Positions 1 to 64,000 of a stretch of DNA of 64,000 bases are shown piece by piece. The notes beneath the pieces are model-generated. The model had not been told where the DNA came from. It saw nothing but the letters and a program-made list of their open reading frames with translations, and searched no databases. This DNA is from Lama glama (taxonomy: Eukaryota), in assembly GCA_028534125.1 (NCBI GenBank), contig CM052830.1:23932001-23996000 (forward strand). The letters are read 5' to 3'. Position numbers and translations under genes: made by a program. How positions within the stretch are numbered: position 1 is the first letter of the stretch; the number at the start of each line of letters is the position of its first letter.

Positions 1-639
1 AACTGAAGTCCAAGTGCTCTTTTTTGCATTCATTCTGTCACGTCTTTTGCTAGGATCCCCGCGGCTCAGCCCATTTTCTTAATTTAATCAGCTCTGTCCT
101 TGGCTGGAGTCAGCATTTCCCCCTTTTGCTCTCGCTCTCGCTCGCGTCCCAGGCGCCCGGTTGTCGAGGGGACTCCTCTCCCTTCCCGGAGCGCTCGGCA
201 TGCTCAGACCTCCCCTGGGCGAGCGAAGCACCTGCTCGCCCGCGTCTGATGGCCCTGGGCGGCACGCGGGTCGGCCCCTCTGTCCTCCTCCCCCAGGTGG
301 GGCCCCCCGGGGCCCAGGACAGTGCTGCCCGTCTTTGACTCTCCCGACTTTGGGAGAGGAAAGTAAATGTGGAAGCAAGTGTCAGAGAGAGTTTGTGTGT
401 TGCCTGGCCTAGAACCTCAGAGCCTTTCCAGAAAGGGGCCAGCTTGCGCAGGACGGGGGGAGTCGAAAGGAAGTCTTCCCCACACGCCTGGAAGGAAAGC
501 TGCGGTTGCCTGAAGGACACTGAGACAAGAGCGGTGCTGTCCTTGGGCATTTGGAGGGACATGTGACCCAAATGGCCACCTGCCCACCTGAGCTCCCCAG
601 GTGACCTGCCCCGAGTGGCCTGTCCTGGCGGCATCTGAC

Positions 640-1015
640 CACAGGGTGGGTGGGCGTCTGACCCAAGCCTGGACTAGCTCCTGCGAGCTCAGGGTTCGGA
701 ACTGGGTCACGGAGACTTTGGGTAGTTCCGGTTGGAACTTGAACTGGTGGGTCAAGGTGACCACTTTCTGCTGTGTATGTCGGGGAGAGAAAGGCAAATG
801 TGAGAGAGAGAGAGAGAGAATATTGAAGCAGACGAGAAGGTCAGAGGAAGCTGGAGACAGGAGATCACTGGGCCCCCTGAGAAGGGGAAAAGGAAGAGAA
901 ATCCTTGGGCCAGTTTCCCTCACTTCCTGGCCTTGGCCCCTGGCATAGTTCCTTGAATCCTTACAATAAACTCCCTGTTTTACGTAAGGCAGTCAAGCTT
1001 CTGTTCCTTGGGAGT
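640..1015 (+). mobile_element. Ancient ERVL-MaLR (MLT1J/K-like) LTR remnant
   Basis: 'gggtgggcgtctgacccaagcctgga' at the 5' side and 'caataaactccctgttttacgtaaggcagtcaagcttctgttccttg' at the 3' side resemble recalled old MLT1 LTR motifs; contains a (GA)n tract at 802-819. Confidence 0.45.
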
Positions 1016-1150
1016 AAATGATCTCTGCCTGAGACGCTCATGACTGCCTTAACAACTTGACCTCATTTACTGATGCATGCAATTTTTTTTTAATTTTTAA
1101 AAAGGAAAATCTGATGGAAAAAAGCTGCTAATTTCTCCTACTTATTTTTT

Positions 1151-1520
1151 GTACAAGAGATTTCTAGTTGCTTACCCAGTATCCATTCTCCTCTTTTCGT
1201 GACAGAATCGCTATATTTTGGGAGTGGCAACATACCAGCTAAAATGCTACATACCCCAGGCTATCCTGCAGCCGTCGTGGCTGCAGGAGCAGAGAGTAGA
1301 AGTTATTGGGTAGGCCTCCAGGAAATCCCCTTAAAGGGGGCTGACTAAACTGGCAGGTGATTTCCTTCCTTCCTCCTAGGATCTTCCTGGGACATGAGTG
1401 TGATAGCTGGAGCTGCAGCAGCCACCTTGTGAATAAGAAGATGGAGGCAGAGCTTGCGACTGGCAGAGCAGAGAGCTGGACGGAGCCTGGGACCTGGATA
1501 AAATCACGGACTGCCGTAAG
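1151..1520 (+). mobile_element. ERVL LTR (LTR33/LTR16-like) fragment
   Basis: 'tagttgcttacccagtatccattctcctc...ggcaacataccagctaaaatgctacataccccagg...tgatagctggagctgcagcagccaccttgtga...ggcagagcagagagctggacggagcctggg' follows the recalled consensus order. Confidence 0.7.
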
Positions 1521-2189
1521 CAGTCAGCAAATGGTTGGCTCTGGTCTACCCGGGCCTACCAGCCCGACCTCAGGTATAACCTGGGAACCTCAGTCCTGGC
1601 CCCTTCATCCTGATCTGTATCCAGGTGCTACCTTTCCCCATTGGATTCACCCTCCAGACCCCAGAAGCATCCCTTACCAGCCCATTGAGTCAGCTCTCCT
1701 GGCTGCCACTCCCCGCCGACTGACTTGGGTCATTGTCCCTGGTCTTCATGGCAGCCTGTCCTTCCTGCTTGACCTATCCACCCCAGGTTGGAGGGTGACA
1801 CCACCCAGCTGCCTGTACTGAGACCCAGAACCACGCCCAGAAATCCAGTTGTTAGGGCTGTTAGGCGAGACCCTGGGCTGGGCACAAACTGGAGACCCCA
1901 GAGCTGATCCTAACCCGGGGCTTCCTAGCTCTGGTACAAGTTCCTAAGCCAGCCGTGTGGGAGAATGGCAGCCCTTCTCTCGTGGCACCCCGCCTCCCAC
2001 CACACCCCTCAGAGGACCGCCCTGTCCAGGTGGCTCCACTGCTGATCAGCTCTGACAGGCATTCCTTCTCTCCCCTCATCGCCACCTCCTGGGCTGTTCC
2101 CCACCCCTCCTTGAGCTCGCCCTGCCACCTGCTTGCCTCCAGCCCCAGCGCCACTTGGCAGTCGGCAGTCGGAGGGGCTTTGGCAGAGT

Positions 2190-2345
2190 AGGCATCAGAA
2201 TCCCCTGGGGGCTTATTAAAACACAAATTGTGGGCTCTGCCCCTGGGGCTCCTGATCGGTAGGCAGGATTGGGGTGGGCCCAAGAATCTGCGTTTCTAAC
2301 ACACGCCCAGGTGATGCTGCCGGCCAGGGGTCACACCTGGGGGCC
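2190..2345. mobile_element. MER5A-like hAT-Charlie DNA transposon
   Basis: 'gcatcagaatcccctgggggcttattaaaacacaaattgtggg...gggtgggcccaagaatctgcgtttctaacac...ccaggtgatgctg'. Confidence 0.85.
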
Positions 2346-2599
2346 CCGCGCGACGGGGACCTCGAGCAGCCAGCCTGGAGCCACTGCCACCCCTCAGAGG
2401 CGGAGGAGGTGGCCCTGGTTGGCACCACCAAGCTGGGTGGCCACGGTCGGATGCCCAGGAAAGTGACGCCACCTCACCCCCCCCAGAGGAGGGCTGGCAG
2501 CATCCCCCGGCGCTCGCCCCACACCCGCATCCCGGTGCAGCTGGAGCCTGGCTCCATTCAGCTGCCTTTGCAGTCCCTTCCTAAAACCCTGGAAAAGAG

Positions 2600-2870
2600 G
2601 GAGGAAGATTTAAAATCCTTACTCTGCACTACAGAAGAAATATTAAGGAATTATGTCGCCTCAAACCCTATATATGCAAATGTACTCATTTGAATAACTG
2701 CCAATTTACATGCCTCATCAAATTAGGTATTCAGATTCTCGCCTGTGTCTGCATGGTTGCTCCTCTTCCTGGTTCGGGCTTAAATAGTCACACGAAGGCT
2801 GAGCTGCCGGCTTCCCTTCTGGGCCCCTGCCTCCTTCGACCTGGAAGGAACAATTAGGGATTCGTCTTCT
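2600..2870. promoter_or_regulatory. Candidate conserved enhancer (AT-rich island with octamer)
   Basis: Non-repeat AT-rich block in GC-rich background; ATGCAAAT at 2674-2681 and several ATTA/TAAT cores. Confidence 0.4.
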
Positions 2871-3319
2871 GGAGCATCACTTGTCCCTTTGATGGTTAGG
2901 CTGGCCCTCTTTTTTGTTGTTTCTGTCCTAGTAACACGCCATCTCCTCCCATGTGGGGCTCTTGAAAATACGTGTCTATTTCAGTCCCCCTGGGTTCCGC
3001 CACGCCCCGGGAGGTGGCGGGGGTGTAGAGGGGCCCACACTTGGCATGGTGGGGAAACCGAGACTTGAGGTTACAAACCTGCAAACTCAGATTCAAGCCT
3101 GGGGTTTGGGGCTCAGCGCTCAGGCCTCTCTGTTCTGCCACAATTGTCCTGTGCGCTTGCTCTTTTTCAGCCCCAGGAGATCAAAATGGGTGATGGTTTG
3201 AAGCTCCTTTAAAGCTCTTTTGTTCTTTTCAAAGAGTTCTCGAAACAGCAGCAAAGCCTTTTGCTCGGTTGCTTTCTGACGACCCCTGGGGGCCGTGGAG
3301 ATGGCTGCTCTTCCCCAAT

Positions 3320-3370
3320 ACACAGATGAGGAAACTGAGGCCTGAAGTGACAGGGCGGTTGGAATCAGAG
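3320..3370 (-). mobile_element. MIR core fragment
   Basis: 'acagatgaggaaactgaggcc' MIR core. Confidence 0.75.
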
Positions 3371-6065
3371 CAGCAACGCACACCAGGTCCTGCTCTCCCG
3401 CTGTGATGTGAGGCCAGCTTATAGGTGGCTGTTAGCACCTCTCCCAGCCCTGACTCAATGACCTCGCGTGGGCAGCTTGACCAATTAGAGATCGACCACG
3501 GTGCATTTACAGCCGGGGATCAGCAAACACTAAACACCGGCGCACCCCCCAGCCCAAGTCCATATTCACCCCTCACAGAGAAGGTGTCCAGGAGAGAAAG
3601 CAGCCTCCTTCTCCAGCCTTCCTCGCATCTTCATGGCTACCGCCCTCGGCGTCGCACCCTCACCCCGAGTCAGGCCAGACGCCCCCCGCAGAGGTGGCCA
3701 AACACCCGAGGCTGCCTTCCTCCTTCATCCGACGGACCAGTCACCTGCTACTGGGCCTCCTTCCAGCTCCTGTCAGTTCCTGAGGGATCTGCAAGGTCCC
3801 GGAAGACTGCAGAGGTGCTGCCCCCGTTCCAGAATGGCACACCAGCCGCACACTGCCTCACCATGTCTCTTTGACCTTGGAGCCCCGGGCCCCATGAGCT
3901 GGGACACTCAGCATCTGCCCACTCCTCCCTGTCTCACTGGCTCAGGGCCCTGATGAGTCCTTCGTCCCTGGAGATGTTCACGGTGAGGCTGGACAGACAC
4001 GTGGCCAGGTTGCTGCAGCGTCAAATCCAGGCATTGTACGGAAGGTAAGGCCACGTGTCTGGACCGGAGAAGCCGTGACTGTCCTCTTTGCGCTTGACTC
4101 TTGACCTTCCCCGACCTTTAGAAGCTGCTGCCCTCTCTCTGCTGCCTCTTCTCTCCCAGCTTGCCCCGATCCAGGGCCAGTGTGGGCTGTCTGGGTACCG
4201 CCGTGGAGGCTGTCCCCTGAGCTCAGAACCTAGCCCTCAGACAGGGCCACTGAAGGCTCGGATTTCCCACTGACGTTCCCACCAGCAGAAGCTCCCCTCT
4301 GGAACGGGACGCTCGCTCCAGAAGGCCTCTGTTCCCAGGCTGGCGCGGCCTCATCAGCCTCAAGGACGCAGCAGGCCAGTCACACGAGGAGCATTGGGCT
4401 GGGAGGCGCTGGGAGATGCGGCTCTGAGGAGGCCTTTCCCCTGTGGGGTCGCTGTTCTTGTCCCTGGGCTGTAAATACCAGGAAAGGGCTCTGGGGAGTG
4501 AACGGTGTGAATTCCTTCCTTTCCTGAGGTCTATGGCCCATCCCAGCTCCAAGCACCCCCGCTCCCGCCCAGTCTTCGCATCGCTGGGGAGTATTTTATC
4601 AGCTCTCCAGTACAGGATGGAATCCTTCAGCAGAAGAGACACAGATAGCTGCACTTTAACGGAGGTGGGAGGAAACCTTTGGTGCGTTTGGGGTTTATTT
4701 GCATATAACTCACCCTCCCCCCACCCCCGCTTCCTGAAAGTATTCGAGGCAGTTTACGATATTAAAACATATAATAAGGCAGCCAGAAGTAAAACCAGGA
4801 AGAGGCTTCCTGAGCCACTTAGAGAGCTGGGAGAAAGCACTCTCCAGGAAGCACTGGAGTAAGATCTGGTTTACGCCGAGCCTCCTGGCAGCCAAAGCAA
4901 AATGAAGTAACCACAGAAAGGTAATGGGTAATTTGGGGACCCTTGTAAAGGGAAACCTGGCCCTTCCCTGGCGGTGGGGATGATGCCTCAGGATGGGGCT
5001 CACCACCTCACCTTTTACTCTGTCTTCATCCTGGTAATGCCGGCTCTCCCCGGTTGACCTCAACTAAAGCCCAGAAATTACGATCATGCCTGTGATGTTT
5101 CCAAACCAGCTTCATAAATAAACATGGGCACAGAGGAGGAATTCCCCAAAGGAAGTTAGGAAATCAGAGTTGTGTTTTTAGTAAGGAGCCGGAATGCAAA
5201 TCCCGCAGCTGCTGCCTCTGCCTGTAAATAGGAGGCGGAGGGATTTGGTGGCTGTTTGCGACAACCGAGCGTGGCCTAGACCGAAATAGTCCAGGGTGTT
5301 TGGGCTGGGGGTTAGGCACAGATAGACCTGAGGTAACGCGCTTTATGCAATGACTTTGTCTGGAAACATCGTGGGCCAACTGGTCCCTTGTAAAGCGAGC
5401 ACTAGTTTACACGCACGCAGGCGGGCATCCATTCAAGAACTCCGTTGGCTGATCTTTTGTTGAAGTTTACAAACGTGTCTCCTTTAACCTTTGGTACAGG
5501 TGGCTTCCTAGTGGCTGCCCTGATTGAAGCCACGTTACCGTCCACGTTAAACAGGAGTCAGTCTGCTTCCTCGTGCCTCGATGGCCGCTAAAGGCCTGCA
5601 CGCCCTCCCCTCTTCTGGCCCACACTCCATCCTGCTCCATCTCTTGAGTAAACCAGCTTTTAGTTGACAGCAGCCGAGTGAGGAAAGGGACACGGGGCGC
5701 TTTGGGAGGACCCGTGCTGCCCTCAAGGTGGAGACGGACCTGCCGGCTGCGAGCGCAGCCCTGCAGACGGTCAGCCGGGCGCCCGCAAATCTCCGCCCGC
5801 GGGCGTCTGCCGAGGCCGCAGCTGGGTGCAGGAGCCAGGAGCCTGCTGCCGGTGGAGGGGCTCGGCGAGCAGGACGCCACTTCCAGAACAATTTTCAAAA
5901 GCCTGAGCTAATCATACGGAGCCGTTCATTAGAGCCGCGATTTTGTCTGCCGTCAGCCCCTTTCCTCAGAGAACGTCTCACTTATGCGTGGCAGACTGCG
6001 GGGTTCCCCACACGTGTCCAGCCTGGTTCGGGGGCTCTCTCCCTGGATGCCCCCTTTCTTCTTCT

Positions 6066-6256
6066 AGCGCTTCTCAGTGGAGGTGATTTGCTCCCCAGGG
6101 GACATTCAGTAGCGTCTGGAGACACCTGTGGTCTTTGTGACTTGGTGGGGGGCCTGCTGGTGGTGTCCAGATGGAAGGGCCCTCAGGGCACAGGACAGTT
6201 CCGCGGCGAAGACGTACGTGGCCCAAGTGTCAGCGGCGCCCGGCTGAGAACGTCCA
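6066..6256. mobile_element. MER20 hAT-Charlie DNA transposon
   Basis: 'ttctcagtggaggtgatttgctccccaggggacattcagtagcgtctggagacac...cacaggacag...ggcccaagtgtcagcggcgcccggctgagaa' is collinear with the recalled MER20 consensus. Confidence 0.85.
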
Positions 6257-6889
6257 GGCAGCTGGGACTCGCCCTCCAGCCTCAGCAAGGAGAAGCTCCC
6301 GCTGAGGAAAGGCTGCCTTGACCACCGCCCCGCAGCTGTGCGGGGAGCCCCGGCCAGCAGAGCGCCGGGCCCGGGGCTCTGATGAGCATGGGCCCTTGTG
6401 CAGTCTTCCTGCCTGGCCCTGCTCTTTCTTTGCCTGCCCGAGCCGGTTCCCGGCTAGCAGGCATGCCTCAGTCCCCCTCCTGTGACAGAGGGGCACAGAC
6501 CCTCCCAGTGCTCACCTTGCTCGGCCCTGAGTGCCCGTCCCGGGTGACAGCTGTCCACTTCGTAACTGGCCTCAGCGTCGACAGCTGAAGGGCAGAGAGC
6601 AAGTGAGATTAACTCCACTCCAGACAAACCGGGGGAGGCAGAACCTCGTTAGAGAATGCCTGTCAAATAGAACGCCTGCTAGAAATGACAGCCACAATGT
6701 AATGAATTCCCAGAGAAGAGCCTCCTCCTCAGGGCTGTGCACTTGTGCCCTCCCGGCTGCTTCTCCTTTCCCGTCACCACAGTCCCTCCGAGCTGGCTGA
6801 TGTGCCCCCGAGTGACAGCAGGAGCCAGGTAAGGGGTGCCTGAGGCATCGGCCCGGGACTCTGGCGACCCAGGGACCAGGATGGCCCTC

Positions 6890-7005
6890 GTGGCCATGTG
6901 ACCCTGCACAAGTGTCCTTACCGATCTGAGCCTCAGTTTATCCATCTGTCCAATGGGATGATAATACTCAGGCTACTTCGTAGAGTTATTAGAAAATCAA
7001 TGGAA
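6890..7005 (+). mobile_element. MIR SINE
   Basis: 'tgtgaccctgcacaagt...ctgagcctcagtttatccatctgtccaatgggatgataata'. Confidence 0.85.
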
Positions 7006-7029
7006 AAGGGGAAGAACCAAAGGAAGCAG

Positions 7030-7190
7030 CTAATGTCTGGGACCCTATTATATGCTAGGCCCTTTGCAAACATCATTACACTATTCTTCATGCCGATTCC
7101 TCCATTCTTCAGAGGGGAAACTGAGGCTCAGAGATGTTGCAGATGCTCATGGTCCCATGGTGGTGATACGGGAATGTGAGCCCAAGTCCG
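7030..7190 (-). mobile_element. MIR SINE
   Basis: 'ccattcttcagaggggaaactgaggctcagaga...gggaatgtgagcccaagtc'. Confidence 0.8.
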
Positions 7191-7669
7191 CCCAACGCCG
7201 AGGACCACGCTCTGCCTTCCACACTGCACCGTCTCCACTGCCGGACCGCGTGGGAAGCCTGGCCACATGCAAGCCTTTCCCAGAACTGCCTCCCCAGCAC
7301 ATGCTTTCATCCTTTATTAAGGGCCAGAGGGTGTGGGACTGAGGCTGTCCTGGAGGAGGAGAGGAAAGAGAAAGCTGTGTGTGCTGGCGGAGGTGGGATT
7401 AGAGCCGGGCCTTGGAGGATGAGGCGGAGGAGCAAGGAGGGCATCCCGGACAGGAAGAAGGATGAGGCCACAGGCGCAGCCGCTGGGATGGGTGTGGGGG
7501 GCGGGGCGGCCGTGGGAAGGGCGCCTGACTAAAGCGGCAAGGCGGGGGCCACGTGGGCAGTGATGCAGAAAGAGTCGGAGAGGTAGGTGTGTTGGTGGAT
7601 AGGCCATCTTCTCCATCCTCAACCCGTGAAATGCAGCTCTCAGATCCCTCATTCGCATTCTGGGGTCAA

Positions 7670-7790
7670 TGACAGGCTAATCAAAAGAAAAATTTTAAAG
7701 TAGAACCTTTGGAGATAATTAGCATTTTAATTGGGATCAATGCTTCAGGCGAAAAGAAGGAGGCTTTAATGGTGGGATTCCAGGCAGCAG
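7670..7790. promoter_or_regulatory. Candidate conserved enhancer (homeobox-motif island)
   Basis: AT-rich non-repeat block with TGACAG, CTAATCA, ATAATTAG and TTTAATTG. Confidence 0.4.
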
Positions 7791-8254
7791 CTGGCAGGTC
7801 CGGTGGGAGCTGGGGTGCTGTCTTGCCACAGGGAAGCAGCCGGGCCCTCCTCCTCCCCCCCGACCGGCCCACTCAGTTAGCCTCACTGGTTCCTCCCCTA
7901 CAGCAGGCTCTTCCCGCGGGTGCTTTAGGCACTGCATCTCATTTAAGTCTCTGAGCAGCCCGAGTGCTAGCGACAAGTTAGTTCCACCTGTCCACTCGCA
8001 GGCTGCCCAGGGTCTGTTCAATCCCGTTTGCAGACATGGCAACTGCAGGCGAGACTTTGGAGTTCCTTGTGTAAGCGCCTGTGACTAAGCCGGACTGACG
8101 CCAGTTTTCAGATCCGCTCGACTCCCCGTCTGGTGCTCTTCTGCTGATGGCTCTTGGCCTGATGGAGAGAACAAAGGGGAGGTCCATGTCCCCTGCCCCA
8201 GGCCCGTGTTGGGTCTCAGTTCTCCGGAGTCACTATGAGGGCCAGCAGGCCTGG

Positions 8255-8560
8255 AGAGCAAGGAAATTGACCAAAAAGTCAATTTCCAATCATTGAAGTT
8301 TCTCAATTTAAGGACCACATTACAAAAAAAGGTATTACCCATTTCATATGGAAATCATTCTAAAATATGGTTATTTCCTGCTCTGACAGGCGGCACTTAG
8401 GGGACCCAACGTGTTGGTCTAGAGCGAAGGAGGGACCTGGAGCGTGAAGGCCTCTGTAGTTTTTGACCTTGGCCTGCTCGGGTGGGCAAAATCCATGACT
8501 CATCCGCCTGATTAATTCCCATTTTCCAGGAAATGAGGGGAAGGCAGAAAAATAACTGGA
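8255..8560. promoter_or_regulatory. Candidate conserved enhancer
   Basis: AT-rich non-repeat block; 10-bp inverted repeat at 8262-8287, TGACAG, AP-1 TGACTCA at 8496-8502, TGATTAAT. Confidence 0.4.
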
Positions 8561-9717
8561 GGGTGAGATAGAGAGAAGCGTACCCATCGTGGAGACCCCT
8601 TGCTAACCTGGAAGCGGTGGCTTGCCTGTCGGCGGCCTCTGAGCAGTCTCCGGCGTGCCGGGTGGTGACGCTGCACATCGTTCACCCGTAAGACCGTCGG
8701 GGGAGGGACTGCTGCTTATGCTTTCCACTCGGTCGGCAGCCCGTGAAGAGCCCCCCAGCCCCCAGCGGGAGTCCTTCCCGAGCCCTGCCCCGTGGACCCC
8801 TGAGCCGCCCAGCACACACCCCTCCTGCCTAATGCACCCCAGGCTCCCGCTTGGGTGCAGCCCTGGAGGGGCTCTCGAGTGGAGGTGTAGCTCACCAGCT
8901 AGGAGCAGACCCCGGGCCCAAGCTGAGCCACCGCTCCGCCTGGGGCTCTGCTGCTGGAGCAGGTGAGAAGCTGGGCAGGGTCCCAGAGCACCCCTGCCCA
9001 CCAGTCCTACAGCCTGAGACTCAGGCCGTGCCGGCTTGGCGTGCGCTCTGTTTCCCGGGCTGGTTCCCCTTCTGCAAACTTCCTGCCCCGCTTCCAGCAA
9101 GGGCCCCGCCTCTCCCAGCGGCCCGGAGCCGTCGTGGTTTGCAGCTAGTGCTGCCCTGTCCTTGCTCGCTGCAGGCTGTCCTGGTGCCGTCTCTCCCTGC
9201 TGTCAGCCTGCTGGCCTTCAGAAGGCCTCCCCTCCTGGTCGGTGCGCCTCCTAATGCCGTGGGGTGGACAAGGCCTCAGCTAGCTCGGAGGCACATGCAA
9301 AGTGGGAGTCTGTGGGATCCAAACAGGGCGCGGGATCAGCTGCACGATCCATCAGCACATGTCCGTGCGCTCCTGCTCCAAGGCCGGTGCCAGTCCCAGG
9401 AGGTGGGGTGGGTCAGGCTGCGAGACGGGCAGTCCCCAGGCAGCAGGGGGAGGCTCTGTGCTCCCCTCGGTCGTATCGACCGCCCTGGCCTGGGGAGCTC
9501 CCCACTGAAAGATCTGGGGGTTAAAACAGTGTCCCTTTGGGGCCCTTTGATCTGGAGCCTGAGTGCAATTTATGGGAAATTTAAAATAGCCTTTTATCTT
9601 CACAACAGGAAGCTAGGTTGTGATTGAGGCTCCCTCCTGCACGGATGCCGGGCTGGTTTGGGCACATGAGCCCCGTCTAGAAGGAGGTCCTGAGTGCAGG
9701 GAGCCAGCCCTAAGCCT

Positions 9718-9802
9718 CACATTCTTATTTATGTGTTTCTCTGTTTAATGGGCGTTTTTGAGCCCCTTCTATGTGCCAGGTCAAGTGCTGGACACTCTAG
9801 GT
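9718..9802 (-). mobile_element. L2 3' end fragment
   Basis: 'tttttgagccccttctatgtgccaggtcaagtgctggacact' resembles the L2 tail read in reverse. Confidence 0.6.
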
Positions 9803-11509
9803 GATCCTCAGAGCCTCCGCAACAGCAGGCTCCCTCCTGGGAGGCAAGGTCAAGGCGCTCGGCCCCACCCCAGGTCGGAGCAAAGTGTTTCCTGCCCAGC
9901 TCGTGGCTGCGCTTTACCCAGAAGACGCCCAACTCCCTCTGGCTCTGAAGTTCTATGGCCAGTCTGCTTGGGCGTGCCCCACTGTCTGGACCCTGATGCC
10001 ACTCCCAAAACACAGCTCAGAGCTAAGGTCGGCATCAGGAAACAAACACTGTATCCTTTATCCCGCCTCCCATCGTCCCCAGTTCCATCCTCAATGCCAG
10101 GCAAGAAATGGGCTTAGGGCTTGTTCTGCTGTGGTTTTGTGGGTGGGGGCTTTGTCCTCCCGGCACGGGCGGGTGTGCACTGAGAGGAGGAGAGAGTTAC
10201 ATTAAAAAGGGAAGTTTTGTGTGGGCCATGCTGAACCCAAAGGGATGGCCACCAGCAGGAGAGCGCCGGGCTCTGCACCCTGTTTCTGGACTGAGGGCTG
10301 GGCAGGGCGGTGTCTTTCCCTGCACTCAAGTCTGCACTGTCCTTAAGCCTGGGAAACGGGCCCAGGGACAAGGAGGCCACGGAGCCAAGGAGCCAGCCCG
10401 CTCCAAGCTGGCGGCCCTCTCCTAGCAGCCTGCAGTTTGTAACCCAGGACCCCCAAATTCCCTGCCCGGTGGTCCTGACTGTGCTCCTGGAGCCCGAGGA
10501 AGTTTATTCTGGGGTCCATCTCCCCCAAGGTCTGACCACACTACCGATGTGTGCACCCCTGGGCCCCAGGGGTGGCCTGGGGGCAGCTGTTTGGGAAGAG
10601 GAGGGTGGACCGCAGGTAGAGCGTCTGCAGATGTGACTGCAAGGCCTCTCACCATGTAGGGTACAGCCAGTGTGGACAAGAAGGGGGTCAGGCTGGGGGC
10701 TGGGCACTGCAAACGCTGCATCAGGGGTCTCCAGCCCTGATGACAAAGGACAGGGCATGGCAGAAGGTGCCTTAGTGTCCACGCTGGTTACCAGTGTACT
10801 GATTACTTACTGTTTTCATCAGTTCATAAAACCATACCTTCTAAATACTGCAGCTTAAAGTAGAATTTTAAGAAACATAGCTCCTAGAGATCAGGAACTC
10901 ACAGAAACACTGAGGGAGGGCTTCCTATGAGCTGGTCCTGGGGTGCTGGCCGCCTGGAGCTTGGAGCTGCTTGGGGGAGACGGTGGAACGTGGGGGAGGG
11001 CATGAGTGATGGGATGCTCTGTAAAGGGACGTGCAGGCTTCTGAACAGAGGTCCCAGCGCGGGTGGTCGGGAGGCCTCCCGAGGGAGGGAGCTAAGGTTA
11101 CTGATGGGTGAACCAAGGCCCCGAGAGGCTAAGTGTATTGAGCTCAGAGTGGCTGTCATTATTTGATGACAGTGTTCCTAACTCTGAGAGTAGCGGGCTT
11201 GGGGCCACCCTTTGTGGCCTGGTTTCCACGCTGGAGTACGCAGGGATGCCCCCACCAGCCTGTTTTCATGCAACCAAACAGTTTTGCCCATCATTCGACT
11301 TTGGCTGTGCACTCGCACACACACCTGCCTCCAGTCTGGGTGTGGTGATGAGCCTGAATGGCCTGCCTCCAAGGCATTCGGAAGAAAGGAGACCCGCCAG
11401 CCACTTAACAGGCATCCTCCGCGCAGCTTTGAAATCTGAGGCTGGGCTCCCAGCCCTGCCCGCCTGCGGTTTGCCCCCCCGGGCCTCCCCTGGGAAGCAG
11501 GCCCTGCCG

Positions 11510-12010
11510 CGAAGCTGGATTTGATCAAAGCCTCCGCAAACCCGAGCTGAAGCCGCAGCTCTCGGCGTTATTCCAGTGCTTAATAACTTTCCTCGGCTCC
11601 TCCCTCGCGGAGACCCTGAAAGGCTGCCCGTTCCTCCTCCATCCTCCCTCTGCCTTTCCACATGGTGAGAAGGGGCCTGGGGCGGCGGGGGGCGGGTTTG
11701 ACTTCCCTCCCGTGGTTCGCAGCCATAATCGCCGTGTTCCTAATTTCCACGTTCTGGAAGGCTCCTTACAGTGTAACAAATGCCCTAATTACCGTGTTTG
11801 TGGCCCTAAACGTCGTTTTAAACATGCGGCTCCATTTCCATCACCCGGCAACGTGGCAGGGAAGCCACCAGGAGAGCTTCCCGTGTGCAGAACAGGTCTC
11901 CGGCCTGCCTGGATCTCGAGATTTCAATCTTATCTGGCAGGGAGAGTAATTTGAAATTTAATCATCTTTCCCCCAAGCGAGAATGCCTTATTATTGCTTT
12001 TCTAGAGAAA
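11510..12010. promoter_or_regulatory. Candidate conserved enhancer
   Basis: Palindromic TCF/LEF-like TTTGATCAAAG at 11520-11530, plus CTAATTA, GTAATTT and TTTAATCA; non-repeat. Confidence 0.4.
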
Positions 12011-12689
12011 AGAACAGGCCCAGAAATCCATCCCCAGATTTGGGGGTGGAGGTGGCGGGAGGGGGCGCATTAGGCTGTGACTGCATGGCGGCCGCACTGG
12101 AGGGCTGTCCGTGGGACAGTCGTCGTGGCTGCGTTCAGCTGGAACCAGCAGAGCTGCTCTGGCAGAACCAGCGGCACAGGCAGGCCTGGCGAGGCCCTCC
12201 CGTCCGAGAGCCCTGGCCTCCAACAGCCTGTCTCGTGCTTTCCACAGGGAGGGCTTTCTCCCCTCCCTTGTTGAAAGCGGCCGCCTTGGAGAGATGGTAC
12301 CCGGGTTAGCCGGCAGGAGCTCAGGGGTGCCGCCTGGTCCCCAGGGTCCCCAGCTGCTCAGTGAAGGGGCTTTAGCCTCAGCCTGCGGCCGAGTAAGAGA
12401 AATAAGAATGTAGGAGGTTTCTGATAAAAGCAGATTCTGTCTGTGGATGGTGGAGGAGAAAGGAGGTTTGACTGCGTGGAGCCAGAAGCTAGTCTAAGGA
12501 AGACTCTGCCTGTCATCAGCTGGGTACACGTCTAAGTAGAGAATCTGGTTCTCATCATTTCTGGCCCAAACGGAAGGTCTTCCCCGCCTGGAATGCACTT
12601 GTCAATCCCGCGTATACAGTCGTGAGCACCCCACACGCTGCCAGCTCACCTGCGCGGGAGACTGGGTGGAGGTTCCCCCAAATCGGGCA

Positions 12690-13070
12690 ACAGCCTTAAA
12701 ACTTAAATGACCTCACAGCAATGAGCTAGGAAACTAGAAGAAATTTCCTAAATGATCAATAATAAAAAGCAAAATCAGGCTGACGGTATAAAGGGGGGCA
12801 GGGCTGTCCTTTTGCCCTCCCTGAGGGGAAGCCACACAGCTGCTGACGTGTGAAGAGAGGGCTGAAGGGCACGACAGGGAACGCTATCTTAGCGGCATGT
12901 CAGGCAGTTAACTATTAAACAGTGTGGATTTCCCCCCTGAATTGCCATGTTTGTGGTATTTATCAGCTTTCTAAGCTGAGATTTGTGATTGGTTGTAATT
13001 TCTCATCCTAAATAATGCCCACTCTCATACCTAACTTTATGTTTTGCATTTGGAGTTCTTTTTCTTAACG
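12690..13070. promoter_or_regulatory. Candidate conserved enhancer
   Basis: About 380-bp AT-rich non-repeat block with ATCAATA, GTTAACTATTAA, TGATTGG and RUNX-like TGTGGT. Confidence 0.4.
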
Positions 13071-13989
13071 AGGACCTCACGGAAGCAGGTCCTGCCCGAG
13101 CAGGGCAGCTGGGACCTGCTGGCAGGTGCGGGGTGGGAGCATCAGAAGGGTGGTCAAGGCCAACTTCAAGACTGTATTCTTCCAATGTTCACATACTAAA
13201 AAAAAAAAATCCCTTCCTGTATAGGATAATATAAACAAACGAGTTTTCAAATGCCCTCACTTGGCAAAGCGAAGAGCCTGCCCCTTTGCTGGCTTCCCGT
13301 TCTGTTTACACGCGGTGTGCCGCTGGTCAGCGACTGGGCAGGACTCCCCAGGGATGGGTCCTGCAGAAGCGCCCTTGGACGGGAGGGGCTGGGGCGAGGG
13401 CTGGTTCTAGGAGACCAGACTCAGCTGGGCCAGCCGAGCTGGAGGGGCCCGGAGCCTGGAGCTAGGACGGGCTAAGGACTGTTCCCCGAGGGCCGGCCCG
13501 CCTGCCTCTGTGGTCCCAGCCCTCACAGCCTCCGGCCTGACGCCGTGCCCAGCCGGCCTGAGCCCCAGTTTCACACCTGCGCCCCTCCAGGCCCCAAGCT
13601 GGCTGTGGTTCACACACTCCAGGGTTTTGTTGCTCACGCCGTCTCCCTGTTGCCAGATGCCTTTTGTGGCTTCTGGCATCTTTGCCCCCAACTTGTGGCC
13701 CCCACTTGTCCCCGGCCTCCCGTCACCCCAGGCCTCTCGCTGGCTGACGCTGATGCTTGGTACCACCTGGGCCAGGCCACTTGTGCCCCACGCGCCCTGA
13801 CAGGTGGGGCCACGCTGCAAAGGCATGAGAGCCCAGCCACGGCAAGCCACACGCGTGACGCCTGGGAGCCGCCCCTTCGCCGCATTATACCTGCAGCTGC
13901 CGCCCCTAATCAAGCTCTTTAATTTTGCTACAAATACCTGCGTGCCCCGCAGGCTGCACCGAGCCTCAACAAGGTGTTTGTCCGAGTTG

Positions 13990-14403
13990 GTTTTTTAGGA
14001 ACTTAGGGGCAGCTGTGTCCAGTTGGAGCCCGAACCTGTTTGGACTGATTAGGACCACCGACCCGCCAACTGCGCATGTGTGAGTGTCCGCTTGGTGACC
14101 TTTGCCATCAGAGGACCAAGAACTCCACCCTCAGCTCGTGCTCACCGCCGTCTTCTGAACGCGCACCCCGTGAATACATGGTGCCTGCACCGAACTCGGA
14201 TCGCCTCGTCTTTTGCTTATTTCCAATCACCGTTCCCCACGCCCCCCACGCCCCAGCCCGCCCTGCTCCTCAGCCCATAAATACCCCTCGCCTGCGGGGA
14301 GGCGGGACTGGGGTCTGCGCTTCTGTCTCCTCCGCAAGCCCTTCGCCTTTTAGCGTCTGGCCTGCGCTTTTAGGGCAAAGCAAACGAACTTAGTTTAGTG
14401 ATG
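13990..14403 (+). mobile_element. MER34/MER39-like ERV1 LTR (3' part)
   Basis: 'tgacctttgccatcagaggaccaagaactccaccctcagctcgtgct...ttccaatcaccgttccccacgcc...cataaatacccc...gggcaaagcaaacgaactt' matches recalled MER34-group LTR motifs. Confidence 0.7.
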
Positions 14404-14830
14404 CTCGAACCCCTTCCTCCACCCAGCAAGAGAGTCAACCTCAGGCCACCGGGGAAGACAAACTCCTCCTGTTTAAAATCTTTAGTTGCTCTTAATTCTT
14501 TCTTCCTCTCAGGCAGGTGGGCAGCTGCTAGACCACCCTGCTTCCTTGTCCAAAGAATGCCCCTCACCTTCAGCAGGACGGGTCTGGAATTCGCTCTTGT
14601 CTCCCCGCTTTTCTGCCTGTGCCCTAAAGCCTTTCTCTGCTCAACTCCGCCTTTCAGCATCTGGCCTGCACTTTTAGGGCAAAGCAAACGAACTTAGTTT
14701 AGTGATGCTCGAACCCCTTCCTCTACGCAGTAAGAGTCAACCTCAGGCCACCTGGGAAGACGAACTCCTCCTGTTTAAAATCTTTAGCTGCTCTCAGTTC
14801 TTTCTGCTTCTCGGGCAGGTGGGCGGCTGC
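14253..14830 (+). repeat. About 300-bp tandem duplication (LTR 3' end plus flank)
   Basis: 14341-14528 aligns to 14645-14830 at offset 302-304; a 53-bp perfect match at 14367-14419 = 14671-14723; the 5' halves are more diverged. Confidence 0.95.
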
Positions 14831-15669
14831 CCAAAGTGCCTGTTCACCTTCCCTGGAGCCATGGGGTCACCAGTGTGGGGCAGTGTGGAAGCTGCACGTC
14901 CTTGGCACAGGCCTTTGACCTCAGCAGAGCCAGCCCTCCACTTCAGTCGCGCCCTGTGCGGGAGGAAGCGAATTGGGGTTGAGCGGGATGGCAGACGCTT
15001 CCGCAGGGCTCGCTTCTGGGTCGGGCCATCCTGAGCACTGAAAGTAGCCTCCTTACCCCTCTCAACAACCCTGTGATGATCCCCAACTTAGAGGGAGCCA
15101 AAAACAGCCCCCGTTTGCTGAAAGTTGACTTCGCGCCATGCTCGGCACTGGGCTAACCTGAAGTCCGAGGTCGCAGGTGCCCGAGAAGTGCTGGGCTTCT
15201 GTCTCCCCAAGTCTGGGTCTGAGTCCTTCCAGGGTGAGAGGGTGGGTGGGAAATTCTACGGTGGTTATTCCTGTTACCCACCCTCCCCTGGCCCACTAGG
15301 GAACCTCGGTTTCCCGGTGCATCCGTGGTGCCCAGAACTGAGGCCAGGCCATGGTGGGCGTCCCCACGCTCTGTGCTGGGGGGGCTTCCGTGTTTTCTGC
15401 CTCTAAGCTCCATGGAGAGCACGGGTCACCGCCAGACAGGGAGCCCTGCCCAGGGCTGCACGCCTGGGGGTCTTGCCTCGGGGCTGGAGGGTGCTCACAA
15501 TTGGGGGCCCCCCAACTGCAACCTCACCCATGTGTGAGGCAACTCCACTGTTCCCTCTTACTGGTCTCAAAAGCAGCGTCCCCTCCTGCTGCCCCCGCAG
15601 AGCACCTGGTCAGATGGGGATGGACCCCCAGAGAACAGGCCGAATGAGCACCGTGATGCTCAGTGTTGC

Positions 15670-15830
15670 CACACGTGCACCAGCTCATCTAGCCCCACGG
15701 CAACCTCAGCTCCATTTTATAGATGGAGACGCTGAGGTTAAAAACTGTTAAATGACTTACCCCTGTTAAGTCTTAAGTTGTTAGTCCCAACTTAAGGATG
15801 GTGGGGAGCTGAACCCAGGTCTGTCTTAAT
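15670..15830 (-). mobile_element. MIR SINE
   Basis: 'tccattttatagatggagacgctgagg...gttaaatgacttaccc...tgaacccaggtctgtct'. Confidence 0.85.
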
Positions 15831-17859
15831 CATGCCTTCAGTCTAACACTGAAAACAGACCCCTAGAAGCTGGCTTCCCTCTCCTTCACCCCCCCCCCCA
15901 GAGATGCCTACGAGGCTCCCTACCAGCCCGGCAGAGCCATTTCCCGTCCCCCGTCCCACCCTGCTGCATGGCCTCCCTCCTCCCTTCAGGAAGAACGGCA
16001 TTAAAGGCTAGACTCTGCCAATTTCACTGAAGACGGGTCAGCTGGGTCCAGGCCTCAGACCTGCCCCGCTGGCACCTGCCCCGCTGGCTTCTGGGCGTGA
16101 GGGGTGCCCCGGGGGCTGGGGTTGTGCAGGCCGGTGCTCCAGGGAGGCTGTAAGAGGGCGCTGGGCCTGGAGCCAAGCTGGGGGGCAGGAAGCTGTTCCC
16201 CTGAGCTCCCAGACTGACTGCTTCTCCGAACTATAATCTCTTTGTGGTTAAAAAGCAGGGTTTTGAGGAGCCGGGCTGCTCTGAAGGGCTGGGTTGGTGG
16301 CAGCGAGCTCACCCCCCGGATTAAACAGATGGGCCGAGGGCACAGGCTGAGGCGCTGGGCCCCCTGGCCGTGGAGGGGGGCTGCCTGCCTTCCTGGCACC
16401 ACAGCTGAGCTCGGCCAGGATGCTCGTGGGGGCTGAGACACCTGTTTCACTTTAGAGGAAAAAAACCCAAAAAGCCGGAAGGAATGCAGCAATGTTAGAA
16501 GGAGGCTGGGCAGGACGGCCTCGGGGGTCCAGGAAGCTCCCAGCTCCCTCCCCAGTACCTGATTGCAGGAAGTCAGCTTATCTGAAGGTAGAAAGGGTTC
16601 CTTATGCGTGTGGGCTGCCGCAAGCTCTGGTCTGCAGTGAGGGCAGTTTGAGGCCTTGAATTTTACACCGTCGGGGTGAAAATCTTTAACCGGAAGAGGA
16701 GCAGAGGAACAGGCCCACAGAGAAGTGTCTCGTCTGTGTCCTTGAGGGTCTCTAACCGGGGAGGGGGTCGTAAATGAAAACAACGTAGGGGCTGCTGGAG
16801 GAACCAAGGAGTGGAGAGGATGTGGGGAGGGGGCCTTGAGCTCGAGGAAGGCGGAGACGAGGCCAGCAGCATGGAGGTGCCTGTCCTGTCGGCTCTGGGC
16901 CCTCAGGGAGGCCATGGCGTGAGGCCGGTGGCTGGAAGTGGGCTATTTGATCAGTGGAGGGCAAACAAATGCTGGTGGGCTCTGAAAATGGTGAAGCCCA
17001 GGCCTGTCCCTCCCCCTCACAGACACGGACCCCGGGGCCCTAGGAACGCGGCCTGCCCGGGGCCTGCGTGGGGAGAGGCAGGTGCAGGCAGGAGCTGGGG
17101 CTTCCCCAAGGTCTCGTGGGGCTGGCAGGGGGTGGGGGGCCTCCCTGCTTGCTTCCTTCCGGGGAGTGACTGGAGCCATCTTTTTCTACCTCAAGCCCCT
17201 TCTGTCCTCCTTGTCCCTGGCCGGGGGGTGGTTCTGGGTAAGGCACAGCAAAGTGAAGACACGCCATCAGCTAAACAAAGCAGCCAAGCGATGTTTGGCA
17301 GAGGTGAGGGTGGCTGGGGGCCCCCTGAACCTCGGGTGGCTGTGGGGCCTGCACCCCAGAGCCAGGAAGGCCGCTGTCACCACTCAGGGACCCAGTGGAG
17401 AGGGCGGGGAGGGGAAGCAAAGGCGTGCTGTCCCAGGGGTGGACAGTCAGAAACAGACCCGCCTCAAGGGGAGCTCAGCAGGTGACTGGGAACACCTCCC
17501 GTCACCAGGAGGGGATGCCCAGAGGCCAAGGGCCCCTGGTGGCTGAGCGTTGCTCATGGCCGCGCCCCTCGCGCACCGGGTGTGCCCTGTTGGGTTACAG
17601 AAAGGACAGCTGGCCACGGAGACACCTGCATCACACTTCCGTGATGTCAAGGTGGGGAAGGTTCCTTGACGGGGTCCAGAACCACACCCACAGAGGAGAA
17701 GGCTGACAAGGGCATCTGGTTACGAGTGAAGGGCTTCAGTAATGCCAACGCCAAACAGAAGCCACTGACTTAAAATGCTGACAAATTACCTTTTCTATGC
17801 GGAAAGCTTCAAGTCGCCCCTGAGGTTGAAGGAAAACCTGTGTCGGGCCCCCTGGGTTA

Positions 17860-18162
17860 GGGCAGGGCACCCTCGTCACTGGCCAAATCTGCCTGTCTCC
17901 TGTTTCTGTATCACCTCCGAGCTAAGGGCGATTTTTGTTTTTAAAATGGTTGAAAAAAATTAAAGAAAAATGGCATTTTGTGACCCCCGAAAATTACCCG
18001 AACTTGAAGTTGTCGTGTCCCTAAACTTCCTCGGAAGCAGACCCGTTCTTTTATGAATTGTCTGGCGCCTCTGCGACACGTTTCGTGTTCCGGCGCGCGT
18101 GCAGTCCCAGTGCAGGCCAAACACTCACTATCCGGCCCATCAGGGAGACATTCGACCTCCGA
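17860..18162. mobile_element. MER58B-like hAT-Charlie DNA transposon
   Basis: 'ggccaaatctgcctgtctcctgtttctgta...gagctaag...ttttaaaatggttgaaaaaaattaaaga...cactatccggccc' is collinear with the recalled MER58B consensus. Confidence 0.85.
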
Positions 18163-19494
18163 CAGACTCGGCAGTTAATGTCTTACTGCACGTGTTCTAT
18201 TACGTGTTCATCCAGCTACAAACATTGCGAACCAGACGCTAGCAGGAGGCCAACACGCGGCGCCGGCAGAGAAGCAGCGCCCGGACTTCTGTGAGGTGTG
18301 AGGGCCGGGGGTCAGGCGGGCGGCCGCTCTGCCCCGCCACCTGGGCGGCGCGTGCGTTTGGAGTCGCCTTGACAGGAAGACGGTCGCTGCTGGTGGCTCT
18401 TCGGGTCCTCCTGGCGGTGGACGGGGCTCGCTGGATGCTGTGAACGTGGAGAGTTCCCGTCGTGTGTAATTCTGTGCTGGAAGCTTACTTGACTCTGTGG
18501 ACTTCATGCTCCAAGGACCCGAGCCCACACAGCCGCTTTGTGCGCCCGGTGCCCAGCACAGTGGGCGCACCTGACCTCCGTCACCGTGTTACACGAATGA
18601 ATAACTGACTCCCAGGCAGGAGGGAGACACCAACCCCTTCTGGCCAGAGTAGTTATTGCCCTTGCTTGCCTGTGGCAGGATTCTCTGGACCAACCAGGGG
18701 AGACTGGAGGGGAGGGGAGGTGCCAACTAGCCTCCATCCTGGTGGGAGCTGCGCACACGGGGGCGCTGTGGGATGTGCCCCGCCCCCCGGGAGGGCAGGT
18801 AGTTCCCCCGAGTCACCATCACATCGGGAGGAGGGGCCGCGCCCCTCCTGCAGGCGTCACCTATACCATTTTGGCTTTCTAGGTGGCTTGTGAAAACAAG
18901 CTTCAAAATAGTTCCGTAAAAGGCAACGTGATTGCAAACAGGTGTCCCGAACGCATAACATGGTCTCCTGTTTCTGAGTAACTTTTTAAAAAAAAGAACA
19001 GAAGAGCCGTCGGTCTGGGGTGGCGAAAAGGGTCAGAGAAGCGGCGTAACTGGGTGATTCCCGAGAGGCTCGCAGGGCACCCGGCTCCAGGTGCCGGCCC
19101 CTCCGCCGCCTCTGTGACAGTGATCGCAGAGCTGCCTCCCCCCGGCGCCGAAAATTAACTGGGCGTCCCCTTGGGGGACGTCCTTTTGGCTACGTTTGTT
19201 TTCTTTTCCATTTTGGCGAGTCGGAGAGGCTGGGTGTGCTGCCCACTCGCCCAACAGCCCTTGACACGGGAGAGGAGCGTCCTCTCCGTTCGTGGATTCA
19301 CTTGCTCAGGAATCTCACGCTTGTGGCTGGTCCTGTGCGGGGGGGGGGGGTGGCTGAACCCGAGGGGCTCCTGATTGTCCAGGCGTAGCAATTCCACTCT
19401 CCTCGCCGATGTCTGGTTTGAAAACGATCCTGTAACTCACTTTGGGCTGATGAGGCGTGAGGGCACATCTTTTGAGCTTCTGGGAAAGAGCTCT

Positions 19495-19618
19495 GAAAAT
19501 GGACATGAGGGCTCTCTTTCAGGGTGGTGACAATGTTTTGGAACTGGACACTGGGCATTGTGAAGGTACTCAATGGCTTTGACTTGTGCACTTTTATGTG
19601 AATTTCATTTAAAAAAAA
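19495..19618 (+). mobile_element. L1MB/MC-like LINE-1 3' end
   Basis: 'gggtggtgacaatgttttggaactgga...cattgtgaaggtactcaatgg...ttgtgcacttttatgtgaatttca' followed by an A-tail. Confidence 0.8.
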
Positions 19619-19649
19619 GCAAATAATGGACACGAAAGAGGGTCCTCTG

Positions 19650-19850
19650 CCTTCCTGGTCTCTTCCTAATGCCACGTGAGGATGCCAGCCTGGAACCTCA
19701 GCAGCCATTTTGTGCCCATAGGGCCCCAGACTGGAGACAGACATCAGCGTGCCGAGGCCGGCAGGAGCAAAGGTGGAAAGAATTAGCCTTGAGTGCACAC
19801 AGGAGCTGTGAATTAGCGAACCCTGAGATACTCCTGTCCTTCAGAGTCTC
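19650..19850 (+). mobile_element. MLT1J/K-like LTR fragment
   Basis: 'cctggaacctcagcagccattttgtgcccat...ggagcaaaggtggaaagaa...gagctgtgaattag'. Confidence 0.55.
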
Positions 19851-19904
19851 TCAAACTTCTAACATGGTCATCCTTCTTCTGAAGATAAACACTAATCAAA
19901 TGCC

Positions 19905-20010
19905 TCATTTATATCAGCGATGGTCTGGAAACAAGCTAAATGTGCAACAGCAGGGGAGTGCTTAGGAAAGTGGGAAGTCCATTTGCAGGACTATCACGGA
20001 GCTGTTAGGC
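19905..20010 (+). mobile_element. L1ME-like fragment
   Basis: 'ctggaaacaagctaaatgtgcaacagcaggggagtgctta' L1 3' region motif. Confidence 0.6.
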
Positions 20011-20269
20011 GTTATGGGGTGACGTGAACTTCACGTAGAGGGGGCAACACTCCAAGCTGGGTGCACGCTGGTTGTGAGCTGCAGGACGACCACACGTACT
20101 AGAGGAGCCAGAGCCTGAGCCATGTCTGTGTGAGGATCCAGGCATCACCGAGCATCCAGGTCCTCTCATGGGGGTGGCGCCCAGGGGTGCACAGCGGGCG
20201 CTGGCATGCGGACCCCTCCTCGGAGCCCAGCTCAACGCCAGCCCGGCCAGCCTCGACGGTCTGCAGGCT

Positions 20270-20587
20270 CACCGCCGTGTGCTTCCCCGCAGCTCTGGAG
20301 GCTGAGAGGCTGCAGTCAAGGTGTCGGCAGGGTCGGCTTCCTCTGAGGTCACTTGACTTGCTCTTAGATGGCCGCCTGCCCCGTGTCCTCACCTGATCCT
20401 CCCTCTTTGGGCCTGTGGGTCCTCCTCTCCCTTCCTTATAAGGAACCCAGTCCCTTTGGTTAGCGCCCACTTCTTTTAAGTTACGTATCCCCATAAAGAC
20501 CCTACCTTCCCATACGGCCACATTTGGAGGTCCTGGGGTTAGGACTTGAACGTGTGATTTTAGGGGGACATGAGTCAGCCCATCACA
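20270..20587 (-). mobile_element. MLT1B/C/D-like MaLR LTR
   Basis: 'cagctctggaggctgagaggc...caaggtgtcggcagggtcggcttcctctgagg...tcctggggttaggactt...ggggacatgagtcagcccatcaca' (minus-strand start TGTGATGGGCTGA). Confidence 0.9.
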
Positions 20588-20989
20588 GAAGACTGGGATC
20601 AACACGAAGACGCCCCCCACCCCGTAGGTGGGAACCCAGTGCCCCCACTAAAGGGAAAGACAAGGGAAATCCAGACCAGCCAGGGCTGCCTGCGACGGGC
20701 ACACAGCCAGAGGACACCCCGACCCTCTGGCCTCCCGAGCACAGCCCTGTGGGGCCTGCCCCTCCCAGCCGCCAGCTCTCGGGCAGCCTCGAGGCTAATT
20801 GCTTGGCAAGGATGCCACCAGGGGAGAGTAAAGGCCTGGAGCCGGCTCTGGGCTGCAAGATAGGGCGTCTCCAGCCCAGAGCTTATCAGCACACGGCTGG
20901 GTCGGGATCCGGTAATTAGAACAACATGCCCAGAGCAGCACGGGCATCTGCCCGCCCGCTCACGCCCCCAGACGGCCGCCGGCTGGCAG

Positions 20990-21175
20990 CTTCAGAAAAA
21001 GAAGAAATTCCAGTAAGGGATTAATGACTTAATTATAAATGTGGCTTGGAAATGGAAAGGTTGCTAAGAGAAGGAAAAGATACATGCTAATAAGGACACG
21101 CTGTTAACAACGGAATAAAGACTCGTTGTTGGCGCCGCTGTAAACTTTTCCAAGTTGGGTAATAAAAACCACCCG
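20990..21175. promoter_or_regulatory. Candidate conserved enhancer
   Basis: AT-rich non-repeat block with GGATTAATGACTTAATTATAAA, ATGCTAAT and GTAATAAAA (CDX/posterior HOX-like). Confidence 0.45.
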
Positions 21176-21589
21176 GCCTTGGGAGGGCTGGCTGCCGCGG
21201 CAGCTAGCACGGCGTCCTCCCCACTGCTGGTCACGCTCCCTGCAGGCAGGGGTTTGCTGTACAATCGGCCAACAGGCCTCGAACCACCTAGGAAGTGCTG
21301 GGTCTGTGCCCATTTGTCAGAAGGGCACACCGAGGCTTGGGGCAGCCATCAGGTGTTGTCAGGCCCACGGGGTGAGTCTGACTCAGAGCATCTGAAGGCC
21401 CATCAATGGGAGAACCAGACAGAGCCAAAAGGAAGCAGGGATTCTGGGAGGGGACTTCAGCCATCGCAGGTCAAAGACACGGTCCTCCCACCCTCGAGGC
21501 TACAGATGTCGCCCCGAGCTCGGAGCACGGCGGCTGCGGTGGTGGCCTGTCACTCACCCACCGGAAGACTGTCGCTTGGAGTGGTTCCC

Positions 21590-21760
21590 TGTGTCAGGGG
21601 TTATCAGAGGTGCATTATCCACATGAAGTTCATCTTTACAAACCTCTTAGGGAGCATTACTGTCTCCCCGTGTCCCTGACAAAGAAACAGGCTCAGAGAG
21701 GCTGAGAAGTGTGCCCCAGGGCCCGGAGCTGCCGGGGCAGAGCCAGGACGCACAGCGTGG
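21590..21760 (-). mobile_element. MIR SINE
   Basis: 'tgacaaagaaacaggctcagagaggctgag...tgccccagg'. Confidence 0.7.
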
Positions 21761-22611
21761 GAGCAGAGGCCGAAAGGACCCCGGGCACCGAGCTGCTTTC
21801 CTGCTTAGACCAGAGGCTCCTGGAGGGCAGGGCCTGGCCCTCCTCACACACGTCTCAGACGCAGCGCTCCAACCTCAAACCCTGGAGAAGCTTCTGCAGG
21901 GCCTGGGTCACCAAGTCAAGCTTCTCTGTTAGCTGTGCCTGCGTGTCTGTCCCACTGCTTGCCCCGGAAGCGGCTTCCCAGAGTTTTCTAGAGGGCTCAA
22001 TGCTCTGGGCAGCCATCTGAGGGCTGATGGAATGTGGGGAGGAGGGGGCAGCTCATCCCACCTTCGCCTTCTCTCTTCTGCCCCCAGTGTAGGAATCCTG
22101 GAATTCAGTGGCGTGGAGCAGATCCTGGCAGGTGGTGTCGGGGTCCCGGGTCCCCGGGGACTGGGTGGATGGCCCTACGGGATGGCTGCGGGGCAGCCAG
22201 GCACTCTAGGGAGAGGGGAGGAAAGGTCCCCCCGAAGGAGATGGGAGGCAGAAGGTTCTCGGGCTCAGCCAGCCCGTCCCATGATGTGTGCCCTGTTCAC
22301 CTGGGGACCTAGTGCCTGGCACACAGTGGGTGATCAGCACGCACCAGTGGAATGTGCAGCGTGTCAGAAGAGCAGTCTTAAGGTTGCTCAAGCTCGGCAG
22401 TGCTTGACCCCCTTAGCAATGCTGGGATCCGCTGCCAGCTTGCACCCCTCCAAGGACAAAGCGCTCCCTCCATCCTGGGGCGGCCCGTGCACAGTGGTCA
22501 GAGACTCTTCACGTCCTGAGCTGGAGCCCACCCCTCTCACCACTGCGCCCGTGCCCTCAGAGCCACCAGAGCCAGTGTGCTGGATCCACAGGAGACAGCA
22601 GAGCCGCTTCC

Positions 22612-22690
22612 CTGAGCTGTGTGATCCTGCCACACTTCTGAGCCTCTCTGAGCCCCAGCTTCCTCATCTATGGAATGTGGAGAACACCTT
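22612..22690 (+). mobile_element. MIR fragment
   Basis: 'agctgtgtgatcct...agcctctctgagccccagcttcctcatctatggaatg'. Confidence 0.75.
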
Positions 22691-23099
22691 GCTGTCAAAG
22701 GTGGACACACTTACACACAGCCACCCGGCACCAGATGGACTGCCTCCTTCAGGTGCTCCAGTGCCCACCGGCTCCTCCCAGACCGAGCACCCAGTCCCCG
22801 CTTGTGAGTGGCCTGACTTGTCATGGTGCCCAGTGGACCCCCCATCTTGGCTCCTCTCGTCCCCGGCCAGGCCCGGGGCTCAGACTGACCCCAACACGGG
22901 GCATCTCTGGTCTACCCTGCTCCCCAAGGCCATGCCCGCCAGCCCTTCCGGCTGCCCCAGGAACTGCCACTGGGGGAAAGGGGGAGAGAATGAGGAAGGG
23001 ACGGGGCTTCTGGGGACACCCAGTGGGGGAGCACCCAAGAGGGAGGAAACGAGTGTGGGCCCAGCTGTGCTGGGGTGGAGCCCAGTCTCCGGTTCTGGT

Positions 23100-23172
23100 C
23101 AGCCTCCTCTGAGCCTCGGTTTCCCCGTCTGTAAAGTGGTGATAGCGCTTCATTTGCGGGTTGCTATGGAGA
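23100..23172 (+). mobile_element. MIR fragment
   Basis: 'ctctgagcctcggtttccccgtctgtaaagtggtgata'. Confidence 0.8.
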
Positions 23173-23554
23173 CCGTCTGCAGCGGTCCTGGCTGAACAGT
23201 GCTGTTTCCATTGTTAAGTGTGCGCCCAACTGCCGTGGCACCTGATTGAGGGGCCTGGGGCCTTTCTGCTTTGCTTTGTTTAGCTAGTATTTTTGAAGAG
23301 ACCTTTGGAACCCACAGGAGTCCTGGCCCCAAACCAGGCCTCAGGCAATGGGCGCTCAGGCCTCCCAGCTCCAAGGCCTGCAGGTCTGTCCCTCCGGGCC
23401 GTGGCCCCGGGCCAGCTCCAGCCCAAAGCGGGTCAGCCCTGCCATCAGCTGTCTCCCGGGAAAGGGGGGATTGGCAGGGGCAGAAGAAGGGGCGAGAGCA
23501 AAGGAAAGGCTGGGGGCGGGGGGGCGGCTCCTCTGAAACGGGGAACTGGCGAAG

Positions 23555-23690
23555 TCTCCCTCTGATTAGACCGGCTGCAGTTTTAATCAGCTTCCTCACC
23601 AAAGCCTGTTTGCATGTTTTCTATCATCCAGCCAACACGTTAATTAGGAGCTTAATACTGATAATGACTTTCACTTTGGGGACGTTAAGA
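23555..23690. promoter_or_regulatory. Candidate conserved enhancer
   Basis: Inverted CTGATTA...TAATCAG pair (23562-23590), TTTGCAT and TTAATTAG. Confidence 0.45.
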
Positions 23691-26129
23691 GGGAGGGGCG
23701 GAAAGGTGGAGGGGGCAGCCTGGGGTCGGGCAGGTCACCTGCACCGGGAGGGCCGACGGTTCCTCCCCGCGAGCCTGCCCAGAGCAGGTCGGGAGAGTGC
23801 TGCTTCCCGGCTCCTGCCCTGCCTGCGTTCCCCGCGCCTCGGCACTGCCTGGGGTCCCCACTGCACCCTAGCAGGGAGCAGAGCAGGGGAGGGGTGGGAG
23901 CCCGAGGGGCCCCGAACCCCTCTGAACACCCAGCTTGACGCCCAGAGCCCCACGCAGGGAGCACCCCAGCCGGTCTCAGGCTGAGCGCCAGCTGTCCTTC
24001 CTGTCCCCTGAGGCCTGGGGCTGGGGCTGGGGGGGCTCCTGCGAGTCCACATTGTTCCCACCTTTCAGCCGAGGCTGTCCAGAGCCAGCGCGCCCCTGGC
24101 CCCCCCATCACAGGAGTCCCCCAGGGCATGAGGAACCAGGCCCCCCACTGCACACCCTCCCGTCTGGTTCCCAGGAAGGCACCTCCTCCCAACTCATGAT
24201 CACATACCAGGAAGGAACCTTAGACATCAGCCAGCGAGCCTCCGCCCTCCCTGGCATCGTAGCCAGCCTCAGCTCATACATTCTGTGACAAGGCCCTCAC
24301 ACCCACTGCTGCTGCCTGGCCACCAGGCAGCTTGGGTTCCTCTTTGCTTGGGGTTAAGATACTCCTGGTTTGCAGCGTTAAGTCACTGGACCCAGCCCTG
24401 CCCTCCCAAGACACAGGTGTAGGCTCTCCTCCATCAGGGAAGTTCACGCGGAGCAATTTGAAGCCAGCTGTCCTGGGCCCCTGGGTCTTCCTTTCAGGCT
24501 CTGTGGCCGCAGCCTCCAGACGGGGCCTGGCAGGCCTGGTGCTGCAGCTGTGGGTGCTTCGCGAACACCCACGATGCGCCAGGCACCGAGTCCAGGCACC
24601 CTCCACAAGCGTGTCTGAGCCCGAGCCCTCCCCGCGAGCTTGCCAGGCAGGGCTCGGTCTCCCCTCTTCACAGCCGAGAGAATGAAAGCTCAGAGCCCTG
24701 AGCATTACCTGAGGCTTCTCATGACTTAGTCACCAGGAGAGGCTCGGCCTCGTCTTAGTGTCGCACCCCACGGTCTTCCTAAAAGAAGTCCCCGGGATGG
24801 TTCATGCAGCTGCTTCTCATCCAAGCTGCGTGCAGGGAGCCCTGCCATCTTCCCCGTTCTGAGGGGAGAGCCTGAGCCTCGCAGAAGTCAGGGACATCGC
24901 CCTTGGTCCGGGACTGCCCTCGGGGCAAGAACCGCCAGCCTCTTGGGACCCTCGCAGGGCACCGCCCACCAGTCCGGGGGCTTGGATGACGCTGGCTTAT
25001 CGCATTTGCAGGGGGGCGGTGGAGCTGGTCCCCCAGTGAGGACTGGCTCCTCCTCTCCTGGCCCCTCTTTAAAGTCCCCGGCCCATCTCTGCAGCTCACC
25101 TGCAGGGAGAGGCTAGTGAACCCTTTTAACTGCAGCCAGAGGACTTGGCCATGTTCCATTGCCTGGGGTCAGACGCGTTGCGCGCCTCCCAGCCAGCCAC
25201 AGACAAGGCGATTACGAGCTAATTAACTCTGGTTCCAGAACCCCAGGTGAGCACTGACCAGGGGTAACCCTGAAGGCGGCTCCCGGGAAGGCGTGGGAGC
25301 AGGGACCCACCTCTCCTTTATGGTCACAAAAGAGGGATTCTTTTAAATGGCAGGGGGCCCTGACTCCTCCGCCAGCCTGCGGTTGTTACCCGGTGGCTGG
25401 AACAGGGTCTTGGACCATAGAGGGTCAGGCTGGGGCCGTGGCTGTTGCAGAAAAGGAGACGAGCCCTGGGCGTGGGGTGCGCCCGGGCCTCCTGAGGGTC
25501 TGTGGCAGGCGGGGCAGGGGCGACCATCCGGCCGTGGGCCTCTGGCTCTTACCAGCTCGCAGAATCGGCAGAGGGGTTTGGGTTATTCGTTAGTTTGGTT
25601 TGCCTGGGGGTCCAGCCCTCGCGCTGGCTGCCAACCAGGCTGTTACCTGGCTTCTTCCAGACACTCAAATTCTCTTCCTTTGATGACGTTATTTACAGTT
25701 TAGATGTCAGGCCCAACTGCTGAGGGGTGCGGGGCCCCAGCACCGCTGCCTGGCACGTGGGGGGCCCCAGGTGAGGAGAAGCAGGGTAGGGGAGAGCTGG
25801 GGCGGGAGGGCCGCTGGTGGTGGCAGCCCCGTTGACTTGTTACGTAAACACCTGGTTCAGTTATTCGTCCTCCTCCCCACCCGCCGCTAATCACTCCTGA
25901 CTGGCTGGTTCATGAATATTAAACCCAGCTCCCCTGCTGGAGCATCCCAGTGGTGGCAAACTGGCCTCCAGGGGAGAGAGGAGGGTCCGAGCCCCACCTT
26001 TAGTGGGTCCTGGGGCCTCAGAAGGAAGCCTTGGGGGCCTCCCTTCCGCGTACTTAACACGGGGTGGGCTCAGTCAGTCCACGGAGACAGGGCCTGCTTC
26101 TGTGGAGACACCAGAGCACACGCAGACTT

Positions 26130-26285
26130 GACTGACTGCCTGCCCTGAGACAAATGATTCCACTTCTCTGGGCCTCAGTGTCCTCATCTGTAAAACAGTA
26201 TAGCAACTTTGACCTCATCCATGGCCGTGACTCAACCGACACGTGTAAACTGTGCCTGTACCATACGTGCAGTTAGGAACTCCTG
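26130..26285 (+). mobile_element. MIR SINE
   Basis: 'ttctctgggcctcagtgtcctcatctgtaaaac'. Confidence 0.8.
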
Positions 26286-26439
26286 CTTAATCCTCTTTGC
26301 AGGCTGCGAACCCAAGCTTGCCCTCCGGGAGCCCAAGGCCTGGTTTCCGGGGTCTTCTGCCGAGGAGGAGGGGGCCCTGGGCCCGGGGGAGGTGTGGCGG
26401 GCTTCCTGGCAGAGGTGGGCTGGGCATGGACTGCAAAGA

Positions 26440-26556
26440 TTACATTCCTTCATTCACTCACTCAGCACACACTTACTGAGCACCTACTCTGTGCCAGGCA
26501 CTTGGAATATAGCTGTGAACAAAGGAGCCCAGAGACACTGCCCTTGGGAGCTTGCG
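26440..26556 (-). mobile_element. L2 3' end
   Basis: 'cattccttcattcactcactcagcacacacttactgagcacctactctgtgccaggcact...gctgtgaacaaa'. Confidence 0.85.
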
Positions 26557-26589
26557 CTGGTGGATTAAAGGCAGGCTCCGCTCCCCGCC

Positions 26590-26945
26590 CCCACCGGCCT
26601 CAGGGACTTGTCCAATAGAACAAGGCAGAAGTGATGTTCTGAGACCAGGTCAAAAGAAGTCAGCTTCCATTTGTACCTCTTTAGAACACCCACTCTGGGA
26701 GCCCCAGGCCCCCCGTCCTGCCCAGCATGACCCCCACCCTCTTGCCAAGGTGTGTGTGGGGTGTGGGCGGCCAGCTCGGACGTCCCATCCCAGCCACCCA
26801 CTGAAGACCCCGGAGCATGTGAGACCAAAGAGCCCCCAGCAAGCCTCGCCTGAGTGCCTCACGCACAGGATGGTGAGACATGAGTAACAGAAGGTTAGTT
26901 TTAAGCTATAAAACTTCTGGAAAGAGTATCTTACAGATGACAAGC
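26590..26945 (+). mobile_element. MLT1F/G/H-like MaLR LTR
   Basis: 'tccaatagaacaaggcagaagtgatg...cagcttcca...cactctgggagcc...cacaggatggtgagaca...gttttaagcta'. Confidence 0.7.
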
Positions 26946-28339
26946 ACATTATATGGGGGAAGCTGGACTGCCAGACACCAAAGAACGAGCCTCTTCGACG
27001 GTGACGAGCGCTGCCCTGGACAGCAAGGGAAGGCCAGGAAGGGGGAGTGTGGCTGAGCCTGTGAGCGTGTGTGCACGCGTGATGTTAGTGCGCCCAGGGA
27101 AGCACGCACCTGGGGGGTGACAGCTGGGCAAAGACCCAGGTTGCTGAGAAAATGCACTGAGCTTGGAAGGGAGTCCCAGGAGAGGAAAGAGCTGGTGCAA
27201 AGGTTCTGCCTCAGGGGTGCACCTGACTTGACCCTGGAGCCGGCGGGGCTGGCGTGGGGCGGCCGCAGCCTGCTCGCCCACACAGCACCTCCCTCCCCAG
27301 CAGCCGGCTTGCACGATGGTCCCATCGCCTGCCTGCAGGTCTCGCCCGCTAGGAGCAGTGACCATCCCCTACCAGCAGCGTTCCCATTCCACAGACTGGG
27401 AAACTGAGGTCCAGAGAACGCTGAGCCCAGAGGCCCGCAGCTTCACTGGGAGAGCTGAGAGGTCTCTCTGTAACTGCAGCCTCCTCTCTTCTCCCTTCCT
27501 TCCAGAACGCCTCACCCGCACCCTGCCCCCTGGCTCCAACATTCTCCCCTGGGGCCTGCCCTGCCTGCTGAAAAGCTGCCCCAGGTGGACCCTCCAAGGG
27601 AGTCCCCAAGGCTCAACCTGAGGCCCCCCACCCCTGTTCCTGTGCTGAAAATGTAAGGCCATCTGGTCCACTCGGGAGGTCGACAGTCGGGGGTGGCTCT
27701 GAGGTGTGAGAAGTCAGAGGAAGGCACTTACACAGACTGAGCATCTCCCAGGACGGGGGCCGCCCCCTGGGAGGTGAGACCCACCGTTGCTGGCGCTGAG
27801 TGGGCACTGACTGTGCGCCAGGCCGTGGTGGCTCCGTCATCTCAGGAACCATCACCCCTCTGAGGTCAGCGCCGTGATGTCCCAGCTCACAGATGGGGAA
27901 ACTCTCGGCCCAGGGTCTTCCCATGAGGAGGCCGCGGTGGGCTTCCGCTGCCACCGTAGGTAGGCCTCAGATGAAAAGACAGGAGACCTTCCAGAACTCT
28001 CCAAGTCATGCCACGAAAAGGACCTCCTCCTCCTCCGCAGCCAGGCCTAGGCGAGCCCACAGGGAGCCCAGCATGAAAACAAAGCAGGGTAAACGCTGGC
28101 AGGGTTGTGGGGTGAGAGTGCGGGAGAGACTGACTCCATTCCTCCAGACAGCGACAGAGGACAGGGAAGGGGGCGGGCTTGACAAGGTCAGTCCTCTGTG
28201 CGCCCGCGCTCACCAAGCCCAGAGCAGGAGAGAGAGGATGCCTCTGTTGGCTGAGGTCGGTGTTGTTAACAATTTATTAAGGATGATAACTACATAGTCG
28301 ACATTGATTGAACCCCCCACCCCCACACCAGCCTCTCAT

Positions 28340-28450
28340 CGCAGCTCGTTAACTCCTCACAAACAGTAGTGACGGCCACTTTACATTGTGGCTCAGAGAG
28401 GTCAAGTACCCTGCCCAGAGTCACACAGCCCCCGACAGACCAAGCCCAGC
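28340..28450 (-). mobile_element. MIR SINE
   Basis: 'ggctcagagaggtcaagtaccctgcccagagtcacacagc'. Confidence 0.8.
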
Positions 28451-28609
28451 TCTTCCCCATCCCCAGGCCCCTGCTCTTCCCCACTGTACTCTGTATGGAA
28501 GAACAGTTGCATTTAGCCGTTCACAAGCCCTGAGGGGTGTGATCTAAAGTAACGGCGAATTCGGGGCGTCCGTCTTCAGGACTCCCAGCTACAGAGGGCT
28601 TGGGTTTTA

Positions 28610-29290
28610 TTTGTGCGCGGCCTGGTCTGAGCCTCACAGGAGGCCCTTGACGTTAACGTCACCCTTTTTACAGGCGGGCGGGCCGAGGGCCCCAGCTCCC
28701 CAGGGTCTCAGCGGTACCTGTGCAGCCGGGACGGGAGCCGCCGCCGCCGCCCCTTCTCCGGGCGTGTGCCCGCCCGGAGGGCCGCACCCGGGACCGACCG
28801 CGCTCCGCCAGAGGGCCAGGCGGGCCCTGCGGAGAGGCCTCTGCTCAGCTCGGACCTCTCCTAACCCGAGGTCGGGCGGGGCTGGGCTGGGGGCCCCGAC
28901 TCACTTCACGCCCCGCAGCACCGCAAATAAAAATGCCTTACATGCTTTTTTAAAAAAACGACTTAAAAGGAAAAAGAGGGTCACGATGTGGCACTTCAAA
29001 GCAGTCCCCAGCGGACCGGATCCCTAGTAATTAAGGAGAAGGAAATAATAAAGAGATGCTTTCATCGTCTGTTTGGCAAAGAGTTAAAAGCCAGCACCTG
29101 GAGTGGGGGGGCGGGGCTGGTCGGCTGGGGGGGGTCAGCGCGCGCAGCGCCCCCTCCCTCCTCGGGTCCCCCTCGTCTCCACCCGCTGGTGGGGCCCGTG
29201 GACTCGGAGACTGGACGCGACGGCCGATGCAGTACGGCATTCTGTATGAGGGACTCCTCGAATTCTGGCCTCGAGGGGTCCGAGGGCCCA
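28610..29290. promoter_or_regulatory. Orphan CpG-island-like region with an AT-rich core
   Basis: Dense CpG/GC flanks (28670-28925, 29100-29290) around an AT-rich core (28925-29095) with TCF-like CTTCAAAG and GTAATTAA; no exon evident. Confidence 0.55.
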
Positions 29291-29439
29291 GTTCCCCAAG
29301 GACAGGAGGGACGACTGTAAGTGATCTCTTCTGAGAATCACATGGGCACACAGGCTGAAGGCGGGCCCTTCTGGCCCTTCAGCCGGCAAGTCCGCTCCCA
29401 GGAAGGCAGCCTTCAACCGCCCAAGTGTGCCGAGGTGTC

Positions 29440-29770
29440 TCTGCAAATACCTTGGTTGCAGTGATGTTTGTAACCACGAAAAATTAGACAATACTTGAAT
29501 GTTGATTGGGGAACCCAGAAATTCATAAGTTAATTCAATGGAGTGGTAATACAGAACTGTGAAGAAGAATGGTGAATCTGCGTGCAACGGGGCACACGCA
29601 CGAAGGGCGTGCGACTGTCCCCGGGGGAGAACCGTCCCAGACCGTGTGACTCGTTACCTGGGAGGAGACTCACAGGCTTGAGGAGTTTTCTGCTTTCTGT
29701 GCAGCTGTTTGAAAAAGTTCACCTTGCCTTTTACATTTCCAGGCAGAAGAAAAACATGGTTTATAAATAA
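29440..29770 (+). mobile_element. L1ME/MC-like 3' UTR fragment
   Basis: 'ttgcagtgatgtttgtaaccacgaaaaattagacaatacttgaatgt...caatggagtggtaatacagaactgtgaagaagaatg'. Confidence 0.6.
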
Positions 29771-30264
29771 ATGGTGAATTGAAACAGGAAAAAGGGTAGG
29801 TTCTGTGAAGCCAGAGGGCAGGAGGAGCGTGGTGAGGGCTGGGGACGAGGGGCATCTGAATCTAGAGGCAGCAGGGAAGGGGCTGGTGTGGGGCATCTCT
29901 GATGGGCTCAGCGCCCCACCCTCACCCCCGGGGCTCCCTGGGGGAGGGCACTGGAGGGAAGGGAGGAGAGCTGGCTTCACGGAGTGAGGCAGAAGGCAGG
30001 GTGGGGAGGAGGTCCCCGCGTGGAGGGCGAGCTGGGACCAGAAGGCCTGTCCCACACCTTAGGGTTTTACAGCTCGCACGGTCCAGGCACAGAGACGCGG
30101 AACAGAGAAAAGAAGACACCTGGGGCGCGGAGGCTGTCTGGCCCGGGTAGAGGCGCAGGGTGCAGGCGGCGATGGGGAGAGAGTAGCCCGGGCACAGGAG
30201 CTCGAGGCCCTGGGGGCCCACCTGGCCCTTAGATGCAGTGCTCATCGTGATGGGTCTGGGAAGA

Positions 30265-30378
30265 GCTGTTCTCCAAGGGCCAGACCCTCATTTCCAAATC
30301 TCTGAGGGTCAGGGCCAGAAACCTTCATTTTAACCCGATTCCCCCATGGTACTCTGCAGTCTGAGAATTAATGGTTTA
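30265..30378. mobile_element. MER5-like hAT fragment
   Basis: 'aaatctctgagggtcagggccagaaaccttcattttaac...cagtctgagaattaatgg'. Confidence 0.55.
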
Positions 30379-30399
30379 CAGGTTATAAAGCCCACCCTC

Positions 30400-30500
30400 T
30401 TTGTTTTAAAATGGGGACACTAAAGCACAGAGAGGCTGAGCCACTTGCCCAAGGTCACACAGCCAGTGCCTTGCAGAGCCAAGCTAGAAGTCATGTGCTT
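30400..30500 (-). mobile_element. MIR SINE
   Basis: 'gcacagagaggctgagccacttgcccaaggtcacacagccagt'. Confidence 0.85.
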
Positions 30501-32194
30501 GGTCTCCTGGAGTGTCCAGGGCTCTGTACTTTGTCTTCCTTCCTCCCTGGCCGGGCTGTGGTTGGGACCATCTGAGACCCCCGGCCCCCAGCACGGAGGT
30601 GGTGCACAGCCCACCTCCCTGCTGTTTCTCCAGCTCCACACCCTCCAGGCAAACACGGGAGGGAGCTTTGAGCCCACAGACTTCCGAGCCTGTACCTCAA
30701 CTACCTCAGCTTGTTTTCCCGTAAATCAATTTCCCTAAATCAATGTGGAATCTACTTCAGCAGAAACATTAGCTGGCCGGGTCTGTCTTCTCGATTATGC
30801 TAGTGTTTTCTCGGTCAGGTCAGGGTTTCCTGGCCCTCCACACTTGCACGGCTCCCTTCCCAGGGGCTGATCGAAGATCACTGAAGGGTGAGGTCGGGGG
30901 TGGTACATAGTCAAAGGCCAGCCACCCGACTCTGATCCCTCTGCCGCCTCCCCCCGAGCCCCCCGACCCGGCCAGGCTGCCAGCGTGCCAGCCTGCAGCC
31001 CCCGAGCGCAGGTGTGGGTGGCTGTGCTGGGACGGGGGTGCCACAGAATGCCTGGTCCCGTCTGTTTAGACACCACAACCAACAGGCTGCTCCTCGTCTG
31101 GCATTGCCCACCGCCGGGGGCGCCGTGTGGCGGTGGTGGTGGGGGCTTGGGGGACTGTGCCCATCTAAGGGGCAGGGTCTACCACCACCAGTTCCCCTGG
31201 CTGCAGAGCTGGTTGGGTGGGTGGGCCACAGGACCCCTCCTCTCTCTTTCATTATCTTCTCCCCACCCATGACTCGACTCCACCCCACTCCACCCCACTC
31301 CACCCCACAGCCGGAATCTCCATCACGCCTTGGATGGTGACAAAACCAGCTCAGCCAACGTCCCCTCCAAACTTACTGTCTACAGCTTCTGAAGCTCCAA
31401 AAGCCAGGACCCTCTCCCCGTCACTCTCCAGCAGCTGTGGTCTGGCTGCCCTACAGGAGACAGGTGTATGGGGGGAAAGGAGGAGCCAGAAACACACATG
31501 GACCAAGGCTTTGCAAAGTCTGCCCTTCCCCTGCCTCCAAGATGCTCCTGCCCTGTGCCGGCCTCCTGCAGGAGCACCCACCCCACTCTGCCTGTCCCAC
31601 TCCCCCTGGGGCCAGACCAAGGGCCACCACCTCCAGGTGCTCCTGATTGCCCTGAGGACCCCTCTTTAGAGCTCCCGGAGTCCTGGTGCCCTCAGCAGGT
31701 GCCACTCTGTGACCCGCTCATCTCAGCATGTCACGACTGCAGGGTGCCTGCACTGGGGCCTTGTGTGTGCACACTCGGGTCTCACCCGCCCCACGGGGCT
31801 TGGGGTGCCCGGCAGAGTGCTGCCGGTGTGAGCTGGGCTACCGTGGCGCCAGGAGATCAGCCTGGGCTGGGGGAATGAATCCCAACTCAGTGGACAATTC
31901 TCGGGGAGTAAGTCCCCTTTCTGGCCAGTCTCCTCGTCTGTAAAATGAGGAAGGGAGACCCTGTGTTCTGCAAGGCCGCCCCAGGGGACGTAATTCATCA
32001 GAACAGCACCAGAGCTGCGACGCATCCGGAACCTCCCCCTCCCCTAGTCTCTGGCTCTGCGCTGGGCAATTGAGAATTCAATAAATATTTAGCTGATTGA
32101 TGTAAGCAAAACATGAAAGTCACTGAAAGGGACGTTAAGCTTCCAAGAGACACTGGAACCGTCCGTGGTCTCTCTCGTGAATTCTCTCAGAGGG

Positions 32195-32440
32195 CAGAAA
32201 GCATAAATAAAGTAGGCGGCCGGGTTTTTTTCTCTTTAAAGTCAAAGGCCCATAAATCATGCATGTGCAAATTCATTTCATAATTAACATCGCTGGGTAG
32301 ATGTCTGTGAAGGCTGTGCTTCAGCCGGGTGCGACGCTCTGTTAATTAAAGGCTTATTTTGTGATCGGAATCATTCTGTGGAAGCTACTTCACACGCACA
32401 CGTTTGGTTGTTTTTCTTTAATGACCCACAGGCTCTGCAA
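32195..32440. promoter_or_regulatory. Candidate conserved enhancer with a perfect PBX-HOX site
   Basis: CCATAAATCAT (= ATGATTTATGG on the minus strand) at 32250-32260, plus CATAATTAA and GTTAATTAA; non-repeat. Confidence 0.5.
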
Positions 32441-33139
32441 AGTGAGTCAGCCGGCGGTGCCAAGCCGCTCCTGGCTTATTAGACTGCAACCCTGTGTGCA
32501 CTCCAGGGCCTCCATCTTCAGCCTGGCCAGTGCTGGGGGTGTCCTCAGAGTCACACGTGCCGCAGAGCAGGTGCTGGGGACAACGGAGGCCCCGAGACAG
32601 ACAGCGATCTGCCCAGGGCCTCCCAGGAGACTGGCAGGACCCAGTCCGCGGGCCCCACTTCTAGCCAGCCCCCACTCCCCACGCTTTGCCCACACGCCCC
32701 CGGCCGTCTGGGGAGCTCTGGACTCGACTGCTGGGCTCTGCCTCGCAGTGAACGGCGCTCGGTCGGCAAGCCTGCTTGCCGCCTTGCCGAGTGCCCCCCG
32801 GAAGCAAGAAAATTGGAGAGAGACAGCTGGATGGAGTCCTAACTGTTTTAATAATGTTCGGCACCATGGCTGTTGCCGGGAGATTAGCAGGGAAATGTAA
32901 CGGAGTGTAATTTTTCCTAGGAATTCCATCAACAGAAGCAAATGGGCAGACGGAAGTGGAAGACGCGGGGTTGGGGGGAGACCGAGAGCCCTCTGGAGGC
33001 TTCCTTGGGAGGGAGTTTCTAGGCTCAGGACCTCAGCGAAAGCTCTGGGGTGTGAACCCCAGGTTCCCGTGGGCCTTCTCTGCTCTTTCTTACCCCTGCC
33101 TGTCATCCCTGGGGGGTAAACAAGGCAGGGCAAGGAGAA

Positions 33140-33280
33140 CGGGAGACGTGGTTTAAATCCGTCCTGCTACTTGCTCACCGTGTGGCCTTAGGTAAGGGGC
33201 TTAGCCTCTCTGAGCGTGGGCATCATCGCCTGTAACTAGGAGTATCCATGCAGTGCCATTCCGAGGATCCAGGATGAGCG
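33140..33280 (+). mobile_element. MIR SINE
   Basis: 'ggtttaaatcc...ctgctacttgctcaccgtgtggccttaggtaag...cttagcctctctgagc'. Confidence 0.75.
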
Positions 33281-33549
33281 AGACCTGATATAAGGGGCCC
33301 GGAATGGATGCTTGTCTGGTTAGCTCCCCCAGCGTCCACCCTCCAGCACACCTGGGCCTGTACCATCCACCTCTCGCGCTCCACTCTATGTCGGGGCCTC
33401 CTCCCTGCAGGCCGAGGACAGTGCCGGACAGGGCAAGACGTAGTCCCTGCCTCTGGGTGCTTGCAGGCTGCTGGGAAGCCAGACACTTACATCCACTTTT
33501 CTCCCTCCTGGCTGCAGACTTGAGATGCTACAGATATGTTCCCAGCCAG

Positions 33550-33720
33550 TGTCACCAGATCTACCTCAGAAACCTTGAGAGAAAGGGGCTGTCGGGCCCC
33601 ATTTTACAGATCAGGAAACTGAGGCTTGGGCAGATTGTCACTTGCCTTAGGACACACAGCTGGTCAGTAGCAGAGCGAAGATGGAGTCCAGATACACAGA
33701 CTAACGCCCTAAATTCCTTC
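33550..33720 (-). mobile_element. MIR SINE
   Basis: 'ccccattttacagatcaggaaactgaggct...cacttgccttaggacacacagctggtcagtagcagagc'. Confidence 0.9.
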
Positions 33721-33809
33721 TCCTACACAGCTTTCCCGTGTCTGCCGCGTCTAGCATCACGTGTTAGTCTCTCATTCCCTGTTTGGTTTGGTTTTGGTTT
33801 TGCTCTGTC

Positions 33810-33905
33810 GGTTGGACTGTAAGCTCCTTGAGGGCAGGCATTTATTCTCTTTTCCCTCTACTTCCCATGAGACTTGGTGCTTAAGTAAGACACCGAATCA
33901 AATGG
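33810..33905 (+). mobile_element. L2 3' fragment
   Basis: 'gactgtaagctccttgagggcagg'. Confidence 0.7.
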
Positions 33906-34027
33906 ACAGACTCCGAGCGATCACTTCCGTAATGCAGACCCTCAGAGCTGTCCTCCCACCCTCCAGCCTGCACGCACACGCCACACACACAGCCTGCAAA
34001 ATCTAATAACGACCAGCTTAAAAACAT

Positions 34028-34191
34028 NNNNNNNNNNNNNNNNNNNNNNNNNNNNNNNNNNNNNNNNNNNNNNNNNNNNNNNNNNNNNNNNNNNNNNNNN
34101 NNNNNNNNNNNNNNNNNNNNNNNNNNNNNNNNNNNNNNNNNNNNNNNNNNNNNNNNNNNNNNNNNNNNNNNNNNNNNNNNNNNNNNNNNNN
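34028..34191. other. Assembly gap (164 N)
   Basis: Run of N characters. Confidence 1.
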
Positions 34192-34239
34192 CCGTACATG
34201 CTCGGGTACCCTGCGCACCGAGAGAGGCTGCCTGCTCGC

Positions 34240-34740
34240 AGCAATCAACGAGGAGGAAGCCGAGGCCGTGCCGCAATTGACGAGAACAGTTGGGCCTGGA
34301 GTTTGCTCTGGGTGTTTTATTAAGTTCTTTGAGCGAAAGCAGGCACTGCGCCTCCTGGTAAAGCTGTTCCAACAAATCAAAGGCAACTAATGTGCGCGCG
34401 CGCTCTCGGCTCTGCTGCGATGGGGAGGGGAGGAAGACAAGAGGGGAGAAAAGGCAAAATGTGTAAGCCTTGCCTCGACTTCATTACATCAATCACAACT
34501 GTTCTAAAAACTCTCCCCAGCGTCCGACAGCAGGCAGGCAGAGGCAGCCAGCCTAACAAAGAGTGAGTTTGGGTGGAATCAGGAGCGTTCAGTAATTATA
34601 TACACATTATCAAAAAGGTAGCAATTCAGGGAAATGGAAAATACATGCTAATTTTTGAGAGCAAGAGAAAATTAGAACTCTCTGAACCATTTATTAATCA
34701 TTATTAATAAAGCGGCACACATTCAAATAACAAGTGTGCT
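34240..34740. promoter_or_regulatory. Candidate conserved enhancer
   Basis: TCF site ATCAAAG, PBX-like ATCAATCA, GTAATTA, ATGCTAAT and palindromic TTTATTAAT-catt-ATTAATAAA at 34690-34711; non-repeat. Confidence 0.5.
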
Positions 34741-36249
34741 TCCCTTTTTCGGTGCCCGTCCGGATATGTTAACGGGTTCTGCAGAGGTGCCGCACACACC
34801 GCTTCCTCCTCGTTTTTCACACTCGCTCCTCCCAGGACCAGTGAGATGTGTGTTTTGACTGGTCCGTCTGGAAAACGGATGAAGTGGCTCTGCCCACATC
34901 AGACTAAGCTGTAGGCTTTTGCAGTTGTGGAAGCAGAAAGAAATGCTCCCACACCCTGTGACCGGATCTCTCGAGCCCTGTGTACTGGGGCTGCTTCGCG
35001 CTGGGGGAGGCACTTACAGATGTACAAGTGTGAGCCGTGGCTTTTATCTTCCAGGAAAGGATCACTGGGGAGGAAAGACGTCCCAGCCGTCAGTTACGCT
35101 GCCATGATACCAGGCCTTCCCTCTCTCTGGATCCCTCCCAAGATACACAAGTGGGCGTCCCACAGGCCTCACTGAAGTCGACTGGGCCAGGGATGGGCAC
35201 CTGGCCCCCACTGCGCCCATCGCATTCTCTCTTGTGGGGACCTGAAACCGAGCGAGAACCACAGGGACTGGTGGCTCTTTGGAGTCAAGGTGCACTGGGG
35301 GCAGCGCTCAGAGAGATGTTCCCCCAGCTCCTGCGTGCGTGTCCAAAGCTGCTGGAGCCCGGAGGGTCTGCACTCCTTCAGTCCTGTGGCTGTGCCAGAA
35401 TCCTTCCCCAAGTCCTCCTTTTAAGTCGCCCAGAGTCCTTTCTTCTATTTGCATCCAGAGATCCTCACCTGCTGCTCAAGACAAAGGCCACGAACCAACA
35501 CAAGGCAGAGGGGCAGGCTGGCCGACACGCAGGTACTGCTTGCATCGTCCTGCTGGAGGATTCGGGGACTGGGGTGTGGAGCTGGCCAGCCCTCCAGGAG
35601 CCCCTCCCCAGCAGTGCTGCAGACAGGGTCCCCTGGAGCAGTGGTGACATCAGCTGGTAGACACGTCTGCCTCCTGTGGGTCTCAAAGCGTCTGCTGCAG
35701 GACCTCTGAAAACCACTGTTCTAACTGAAACCCGTCAGGTACAGACTGGAAAATGGAGTGCGGGGGAGTTCTAGGTGACTTCAGGTTACAAGAGCCGCCC
35801 AGGCAGAAGTGAGGCTTGAGCCCACGTTTCCGGACGCTGACGACGTCTCCCGTCTTGTTTCCGCTGCCTTCCGGTGCCTTCCAGCATCCCCGTCGGCCCC
35901 ACTGCAGCACCGCTCACCTGCCCTGCTACTTGCCGCCCTTCCCAGGCCACGTGTGAGCGGGCGAGGCGAGGCCCATCGTCCTCATCTCTCGTCCTCGGGG
36001 ACCCCCTCGTGCCCACGGCACACCCCAAGTGTCAGGCTCGGAAACCGCTAGTTCCTGCAGAGGATGATTCCTGGGAAACGCTCTGTTGATGAGTGAAGGG
36101 TTTTCTTCACAGTCAAGGCAGAGGCAGGGGGACCAGGGTCCCGCTCCTCCCCTCGCCCAGGCCCCGAGTCCAGGCTGGACACGGCAAGCAGGGCCCAGGC
36201 CCTGCTTCCACACGACACTGGGGGGCACAGGGCCCTGCGGGGCAGCTGG

Positions 36250-36362
36250 TCAGCCTCACTGTACGGATAGGGAAGCTACGGCCCGTAAAGCTGAGTGGCT
36301 GTCCCGGGCTCAGACCTAGAAAGCGCAGAAGCCGGATTTGCACCTGGGCCCACCTGACTCAG
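36250..36362 (-). mobile_element. MIR SINE (GC-shifted)
   Basis: 'cactgtacggatagggaagctacggcccgtaaagctgagtggctgtcccgggctc...gccggatttgcacctgggcccacctgactc'. Confidence 0.65.
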
Positions 36363-37639
36363 ACGAGCACCAAATGCTGTCCTCTGTGACCGCCGCGGAG
36401 CGAGCCCAGGCTCCCTGGAGTCTGGCCTCGGCAACTCCGTGACCGGGTCACCGGGAAGCCTCTGCAGGGGGTGAGCCCTGTGTCTGAGCAGCGGCTGAGG
36501 GGAACCCAGCCCTGTCCCTCCGGGAGCCTGGAGTCTAAGTGGGAGGCCCTTCGTGCCCTGGGCTGCCCGCCCTACCTCCTGCTCACCACCCCTCCCCCAG
36601 CAGGCCCGGTGCCCCCCAGCCTGGCTTCACCCAGAGCTGCTGCCTGGCTGTGGCCTCCAACAGGGACCCATATCCCTGGAACTCTTCCTGAGGGATGAGA
36701 AACCTCCCCCCAGGTCGAGGCATCCGGCCCTTCAGTAACTGTGTGCGGAGCCCAGGCTGTCACACGGACGTTAGGCAGACACTGGGGACTCAAAGTCACA
36801 GCCCTGTCCCTGAGGGAGAGCACCGTCCAGGGGAGCTTGCCCTGGTCGACGAGGGTCTTGGGGGTCCGTGCCGAGGAGTGGATAATGCAGCCCCCGAAAT
36901 GCCCGGCGTTGGAGGCTGGAGACCCAGCCCGGTGCCTTCTTTGCTGTTACCTCTTGGTGGTCACTCTCCAGACCTCAGTTTCCAATCTGCTCATAGAGCA
37001 GCAGAGTAAGAACTGGGTCTAATTCAATAAGATGCGCAGACTTCATTCCACAGACGGCGGAGAGCGGCAGGCGGCTTTCGAGAGGAGGCGGCCTTCCTCC
37101 GTCCACCCCGACGCTGGGAGCTGAGCTCACGGCTCCCTGAGATGCACTGTTGGTCTCATGGCTGCTGAGCCGAGCCGCTTCTCCCTGTCTGCCCCCTCCC
37201 GGCCGACCCGGGTCTGGGACTGAGGACGGGTTGCTGACCCAGGCCAGGGTGGCAGGAAGGCGGGCTTGCTCGTTCCCGGACCTCCCGGGCAGCAGGGGCT
37301 TGCAAATGGGACTGACTGTTTCTTGGCCTCACAGCCTGACCCCACCTCAGCCGTTTGGTTAAAGAACGTGCGCTCCCGAGGCTCGGTCCTTTGCTGCTGG
37401 GAGCCTGGCGGGTCCACGCACCCCTGCCCGCGGCTCACCGGTCTACACGCCTTCTGTATGTAGGCTGAGGGCCCCGCTCCAACAAGGCCTCCGATAGAGG
37501 GGACAGGAAGCTCCGCAGGGCTTTCCTTCAGCTTCTTGTGTCACCCTGCCCCGAACCACAGCCCTGCCACCTGGCTGTCCCTTGACGCCCAAATTGCCGC
37601 TGGCGACAAAGACGATCAGCTAGGTCAGACGGCCAGCGT

Positions 37640-37820
37640 GGAATCCGGGCAAATGCCCAGCTCTGGATCCTGTCTGCCCTGCATTGTGTGGCCCTGGAAA
37701 AGTGATTTCATTGCTCTGAGCTGCAGGCTGGGCACAATGAAGATGAAAATGACCATGTCGCAGGCGCTCACGCGGGTCATAGACACGTGTGCTTCAAATG
37801 CCAGAACCCTTAGCTATTAA
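37640..37820 (+). mobile_element. MIR SINE
   Basis: 'tgtgtggccctggaaaagtgatttcattgctctgagc...tagctatta'. Confidence 0.6.
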
Positions 37821-38639
37821 CATCAGGGGCTTTTCTCCCCTGAACGACCCTCCTTCTTGCCCAGGAGGGCTCTAGAAAGCTCATCAACATACCTGCCCAT
37901 CGGCCGTGGGAACCAGCCAGGCCGGCGTCTGCAGAGGGCCAGAGTTTCCTCTCCATCCCAGTCATGTTTGCCGGAAGGCCAGGGAGCTCACCTTGGCCAT
38001 CACACCCCAGCCAAACCAGGGCGACACAGAGCTCTCATTACCAAGTGGCTTCAGGGCCTCAGGGACAGATGCTGGAGTTTCGCTTGTGCCCTCCTGGAGG
38101 CCAGCAGGGTTCTGAGCTTCAGTCTGACTGACCCAGTTCTTAGTTGGGGTGACAGCTTTCCAGCCAGTCTGAGGTCTGTCCCTGCTCCTCAGAGGACAGA
38201 GGGGCTTCCTCCCCCACGGCCTGGTCCCCGGCGGGAAGCCAGCCTGGCCAGAGTTCTCTGTAATTCACTCTCATGGACCCTGAAGCCTGTGATGCAGATG
38301 GAACACCAAGTAGCACATGGTCCTTCGGACAGAAAGAGCATTCTAGAAGCCCCTCGTTCTTGCCTGGTATGAACAGTCGCTGTGATCGAGACTAACACAT
38401 CAGAGAAGCAGGTGGGCGCACGAGAGGGTGGCATCTGCCATCTGTGTAGAAGGGCGGAGTCCCTTCCAGTTCATCTTCAGAGCAGCCCTGAGGGCAGGGG
38501 AGCCACCTGGCCCACGGCCACCTCAACAAGCCAGTGGCCCAGGGGTTCTGGGGTTGACCTCGTGCCCTTCCCTCCAGCGAGGCAGCGCTCAGGTGGCGCG
38601 GGGACGAACACGGCAGGCGGGAGGGGCCTCAGAAGCTGA

Positions 38640-39480
38640 GTGATTGGCTTCAGGTTTCAATGGGAAATCACCGGAGCATCAGGGCCTTTGTGCTGCAGCA
38701 CACCTGGAAAGCCGCGCTGAATGGGGAGCTTTTCTATGCGAAATCAGACCGTGTTCTCTGCCCGTTAACATCGCCAGCACGGAGATGCGCTGCCGGCACA
38801 AACCAACCTGAATCAGTGGTGAATGGGGGAAATTTCAGGCATAAATTCCACGGGTCCTGCCCACAGGCTTGGTGAAACTGAAACCCACTTGCTCTCAAAG
38901 AGGAGACAGCTAAGAGCTAAATAACAGTTGAAGTCTCGGGGTGTCTATCCTGTCCCTCGGTCCCCGGTGAAGCCAGGGCCATGAAGATGCCTAAATCGGC
39001 CCTGTTATATCTTTCTGAAGGCAGCGTCTCCATGCCGCACAAACCCCAGCCTGGTCAGGGATGGTGTGGAGTGGATCTTGTGGCCGTCTTTGACGACTGC
39101 TCGGAAACGTGGGGGCGTCTTTTGGCAGGGAACACAGGGAGGGGGCGAGGAGTGAGAAGCCATCAAAAGGGTTTTATTGAACTCTTTGCTAGCTCATGAA
39201 TGCATTTAATGGGAACAGCGTTGGATGTCAATGCAACATAATGATCGTGTAATCTATTTGGCTAGATTTGCGTGGCTTTCGAAGAGGAAAAAAGGACCTG
39301 CATGAGCAGTTAATCAGTCTGTCTTTAGCCAAACTTCATGTAAAATTTCACCGTGTTCCCGAAACTGTGCCAAGGGACAGTGTCATGTATTTCAGTGAAT
39401 CGCTTGTCACCAAATCTGAAACAAGCAGAAAATCTAGCCTTTTTGCCTCCTCTTTCGAGATTGTTTCTGGCGACATGTGA
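38640..39480. promoter_or_regulatory. Candidate conserved enhancer(s)
   Basis: Two AT-enriched non-repeat blocks (38640-38930, 39150-39480) with SOX-like CCTTTGT, GCATAAA, TTTTATTG and GTTAATCA. Confidence 0.4.
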
Positions 39481-39579
39481 CTTGGTGAGGTGGTAGAATC
39501 TGATCAGATAGTAACGGTGGCAACTTACATGCCTGGCCCCATTCTGAGCACCCCTGGGGCACAGAGCTGCGCTTGGCTC

Positions 39580-39650
39580 CACTCTGATGGGAAACCGAGG
39601 CTCAGAGCGACTAGGAGACTTGCCCAAAGCGGTCGTAGAAGCAGAGGGGA
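39580..39650 (-). mobile_element. MIR fragment
   Basis: 'gatgggaaaccgaggctcagag...gacttgcccaa'. Confidence 0.75.
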
Positions 39651-39666
39651 GGCCTAAACTTTGTTC

Positions 39667-39818
39667 TGTTTTTTTTAATTGGCGACTCGTTGATTTACAA
39701 CACTAGTTGCAGGCGTACAACGTAGCGATTCAATGTTTCTGTAGGTTATCCCCACTTAAGGTTGTTAGAGAACGCTGGCCATATTCCCTGTGTGGTGCCG
39801 TGTATCCTAAACCCTGTT
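39667..39818 (-). mobile_element. Artiodactyl-type LINE-1 3' end
   Basis: T-tract, then 'aattggcgactcgttgatttacaacactagttgcaggcgtacaacgtagcgattca...tggccatattccctgtg'. Confidence 0.8.
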
Positions 39819-42774
39819 CTTGACTCCACTGTCCATCTTTCTCACCAGCAAGCCCAGATGATGGATCCCTAGAGAAGAGGAGGGAGGCGGCCTCTGGTCT
39901 TCCTAAGACTGCTCTCGGCCCCCACCCCTCATTAGCTGTGCTCCGAGCCTGCCTGGGCGGCTGCCGCCGAGAAGCCACTGCTCTAGGCACCTTCAGTTAC
40001 AGCCCCGTCAGGTAGGCTCTGTTTTAACCCATTCTACAGGTAGGAAGACTGACAGCCAGAAAGGTAAAGGCGGATTTGAATGACTGAGGGACGCAGTTCA
40101 CACAGCAGGGCAGCGTTAGCACTCGATCTGATCTGTGGCCGCGGATTCCAACACCCTGCCCTCCTGGAGGGCACCCAGGTGGGCACCTGCCCACCCTGCT
40201 CCCCCACTACGTGGATTCTGGAGGGGGAGCAGCTACTTTTATTATCGACTCTGGACAGATGGTGAGACAGAGGCGCTGCAGGTGAAGAGGACCGCTGTAG
40301 GGTTCTACAACGGACACTCAACGTGAGGCTGTCAGTGGATGCAGGACAAACGGACAGCGGTATCGTCGGCCGGCCCCTGTGTGCTCACGTACACACACCA
40401 CACGCTGACACGTGTTTGAAACAGCACGTGTGCCGTCAGCGGAGGGTGCGTGGCTTTTTTCTTTCTTTCTTACTAACCCCCGTCTCCGCCCTCCTCAGCT
40501 GAGCTCTGAGGCAGCAAACAACCTGCTTTTCAGCATTTGCGCTGGGACCTGGACCCGGGCTGGTTGCACACGGCCTTACGCCAGTCTTCCAGGCTGGGTT
40601 CCGTTCTTGGTCTATTTCACCCCCTTGCCATGAGCTCCTGCGAGCTTTTTCCATCCCATGGGTGACTTCCCATTGTGGTTACTCCTGGCCCTTGTTGGCC
40701 AGCCCGACCTCACTCTCAAAGGTGGAGCTCAACTTTCCACCCAGAAGAAATTCCCCAAATGGAATTTCAAATTGATTTAAAAACCAGATTCCCCACATGG
40801 AACCAACCGCGTCACACTCTGTCTGGTTTCACTCATGTGCTAAGTGTTGCTGAAGATTTGTGCTCCAATCCTAATCTGGTTTTACTGAGGACGTTCCCCA
40901 GCTGAAGGATTTCAAAGGGAAGCCAGCGACGCAGCCAGGGACCCCCTGAACGTGTGGCTTGGCACCTTCCCTCCAGCCCACACTTGGAGCAAGCTGGCCC
41001 CTGCGCTGAACCCTCCCTATGAGGGGGGATGGGGACGGGGGGAGGATGGGGGTGGGAGGAGGCCAGGGAGAGGGAGAAAGACCGACACAGCCTCCTCCTC
41101 CTGGCACGGAAGCCTAACGGTCTCCACCGGGTGTCGGTCCCCCAGCCTGGAGGTCAAGACACCCGCCTCCCGGCCCGGCCCGGCCCTGAGCACGTGGGTC
41201 TGCTCCCCGCGGGGCTGCCCTGCAGCCTTCGCAGTGTTCGAGGGCAGGGAGAAGGGAGACCAACCTCCTCTCTTTCTGAATGGAAGCATCAACTCCAAAA
41301 GTAGGAGTCTGTGGACCTTCCCTCTCGTAAGAAAACATTTTTTAAATTATACACACACGTACCAGGAAATTACACCCAGTGCTGAGGACGTCCCGGAGGG
41401 GGGCGGCGTTCTCTGCTCTCCAAAGCATTGCTCGTTCCAGTGACGGAAGAAGTGAAGGGTATTGACAGGTACCCGGGGCGGCACTTAGCAGGCTCGTGGT
41501 GAGCGCAGTAAAGTGGGGGTGGTTTCTGGGTGAGGAGGCAGGGGTGACAGACACGGGGAACGTGGCTTCAGGGCTGCCTGAATGTCTTCCACGTGTGGGC
41601 TCACGTCGCAGGGCCCGTGTAGAACCAGGCCTCAGCTCTGCTCCCCAACTCCCCACTCCCCTCTACAGAACCCTCGGAAATGGAAAGGAATTTCCGGCTG
41701 ACAACCAGGAGGCTCTCTACTGCCGGTCCTCCCTCCCGGAGTCGGTCCTCAGCCCTCTGCTTCCCCCGATCCCGCGTCGGCCCCCGGAACCAGCCTTGGG
41801 CCCCCCTTTCCTCCCGATGCGTCTGGCCCACCTGGCTCCCCGCCTCTGCCAACCTCAGCACAGCACATCACGCCGGAGACCCTCTCGGGGTTGGGGAGCC
41901 ATGCTCGCGGGATGCCCCACGAGACTGTAGCTTCTCGTAGGCAGGGCTGAGGTCCGTGTTCTGCATGTTCTTTATGGCCAAGGGCTGAGCTTGTTTCAGC
42001 CCTCAGCCCAGTGCGAGGCGCTCTCGGGGCTGTGTTGCAGTTATCTAGACCCTTCCGAACCCCTGCCTCCTGCACGGTCCCCCTGGGGTGTGAGGCCCGC
42101 CCCCCAGTGCGGGAGCCGGGACTGGGAGGCAGGTCGGGCTCACAAGTGCCAGACGAGGAGGCGGTGGGTCCGGGTCTCAGACCCGGGCTGCCCGCAGACG
42201 TCGGCATTTTCTCCGTTGGTGTCTCCGTCCCCCGTCCCGAGTGCGCACACCCTGGCTGGGTTCCGACGGGAGTGCTCCGTGTCCTCCTCTCCTCCGTGGC
42301 CCACGCTGGAGGAATGGGGGCTCTGCCCAAGGAAACGGGTGGGGACAGTTATGAGCAGGTCTCTGGGATGAGGAGCCAGAGCCCCGGTTATCCTCCTGGC
42401 CCGACGCTTGGGCGGAGCAGCTGGTTACAGAGGCCACGCCTGCTGCCCTCTTGGCCCCCTGCCAAGTTCTGGACACTCCTAGGCTTTTGCAGCGTAAAAT
42501 TATTTCCAGAAGGAATTGTCCAAAAGCTCCTAAAAAGGCAATAAAACCCTCTGACTTTCACATTTCCACATGCCCAGATGGACTGTCATGGTTCCCAGCA
42601 GCCCGGCTTCAGGCCAAGTCACAGAAAACCAAGCAGTTCTCACCCTGGAAGCCTGGATTGGTCTGGAGGTGGCCTGTGGCCCTGCCCGGAGGTGGCTCCT
42701 TGCTGGTCTGCCAGGCTGTCTGGGGTCTCGATGTGCAGAGGAAGAACACGAGTTTTGGAGACCTCCTCTGGATA

Positions 42775-42995
42775 GACACAGAGAACCTGCTGTGTGCCAG
42801 GAATGGTGTCTGGGGACACAGTGAAGGGAAAGACACGGAAATCCAGTGGAGGCAGCCAACAAGTCACCAAGCTATCAGAATCACAAAGGATGCAGACAAT
42901 GCTGCAGGAGCACAGAGGAGGGGGAGCTGTCAGTCTGGTGCCCTGGAAGGCTTCCTGGAGGAGGTGACCCCTGAGTGGAGAGGACCAGTGAGTTG
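42775..42995 (-). mobile_element. L2 fragment
   Basis: 'gagaacctgctgtgtgccagg...tggggacacagtga...ggaaggcttcctggaggaggtgac'. Confidence 0.75.
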
Positions 42996-44074
42996 AACAT
43001 ACAAAAGCCAGAGGCCCCTCTTGACAATAATTCCCACCTCCCAGGCTGGACTGAGGGTGCACCATGACCGTGTGCTGAGTCCACCTGTCGCTGGGCACTC
43101 AGCAGGGCCGGCCCTTGCCCACACCTGCTCTTGGAAGCATCCTCAATAGTGAGGCCATGGTCATGCTGACAGTCTTAACTGGAGAGCTGGGCTTTTGGGA
43201 GATACCAGCCAGGTCCCTGAGCCAGAAACCCTCAGGCCAGTACGGGGGACACGCAGCAGCCAGCTTTGGCTGGAATGTGGGACTTTGCAGGTAAATCCAG
43301 GTGACCTGCGGCTGAGAACCCAGCTGTGGAAGGCCTTGATGTTGGGCTGTGGGGTGCCATCTTGCAGGTCCAGGTCATTGGCTATGACCCTTTTCCCCAG
43401 AATCCTGGGCTTCTGCAGAATTCCCAGGCCTGCTGCAGGGTGAGGGCTGGGCTGCTGCAGTCTGGACCCCACGCCATTGCAAGTGCAGAAGCTCCACCCA
43501 ACCTGTGTTCCACAATGCAGGCAGTGAAGGCGAGGTGCTCAGAGACAACGTGCAAATAAAAGGCACAGATGTTGAGGGGTGCTGGGCCGGCAAGGAGACC
43601 GCCACGGGCTGATTCGGGGAACGAGGCATGAGGTGCATCAGGGAGGCCTGGCCACTGCTAGGAGTCTGTTGCAACAGAACCCATGGGGGCCCACCTGGCT
43701 CCAGCCAGGCTGGGCTGGGGGCTGTAGAGAAAAGGAGAGGCGGAGGCCACACTCCGGGGGGAGATGGAAGAGCTGGCCTTGGCCCAGATGGGGTGCAGGT
43801 CTCATCTCCCTGCTTCAGCTACTTGGGGGAGGAACCATGGTCCATGCACCTTTCTGACCTTCATACTGTCAACCGTGGTCAGTGCCTGGCAAGGCGTGAG
43901 CGTTTTCTAAGTGCCCGTCTGAACGAACAAGGGCCCGGGACCTGCAACCCCCAAATGTAGGTTCTGTGGGAGCTGAGAAATAGCGCCACGACCCCCCATG
44001 CAGAGGCCCCCTGGTGCGTGGGTGAGGGCGTAGGCTCTGCAGCCAGGGCTCAGCCCTAGCCCCTCTCCCTGCTG

Positions 44075-44595
44075 GCTGCAGGACCTTGGCCAGTGACTTA
44101 ACCTCAGGTTGGCGCAATCTCTTACCTGTAAAGTGGGAATAATAAGAGTGTATATTTCGTAGAGTTGTGAGGATTGTTCTGGAATGTTTGTGTCCTCCCC
44201 AAATTCATGTGTTGAAGCCCTAACCCCCCCCCAAGAGGGTATCTGGAGGTGGGGCCTTCAGGGGATAATCAGGTTGAGATGAGATCACGAGGGTGGAGCC
44301 CCTGGGGTGGGATTAGTGCCCTTAGGAGAAACGTGAGAGCGACCTTTCTGCCACCACATGAGGGTGCAGCGAGAGGCCATCTGCCAGCCCTGAAGAGAGC
44401 CGTCCCAGGCACTGGGTCAGCCAGCACCTTCGTCTTAGACTTCCAGCCTCCCGAACGGCGCGCGATCGGTGTCTGCCGGCTAGGACACAGTCTGTGTGTT
44501 TCGTCACAGCGGCCGGAGCAGACCAAGACAGGCTGCACGCAAAAAACGTGCTCCGGACAGTGCCGGCAGCACAGGCAAGTTCAGAACGTGATGAA
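44075..44595 (+). mobile_element. MIR interrupted by an MLT1A0 LTR
   Basis: MIR 5' part 'gaccttggccagtgacttaacctc...ctgtaaagtgggaataata...gagttgtgaggat'; MIR tail-like sequence resumes after 44530. Confidence 0.7.
44175..44530 (+). mobile_element. MLT1A/MLT1A0 solo LTR, full length
   Basis: 'gaatgtttgtgtcctccccaaattcatgtgttgaagccctaacccc...ggattagtgccctta...gacttccagcctcc...gaccaagaca'. Confidence 0.92.
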
Positions 44596-45034
44596 GGGGC
44601 AGCGGTCACCGGGAAAGGGCACCTGGCATGGAGGCCAGGCTGCCTGGGCTCACGCCTGGCAGTGCGGCTTGAGCCGTGTGTCCAGCGACAGCCGTCTTCA
44701 CCTCTGTGTGTGTGTTTGCTCACTTGTCAGAGGTGGGGCAGTGATGATAGTTCTACCTGTTTCCACAGGAGCTTAACAGCAACACTCAGCTGCTGCGTAC
44801 GGCAATGCGGCTGGGCTGATGGTCACGGTGTTCTCCTAGAATCCGCACTATTCCCGTACCAGCAGGTGACAGCCCCTCGTCTCCCCGAGGGCCTCCCAGG
44901 GCCCTCCCTGATGTGTCACAGCCCAGCAGCTGGGTCCATCGCTGGCACCAGAGGCCTGCTTCGCCGCGTGGGCCCATCGCTGAGTTAACAAGGGTTCCCA
45001 GAATGCTTTGAGGGACGATGCCATCGGTACTGGC

Positions 45035-45135
45035 GTCCATTCATTCAATACACGCTCACTGACTGCCTCCAAATGCCTGGGGATCTAGAGAGAAATAAGG
45101 CCTGGTCTCTGCCCTCAGGAGACGACCGTCAGGCA
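45035..45135 (-). mobile_element. L2 3' end
   Basis: 'cattcattcaatacacgctcactga...ggtctctgccctcagga'. Confidence 0.65.
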
Positions 45136-45273
45136 GTGAGAGGCCGAGTGTCAGGGTGCACGGGGCCCTGGGGGCTCTTCGTGGGGAGACGGAGGCAGGC
45201 GCGCCTGCCCTGCGTGAGGGTCTGACGCCTCCTGGGCCAGCAGCGGCCTCTCTACCTGATACTCTCCCCGTGT

Positions 45274-45481
45274 GGCGTTGCCAGGTTCAGCAGATGAAAA
45301 CCCAGGGCGCTCTGTCAAATAATTTCAGACAAACAATGAAGTCTCTTTCTTTTTTCTTTTTCTGTTTTTTTTAGTGTTAAGTGTGTCTCAAAATATTACA
45401 TGGGACATAACACTGAAAAAAGCCTTCGTGGTCTGTGAAATTCACATCTGAGTGAGCGCGCTGTACCCTATCCAGCAACCC
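45274..45481. mobile_element. MER53 palindromic hAT MITE
   Basis: Termini 'gcgttgccag' and 'ccagcaaccc'; internal 'aatttcagacaaacaatgaa...ttagtgttaagtgtgtctcaaaatattacatgggacata...tgaaattca'. Confidence 0.85.
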
Positions 45482-45809
45482 CGCTCTGAGGTCAGTTATA
45501 GCCAGCAACCTGTTACCTGTCAGGTGGGACCCTCTTCCGCTCCCGTACCTGAAAGGCCGTCTCAGATACAGCTTCGCTTCCTGGAGAAGAAAGGGGCAGA
45601 GCAGAGAGGGAGACGAGTGGGGGGGCCCGCAGGGAGCTGGGCAGAACGTGGGGGTGCGGGAGGGAGGCAGGGAGGGGTGGATGGGAGGGAAGGGGAGGCA
45701 GAGCTGAGGGGGGAGAGCACCGCCCCCCTCCGCGGCCTCCCCCACCACCATGCGGAAGCAGATGCGTTGGGAGGAGGTGCGGACACATCTTGGGAGCCGG
45801 GGTGTGCTC

Positions 45810-46340
45810 TCTGAAATGTCAGCAGAAATAAACCTGGCTAATCCTCCACGATGGCCCGTCACATTAATCTCCCTGAGATTCCAAGCGGATTAAAATAACC
45901 ACGAGCATGACACCACTTGGAAGGCCGGGGATTTACTTGGAAGCAGTGCCCCACTGGCGAGCATTCCTCTAATTGCTGCTTCGTATAAATAGAGTGTTCT
46001 TTAATATCGCCACCGGCCCTGGCTAACAGATTTAGAAGGGAGCTGTCGGAGTCGTCAGTGCCCCAGCCGTGGTAAACCGAGGCTCTGGTCGGGCTGTAAA
46101 TGGGATTCTCGCGGGCCGATCAATCTGACCAAAGCCGCCAGCGTTGCCTGTTGATCTGCAAAGTCCTCGGTGGCTACGGCTTCCCAGAATTGTGCTTGCA
46201 TCTGTCAGAATTATAAGCAGCTGGCAGCTGATGCAAAGGTCAGATTTGCTGCTAGTGTGGAAACAGAATTTCCCCAGCACCAGAAATGCTACTTGGCAGC
46301 GTGTCCACTGCAGGAGGGTCATTAGGGGAGGAGTGTGTAT
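45810..46340. promoter_or_regulatory. Candidate conserved enhancer with clustered K50-homeodomain sites
   Basis: TAATCC at 45839, TAATCT at 45865, GGATTA at 45887; tandem E-boxes CAGCTGGCAGCTG at 46218-46230; non-repeat. Confidence 0.5.
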
Positions 46341-49300
46341 TGCAGCCTCAGGTGCCTGGAGCCGGCTTCCTCTGTCAGCCCACACTGGACACACAGGCAG
46401 GTGCTCAGACGGGCGACACTAGACAGCAGTCAGTCCCCAGCGAGCGCTTCAGCGCCCTCATCATAAGGCGGTTTTCTAACAAGTGCTTGCAGGCGCCTGC
46501 TGACTCGGGCGCTGTTCCAGGCACGGCGTACACTCGGTGAAGACCTCTTACTGGTGGGCTGGTGGCCTTGGACATACTATTTCCTGGCTCTGCTGAGCCT
46601 CAGGTTGGCCGTCTTTAGCCTGGGGACAGTATCTCCTACTTCAGAGAGCGTTTAGGGACCTAATTTCATCAGGCCTTAGGTGCTGGGGCAGCTCGCACTC
46701 CAGGTACACTCTCCGTAACTCGTGTCAGACGCCCGTCAGGAAAGGACAGGCCCAGATCCAGAGAGGCCACCCCGTGAGGAGTGCGTAAAGGTCTAAATCC
46801 CGGAGTCCCGAGCCGTGGGGACGCGGGCTGCATTGGAAGGGCAGACCTGGTCTGGGGGGCGGTTCACAGCACAGGCAGCTTCCAGGGTCTGTGGGCCACC
46901 TGAACGCATCCCCAGTCAGAGTGGGCCCCAGAGAAGCAGGTCCTGCCCCACCCAGGGAGAGGCGTCAGGGAGAGGCAGGTCCCAGAGCCCCCTGCCGCCC
47001 GGCTCAGGCGGGGCGGGCCGGGAGGGAGCCAGGTGGTCTCCTGGACTTCGTTCTGCTCTGTTTCGTCAGCTGGAAGGCTCCTCCCCTCTCCAACGAGTCT
47101 GGAACCTATTCTCTGTCAGGAATCGGGTCCGGGGTAAGCCAAGCAGTTCTTGGTTGAGATGGCTCACGAGATGACATCAGACGCCATCGGCAAGTCAGTT
47201 TTGGGCATTGTGACAAAGTGCCACCCAAACTCAAATTCACTTAAAATCCGTCTCAACAAGGTGGCTTCCGGAAGAGTCAGCCGAGGCTTTGTCCCATCCC
47301 AGCTGCTGGCACGTCCCTCCCTGGGGCGAGTCCTGTGTCTGCACCGCACGCTCCGTGCTTGGAAGTCCTGTTCCGTCCTGCAGCTCCAAGCCTCACTCAT
47401 GTCAGCCTGCGGCTGCTCGGCTCGGCTCGGCTGAACGGAAGGACTGTGAGCTTTGCATCCCTCCGGCCTGGGAGGGCACCCCCGTCCGCTCCGCCCAGCC
47501 GCCCCCCACTCCTAGGACCCCCCTTTCACACATGACGTTGGGGTGGTCTTATCATCTGCGACCCCGGCGGTTATGATTGGCAGCTCTTTTTCTTTATTAC
47601 GTGTAAAAGCATGGTATGTCTCACGATCTACGAAGTCTTGGATTTGATGAATTAAGGGTCTGGCCTTGGTAAGTCCCCTCTGTGAACCTGCTTCCAACAA
47701 CTGTAAACTGGCAGGGCTGTTGTGAAGCCGAAACAAGAGGCCCGCGGGGAAGGCGCCTGCCCGGGGCAGTCCCCGAGGGTGGGAGGACCCGAATGCTGCT
47801 AGCCATCTCCGCGGCTTCTCAGTGAGGAGGAAGATTCCAGAAGTCCTGACTCTGGCTCTGGCGCTGGGACCACCCCCACGCCCTGTCTGTCCCTCTGACT
47901 CGTCTGTGTGATGTCAGCTTTGAAGTGATTGCATGTGACGCTCAAAAAGAATTTCCCAAAATTACACATAGGTATAAAATGAAGGGAGAAAAGGGCCGTT
48001 TCCCGTCAGGTTGAAAATGGCAGAGTGAAGCGGGATTGCCCCTCCTCTGGCCACACATCTGCGCTCTGACGCGGTTTTCAGTCCCCAGGAGTATCTCCTA
48101 TAGGCAGAAAGCAGCCCTTCAAGGGACAAATAGTGGAGCCAGACACCACAGGAAAGGAGCCCGGACCGGGAGGCAGGGGATCCAGGACCAAAGGGCGCTG
48201 GCTGTGTGAGTGTCCGTCCTGTGCCTGCCTGGGCCTCAGCGTCCCCTTCTGCAAAGTGGGCGGGCACGTAGGACAATCCTCACCCACCGGCCACCCTTTG
48301 ACAAATGAAGATTAATAGATTAACTTGGGAGAAGGAAATCTTCTGTGTTTAAAAAAAAAAGTTTTATTTTTCTGTTTCGATGCCCTGCACAAATACACCC
48401 GACTGCCCATGAGCACGTGATGCAGCCACACATGCGTGTGCACGTCTCCCTTTTGCTCTTCCTCTTTCTGCTCGACCCCTGTCCTCACTCTGGGAGACCC
48501 TGCAGGACCTTTCTCGCTCTGCTGGTCATATTTCTGGGGCCAGAAAAATTCCGGGGAAAGGAAAGCAAACAGCGCCGTGGGGTTGCGGTTACCCGTGGTG
48601 CTGACAGTGAGTCGGGCTCTGGGGGGTGGTCCTCGCTTGCCCCAAGGGATAATGAGTTCGCCTGGCCTCTGGCCGTCTGCCTCCCTTCCCCCTGACTCTG
48701 ACCAGCACCCCCACCCTAATTCCAGAGCAGGTCAGAACTCGGATCTGACAGTCAGGCCGTATCTCAGTTTGGCCTCCCAGCTCCCCATCCTTCATGGAAT
48801 CCAGGGATCAGGAACCCCCAGAATCACTGGGACCAGCCCTCGATCAAGGCAAGCAGTGGTCCATCCTCCCGGGAAAACATCTGGAAAGCTCGTCCCGCCC
48901 AGCTTCCTGCAGGGAGCGAGGGCTGGGCACGCCCAGACTCCTCAGGCCAGCTGGCTCATTTCCTCCACCTCAGAAACCTCTGGAAGCCGGGATGCCCACG
49001 TCCTGGCTCAACTCTTAGCCATCGGTTCAGCCAGGAACCACTCTTTTCAGGCGAGAGAAAGCAAAGCAAACATAGAAAGTTCAGCTGGACGAATAAGCAA
49101 CTCACAGAAGAAACAGGGCGGCCAAGAAACACAGGAAGGTATTTTCCATCTTGGAAGACAGCAAGGAACCCAAACGACACACTGATCTGCCCTTGGCAAC
49201 TCTGCGGGGACAAGACTGAAGGGGGGTGTCTGTCTGGAGCAGCAGGTCCTCTGGGGGGAGAGGCCCGGGCACAAGCTCTCCGGAGAGCAAGGCGGCAGCG

Positions 49301-49379
49301 CGAGGCGGACTCGCGGGCACGCGGCCCCGGACTCGGCCATTCTGCTCCGGGGGCCGTCGCACCCCGGGGTAACCGCGAA

Positions 49380-49560
49380 TGGACACGAATGTCTGAATTC
49401 AGGAATGCTCGCTGAAATGAGAAAGAACCTTCTTGTCCGTCCAGAGGGGATTCGGGAATTAACTGTGGCACATCTGTACGGTGGGATCCTATTAGGATCC
49501 GAGGTGTGCCTTGTACACTTCAGCGTAAAGAGATGCTCCTGGTATGTTGTCGGGTGGGAC
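49380..49560 (+). mobile_element. L1ME-like 3' fragment
   Basis: 'ttgtccgtccagaggggattcgggaattaactgtggcacatctgtacggtggga'. Confidence 0.5.
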
Positions 49561-50184
49561 CGGCAACTTGGCCCACACAGGCATCAGTGCGCCCAGGAGG
49601 GCGGCCTTTCACGGCCGTGAAAGCAGGAGGCAGCATGGCAGACCACAGGTCAACGGGCTTCTGGGTGACTTACAACATTTTAGCTACAACTTCTGATTTT
49701 TTTTAAAACATAAGCAGGTATTACTTATGGAAATAGTAAGCAGCGGCCAGCCCAAGGAAGGGCTCCCGGGCGCCGGGGAGGGCGGCCAGGAGGGCCTCCG
49801 GCAGAGCCTGCCCCAGCGGCGGAGGGGGCGGCCGTGAGAGCCGGGGCGAATGTCCCTCCTAGTCTTGTGCAAGCGTCAGCCTGGGGGCCAACGCCCTTCT
49901 TTTCCCTCTGCCTAAAAAACCCAGGGCTCCAGCGCTTTCCAGGGGGCCTCTGTCCCTGAGCCCTCACCGCACCGGTCTCCCCGCCCCGTCCCCGGTCCCA
50001 ATTCCTCGGCGAGGGGCCTGAGCTGCGTTGCCCAACGTGGATCCGGTCTGGATCTGAAGTCGGCAATGCCGCTTCCCGGCAGTGCGGCCTTGAGCAGTCA
50101 GAAAATGCCTCTTCGTACCCCGGATCCTGTCTGACTTTGAGCATTGCAAGAGAGGAAAAGAAGAGAAGAGAAAAGAAGGTTCAC

Positions 50185-50690
50185 GGGGGAGTATTATTCA
50201 CAACAGCCGAGACGTGGGAGCCACCTGAGTGTCCATCAGCAGACGGCTGGGTGAAGAAGACGGGTGTACGTACACTGGGGTGCTACTCAGCCAGAAAGGA
50301 GTGAAACCGCGCCATCTGCAGCAGCATGGATGGACTTGGAGGGTACTGTGCCAAGGAAATAAGTCAGACTGAGAACTACAAACACTGTATGATATTGACA
50401 CGTAGAATCTAACAGATACAGCAAACTAGTGGCTACAACAAAGGAGACTCACAGATACAGGGGACAAACTAGTGGTGCCGGGTCCAGGCGTCGAGAAGGA
50501 GTAGATTAGCTGGGGAACGGGGGTGCCTGCGCTGATGGTCACAGCCAGACAGACGCCCAGCCCCGAGTGAGCAGTCGAGGCAGCAGCCCGAAGCTCCAGC
50601 CCCCGGGGGGCACACAGCACTGCAGTCGCTGCTGCCTGGGCCAGGAAGCACCTTGCGTCCTCTGCGGGGCCGGAGCTGCCCGGGGGGGAG
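50185..50690 (+). mobile_element. LINE-1 3' end (ORF2 C-terminus plus 3' UTR), strongly GC-shifted
   Basis: 'gccatctgcagcagcatggatggacttggagggt...aaataagtcagactgaga...agactcacagatacaggggacaaactagtggt'. Confidence 0.9.
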
Positions 50691-50711
50691 TTACGACAAA
50701 CACAAGCAGCG

Positions 50712-50880
50712 ACGTTATTGCGTGTCTGTGATGCCCAGGCCCCGCGCTAGGCGTTCTGCGTAAGTTAACCCTTCTGTTTTAATCTTCCACATTCTGTGGG
50801 GTCTGAATAACTCGCCCATCTGAGAGAGACAATGAGAACTGAAAGGGTACAGCAGCTGGCTCAGGGCCGCAGGACAGGAC
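50712..50880 (-). mobile_element. MIR SINE
   Basis: 'ttattgcgtgtctgtgatgcccaggccccgcgctaggcgttctgcgta...tttaatcttccaca'. Confidence 0.65.
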
Positions 50881-51059
50881 CAGGCTCTGGCCAGCCTGGC
50901 CGTGTGGCCCAAGCTGTCACTCCCTCACAGGGCAGCCTCCCCACTCTCGCCACCTTCTGCCAAGGCATTGCCGTCACCCTCCCTCCTGCTCACGTGTCTG
51001 CCTGCTCAGTTCCACACCGCCGTTGGCAGCAGCCACCCTGCAGGCCTGAACAGTGGTGT

Positions 51060-51220
51060 CTTTTTCCATCCACTCTCACAACCATGCTATGGGGGAGACC
51101 AGGAGGCGTGTTCTCCCATTTTACAGGGAAAGAAACGGAGGCTCAGGGAGAGAGAACAGCTGGCCACCATCATGCTGCCATCCGGGACAGGGTGGGACAG
51201 ACCCGGGCCTCTGGATGCAG
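51060..51220 (-). mobile_element. MIR SINE
   Basis: 'ctcacaacca...ctcccattttacagggaaagaaacggaggctcaggga'. Confidence 0.8.
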
Positions 51221-52214
51221 TGTCCCTCTGTGACACCTCACAGCACGGCTGAGAATTCAAACGTGTTGGTGCCTCCACGGATCTTTAAATGTCTGCAGCT
51301 CACGATGACCAGCTTACAAGGCCCGCCTGCATCAGGGTTCTGGTGCCAAGTCCTGACAGGGTTCTTCGGCCCCTCTGGGGTCCTCCCCGAGCCGGGAGGC
51401 ATCTCGCCTGGTTGCTAAACAGGGACCCTTTTCCTGAGGTGTCCCGAGGTGATGAAGGTGCTGGGAAGACCATGGCGCTGGTAGCAGGTGTGTGAGCCCG
51501 CCGAGGGCCTGTCCTTCTGCAGGGCTCCAGCGGCTGGGGAGGGCCCCTCTGATAGGAGGGCTCAGCGGGGAGCACCTCCCCGCCAGCGCTGGGCCAGGCA
51601 GGCTAACCCTAACCCTCACCCCCGGGCCTGGGCAAGTGAGAAAGTCCCGGAGGACGGGACACAAAACCACAGGGAGGGCTCCCAAGAAGCCCCAGAAACC
51701 GCGGGTCGAGCACCCATCCTTCCTCCAGGAGTTTGGTGTCTGTTCTCTAGGTTTTTCTAGGAGGACAAGACAGCACAGATGAACCCTGGCTTGGTTTCAA
51801 TCCCATCTGACAAATGAGGAAACCAGCGAGGCTCAGATAAACGAAGTAAGTCCAGCTAGGAAAGAGCTGGAGAGAAGGCAGCCGGCCCCACGGCCAGCGC
51901 GGCCCCTCCCTCTGGGGGCCATGACCCTGCACTGTCCCCTGACCCCGGGGCCTCATCTGGACGTCTCCCAGGCACGGAGTAGATAGAATTTGGCTGAGTC
52001 CGCCCTTGTGAACGCGTGGGTTGTACAGCCTCAGTGTGAGCCCAGGGCCCGGGCTTCTGGGAAGGGTGGGGCTGGGGGAGTTTGAAGACAGTGACTGACC
52101 AGGAGGGAATTCCAGGAGAAGGGGCTGCCTCTTTCAGCTCCAGAGGTCTGCCTGAGGCAAAGACTTGCTCTTCTCACCAGGGCGGACTCCTCCCAGCCGC
52201 ACCCCCATCCTCCG

Positions 52215-52270
52215 TCCCCTCCCCTGCCCTCCCCTGCCCTCCCCTCCCCTCCCCTCCCCTTCCCTCCTCC
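52215..52270. repeat. (CCCTC/CCCTG)n simple repeat
   Basis: Pentamer pyrimidine-rich run. Confidence 0.85.
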
Positions 52271-52810
52271 TCACACACCCATGTGAAGTTTGCAAGGGAC
52301 CCGGGCAGCCAGATTCCACTGGGTTTAAGTCATAGCTCCATTTCGCTCTGGTGAATAATGGCATTTTCAGAGTCACAAAATGAGCGCTAAGAAGGACCTT
52401 ATTGATGTGTTTGACCAACTCCCTCTTAATAGATGAGGAAGACGGAGGCGGTGGGCGCAGGGTCTGGGCCAGGCCCCGAGGCTCCCAGGCCCCGCTGCTC
52501 TGCCTGGCCTCCCTTCCCACTTTCTACTCACACTGTGCCGTCGCCGGAAGGAACCTCAGGACGCATGTGGTCAGGGTGCAGGTTGGGGACAGACCCAAGT
52601 GCCATCAGGGCCACGAGGTCATGCAGAGGAGAAGGACAGCCAGGAAGGGGGGAGGGGGTGACTGCCACATGGACTGCTGTCCTGCGGACCCATGCTACCT
52701 GGGCATTCTGACTTTTCTTAAAGGACAGCTATGAAACACAATTTTTAATGTAAAATATTCCACTTCTGAAATATAGGAACAATTCACATTTAAAAGCGAA
52801 ACACCTGAAA

Positions 52811-52900
52811 GTGTGTCTACGTGTAACTGAACTGCTCTGCTGGATGCCTGAAACCAATGTTGTTCGTCGACTACACTTCAGTGAAAAATACTTCCAAAAA
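52811..52900 (+). mobile_element. LINE-1 extreme 3' end
   Basis: 'gtgtaactgaactgctctgctggatgcctgaaaccaa...tcgactacacttcagtgaaaaa'. Confidence 0.75.
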
Positions 52901-53003
52901 ATGAAAACACCGAGAGTAACCTGTGGTGGAGTCCATCTCCATCCCTTGCTGGAGATGGGGAGACTGAGGCACAGAGCACCAGCCCACATGTTGCAGAAAG
53001 GTG

Positions 53004-53487
53004 TGTTACAGCTCAGTGTGACAGCAGCCTGGACCCGGACGAGAGACCAAGCAGCTCTCGGAGGGCTGGAGAACGCAGGTTTATTACGCCAGCGGGCCCA
53101 CGGGAGTTACCACTCCAAGCTCTGGGCTCCGTCTGCAGGTTTACACAGGCTTTTATCGGCTGCTGGTTTACACTTTGCAACATCATATGCAAATAAGGTA
53201 TAACAGAAATTGACTAATTAGGAGCAAGCGTTGTAGACATGGGCCAATCGGGAGGGAGAAAAGTAACTAATCAGGAGCAAGCTCCGTGCAGATGAAGTGC
53301 TACAAATGGACCAATCAGGAGTTAGCCTAGGGAACCAATAGAATTTTAGGGGTAAGTTCCACTTTCCTAGAAGTAAGCTATTTCAGAGGCAGAAAGCGAG
53401 ATAGAGCTGCTGGGCCAGGGAGCCGGACGGTGCTGGCAGGAGAGTGGTGGCCCCGCGGGTCTTTTCTATGGGGCTTCCCACCTCACA
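53004..53487 (-). mobile_element. Relatively young ERV solo LTR inserted in a MIR
   Basis: TG...CA termini on the minus strand (TGTGAGG...TGTAACA); AATAAA at 53080-53085 (-); TATA-like ATAAAA at 53151-53156 (-); CCAAT boxes and internal repeats; flanks rejoin as the MIR motif 'aaggt|cacacag'. Confidence 0.85.
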
Positions 53488-54214
53488 CACAGAGTAGAGA
53501 CCACACGCAGACCAAGGCCCAGGGCAGCTGAGTCACTTCTGGGGAATCCCGCCTCCGGGTCAGCGGTCCCCTCGGCACTGATCCGAGGTGGCATTCCAGG
53601 AGCGCACCCAAGCGCCCGGCCCTGCCCCAACCTCTCAGGTCTGATGTGATTGCCTGGGGGGCCTCACCCTTGGCCTTCTATTATGTTTTCCCTGGGCTTC
53701 ATGGTCAAATCTCTGAGTATTTTTCCCTTGACATGGCCCTTTACAACTCCAACGTTGGGCCAGAACATTCCGAGACCCTGTGGAGGCCAGGAAAGGCGCA
53801 GACATCCTTGTCCCTGGCCAAGCCCTTCCCGCATGCCATTCCCCTGCGTCTGGTTCTCTGCCCTTCACGGCTCAGCTCAAAAACCACACAGCTGACACTC
53901 CCGAAAAATCTCATAAAGCCGAATCAGGAGCTTGTCAGCGAAAGGGGAACATGAGATCATGCCACCATCTCCGGCTGGCTAAATCTGTCAGCAGGCCGTC
54001 CGTCTCCAAGCCCTCCCCGGCCCCTCCTGCGTGTCCAGTCCTGTGCCCGAGACAGGGCAACGGGGCGGTTAAGTGAGGAGATGACACATAGCCTCGTAAA
54101 ACCAGAGAGGGAAGTCGAGCGCGGAGAAGAGCACCACTGGCAGCCAGGGCTCGGGAGCCCGGGGCAGGGACGCTGAGATAGACGTGGATCTGGAGCGTCG
54201 GGGGGAAGGGATGT

Positions 54215-54333
54215 GGGGGACGGGATAGCTCAGCAGGGGAGCACGTGCTTAGCAGGCGTGGGGCCCTGGGTTCGATCCCCAGCCCCTCCACTAAAAATAA
54301 ATAAATAGACCTAACCTCCCCCCACCCAATAAA
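54215..54333 (+). mobile_element. tRNA-derived camelid SINE (Vic-1-like)
   Basis: A box TAGCTCAGCAGG at 54226-54237, B box GGTTCGATCCC at 54269-54279, tail 'aaaaataaataaatagacctaacctccccc'. Confidence 0.85.
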
Positions 54334-54534
54334 GACCAGATGGAGTCTGTATAGATGGAGAGGCGGGGAGAGGCCACTCGGGCGTCAGGCAGGCGCAGCA
54401 TGGCGGGAGAACCTTAGTGGTCCCAGCTGCCCTGGCCCTTGGGTGAGGTTCCCGATCGTTCTGAGCGCTGCTCCCTCCTCCGTAGAGAGGGGCTCGGGCC
54501 AGACGAGCCCAGCGTTTTCTTTCTCGTTGAGCAT

Positions 54535-54612
54535 AAATCTGCGCTTTGTTCTCCCAGCACCCAGCTTGTACCTGACACACGCACTCTGTGAATGAAGGAA
54601 TGGTTCGTTGGC
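54535..54612 (+). mobile_element. L2 3' end
   Basis: 'tcccagcacccagcttgtacctgacacac...tgtgaatgaaggaatgg'. Confidence 0.6.
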
Positions 54613-56154
54613 TGACTTAACATAAATGTCAACGCGATGAGAACAGAGAGAGCCGAATGAGGTAACTGGTCAGTGATTATACCAGTAATACCTTGGCTCG
54701 CACATCACCTCACATCACCCACTGAAAACACGCTGCCTAACCCAAACCTGCACGCACGGAATCCCGTTTTATTTAATGCGATCCGTTCCAGCAGAGAGCG
54801 TGGCACACATCAGGAAGCGAGGAGAGCCTGGGCTGGGTGGTCTGGCCTCACCCGATTCGAGGCTGGTTTGGTGTCTCTTTCGCAGGTTTAGTGACTTCCG
54901 GACAGTGCCGTCCGCCCTGGTAGGGCGGGGCGGGGTCACAGCCCTCTGTCACCGCCCTTCACGGCGTAGAACACTCAGCCGAGACGTGGGGACTTTACTT
55001 CCATGTTATCAAAAGAAATTCATGGGAAATAAGGCTAGCCAAGGTGGGGTGCGGTAGGGGACGGTCCCAGCGCCGAGCCTTTAAATACAGCCTGATGTCA
55101 GAGAGCTCTGGGCCACGTGACCCAAGGAGGGCCCTGCTACGATCGGATTCTTCCGACATGGAAAAATAAGGCAGGCTGACTGCCGCCAGCCCGGAGAGGC
55201 GACAAATGTGTGACCTCGGGTGTGAGGATGACTGATTCCAGGCTGTCACAGGGAGACGTGCACACCTGCTCCCGCTGGAGCACAGTCCGCCCCGGCCAGC
55301 CGTCCTCAGATGGACCGGCTGGAGTCCTGGGGGGAGGGGGGAGGGATCGCATTAGCTGTTACACAGCGAGGCTACGGAGCAGCTGCCCAGGCTGGAGCGG
55401 TCAGCCTCATGAGGCAGTGAGCACCCTGACGCTAGAGGTAATCAAGCCAGGTGACCACTGGGGGGTTCTCTAAGGGGATTCCAGCCTCTGGTTGGAGAAG
55501 GAGATCTCACTAAATGGCTTGAGGTTTTATGATCCTGTGATTTTTTTTCCCCAAACTCCAGTGTGAGTCTCCTCTTGAGCGGCCCCATCTCACCGTCTGT
55601 CCCTAGGAGCCGGCCCTAGTGCCTGAAACTCCACGTTACACCTTTAGTCTAGAAGTGGTACCACAATCTCCTGCAGACGTCGGTTGCGTAAGAAGACGCT
55701 ATGCAGTGTTATAGCTGTGGACTCTGTCGATTTATTTAGCAGCCCCTTCTTCCAATACTGGTGACGTGGGTCCCAGGGCGCCGGCCACCATGGCGGGGGG
55801 CTCTCACCTTCCAGAGGCAGCATGCAGGCAGAGTGTGCCTGGGCTGGGGGTGGCGGAGAGCCGAGGGTGCACGAGGATCTGAGAGAGGAGGTGGGGTGGC
55901 GTGAGTGCCCCATCTTCGTCCCGTGCACAGCCCGGCCCAGGGCAGCTCTGCCCGGTCCAGCCGCCCCTCTTCCGCACGGCACTTTACACTTCCTAGAGGG
56001 AGCACTGGCCACTGGGCTGCTCCCCAGCAGTGGGCCCTGGGTATGTCTCTGTGCCGCCCTACAGAGCTCAGCTCCCTCCTCTGCCAAACAAGAGGACACG
56101 GGTTCTGGCCTCCTAAGACCCTTCCCCCTGAATGGCGTGTGGGGCTGCCTTCAG

Positions 56155-56375
56155 GGCCACCCAGACCTAGTTGTGAAACCCAGTGCGCTTTCCCTGAGCG
56201 ATGCAACCTTGAGCAGGTGACCTAGGCTTCCGGAGCCTCCGTCCCCATCTCTGTGAAACGGGAGCAGCGGTGTTTGCTTCCAAGGATTGTTAACATGATG
56301 AAATAGGACGGCTCCACAGCGACAGGGCGGCTGCTGAAAAGGCTGTCACTCATCGTGTTACTAGTTACCATTTTG
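56155..56375 (+). mobile_element. MIR SINE, near full length
   Basis: 'agacctagttgtgaaacccag...accttgagcaggtgacctaggcttccggagcctccgtccccatctctgtgaaacggga'. Confidence 0.8.
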
Positions 56376-56769
56376 CCAGTTAACGCCTCAGTGGGACGAA
56401 GGAGCCTTCGCCTGTGGGAGGCAGGTGGGGCGGGGATTCCGACCCGGCCGTCAGGCTTGCCACGTCCCCAGGGGAGAAGCGGCCCTGAGCGCCTGCTGGC
56501 TCGGACCCTGGTCCTGCTCCTCCCTTCTGCCTACTCCATTCAGAAGCCTTGGAGACGCAGGATGCTGTGGCCTGGAGCTGCAGGCATGGGAAGCCTGGGC
56601 CCCCTCCCAAAGTGGCCTCCCCTGGCTGGGGTCTCCGCCCTCAGCGGCACGGGGCACCCTTGGACCAGACGTCAAGGTTGCTGTCCCCACACTCCTCTGC
56701 CCAGAGGTGGGTGGGAAGCGCGTGGGCTCAGGGAGTCAGGCGACGGTGGGCTCGAAAGCCTGCCTGGCC

Positions 56770-56925
56770 ACTAACGGCCACGTGCCCCAGGCTGTTCCCT
56801 CTGGTCTCGGAGCATTGGTTTCTTCACCTGTAGAGTGCGTGCAACAGCGCCACTTGCCAGGGCCCCGTGGGAATCACCCTGTCAGTCAGCGCCCAGCCCG
56901 CGGCGGGCCCTCGGTAAATGGGGTC
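56770..56925 (+). mobile_element. MIR SINE (GC-shifted)
   Basis: 'gagcattggtttcttcacctgtagagtg...ccctcggtaaatg'. Confidence 0.6.
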
Positions 56926-56992
56926 GTCTTTCTTCCCCTTCTTCCTGCAGCTCAAAGCATTGGTTCCAGGAGTGATCGATATTTTTTCCGCA

Positions 56993-57645
56993 TTTTATTT
57001 CGTAATTTTTCAAACCTAAGCACATGTTGAAAGTACCTTTCGCCCAGATCCACCAACTTTGTGTGTCGCTGCTTTGTCACTATTTATGCCCATCGCTTCC
57101 TGTTGTTACGACGCTCCCCTTTCCCCTTAACCACCGTCAGCCTGTGTTTCCTACAGACAAGGGTGCTTCCTCATACACGCCCATCAGCGAACTCAGGACT
57201 CTTAATGGGGGGGAAGACTTACCTGTGCGTAGTCTGCGTCCCGATTTTGCCAACGGTCCGCCTCGTGTCCTTTAGAGAAGTTTTTCCCTCTGGTCCACGA
57301 TCCAGTGCAGGATCAGGCCTTGCATTTGCTCGCTGGGTCTCCTTAGTGGATGAGTTCCCGGACTTTTCTGTCTTTCTCGCCCTTGACGCTGGGGAAGGGC
57401 GCAGGCCGGTGCTTTTGTGGAGCGTCTCTCACCGTGGCCTTGTCTGAGGGGGTTTCCTCGTGATCAGACGCAGGCCGTGCTCTCTGGCAGGAGTGCCCCG
57501 GGCAGATGCAGACTTCTCAGAGCCGCCTGTCGGGACAGCGAGGCGGACCTGCCCACCGCCGGGGCCGCTCGCGCGACTGACGCTGGGCTGAGGTGGAGTC
57601 CGCGAGCTTTCTCCCCAGCACAGGTGCCGGGTCTCCGCCCCTTTT
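56993..57645 (-). mobile_element. L1MC4/5-like 3' UTR, strongly GC-shifted
   Basis: 'ttttatttcgtaatttttcaaac...cccagatccaccaa...ggtccacgatccagtgcaggatcaggccttgcattt...tttcctcgtgatcagacgcagg'. Confidence 0.85.
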
Positions 57646-58089
57646 GGAGTGTGGTGCCATTTTAACCCTGGCTCCTGAGGCGAACAGCTGGGCTGTGGCT
57701 GGACTTCATCTACCTTCTCTGAACTCATGAAACAAAGACTGTCCTGCTGCCTCTCGGAGGAGCCGGGCGGCGTGGATAAGACCCCGTGTGTGACGTGCTG
57801 AGCGCGGTGTCCGGGCTCGTTGGAGGAGACGCCTGGCGGCAATCAGAGGGTGTTCACCGAGCGCGTCGTCCCGAGGCTGAGGAGGGGGCTTGGGGTTCGG
57901 GAAGAGGCCCCTGCTGCCCCCGCTGATGGAGGGGCTCCCAGCAAGTAGCAGCAGAGGGACCGGGTGTCACGGGTGGCACTGGGAGGTGCGCTGAGCTCAG
58001 AGGCGCCAGGGGCAGGAGCGAGGGTCCAGTGGAAGGCAGATAAAGCTGGGAACGAGCGGGTGAGCCAGGTAGACCCGTGGCTGTGAGCC

Positions 58090-58290
58090 AGACCCAGGCT
58101 TCAGAATCCAGGCGATCTGTGCTTGGGTCCCGTCTCCTCTGTGAGCTGGCTGTGTGGCCTGGGACGAGTCAGGTGACCTCTCTGAGCCTCAGTCCCTTCC
58201 TCTATGAAATGAGGATGCGACCACATCCCTCATGAAATTCTCAGAAGGTCAGTAAGATTAATGTCTGGCACATGTAAGCACTCAGACACG
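58090..58290 (+). mobile_element. MIR SINE
   Basis: 'ggctgtgtggcctgggacgagtcaggtgacctctctgagcctcagtcccttcctctatgaaatgagga...tctggcacatgtaagcactca'. Confidence 0.85.
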
Positions 58291-58484
58291 ACGCGGCAGC
58301 ACTGACCGTCCTGGCCGGGAGCTCCGTCCGGCGCCACGGCCTTAGGAACACCTTCCCTGACCGCACTCCCCTGAAGCGAGAAGCAGGCTTCCCTGAAGTG
58401 CTCTCAGCATCACGTCCTCTCACGCTCTGCGGGGCCGTAAATCGGTACGACCTTCCTGGAGGACGTTTTGACAAACGGGGATTT

Positions 58485-58900
58485 TGTTGGTCCGTGCTCT
58501 TAGCCGTAGACAACAGAATCCATGCGGCTCATTTAAGCAGAAAGGGGTTTATGAAGGGAAACAGGCCGCCTGCAGAATCACCCGGGAGCGAGAGTTACAT
58601 CCCTAGGCTGGGCTTCCAGGGGCGAGTCCCCAAAAGCACAACATAAAACCCGTTGTCAGTGGAGCTGCTGCTTCTGCCTGGATCAGAAGTCCCCAGAACA
58701 GGAGTGGCCGCCGTGACCCCTGGCCCCAGCGCCAGGCTGCCTGTGTCCCGAGCTCTGTTGGCGAAGCTGGTGCCCCGCGCCCCTGCTCTGCTTCCCTCCC
58801 AGGACCCCCCTCAGCCGCAGAACCAGAGTCACGTCAGGAATCCGTCCTGTAAGAGAGGCTTGGTTTTCAGCTGCCCAGGACCTAGACACACCAGGAGGAG
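58485..58900 (-). mobile_element. Ancient ERVL/MaLR LTR
   Basis: 'gacaacagaatccatgcggctcatttaagcagaaaggggtttat...gcagaaccagagtcacgtcaggaatcc...ttttcagct'. Confidence 0.55.
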
Positions 58901-59069
58901 GTGGGCACGCTTGGAACTAGCCATGGGACAAATCAAGAACCAAAAGACTTCAGCCCTTTGACCTGGGAGTTGCTCTTCCAGGAACCCACGGGCAGGGGTG
59001 GCCAGGGAGGAGCAGTATTTGTGCCTAAGGAGGACGGCGTGGGGGTGGGGGAAGCGGGGAGGGGCGAGA

Positions 59070-60125
59070 AAGCCAAACCCACGAACAGGGGTCGGTTAAA
59101 TAAACTTTGGCGCATTCATGTGAAAGGTTTTGACCCAGCGAAATGAGGTTTTGAAAAATTAAAAAACTTTCAGTAACATAGTATTAAAGGGGAAAAAGCA
59201 CAACCTCTGTGTACAGCGAGGTCACGGCTGTGCGCGGAGGACACACGCACACGGGGCACAGCAGGGAAGGGCGTCCCCAGGACGGCGGCCTCGGCGTGAC
59301 CAGAATCCCAGGGGGTTAAAAAATGTTCTCCTTTGTCTTCTTTTATACTGTTTGTGCTTTACAAGGATGTGTCTTATCTTCTGTAATTAACTGTTTTGGA
59401 AACTGAAGGATGTTAGAAACAGTGAGGGATTCACCCCTCTGGTTCCCACGTGGCTTTGCCTCGCGCAGGGGAGGCTGCAGTGGGGACGGGCCGTCTGGGA
59501 GACGCAGGAGCAGGGGATGACGCCGGTCTGGGGAGGGGGTGGAGGGGTCACGGGGGGTGGGGGTGGGCAGGGCCGCCTCCGACCCATCCGGCACTCAGTG
59601 GATGTCCATATGTGCTCCGTCCTCTCATAGAGGGATTGTCAAAGGGCTGGAGAGCAGCCGGCTCGAAGGACAAGGAATGCGGATGACTTAGAAGCAGATG
59701 AAAAGACACCAGCCTCAGTCATAATCAAAGAAATGCAAAATAAGACAAGGGCTGTTTTTCACTTAGCAGACTGGCCGAGATCACAGTGTCTGAGCACACG
59801 GGCTGGTAGCCGGGGGCTCCGCCCACTCTGCCGGGGCCGTCACGTCCGTCAGAAGGGAAGACGCAGGTGCCTGAGACGCGGCCGCTCTGCTCTAGGGCCT
59901 GCGCTCTGCGCTCCTGTGCAGGAGGGGTGGACAGGTGCTCGCTGTGGTGCTGCTGTCTCGGCCGGAGGTTAGGAGCCACGTTTTCAGTAGGGGTCTGAGT
60001 AAATAAACCATGCTGCCTTGGTCAGACGGAACACCGCGCTCAGCGCGAGGCACCTCGGAGACAGATTTATAAGTGATAAAGTCAAGGTGAAGAACAAAGT
60101 ATACAATGTCCTATTTTTGTAAGTG
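59070..60125 (+). mobile_element. L1ME-like fragments
   Basis: 'caggggtcggttaaataaactttggcgcattcat' and 'caaagaaatgcaaaataagacaa...tttttcacttagcagactggc' (L1 ORF2 end and 3' UTR motifs). Confidence 0.6.
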
Positions 60126-62434
60126 CAGCTCCCTAGGGGGCGGACTGAGGTATCTGAGGGTCTGAATTAAAGTCAACATTCATTGTTTCTATGTTCATCC
60201 TGTTGGGTTATTTGATCACGTTCATGTGTCTTGTTTTCAATTTCAACATGTAATTTAAAAATAAAGGCTTGTTGAATTAATAATTGGATTAAGAAGCCAC
60301 AGAGAGGCATTTGGATGCGATGACGTGTGCCAGAGGGAGCCATTGGTGGTTCTCGAGCGGGGAGAGCAGCAGAGGAGTGGTGGTTGTTGAGGAGGAACAA
60401 AACTGTGCCAGGGAGAGGGGCCTGGTCAGTGGGCCGGGCCACGGCGGCACGGTCCCCAGGCAGGCAGGCTGCACCCAGGGCATCTGGGGTCAGGGTCAGA
60501 GGAAGGGCCACTTCCTGAGTGCGCAGCCTCTCCTCCTACCCAGTCTGGGGGATTCTCTGCTGCCACGCCCCGTTACAGCCCACAGCTTTCCCGGGCGGTC
60601 TATGGGGCAATTCTCAGGTTCTGTGCAGCGCAGTTACTTGCTTCTTAACCACGGTCTCTTGAGCTCCCTTCATCTCAGCCGCTGGTTGGAGCCCCTCATC
60701 CTCTCGCTCCCTGCGCTCCTACCAGGGCTCTGCTTGCTTTTGCCCCCAACGCAGCCTCCCCACCCCCTTCCCCGACTCTCCCCTCTGAGCCCTCTGCTCC
60801 CCCCCACCCCCCCCGCAGAGACACCCTGTTCCCGGGCTCGGCCATTCCCTTCCCCTGGCTTTTCCGGGAGGAGCCCGCCCGCCTTCCTCCAGTGTACCCT
60901 TAGGTACGACCCTCCACTTCATCCTCGCTTGGCTAGGCACCCAGGGAGGTCTCCATGGATCCTAAACCCCAGGAAGAGGGTGTGGGGAAGGGATGACGGA
61001 GGCAGACTATGGCAAGGGGAAAATGTGTCCTGCCTCGCTTCACCTCAGCGGGTCTACGTATTTTAATTTTAAATACCGTTTCAAGTTATTTACCAGTGAG
61101 TGAAATGAATGCTCCCAGAGATGCCCCAAGCTGACCACTGATGCCACAGCCCAGGGTTTCTCAGCCCCGCGCTCTTGCCAGGCTGGGCGGGTGAGTCTTT
61201 GCCGTGGGGCGTCCTGTGCACAGAGGGAGGGGGGCAGCATCTCTGCCCACTGGCCGCCACTGGTGGCTCTGCCCCCTCCAGCTGTGACAGAAAACATGCC
61301 TCCACGCTCACCCAGAGAGGCCACCCCTTGTCCTTTCACGGTCCCCCTCGTACAGAACCACGCGCAGACGGGGCAGCGGTCACGACGCCTCTCCCTGGGT
61401 CCTCACCTGGAGCCACAGTGGGGAGTTTCCCGCGTTGCAGGGGAGGCAGGCAGCGGCTGGCGTGGTGCCCTGTAAGTCACAGCACAGAGACCACCTGCAC
61501 TCGTCCCCTCTCAGAACACGGACCTGGGTCCCCAGGCCTGACCCACTTCCAGAACGCTGAGATTCTCAGCCTCCTTCTAGTCAGATTCTTCTCGGTTCTT
61601 TGGCGCCCACCCAGAACTACCCGTGCTCTGCCTCCTAGACTCTTTTATTGCTAGGTCTACAAGGGCAATAAAAACAAAAAAAAAAGGCTCAAAGGTTTCC
61701 GGGACATCAAATAGCTCCTTTTAAATTAAAAAGAAAGGGTAAGGGGAGACCTCCCACCTCTGTGCTTTGTCACACGAGTGAATTAGACACACATGGGTTA
61801 CGGCTCCTTCTGGCCGGGCACTGTTTAAAGACACAAGGAGATAGCCCTTAAAAGGCTTCCCCGCGCCGTGTGGCTGCCTGGGTTTGCAGCGGTGAGGGCC
61901 GGAGCCCGGGAGCTGGGAGAGCCGCTAAGCCGCGGGTGGAGCCCTGCGCGCTGTGGCCGGACGGCTGCCCCGCCGCCCGGGGCTCGGGGGCGGCGTGGAA
62001 GGGAAGCGGAGCCCGGATGCTGGGCTCGTCCTCAGCAGCTTCTGCACGTGAGGTGCGCGTTCCGCCTTCTGGGTCTTTGCGCAGGCTCTTCTCTGCCTGG
62101 AAGGCCCTATCTCCCCATGAGCTTACCGTCTCCCTTGCTCTTCCAAGTGTGAGCAAAGATACATGCAAATCTATGCATGCGCGTGTGTGCGGTCACGCGT
62201 GTCTGTATGTAAACAACGAAATACATTTACATTGCAATGTGGTTTATATGATGGAACGTGGAACCTGGCGAAGCGCCGTGCAGTGGCAGAGGAGTAAAGA
62301 ACTGGTGGTGTGGGTCTGCAGCGCAATGGCACTCAGGCGGCAAAGACGGAAGACTCCAACGGCCATTGGCTTGACTGGATGAACAGAAGCTGAAACAGCA
62401 TGTAGGACCCCATTTAAAAAGCACATTAGACCAA

Positions 62435-62790
62435 GAGGATTCTGGGAAGATGGCAGAGTGCGACGCACCAGGACTCTGTCTCCCCGTTCAGACACCAAGC
62501 GCAGAATCTGTATGAAGGAACCACTGTGGAGGCTGCCGAGGGCTGGCGAGTGCCCGGGGAAGGCTGTGGTGGTAAACGGCCGTTGACCTGGCCCAGCTTC
62601 GGCTCCCAGCTCAGCAGCATCTGCCTCCCGCCACCCCAGCCCCGTGGCAGCAGCTACGCGCAGGTTCCAAGAGCAGGTGTGGGGAGCCGGGGGGAGCCCT
62701 AAGGACCCTGCCTTCAACCGAGAAGCCTGTCCTGCAAACCTGTCTTTCAAAAACGAGGGTGAAGTCGAGACCTTCCCAGACAAACAAAAG
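62435..62790 (+). mobile_element. Internally deleted L1M: 5' UTR start joined to an ORF1 C-terminal fragment
   Basis: 'gaggattctgggaagatggcagagt...gcaccaggactctgtctcccc' (L1M 5' end); 62731-62790 translates to PANLSFKNEGEVETFPDKQK (L1 ORF1p YPAKLSF..EGEIKTF.DKQK motif). Confidence 0.8.
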
Positions 62791-62999
62791 GTCCGTGTAT
62801 CCGGTTCTGTGCTGCGGCTGCGGGTCGCTGCCTCTGCTCACAGGCGCGAAGACGGGGGGCGCAAGCCCCTCCATCTCCAGCTGCAGCCGCTGCGAGGGGA
62901 GGGACAGGGCCCAGCGCCTTTTTCTCGCCTCTTCGTTTTCTTTTGGCACCCAGACGTAAAAGGACCAGGACATTCCAAAGCACCTGTCCGAAAGTTGAT

Positions 63000-63140
63000 A
63001 GAAATCATTTCCATCTATATGGAAGGCCATTATTGTCCCCGCCTGGTGGTGGAAGACACTGAGGATCAGAAAGAGCAAGGAATTTATTCAAAGTCACAGA
63101 GACAATAAACTGAGAATCAGGGACTTGAGCCCAGGTCTAC
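63000..63140 (-). mobile_element. MIR SINE
   Basis: 'cattattgtcccc...ggaagacactgaggatcaga...aaagtcacaga...gggacttgagcccaggtct'. Confidence 0.75.
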
Positions 63141-63399
63141 TCAAAAGAACATGATTGTTTCATTAACTCAGCACAGGCTCTGTGGGGTGTGTGTGTGCGT
63201 TTACAGAGAAAGAGATGGTTTGAAAGAACACAGGCGAGTTCCCCGCTCCTGCCACCCCTGCTGGTGGGGGAGACGGTGTTAAACGGCCGATTGTCCAGCG
63301 GTTGGTCTCATGCATCTTTACGCATGTGTTCGCTTGTCGCTGCCTGGCTGTCCGGGCCAGGTCAGCTCTGCTATCATGTCCCCCCGCCTCCCCGAGCGT

Positions 63400-63850
63400 C
63401 CTGTGTTCCCGTCAGAGCACTTACCGCAGTAGCGGTTCAGTTACTTGTGCACCTTCCTCAACACTGCTCTCCTTCACGGGGCTGCCAGCTCGTGAGGGCA
63501 GGGACCTGCCTCCCTTGGGCAGCACTATGTCATCCTCTTTTTCTTAATGGTTTTATAATGCTTGCTTCACTTTTTTAATCTAATTTTTATTGAAGTGCAG
63601 TTGATTTATAGTGTTGGTGTCAGGGGCAGAGCAAAGCGGTGCAGCTATACCTGAACAGATGCCTTTCCATTACAGGTTATTGCAAGAAAGTGAATGCTGT
63701 TCCCTGTGCTACACAGGAGGCCCCTGTTGCTCACCTGCTTTGTGTGTCACGTATCACCTTGCACCTAGCACAGGGGGCAGAGTGTGTGCTCCTAGGATTT
63801 GTTTCACAAATAGATGCATGGTAGGATGGACGGACACATGGATGGAGTCG
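63400..63850 (+). mobile_element. L2 3' region interrupted by an L1
   Basis: 'agcacttacc...agctcgtgagggcagggacc' before the L1 and 'gcacctagcacag...gatgga' after it. Confidence 0.65.
63570..63750 (-). mobile_element. Artiodactyl-type LINE-1 3' end
   Basis: 'tttttattgaagtgcagttgattta...tttccattacaggttattgcaaga...gttccctgtgctacacag'. Confidence 0.85.
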
Positions 63851-64000
63851 TACATGTTTGGATGCTCAGATGGACAGGTGGATCTCAGCTCAGTGGAGGC
63901 CTGAGACATGCAGGGACCCAGAGCCCTAGGCCTGGGGCTCTGGGCTGAGAGTCACGGCAGACCAACATGATGGTATCTCTGTCCCCAAACCCTGCCCGGG

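Follow-up and report, generated by a model that had tools for sequence, protein, structure and literature searches.

Near one end of the llama scaffold CM052830.1, the 3' part of a solo LTR contains a short stretch in which many A or T bases (W) appear to have been replaced by G or C (S), and the question arises whether this stretch is the trace of a localised gene conversion or belongs to a change of base composition that affects the whole region. The window analysed is a 64-kb stretch of DNA corresponding to positions 23,932,001-23,996,000 of the 24,942,752-bp scaffold. Its GC content is 58.5% and its CpG observed/expected ratio (o/e) is 0.49, and the five surrounding 200-kb blocks have a GC content of 0.52-0.58. 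The W→S stretch lies ~0.97 Mb from the scaffold end, which we take to be a chromosome end. Among the papers listed in literature searches, none dealt with this locus or described W→S peaks at the 3' ends of MLT1 elements.

Structure and sequence support of the locus

The LTR (Table 1) is 356 bp long, has TG...CA ends and is dispersed, with at least 40 paralogous matches of 68-80% identity in the same genome. We take it to be a MaLR-type, MLT1A-like element; the subfamily label MLT1A0, given in the original prediction, is likewise an assumption. A TATA-like stretch at 44320-44327, present in most copies, is altered in this LTR by W→S differences at 44325-44326.

The LTR interrupts a SINE (44080-44600) that is presumably MIR-like, and a search of the same genome with the SINE flank returned the self match only. 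The alignment of 26 SINE copies was too noisy for firm scoring. At 44531-44615, which includes the downstream half, 16 of 35 W columns were W→S, a count that is suggestive only, this part having served to find the copies and its 3' end being poorly aligned. The LTR is flanked by a possible target-site duplication, and both mismatches between the two copies carry G/C on the right side, a weak indication from two sites.

In 20 of the 24 sequencing runs listed (5 organism labels, 10 studies), 0.85-1.00 of the words from 42800-46200 were present, word shares that cannot show the state of the W→S stretch in each run. A run marked as a possible source contained 1.00 of the 338 words sampled from this interval, which gives no independent support.

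Table 1. Features of the interrupted SINE and its LTR, and control repeats in the window.
Feature	Position	Strand	Observation
SINE upstream half, split by LTR	44080-44175	+	11/41 W→S; low-quality alignment to 26 divergent copies
Possible left target-site duplication	44171-44175	+	junction ambiguous by one base
Solo LTR, W→S shifted over full length	44175-44530	+	paralogue alignment
CpG-enriched patch, LTR 3' end and downstream SINE half	44401-44700	.	200-bp o/e 0.73-0.88
W→S peak over A/T-rich polyA-signal segment	44451-44483	+	14/23 W columns, 0 reverse, 7 CpGs
Possible right target-site duplication	44531-44535	+	3/5 bases as in left copy
SINE downstream half, split by LTR	44536-44600	+	leans G/C; suggestive only
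Second LTR (control)	20232-20588	-	53/170 W→S vs 18/156 S→W
Old-repeat piece (control)	50180-50480	+	51/193 W→S vs 5/100 S→W; clustering not significant (p=0.71)

The W→S peak in the polyA-signal segment

The direction of change was polarised by paralogues chosen by similarity, and two alignments were used, one of 21 of 29 non-self loci of the same genome and a larger one of 36 of 53 copies, from which the other 17 were left out as short. Both gave 14 of 23 A/T columns as W→S in the 33-bp tract, with no S→W change (0/8 S columns in the larger alignment), and the other copies have 0-7 and 0-6 W→S changes there, respectively (binomial 2e-8 for the tract against other copies). As judged by pairwise comparison with each of the 36 copies, there are 7-17 differences with W in the copy and S in the window, and 0-3 in reverse. 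The 14 changes are undated, and their direction is an apparent one, as read from paralogues.

The original prediction had reported that 14 of the 32 positions in 44451-44482 differ from the presumed consensus, all A/T→G/C. The 32 letters quoted do begin at 44451, and 13 clear W→S and no S→W changes were found among them. The fourteenth clear change is at 44483, whereas position 44471, probably the one originally counted, was not scored as a clear change because it is mixed among copies (window base in 13/20 in the first alignment and in 43% in the larger one). Several new CpGs had been announced, and the tract contains seven CpGs. The AATAAA signal described as erased is indeed absent, but only 15 of the 36 other copies retain the hexamer and 21 are without it. 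Two further points did not hold. The interval 44484-44530, to which the W→S tract was said to reach, is at background (5/22), and the 5' half, offered as an internal control close to consensus, has itself 13/74 W→S vs 5/67 S→W at 44175-44330.

In the 33-bp bins flanking the tract, W→S changes occur at 1/13 W columns directly upstream and at 4/15 on the other side. The apparent sharpness of the tract arises partly because its bin is the A/T-richest, with 23 A/T columns as compared with 11-18 in the other full bins of the LTR.

The segment is colinear with its paralogues (33 bp; 13 of the 36 copies plus the window span 24-35, with a mode of 33), and 18 of the 33 columns carry the base found in most copies. 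It is therefore not an unrelated insertion, an objection that the original prediction had raised against itself. A broader doubt, that the segment was inserted, represents an ancestral variant of a subfamily or was misassembled, could draw on the assumed subfamily and on the choice of paralogues by similarity, but all eight S columns are still S and none of the 36 copies has more than six W→S changes in the segment, which makes this explanation very unlikely.

Replication template switching has reportedly been described as a source of mutation clusters, and one or two switches could have carried GC-rich sequence from close by into the segment, introducing several changes at once. An exact 8-bp inverted match connects 44473-44480, which holds 4 of the 14 changes, with 44562, and 6 of the 14 changes are transversions. 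However, inverted matches of at least this length occur within 100 bp of 129 of 600 GC-matched stretches of the window, folding is unremarkable (z = -0.90), and the transversion share is like that in the rest of the LTR (11/33). For the remaining 10 changes no source was found in the window or the fetched loci, where ungapped matches reach 21/33 at best, and a strict W→S direction is not predicted by such events. With the inverted match and the hairpin both at chance level, a template switch was rejected for the tract as highly improbable.

W→S bias of old repeats across the region

The LTR as a whole has 47/163 W→S vs 15/147 S→W. Two control repeats were scored alongside it, the second LTR, presumably also of the MaLR type, and an old-repeat piece that we take to be an L1-like 3' end. 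The bias is W→S in all three repeats examined in the window, with changes at 26-31% of W columns, and the densest W→S cluster of the second LTR (15/23 W columns at 20238-20289) lies in its own polyA-signal 3' end. A short SINE copy at 54204-54348, which is assumed to be tRNA-like, is likewise shifted (9/53 W→S vs 1/47 S→W).

The same bias extends over 1.064 Mb around the window at the chromosome end. Old repeats could be aligned there in 115 pieces totalling 44.3 kb, with 3311/25682 W→S changes against 953/12379 in reverse, and the W→S rate exceeds the S→W rate in 92 of these pieces. The counts are lower bounds, because heavily shifted stretches can bring a local BLAST alignment to an end. In library pieces with a flank GC below 0.42 the bias is reversed (W→S 5.9% vs S→W 9.8%), and the W→S rate of paralogues climbs with flank GC (Spearman 0.66, n=36, and 0.51, n=22). 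Crude GC* estimates are 0.66 for the 41 neighbouring pieces scored first and 0.38 for A/T-rich loci. Most of the old repeats near this scaffold end show a region-wide W→S bias, as in a subtelomeric region of high GC*.

How exceptional the peak is

When the tract is compared with the rest of the LTR, the difference is marked before correction (14/23 vs 33/141, p=5e-4), and it becomes mild after correction for the scan, with a p of 0.04 within the LTR, 0.05 in the first 464 kb (41 pieces) and 0.23 in 1.06 Mb (115 pieces), the last being the frequency with which shuffling of the pieces gave any net count of at least 14. The best 33-bp net counts in 1.06 Mb are 14, 13, 12, 12, 11, 11 and 11, and the tract thus tops a smooth tail. 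Peaks with a net count of at least 10 number 15 vs 7.0 by shuffling, an excess of ~2-fold. The A/T-rich controls are also overdispersed, short-range W→S clustering here is no stronger than in those controls, and W→S and S→W changes are also clustered with one another. The excess of peaks is therefore not specific to a conversion tract, and W→S clustering was rejected as a tract signature.

A near twin of the tract was observed at ~24,013,987 of the contig, ~38 kb away, where a 33-bp old-repeat stretch combines 7 CpGs with W→S changes at 13/18 and S→W changes at 1/11 columns.

The polyA-signal segment is also shifted in three other nearby subtelomeric LTRs (10/18, 11/22 and 13/23 W→S, 50-57%). 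In the second LTR of the window, its 3' segment has 10/18 vs 42/154 elsewhere (p=0.016), and paralogues of that family with GC-rich flanks give 56/304 in the segment vs 296/2243 in the rest (p=0.017), whereas paralogues of the first LTR's family lean the opposite way (71/795 vs 600/5099). Across 15 further subtelomeric copies no greater shift of the segment was found, with 83/334 W→S inside it and 369/1277 outside (p=0.15; Wilcoxon 0.72); these are 15 of 24 rows, nine having been left out with the segment missing or the flanks poor. One left-out copy, when re-read, has 13/23 vs 52/146 and brings the totals to 96/357 vs 421/1423. An effect specific to the LTR polyA-signal end, seen in both LTRs of the window, was not replicated in the further copies and was rejected.

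Selection against a cryptic polyA signal in transcribed DNA would suit the loss of the hexamer and the shift of the matching segment in the second LTR. However, a single change would be enough and its direction irrelevant, the hexamer is missing in most other copies as well, the two LTRs lie in opposite orientations, and the further subtelomeric copies described above are no more changed in the segment than in the rest. A Pfam scan of 93 of the 98 window ORFs of at least 130 aa, from which short exons would escape, found no host gene and gave a single sub-threshold L1-related match. Such selection is scarcely credible.

A stop-free frame of 420 codons at 21933-23195 (+ strand) is without a Pfam match and is probably a by-product of the high GC content. 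Another LTR, at ~24,275,600-24,276,200 of the contig and presumably MLT1-type, has 13/23 W→S in the matching segment and only ~1 CpG there; since its middle differs, it probably belongs to a different subfamily.

Probable regional GC-biased gene conversion

GC-biased gene conversion (gBGC) acts only on transmission at existing heterozygous W/S sites. The 14 fixed changes therefore need many separate mutations and episodes, and not one conversion. The tract is probably the chance upper tail of a long-running, region-wide subtelomeric gBGC rather than one local tract. High subtelomeric recombination would have repeatedly favoured G/C alleles at heterozygous sites throughout the age of the LTR, at a sustained B that may have been roughly 2-3 for the LTR, and ~1/4 of its A/T sites would thereby have been fixed as G/C. 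A/T targets are densest in the polyA-signal segment, and many stand beside a G; this segment would then have acquired changes that are dense and often CpG-forming, perhaps with a modest local boost on top of the regional drift.

A crude two-state model calibrated on paralogues put B at ~9 for the tract, with a lower 95% bound of 4.6, and at ~2.3 for the remainder of the LTR; had the episode occupied a tenth of the element's age, the tract would require ~68. These values are rough, because the model under-predicts S→W changes (3.5% vs 10% seen).

The first observation is confirmed, and its interpretation is partly supported. The W→S direction stands, as does gBGC as the likely cause, whereas neither a sharp local tract nor the 5' half as its internal control is supported.

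In published work, gBGC tracts concentrate near telomeres (PMC3744432) and equilibrium GC increases toward telomeres (PMC2346554). Regional drift plus chance agrees with both and is a simpler account than a short-lived hotspot. For human hotspots, PMC4510005 gives a median B of 2.67 and an upper range of 17.93, as 1-Mb averages, an age of <0.7-1.3 Myr for current hotspots, and gBGC that is not stronger at CpG sites. Because of these estimates of strength and age, a short-lived PRDM9 hotspot is a poor fit for a narrow, deep peak. Counting against the regional reading are the scan p of 0.04 for the LTR and of 0.05 for 464 kb, the twofold excess of peaks and, as a residual oddity, the concentration of CpG-forming changes.

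The CpG-rich patch and a possible local hotspot

Changes lying in CpGs account for 9/14 in the tract vs 5/33 in the rest of the LTR. When old neighbours only are counted, new CpGs arose at 5/7 opportunities in the tract vs 4/60 (scan p ~0.01), in a post hoc test chosen after the data were seen. The patch at 44401-44700 has up to 17 CpG per 200 bp and is in the top 3% of the window's 200-bp windows by count. These figures, together with the elevated o/e across the patch, would suit a real local peak of ~300 bp (44400-44700), at which a long-lived, probably germline-unmethylated hotspot or a protein footprint brought strong gBGC, new CpGs were protected, and the LTR 3' end is turning into a small CpG island. 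The G/C lean of the downstream SINE half and of the possible right target-site copy, in a noisy alignment, points the same way, as does the overlap, according to PMC3469460, of lineage-specific CpG clusters, mostly sperm-hypomethylated, with biased-conversion regions and telomeric bands.

Against such a hotspot, non-CpG W→S changes are not significantly raised in the tract (8/16 vs 22/81, p=0.08; 4/9 vs 16/61, p=0.26, by an alternative count), five other places in the window have at least 7 CpGs in 32 bp, and other top W→S peaks of the 1.06 Mb also contain 5-7 CpGs. A gBGC tract would be expected to be hundreds of bases wide with W→S raised on both sides, and the flanking bins, above all that directly upstream, do not show this; the peak is narrower than published tracts, which measure 200-1000 bp. 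The B required, ~9 for the whole age of the LTR or ~68 for a tenth of it, also compares poorly with the human median of 2.7 and upper range of 18 (1-Mb averages). A local hotspot is the main alternative, tentative and rather unlikely. More doubtful still is its fullest form, in which the dead polyA signal of an old LTR would be giving rise to a 300-bp CpG micro-island at a stable, unmethylated, PRDM9-independent recombination spot, with B near 9 over tens of millions of years; the LTR family and the target-site duplication would then act as an ancestral ruler.

Further small CpG-dense patches are present in the window at 49284-49390, 28718-28821 and 18064-18378, with up to 8 CpG in 32 bp.

Relation to known systems

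The gBGC tracts predicted by phastBias (Capra et al. 2013, PMC3744432) resemble the present case in W→S-biased divergence that is clustered subtelomerically. They are assigned to lineages and measure 200-1000 bp (human median 788 bp at B=3 and 276 bp at B=10), whereas the tract here is 33 bp, undated and inseparable from the regional background. The telomere-proximal rise of GC* (Duret and Arndt 2008, PMC2346554) is similar in that non-coding DNA near chromosome ends moves to higher GC, but was obtained from orthologous primate alignments; paralogous repeats, as used here, cover a much longer time and give rough values. Clusters of CpG beacons (Bell et al. 2012, PMC3469460) share the clustering of new CpGs near a chromosome end and the link to biased conversion. 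They are species-specific as established via orthologues, with at least 20 per kb in extreme clusters, as compared with 7 CpGs in 33 bp here. Stable strong gBGC with CpG retention at PRDM9-independent hotspots in hypomethylated regions (bioRxiv 10.1101/2023.11.17.567540) would suit the residual CpG excess, but those hotspots sit at germline-hypomethylated, promoter-like loci, while the patch here is known from its sequence. Searches of the main text of that source for alpaca, camel, Vicugna and llama gave 0 matches.

On the best reading, the tract reflects long-term subtelomeric gBGC, a known process, plus chance. As such it may serve as a teaching example, old repeats near a chromosome end recording ~1/4 of A/T sites turned to G/C, and as a caution that A/T-rich segments yield eye-catching W→S peaks by chance. 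If the local hotspot were real, a CpG island would be arising from neutral repeat DNA, which bears on the origins of such islands. With paralogues as the reference, as here, long-term gBGC could be mapped along a chromosome even where orthologues are unavailable.

A local direct duplication of ~188 bp with 90% identity was also observed in the window, at 14341-14528 and 14645-14830.
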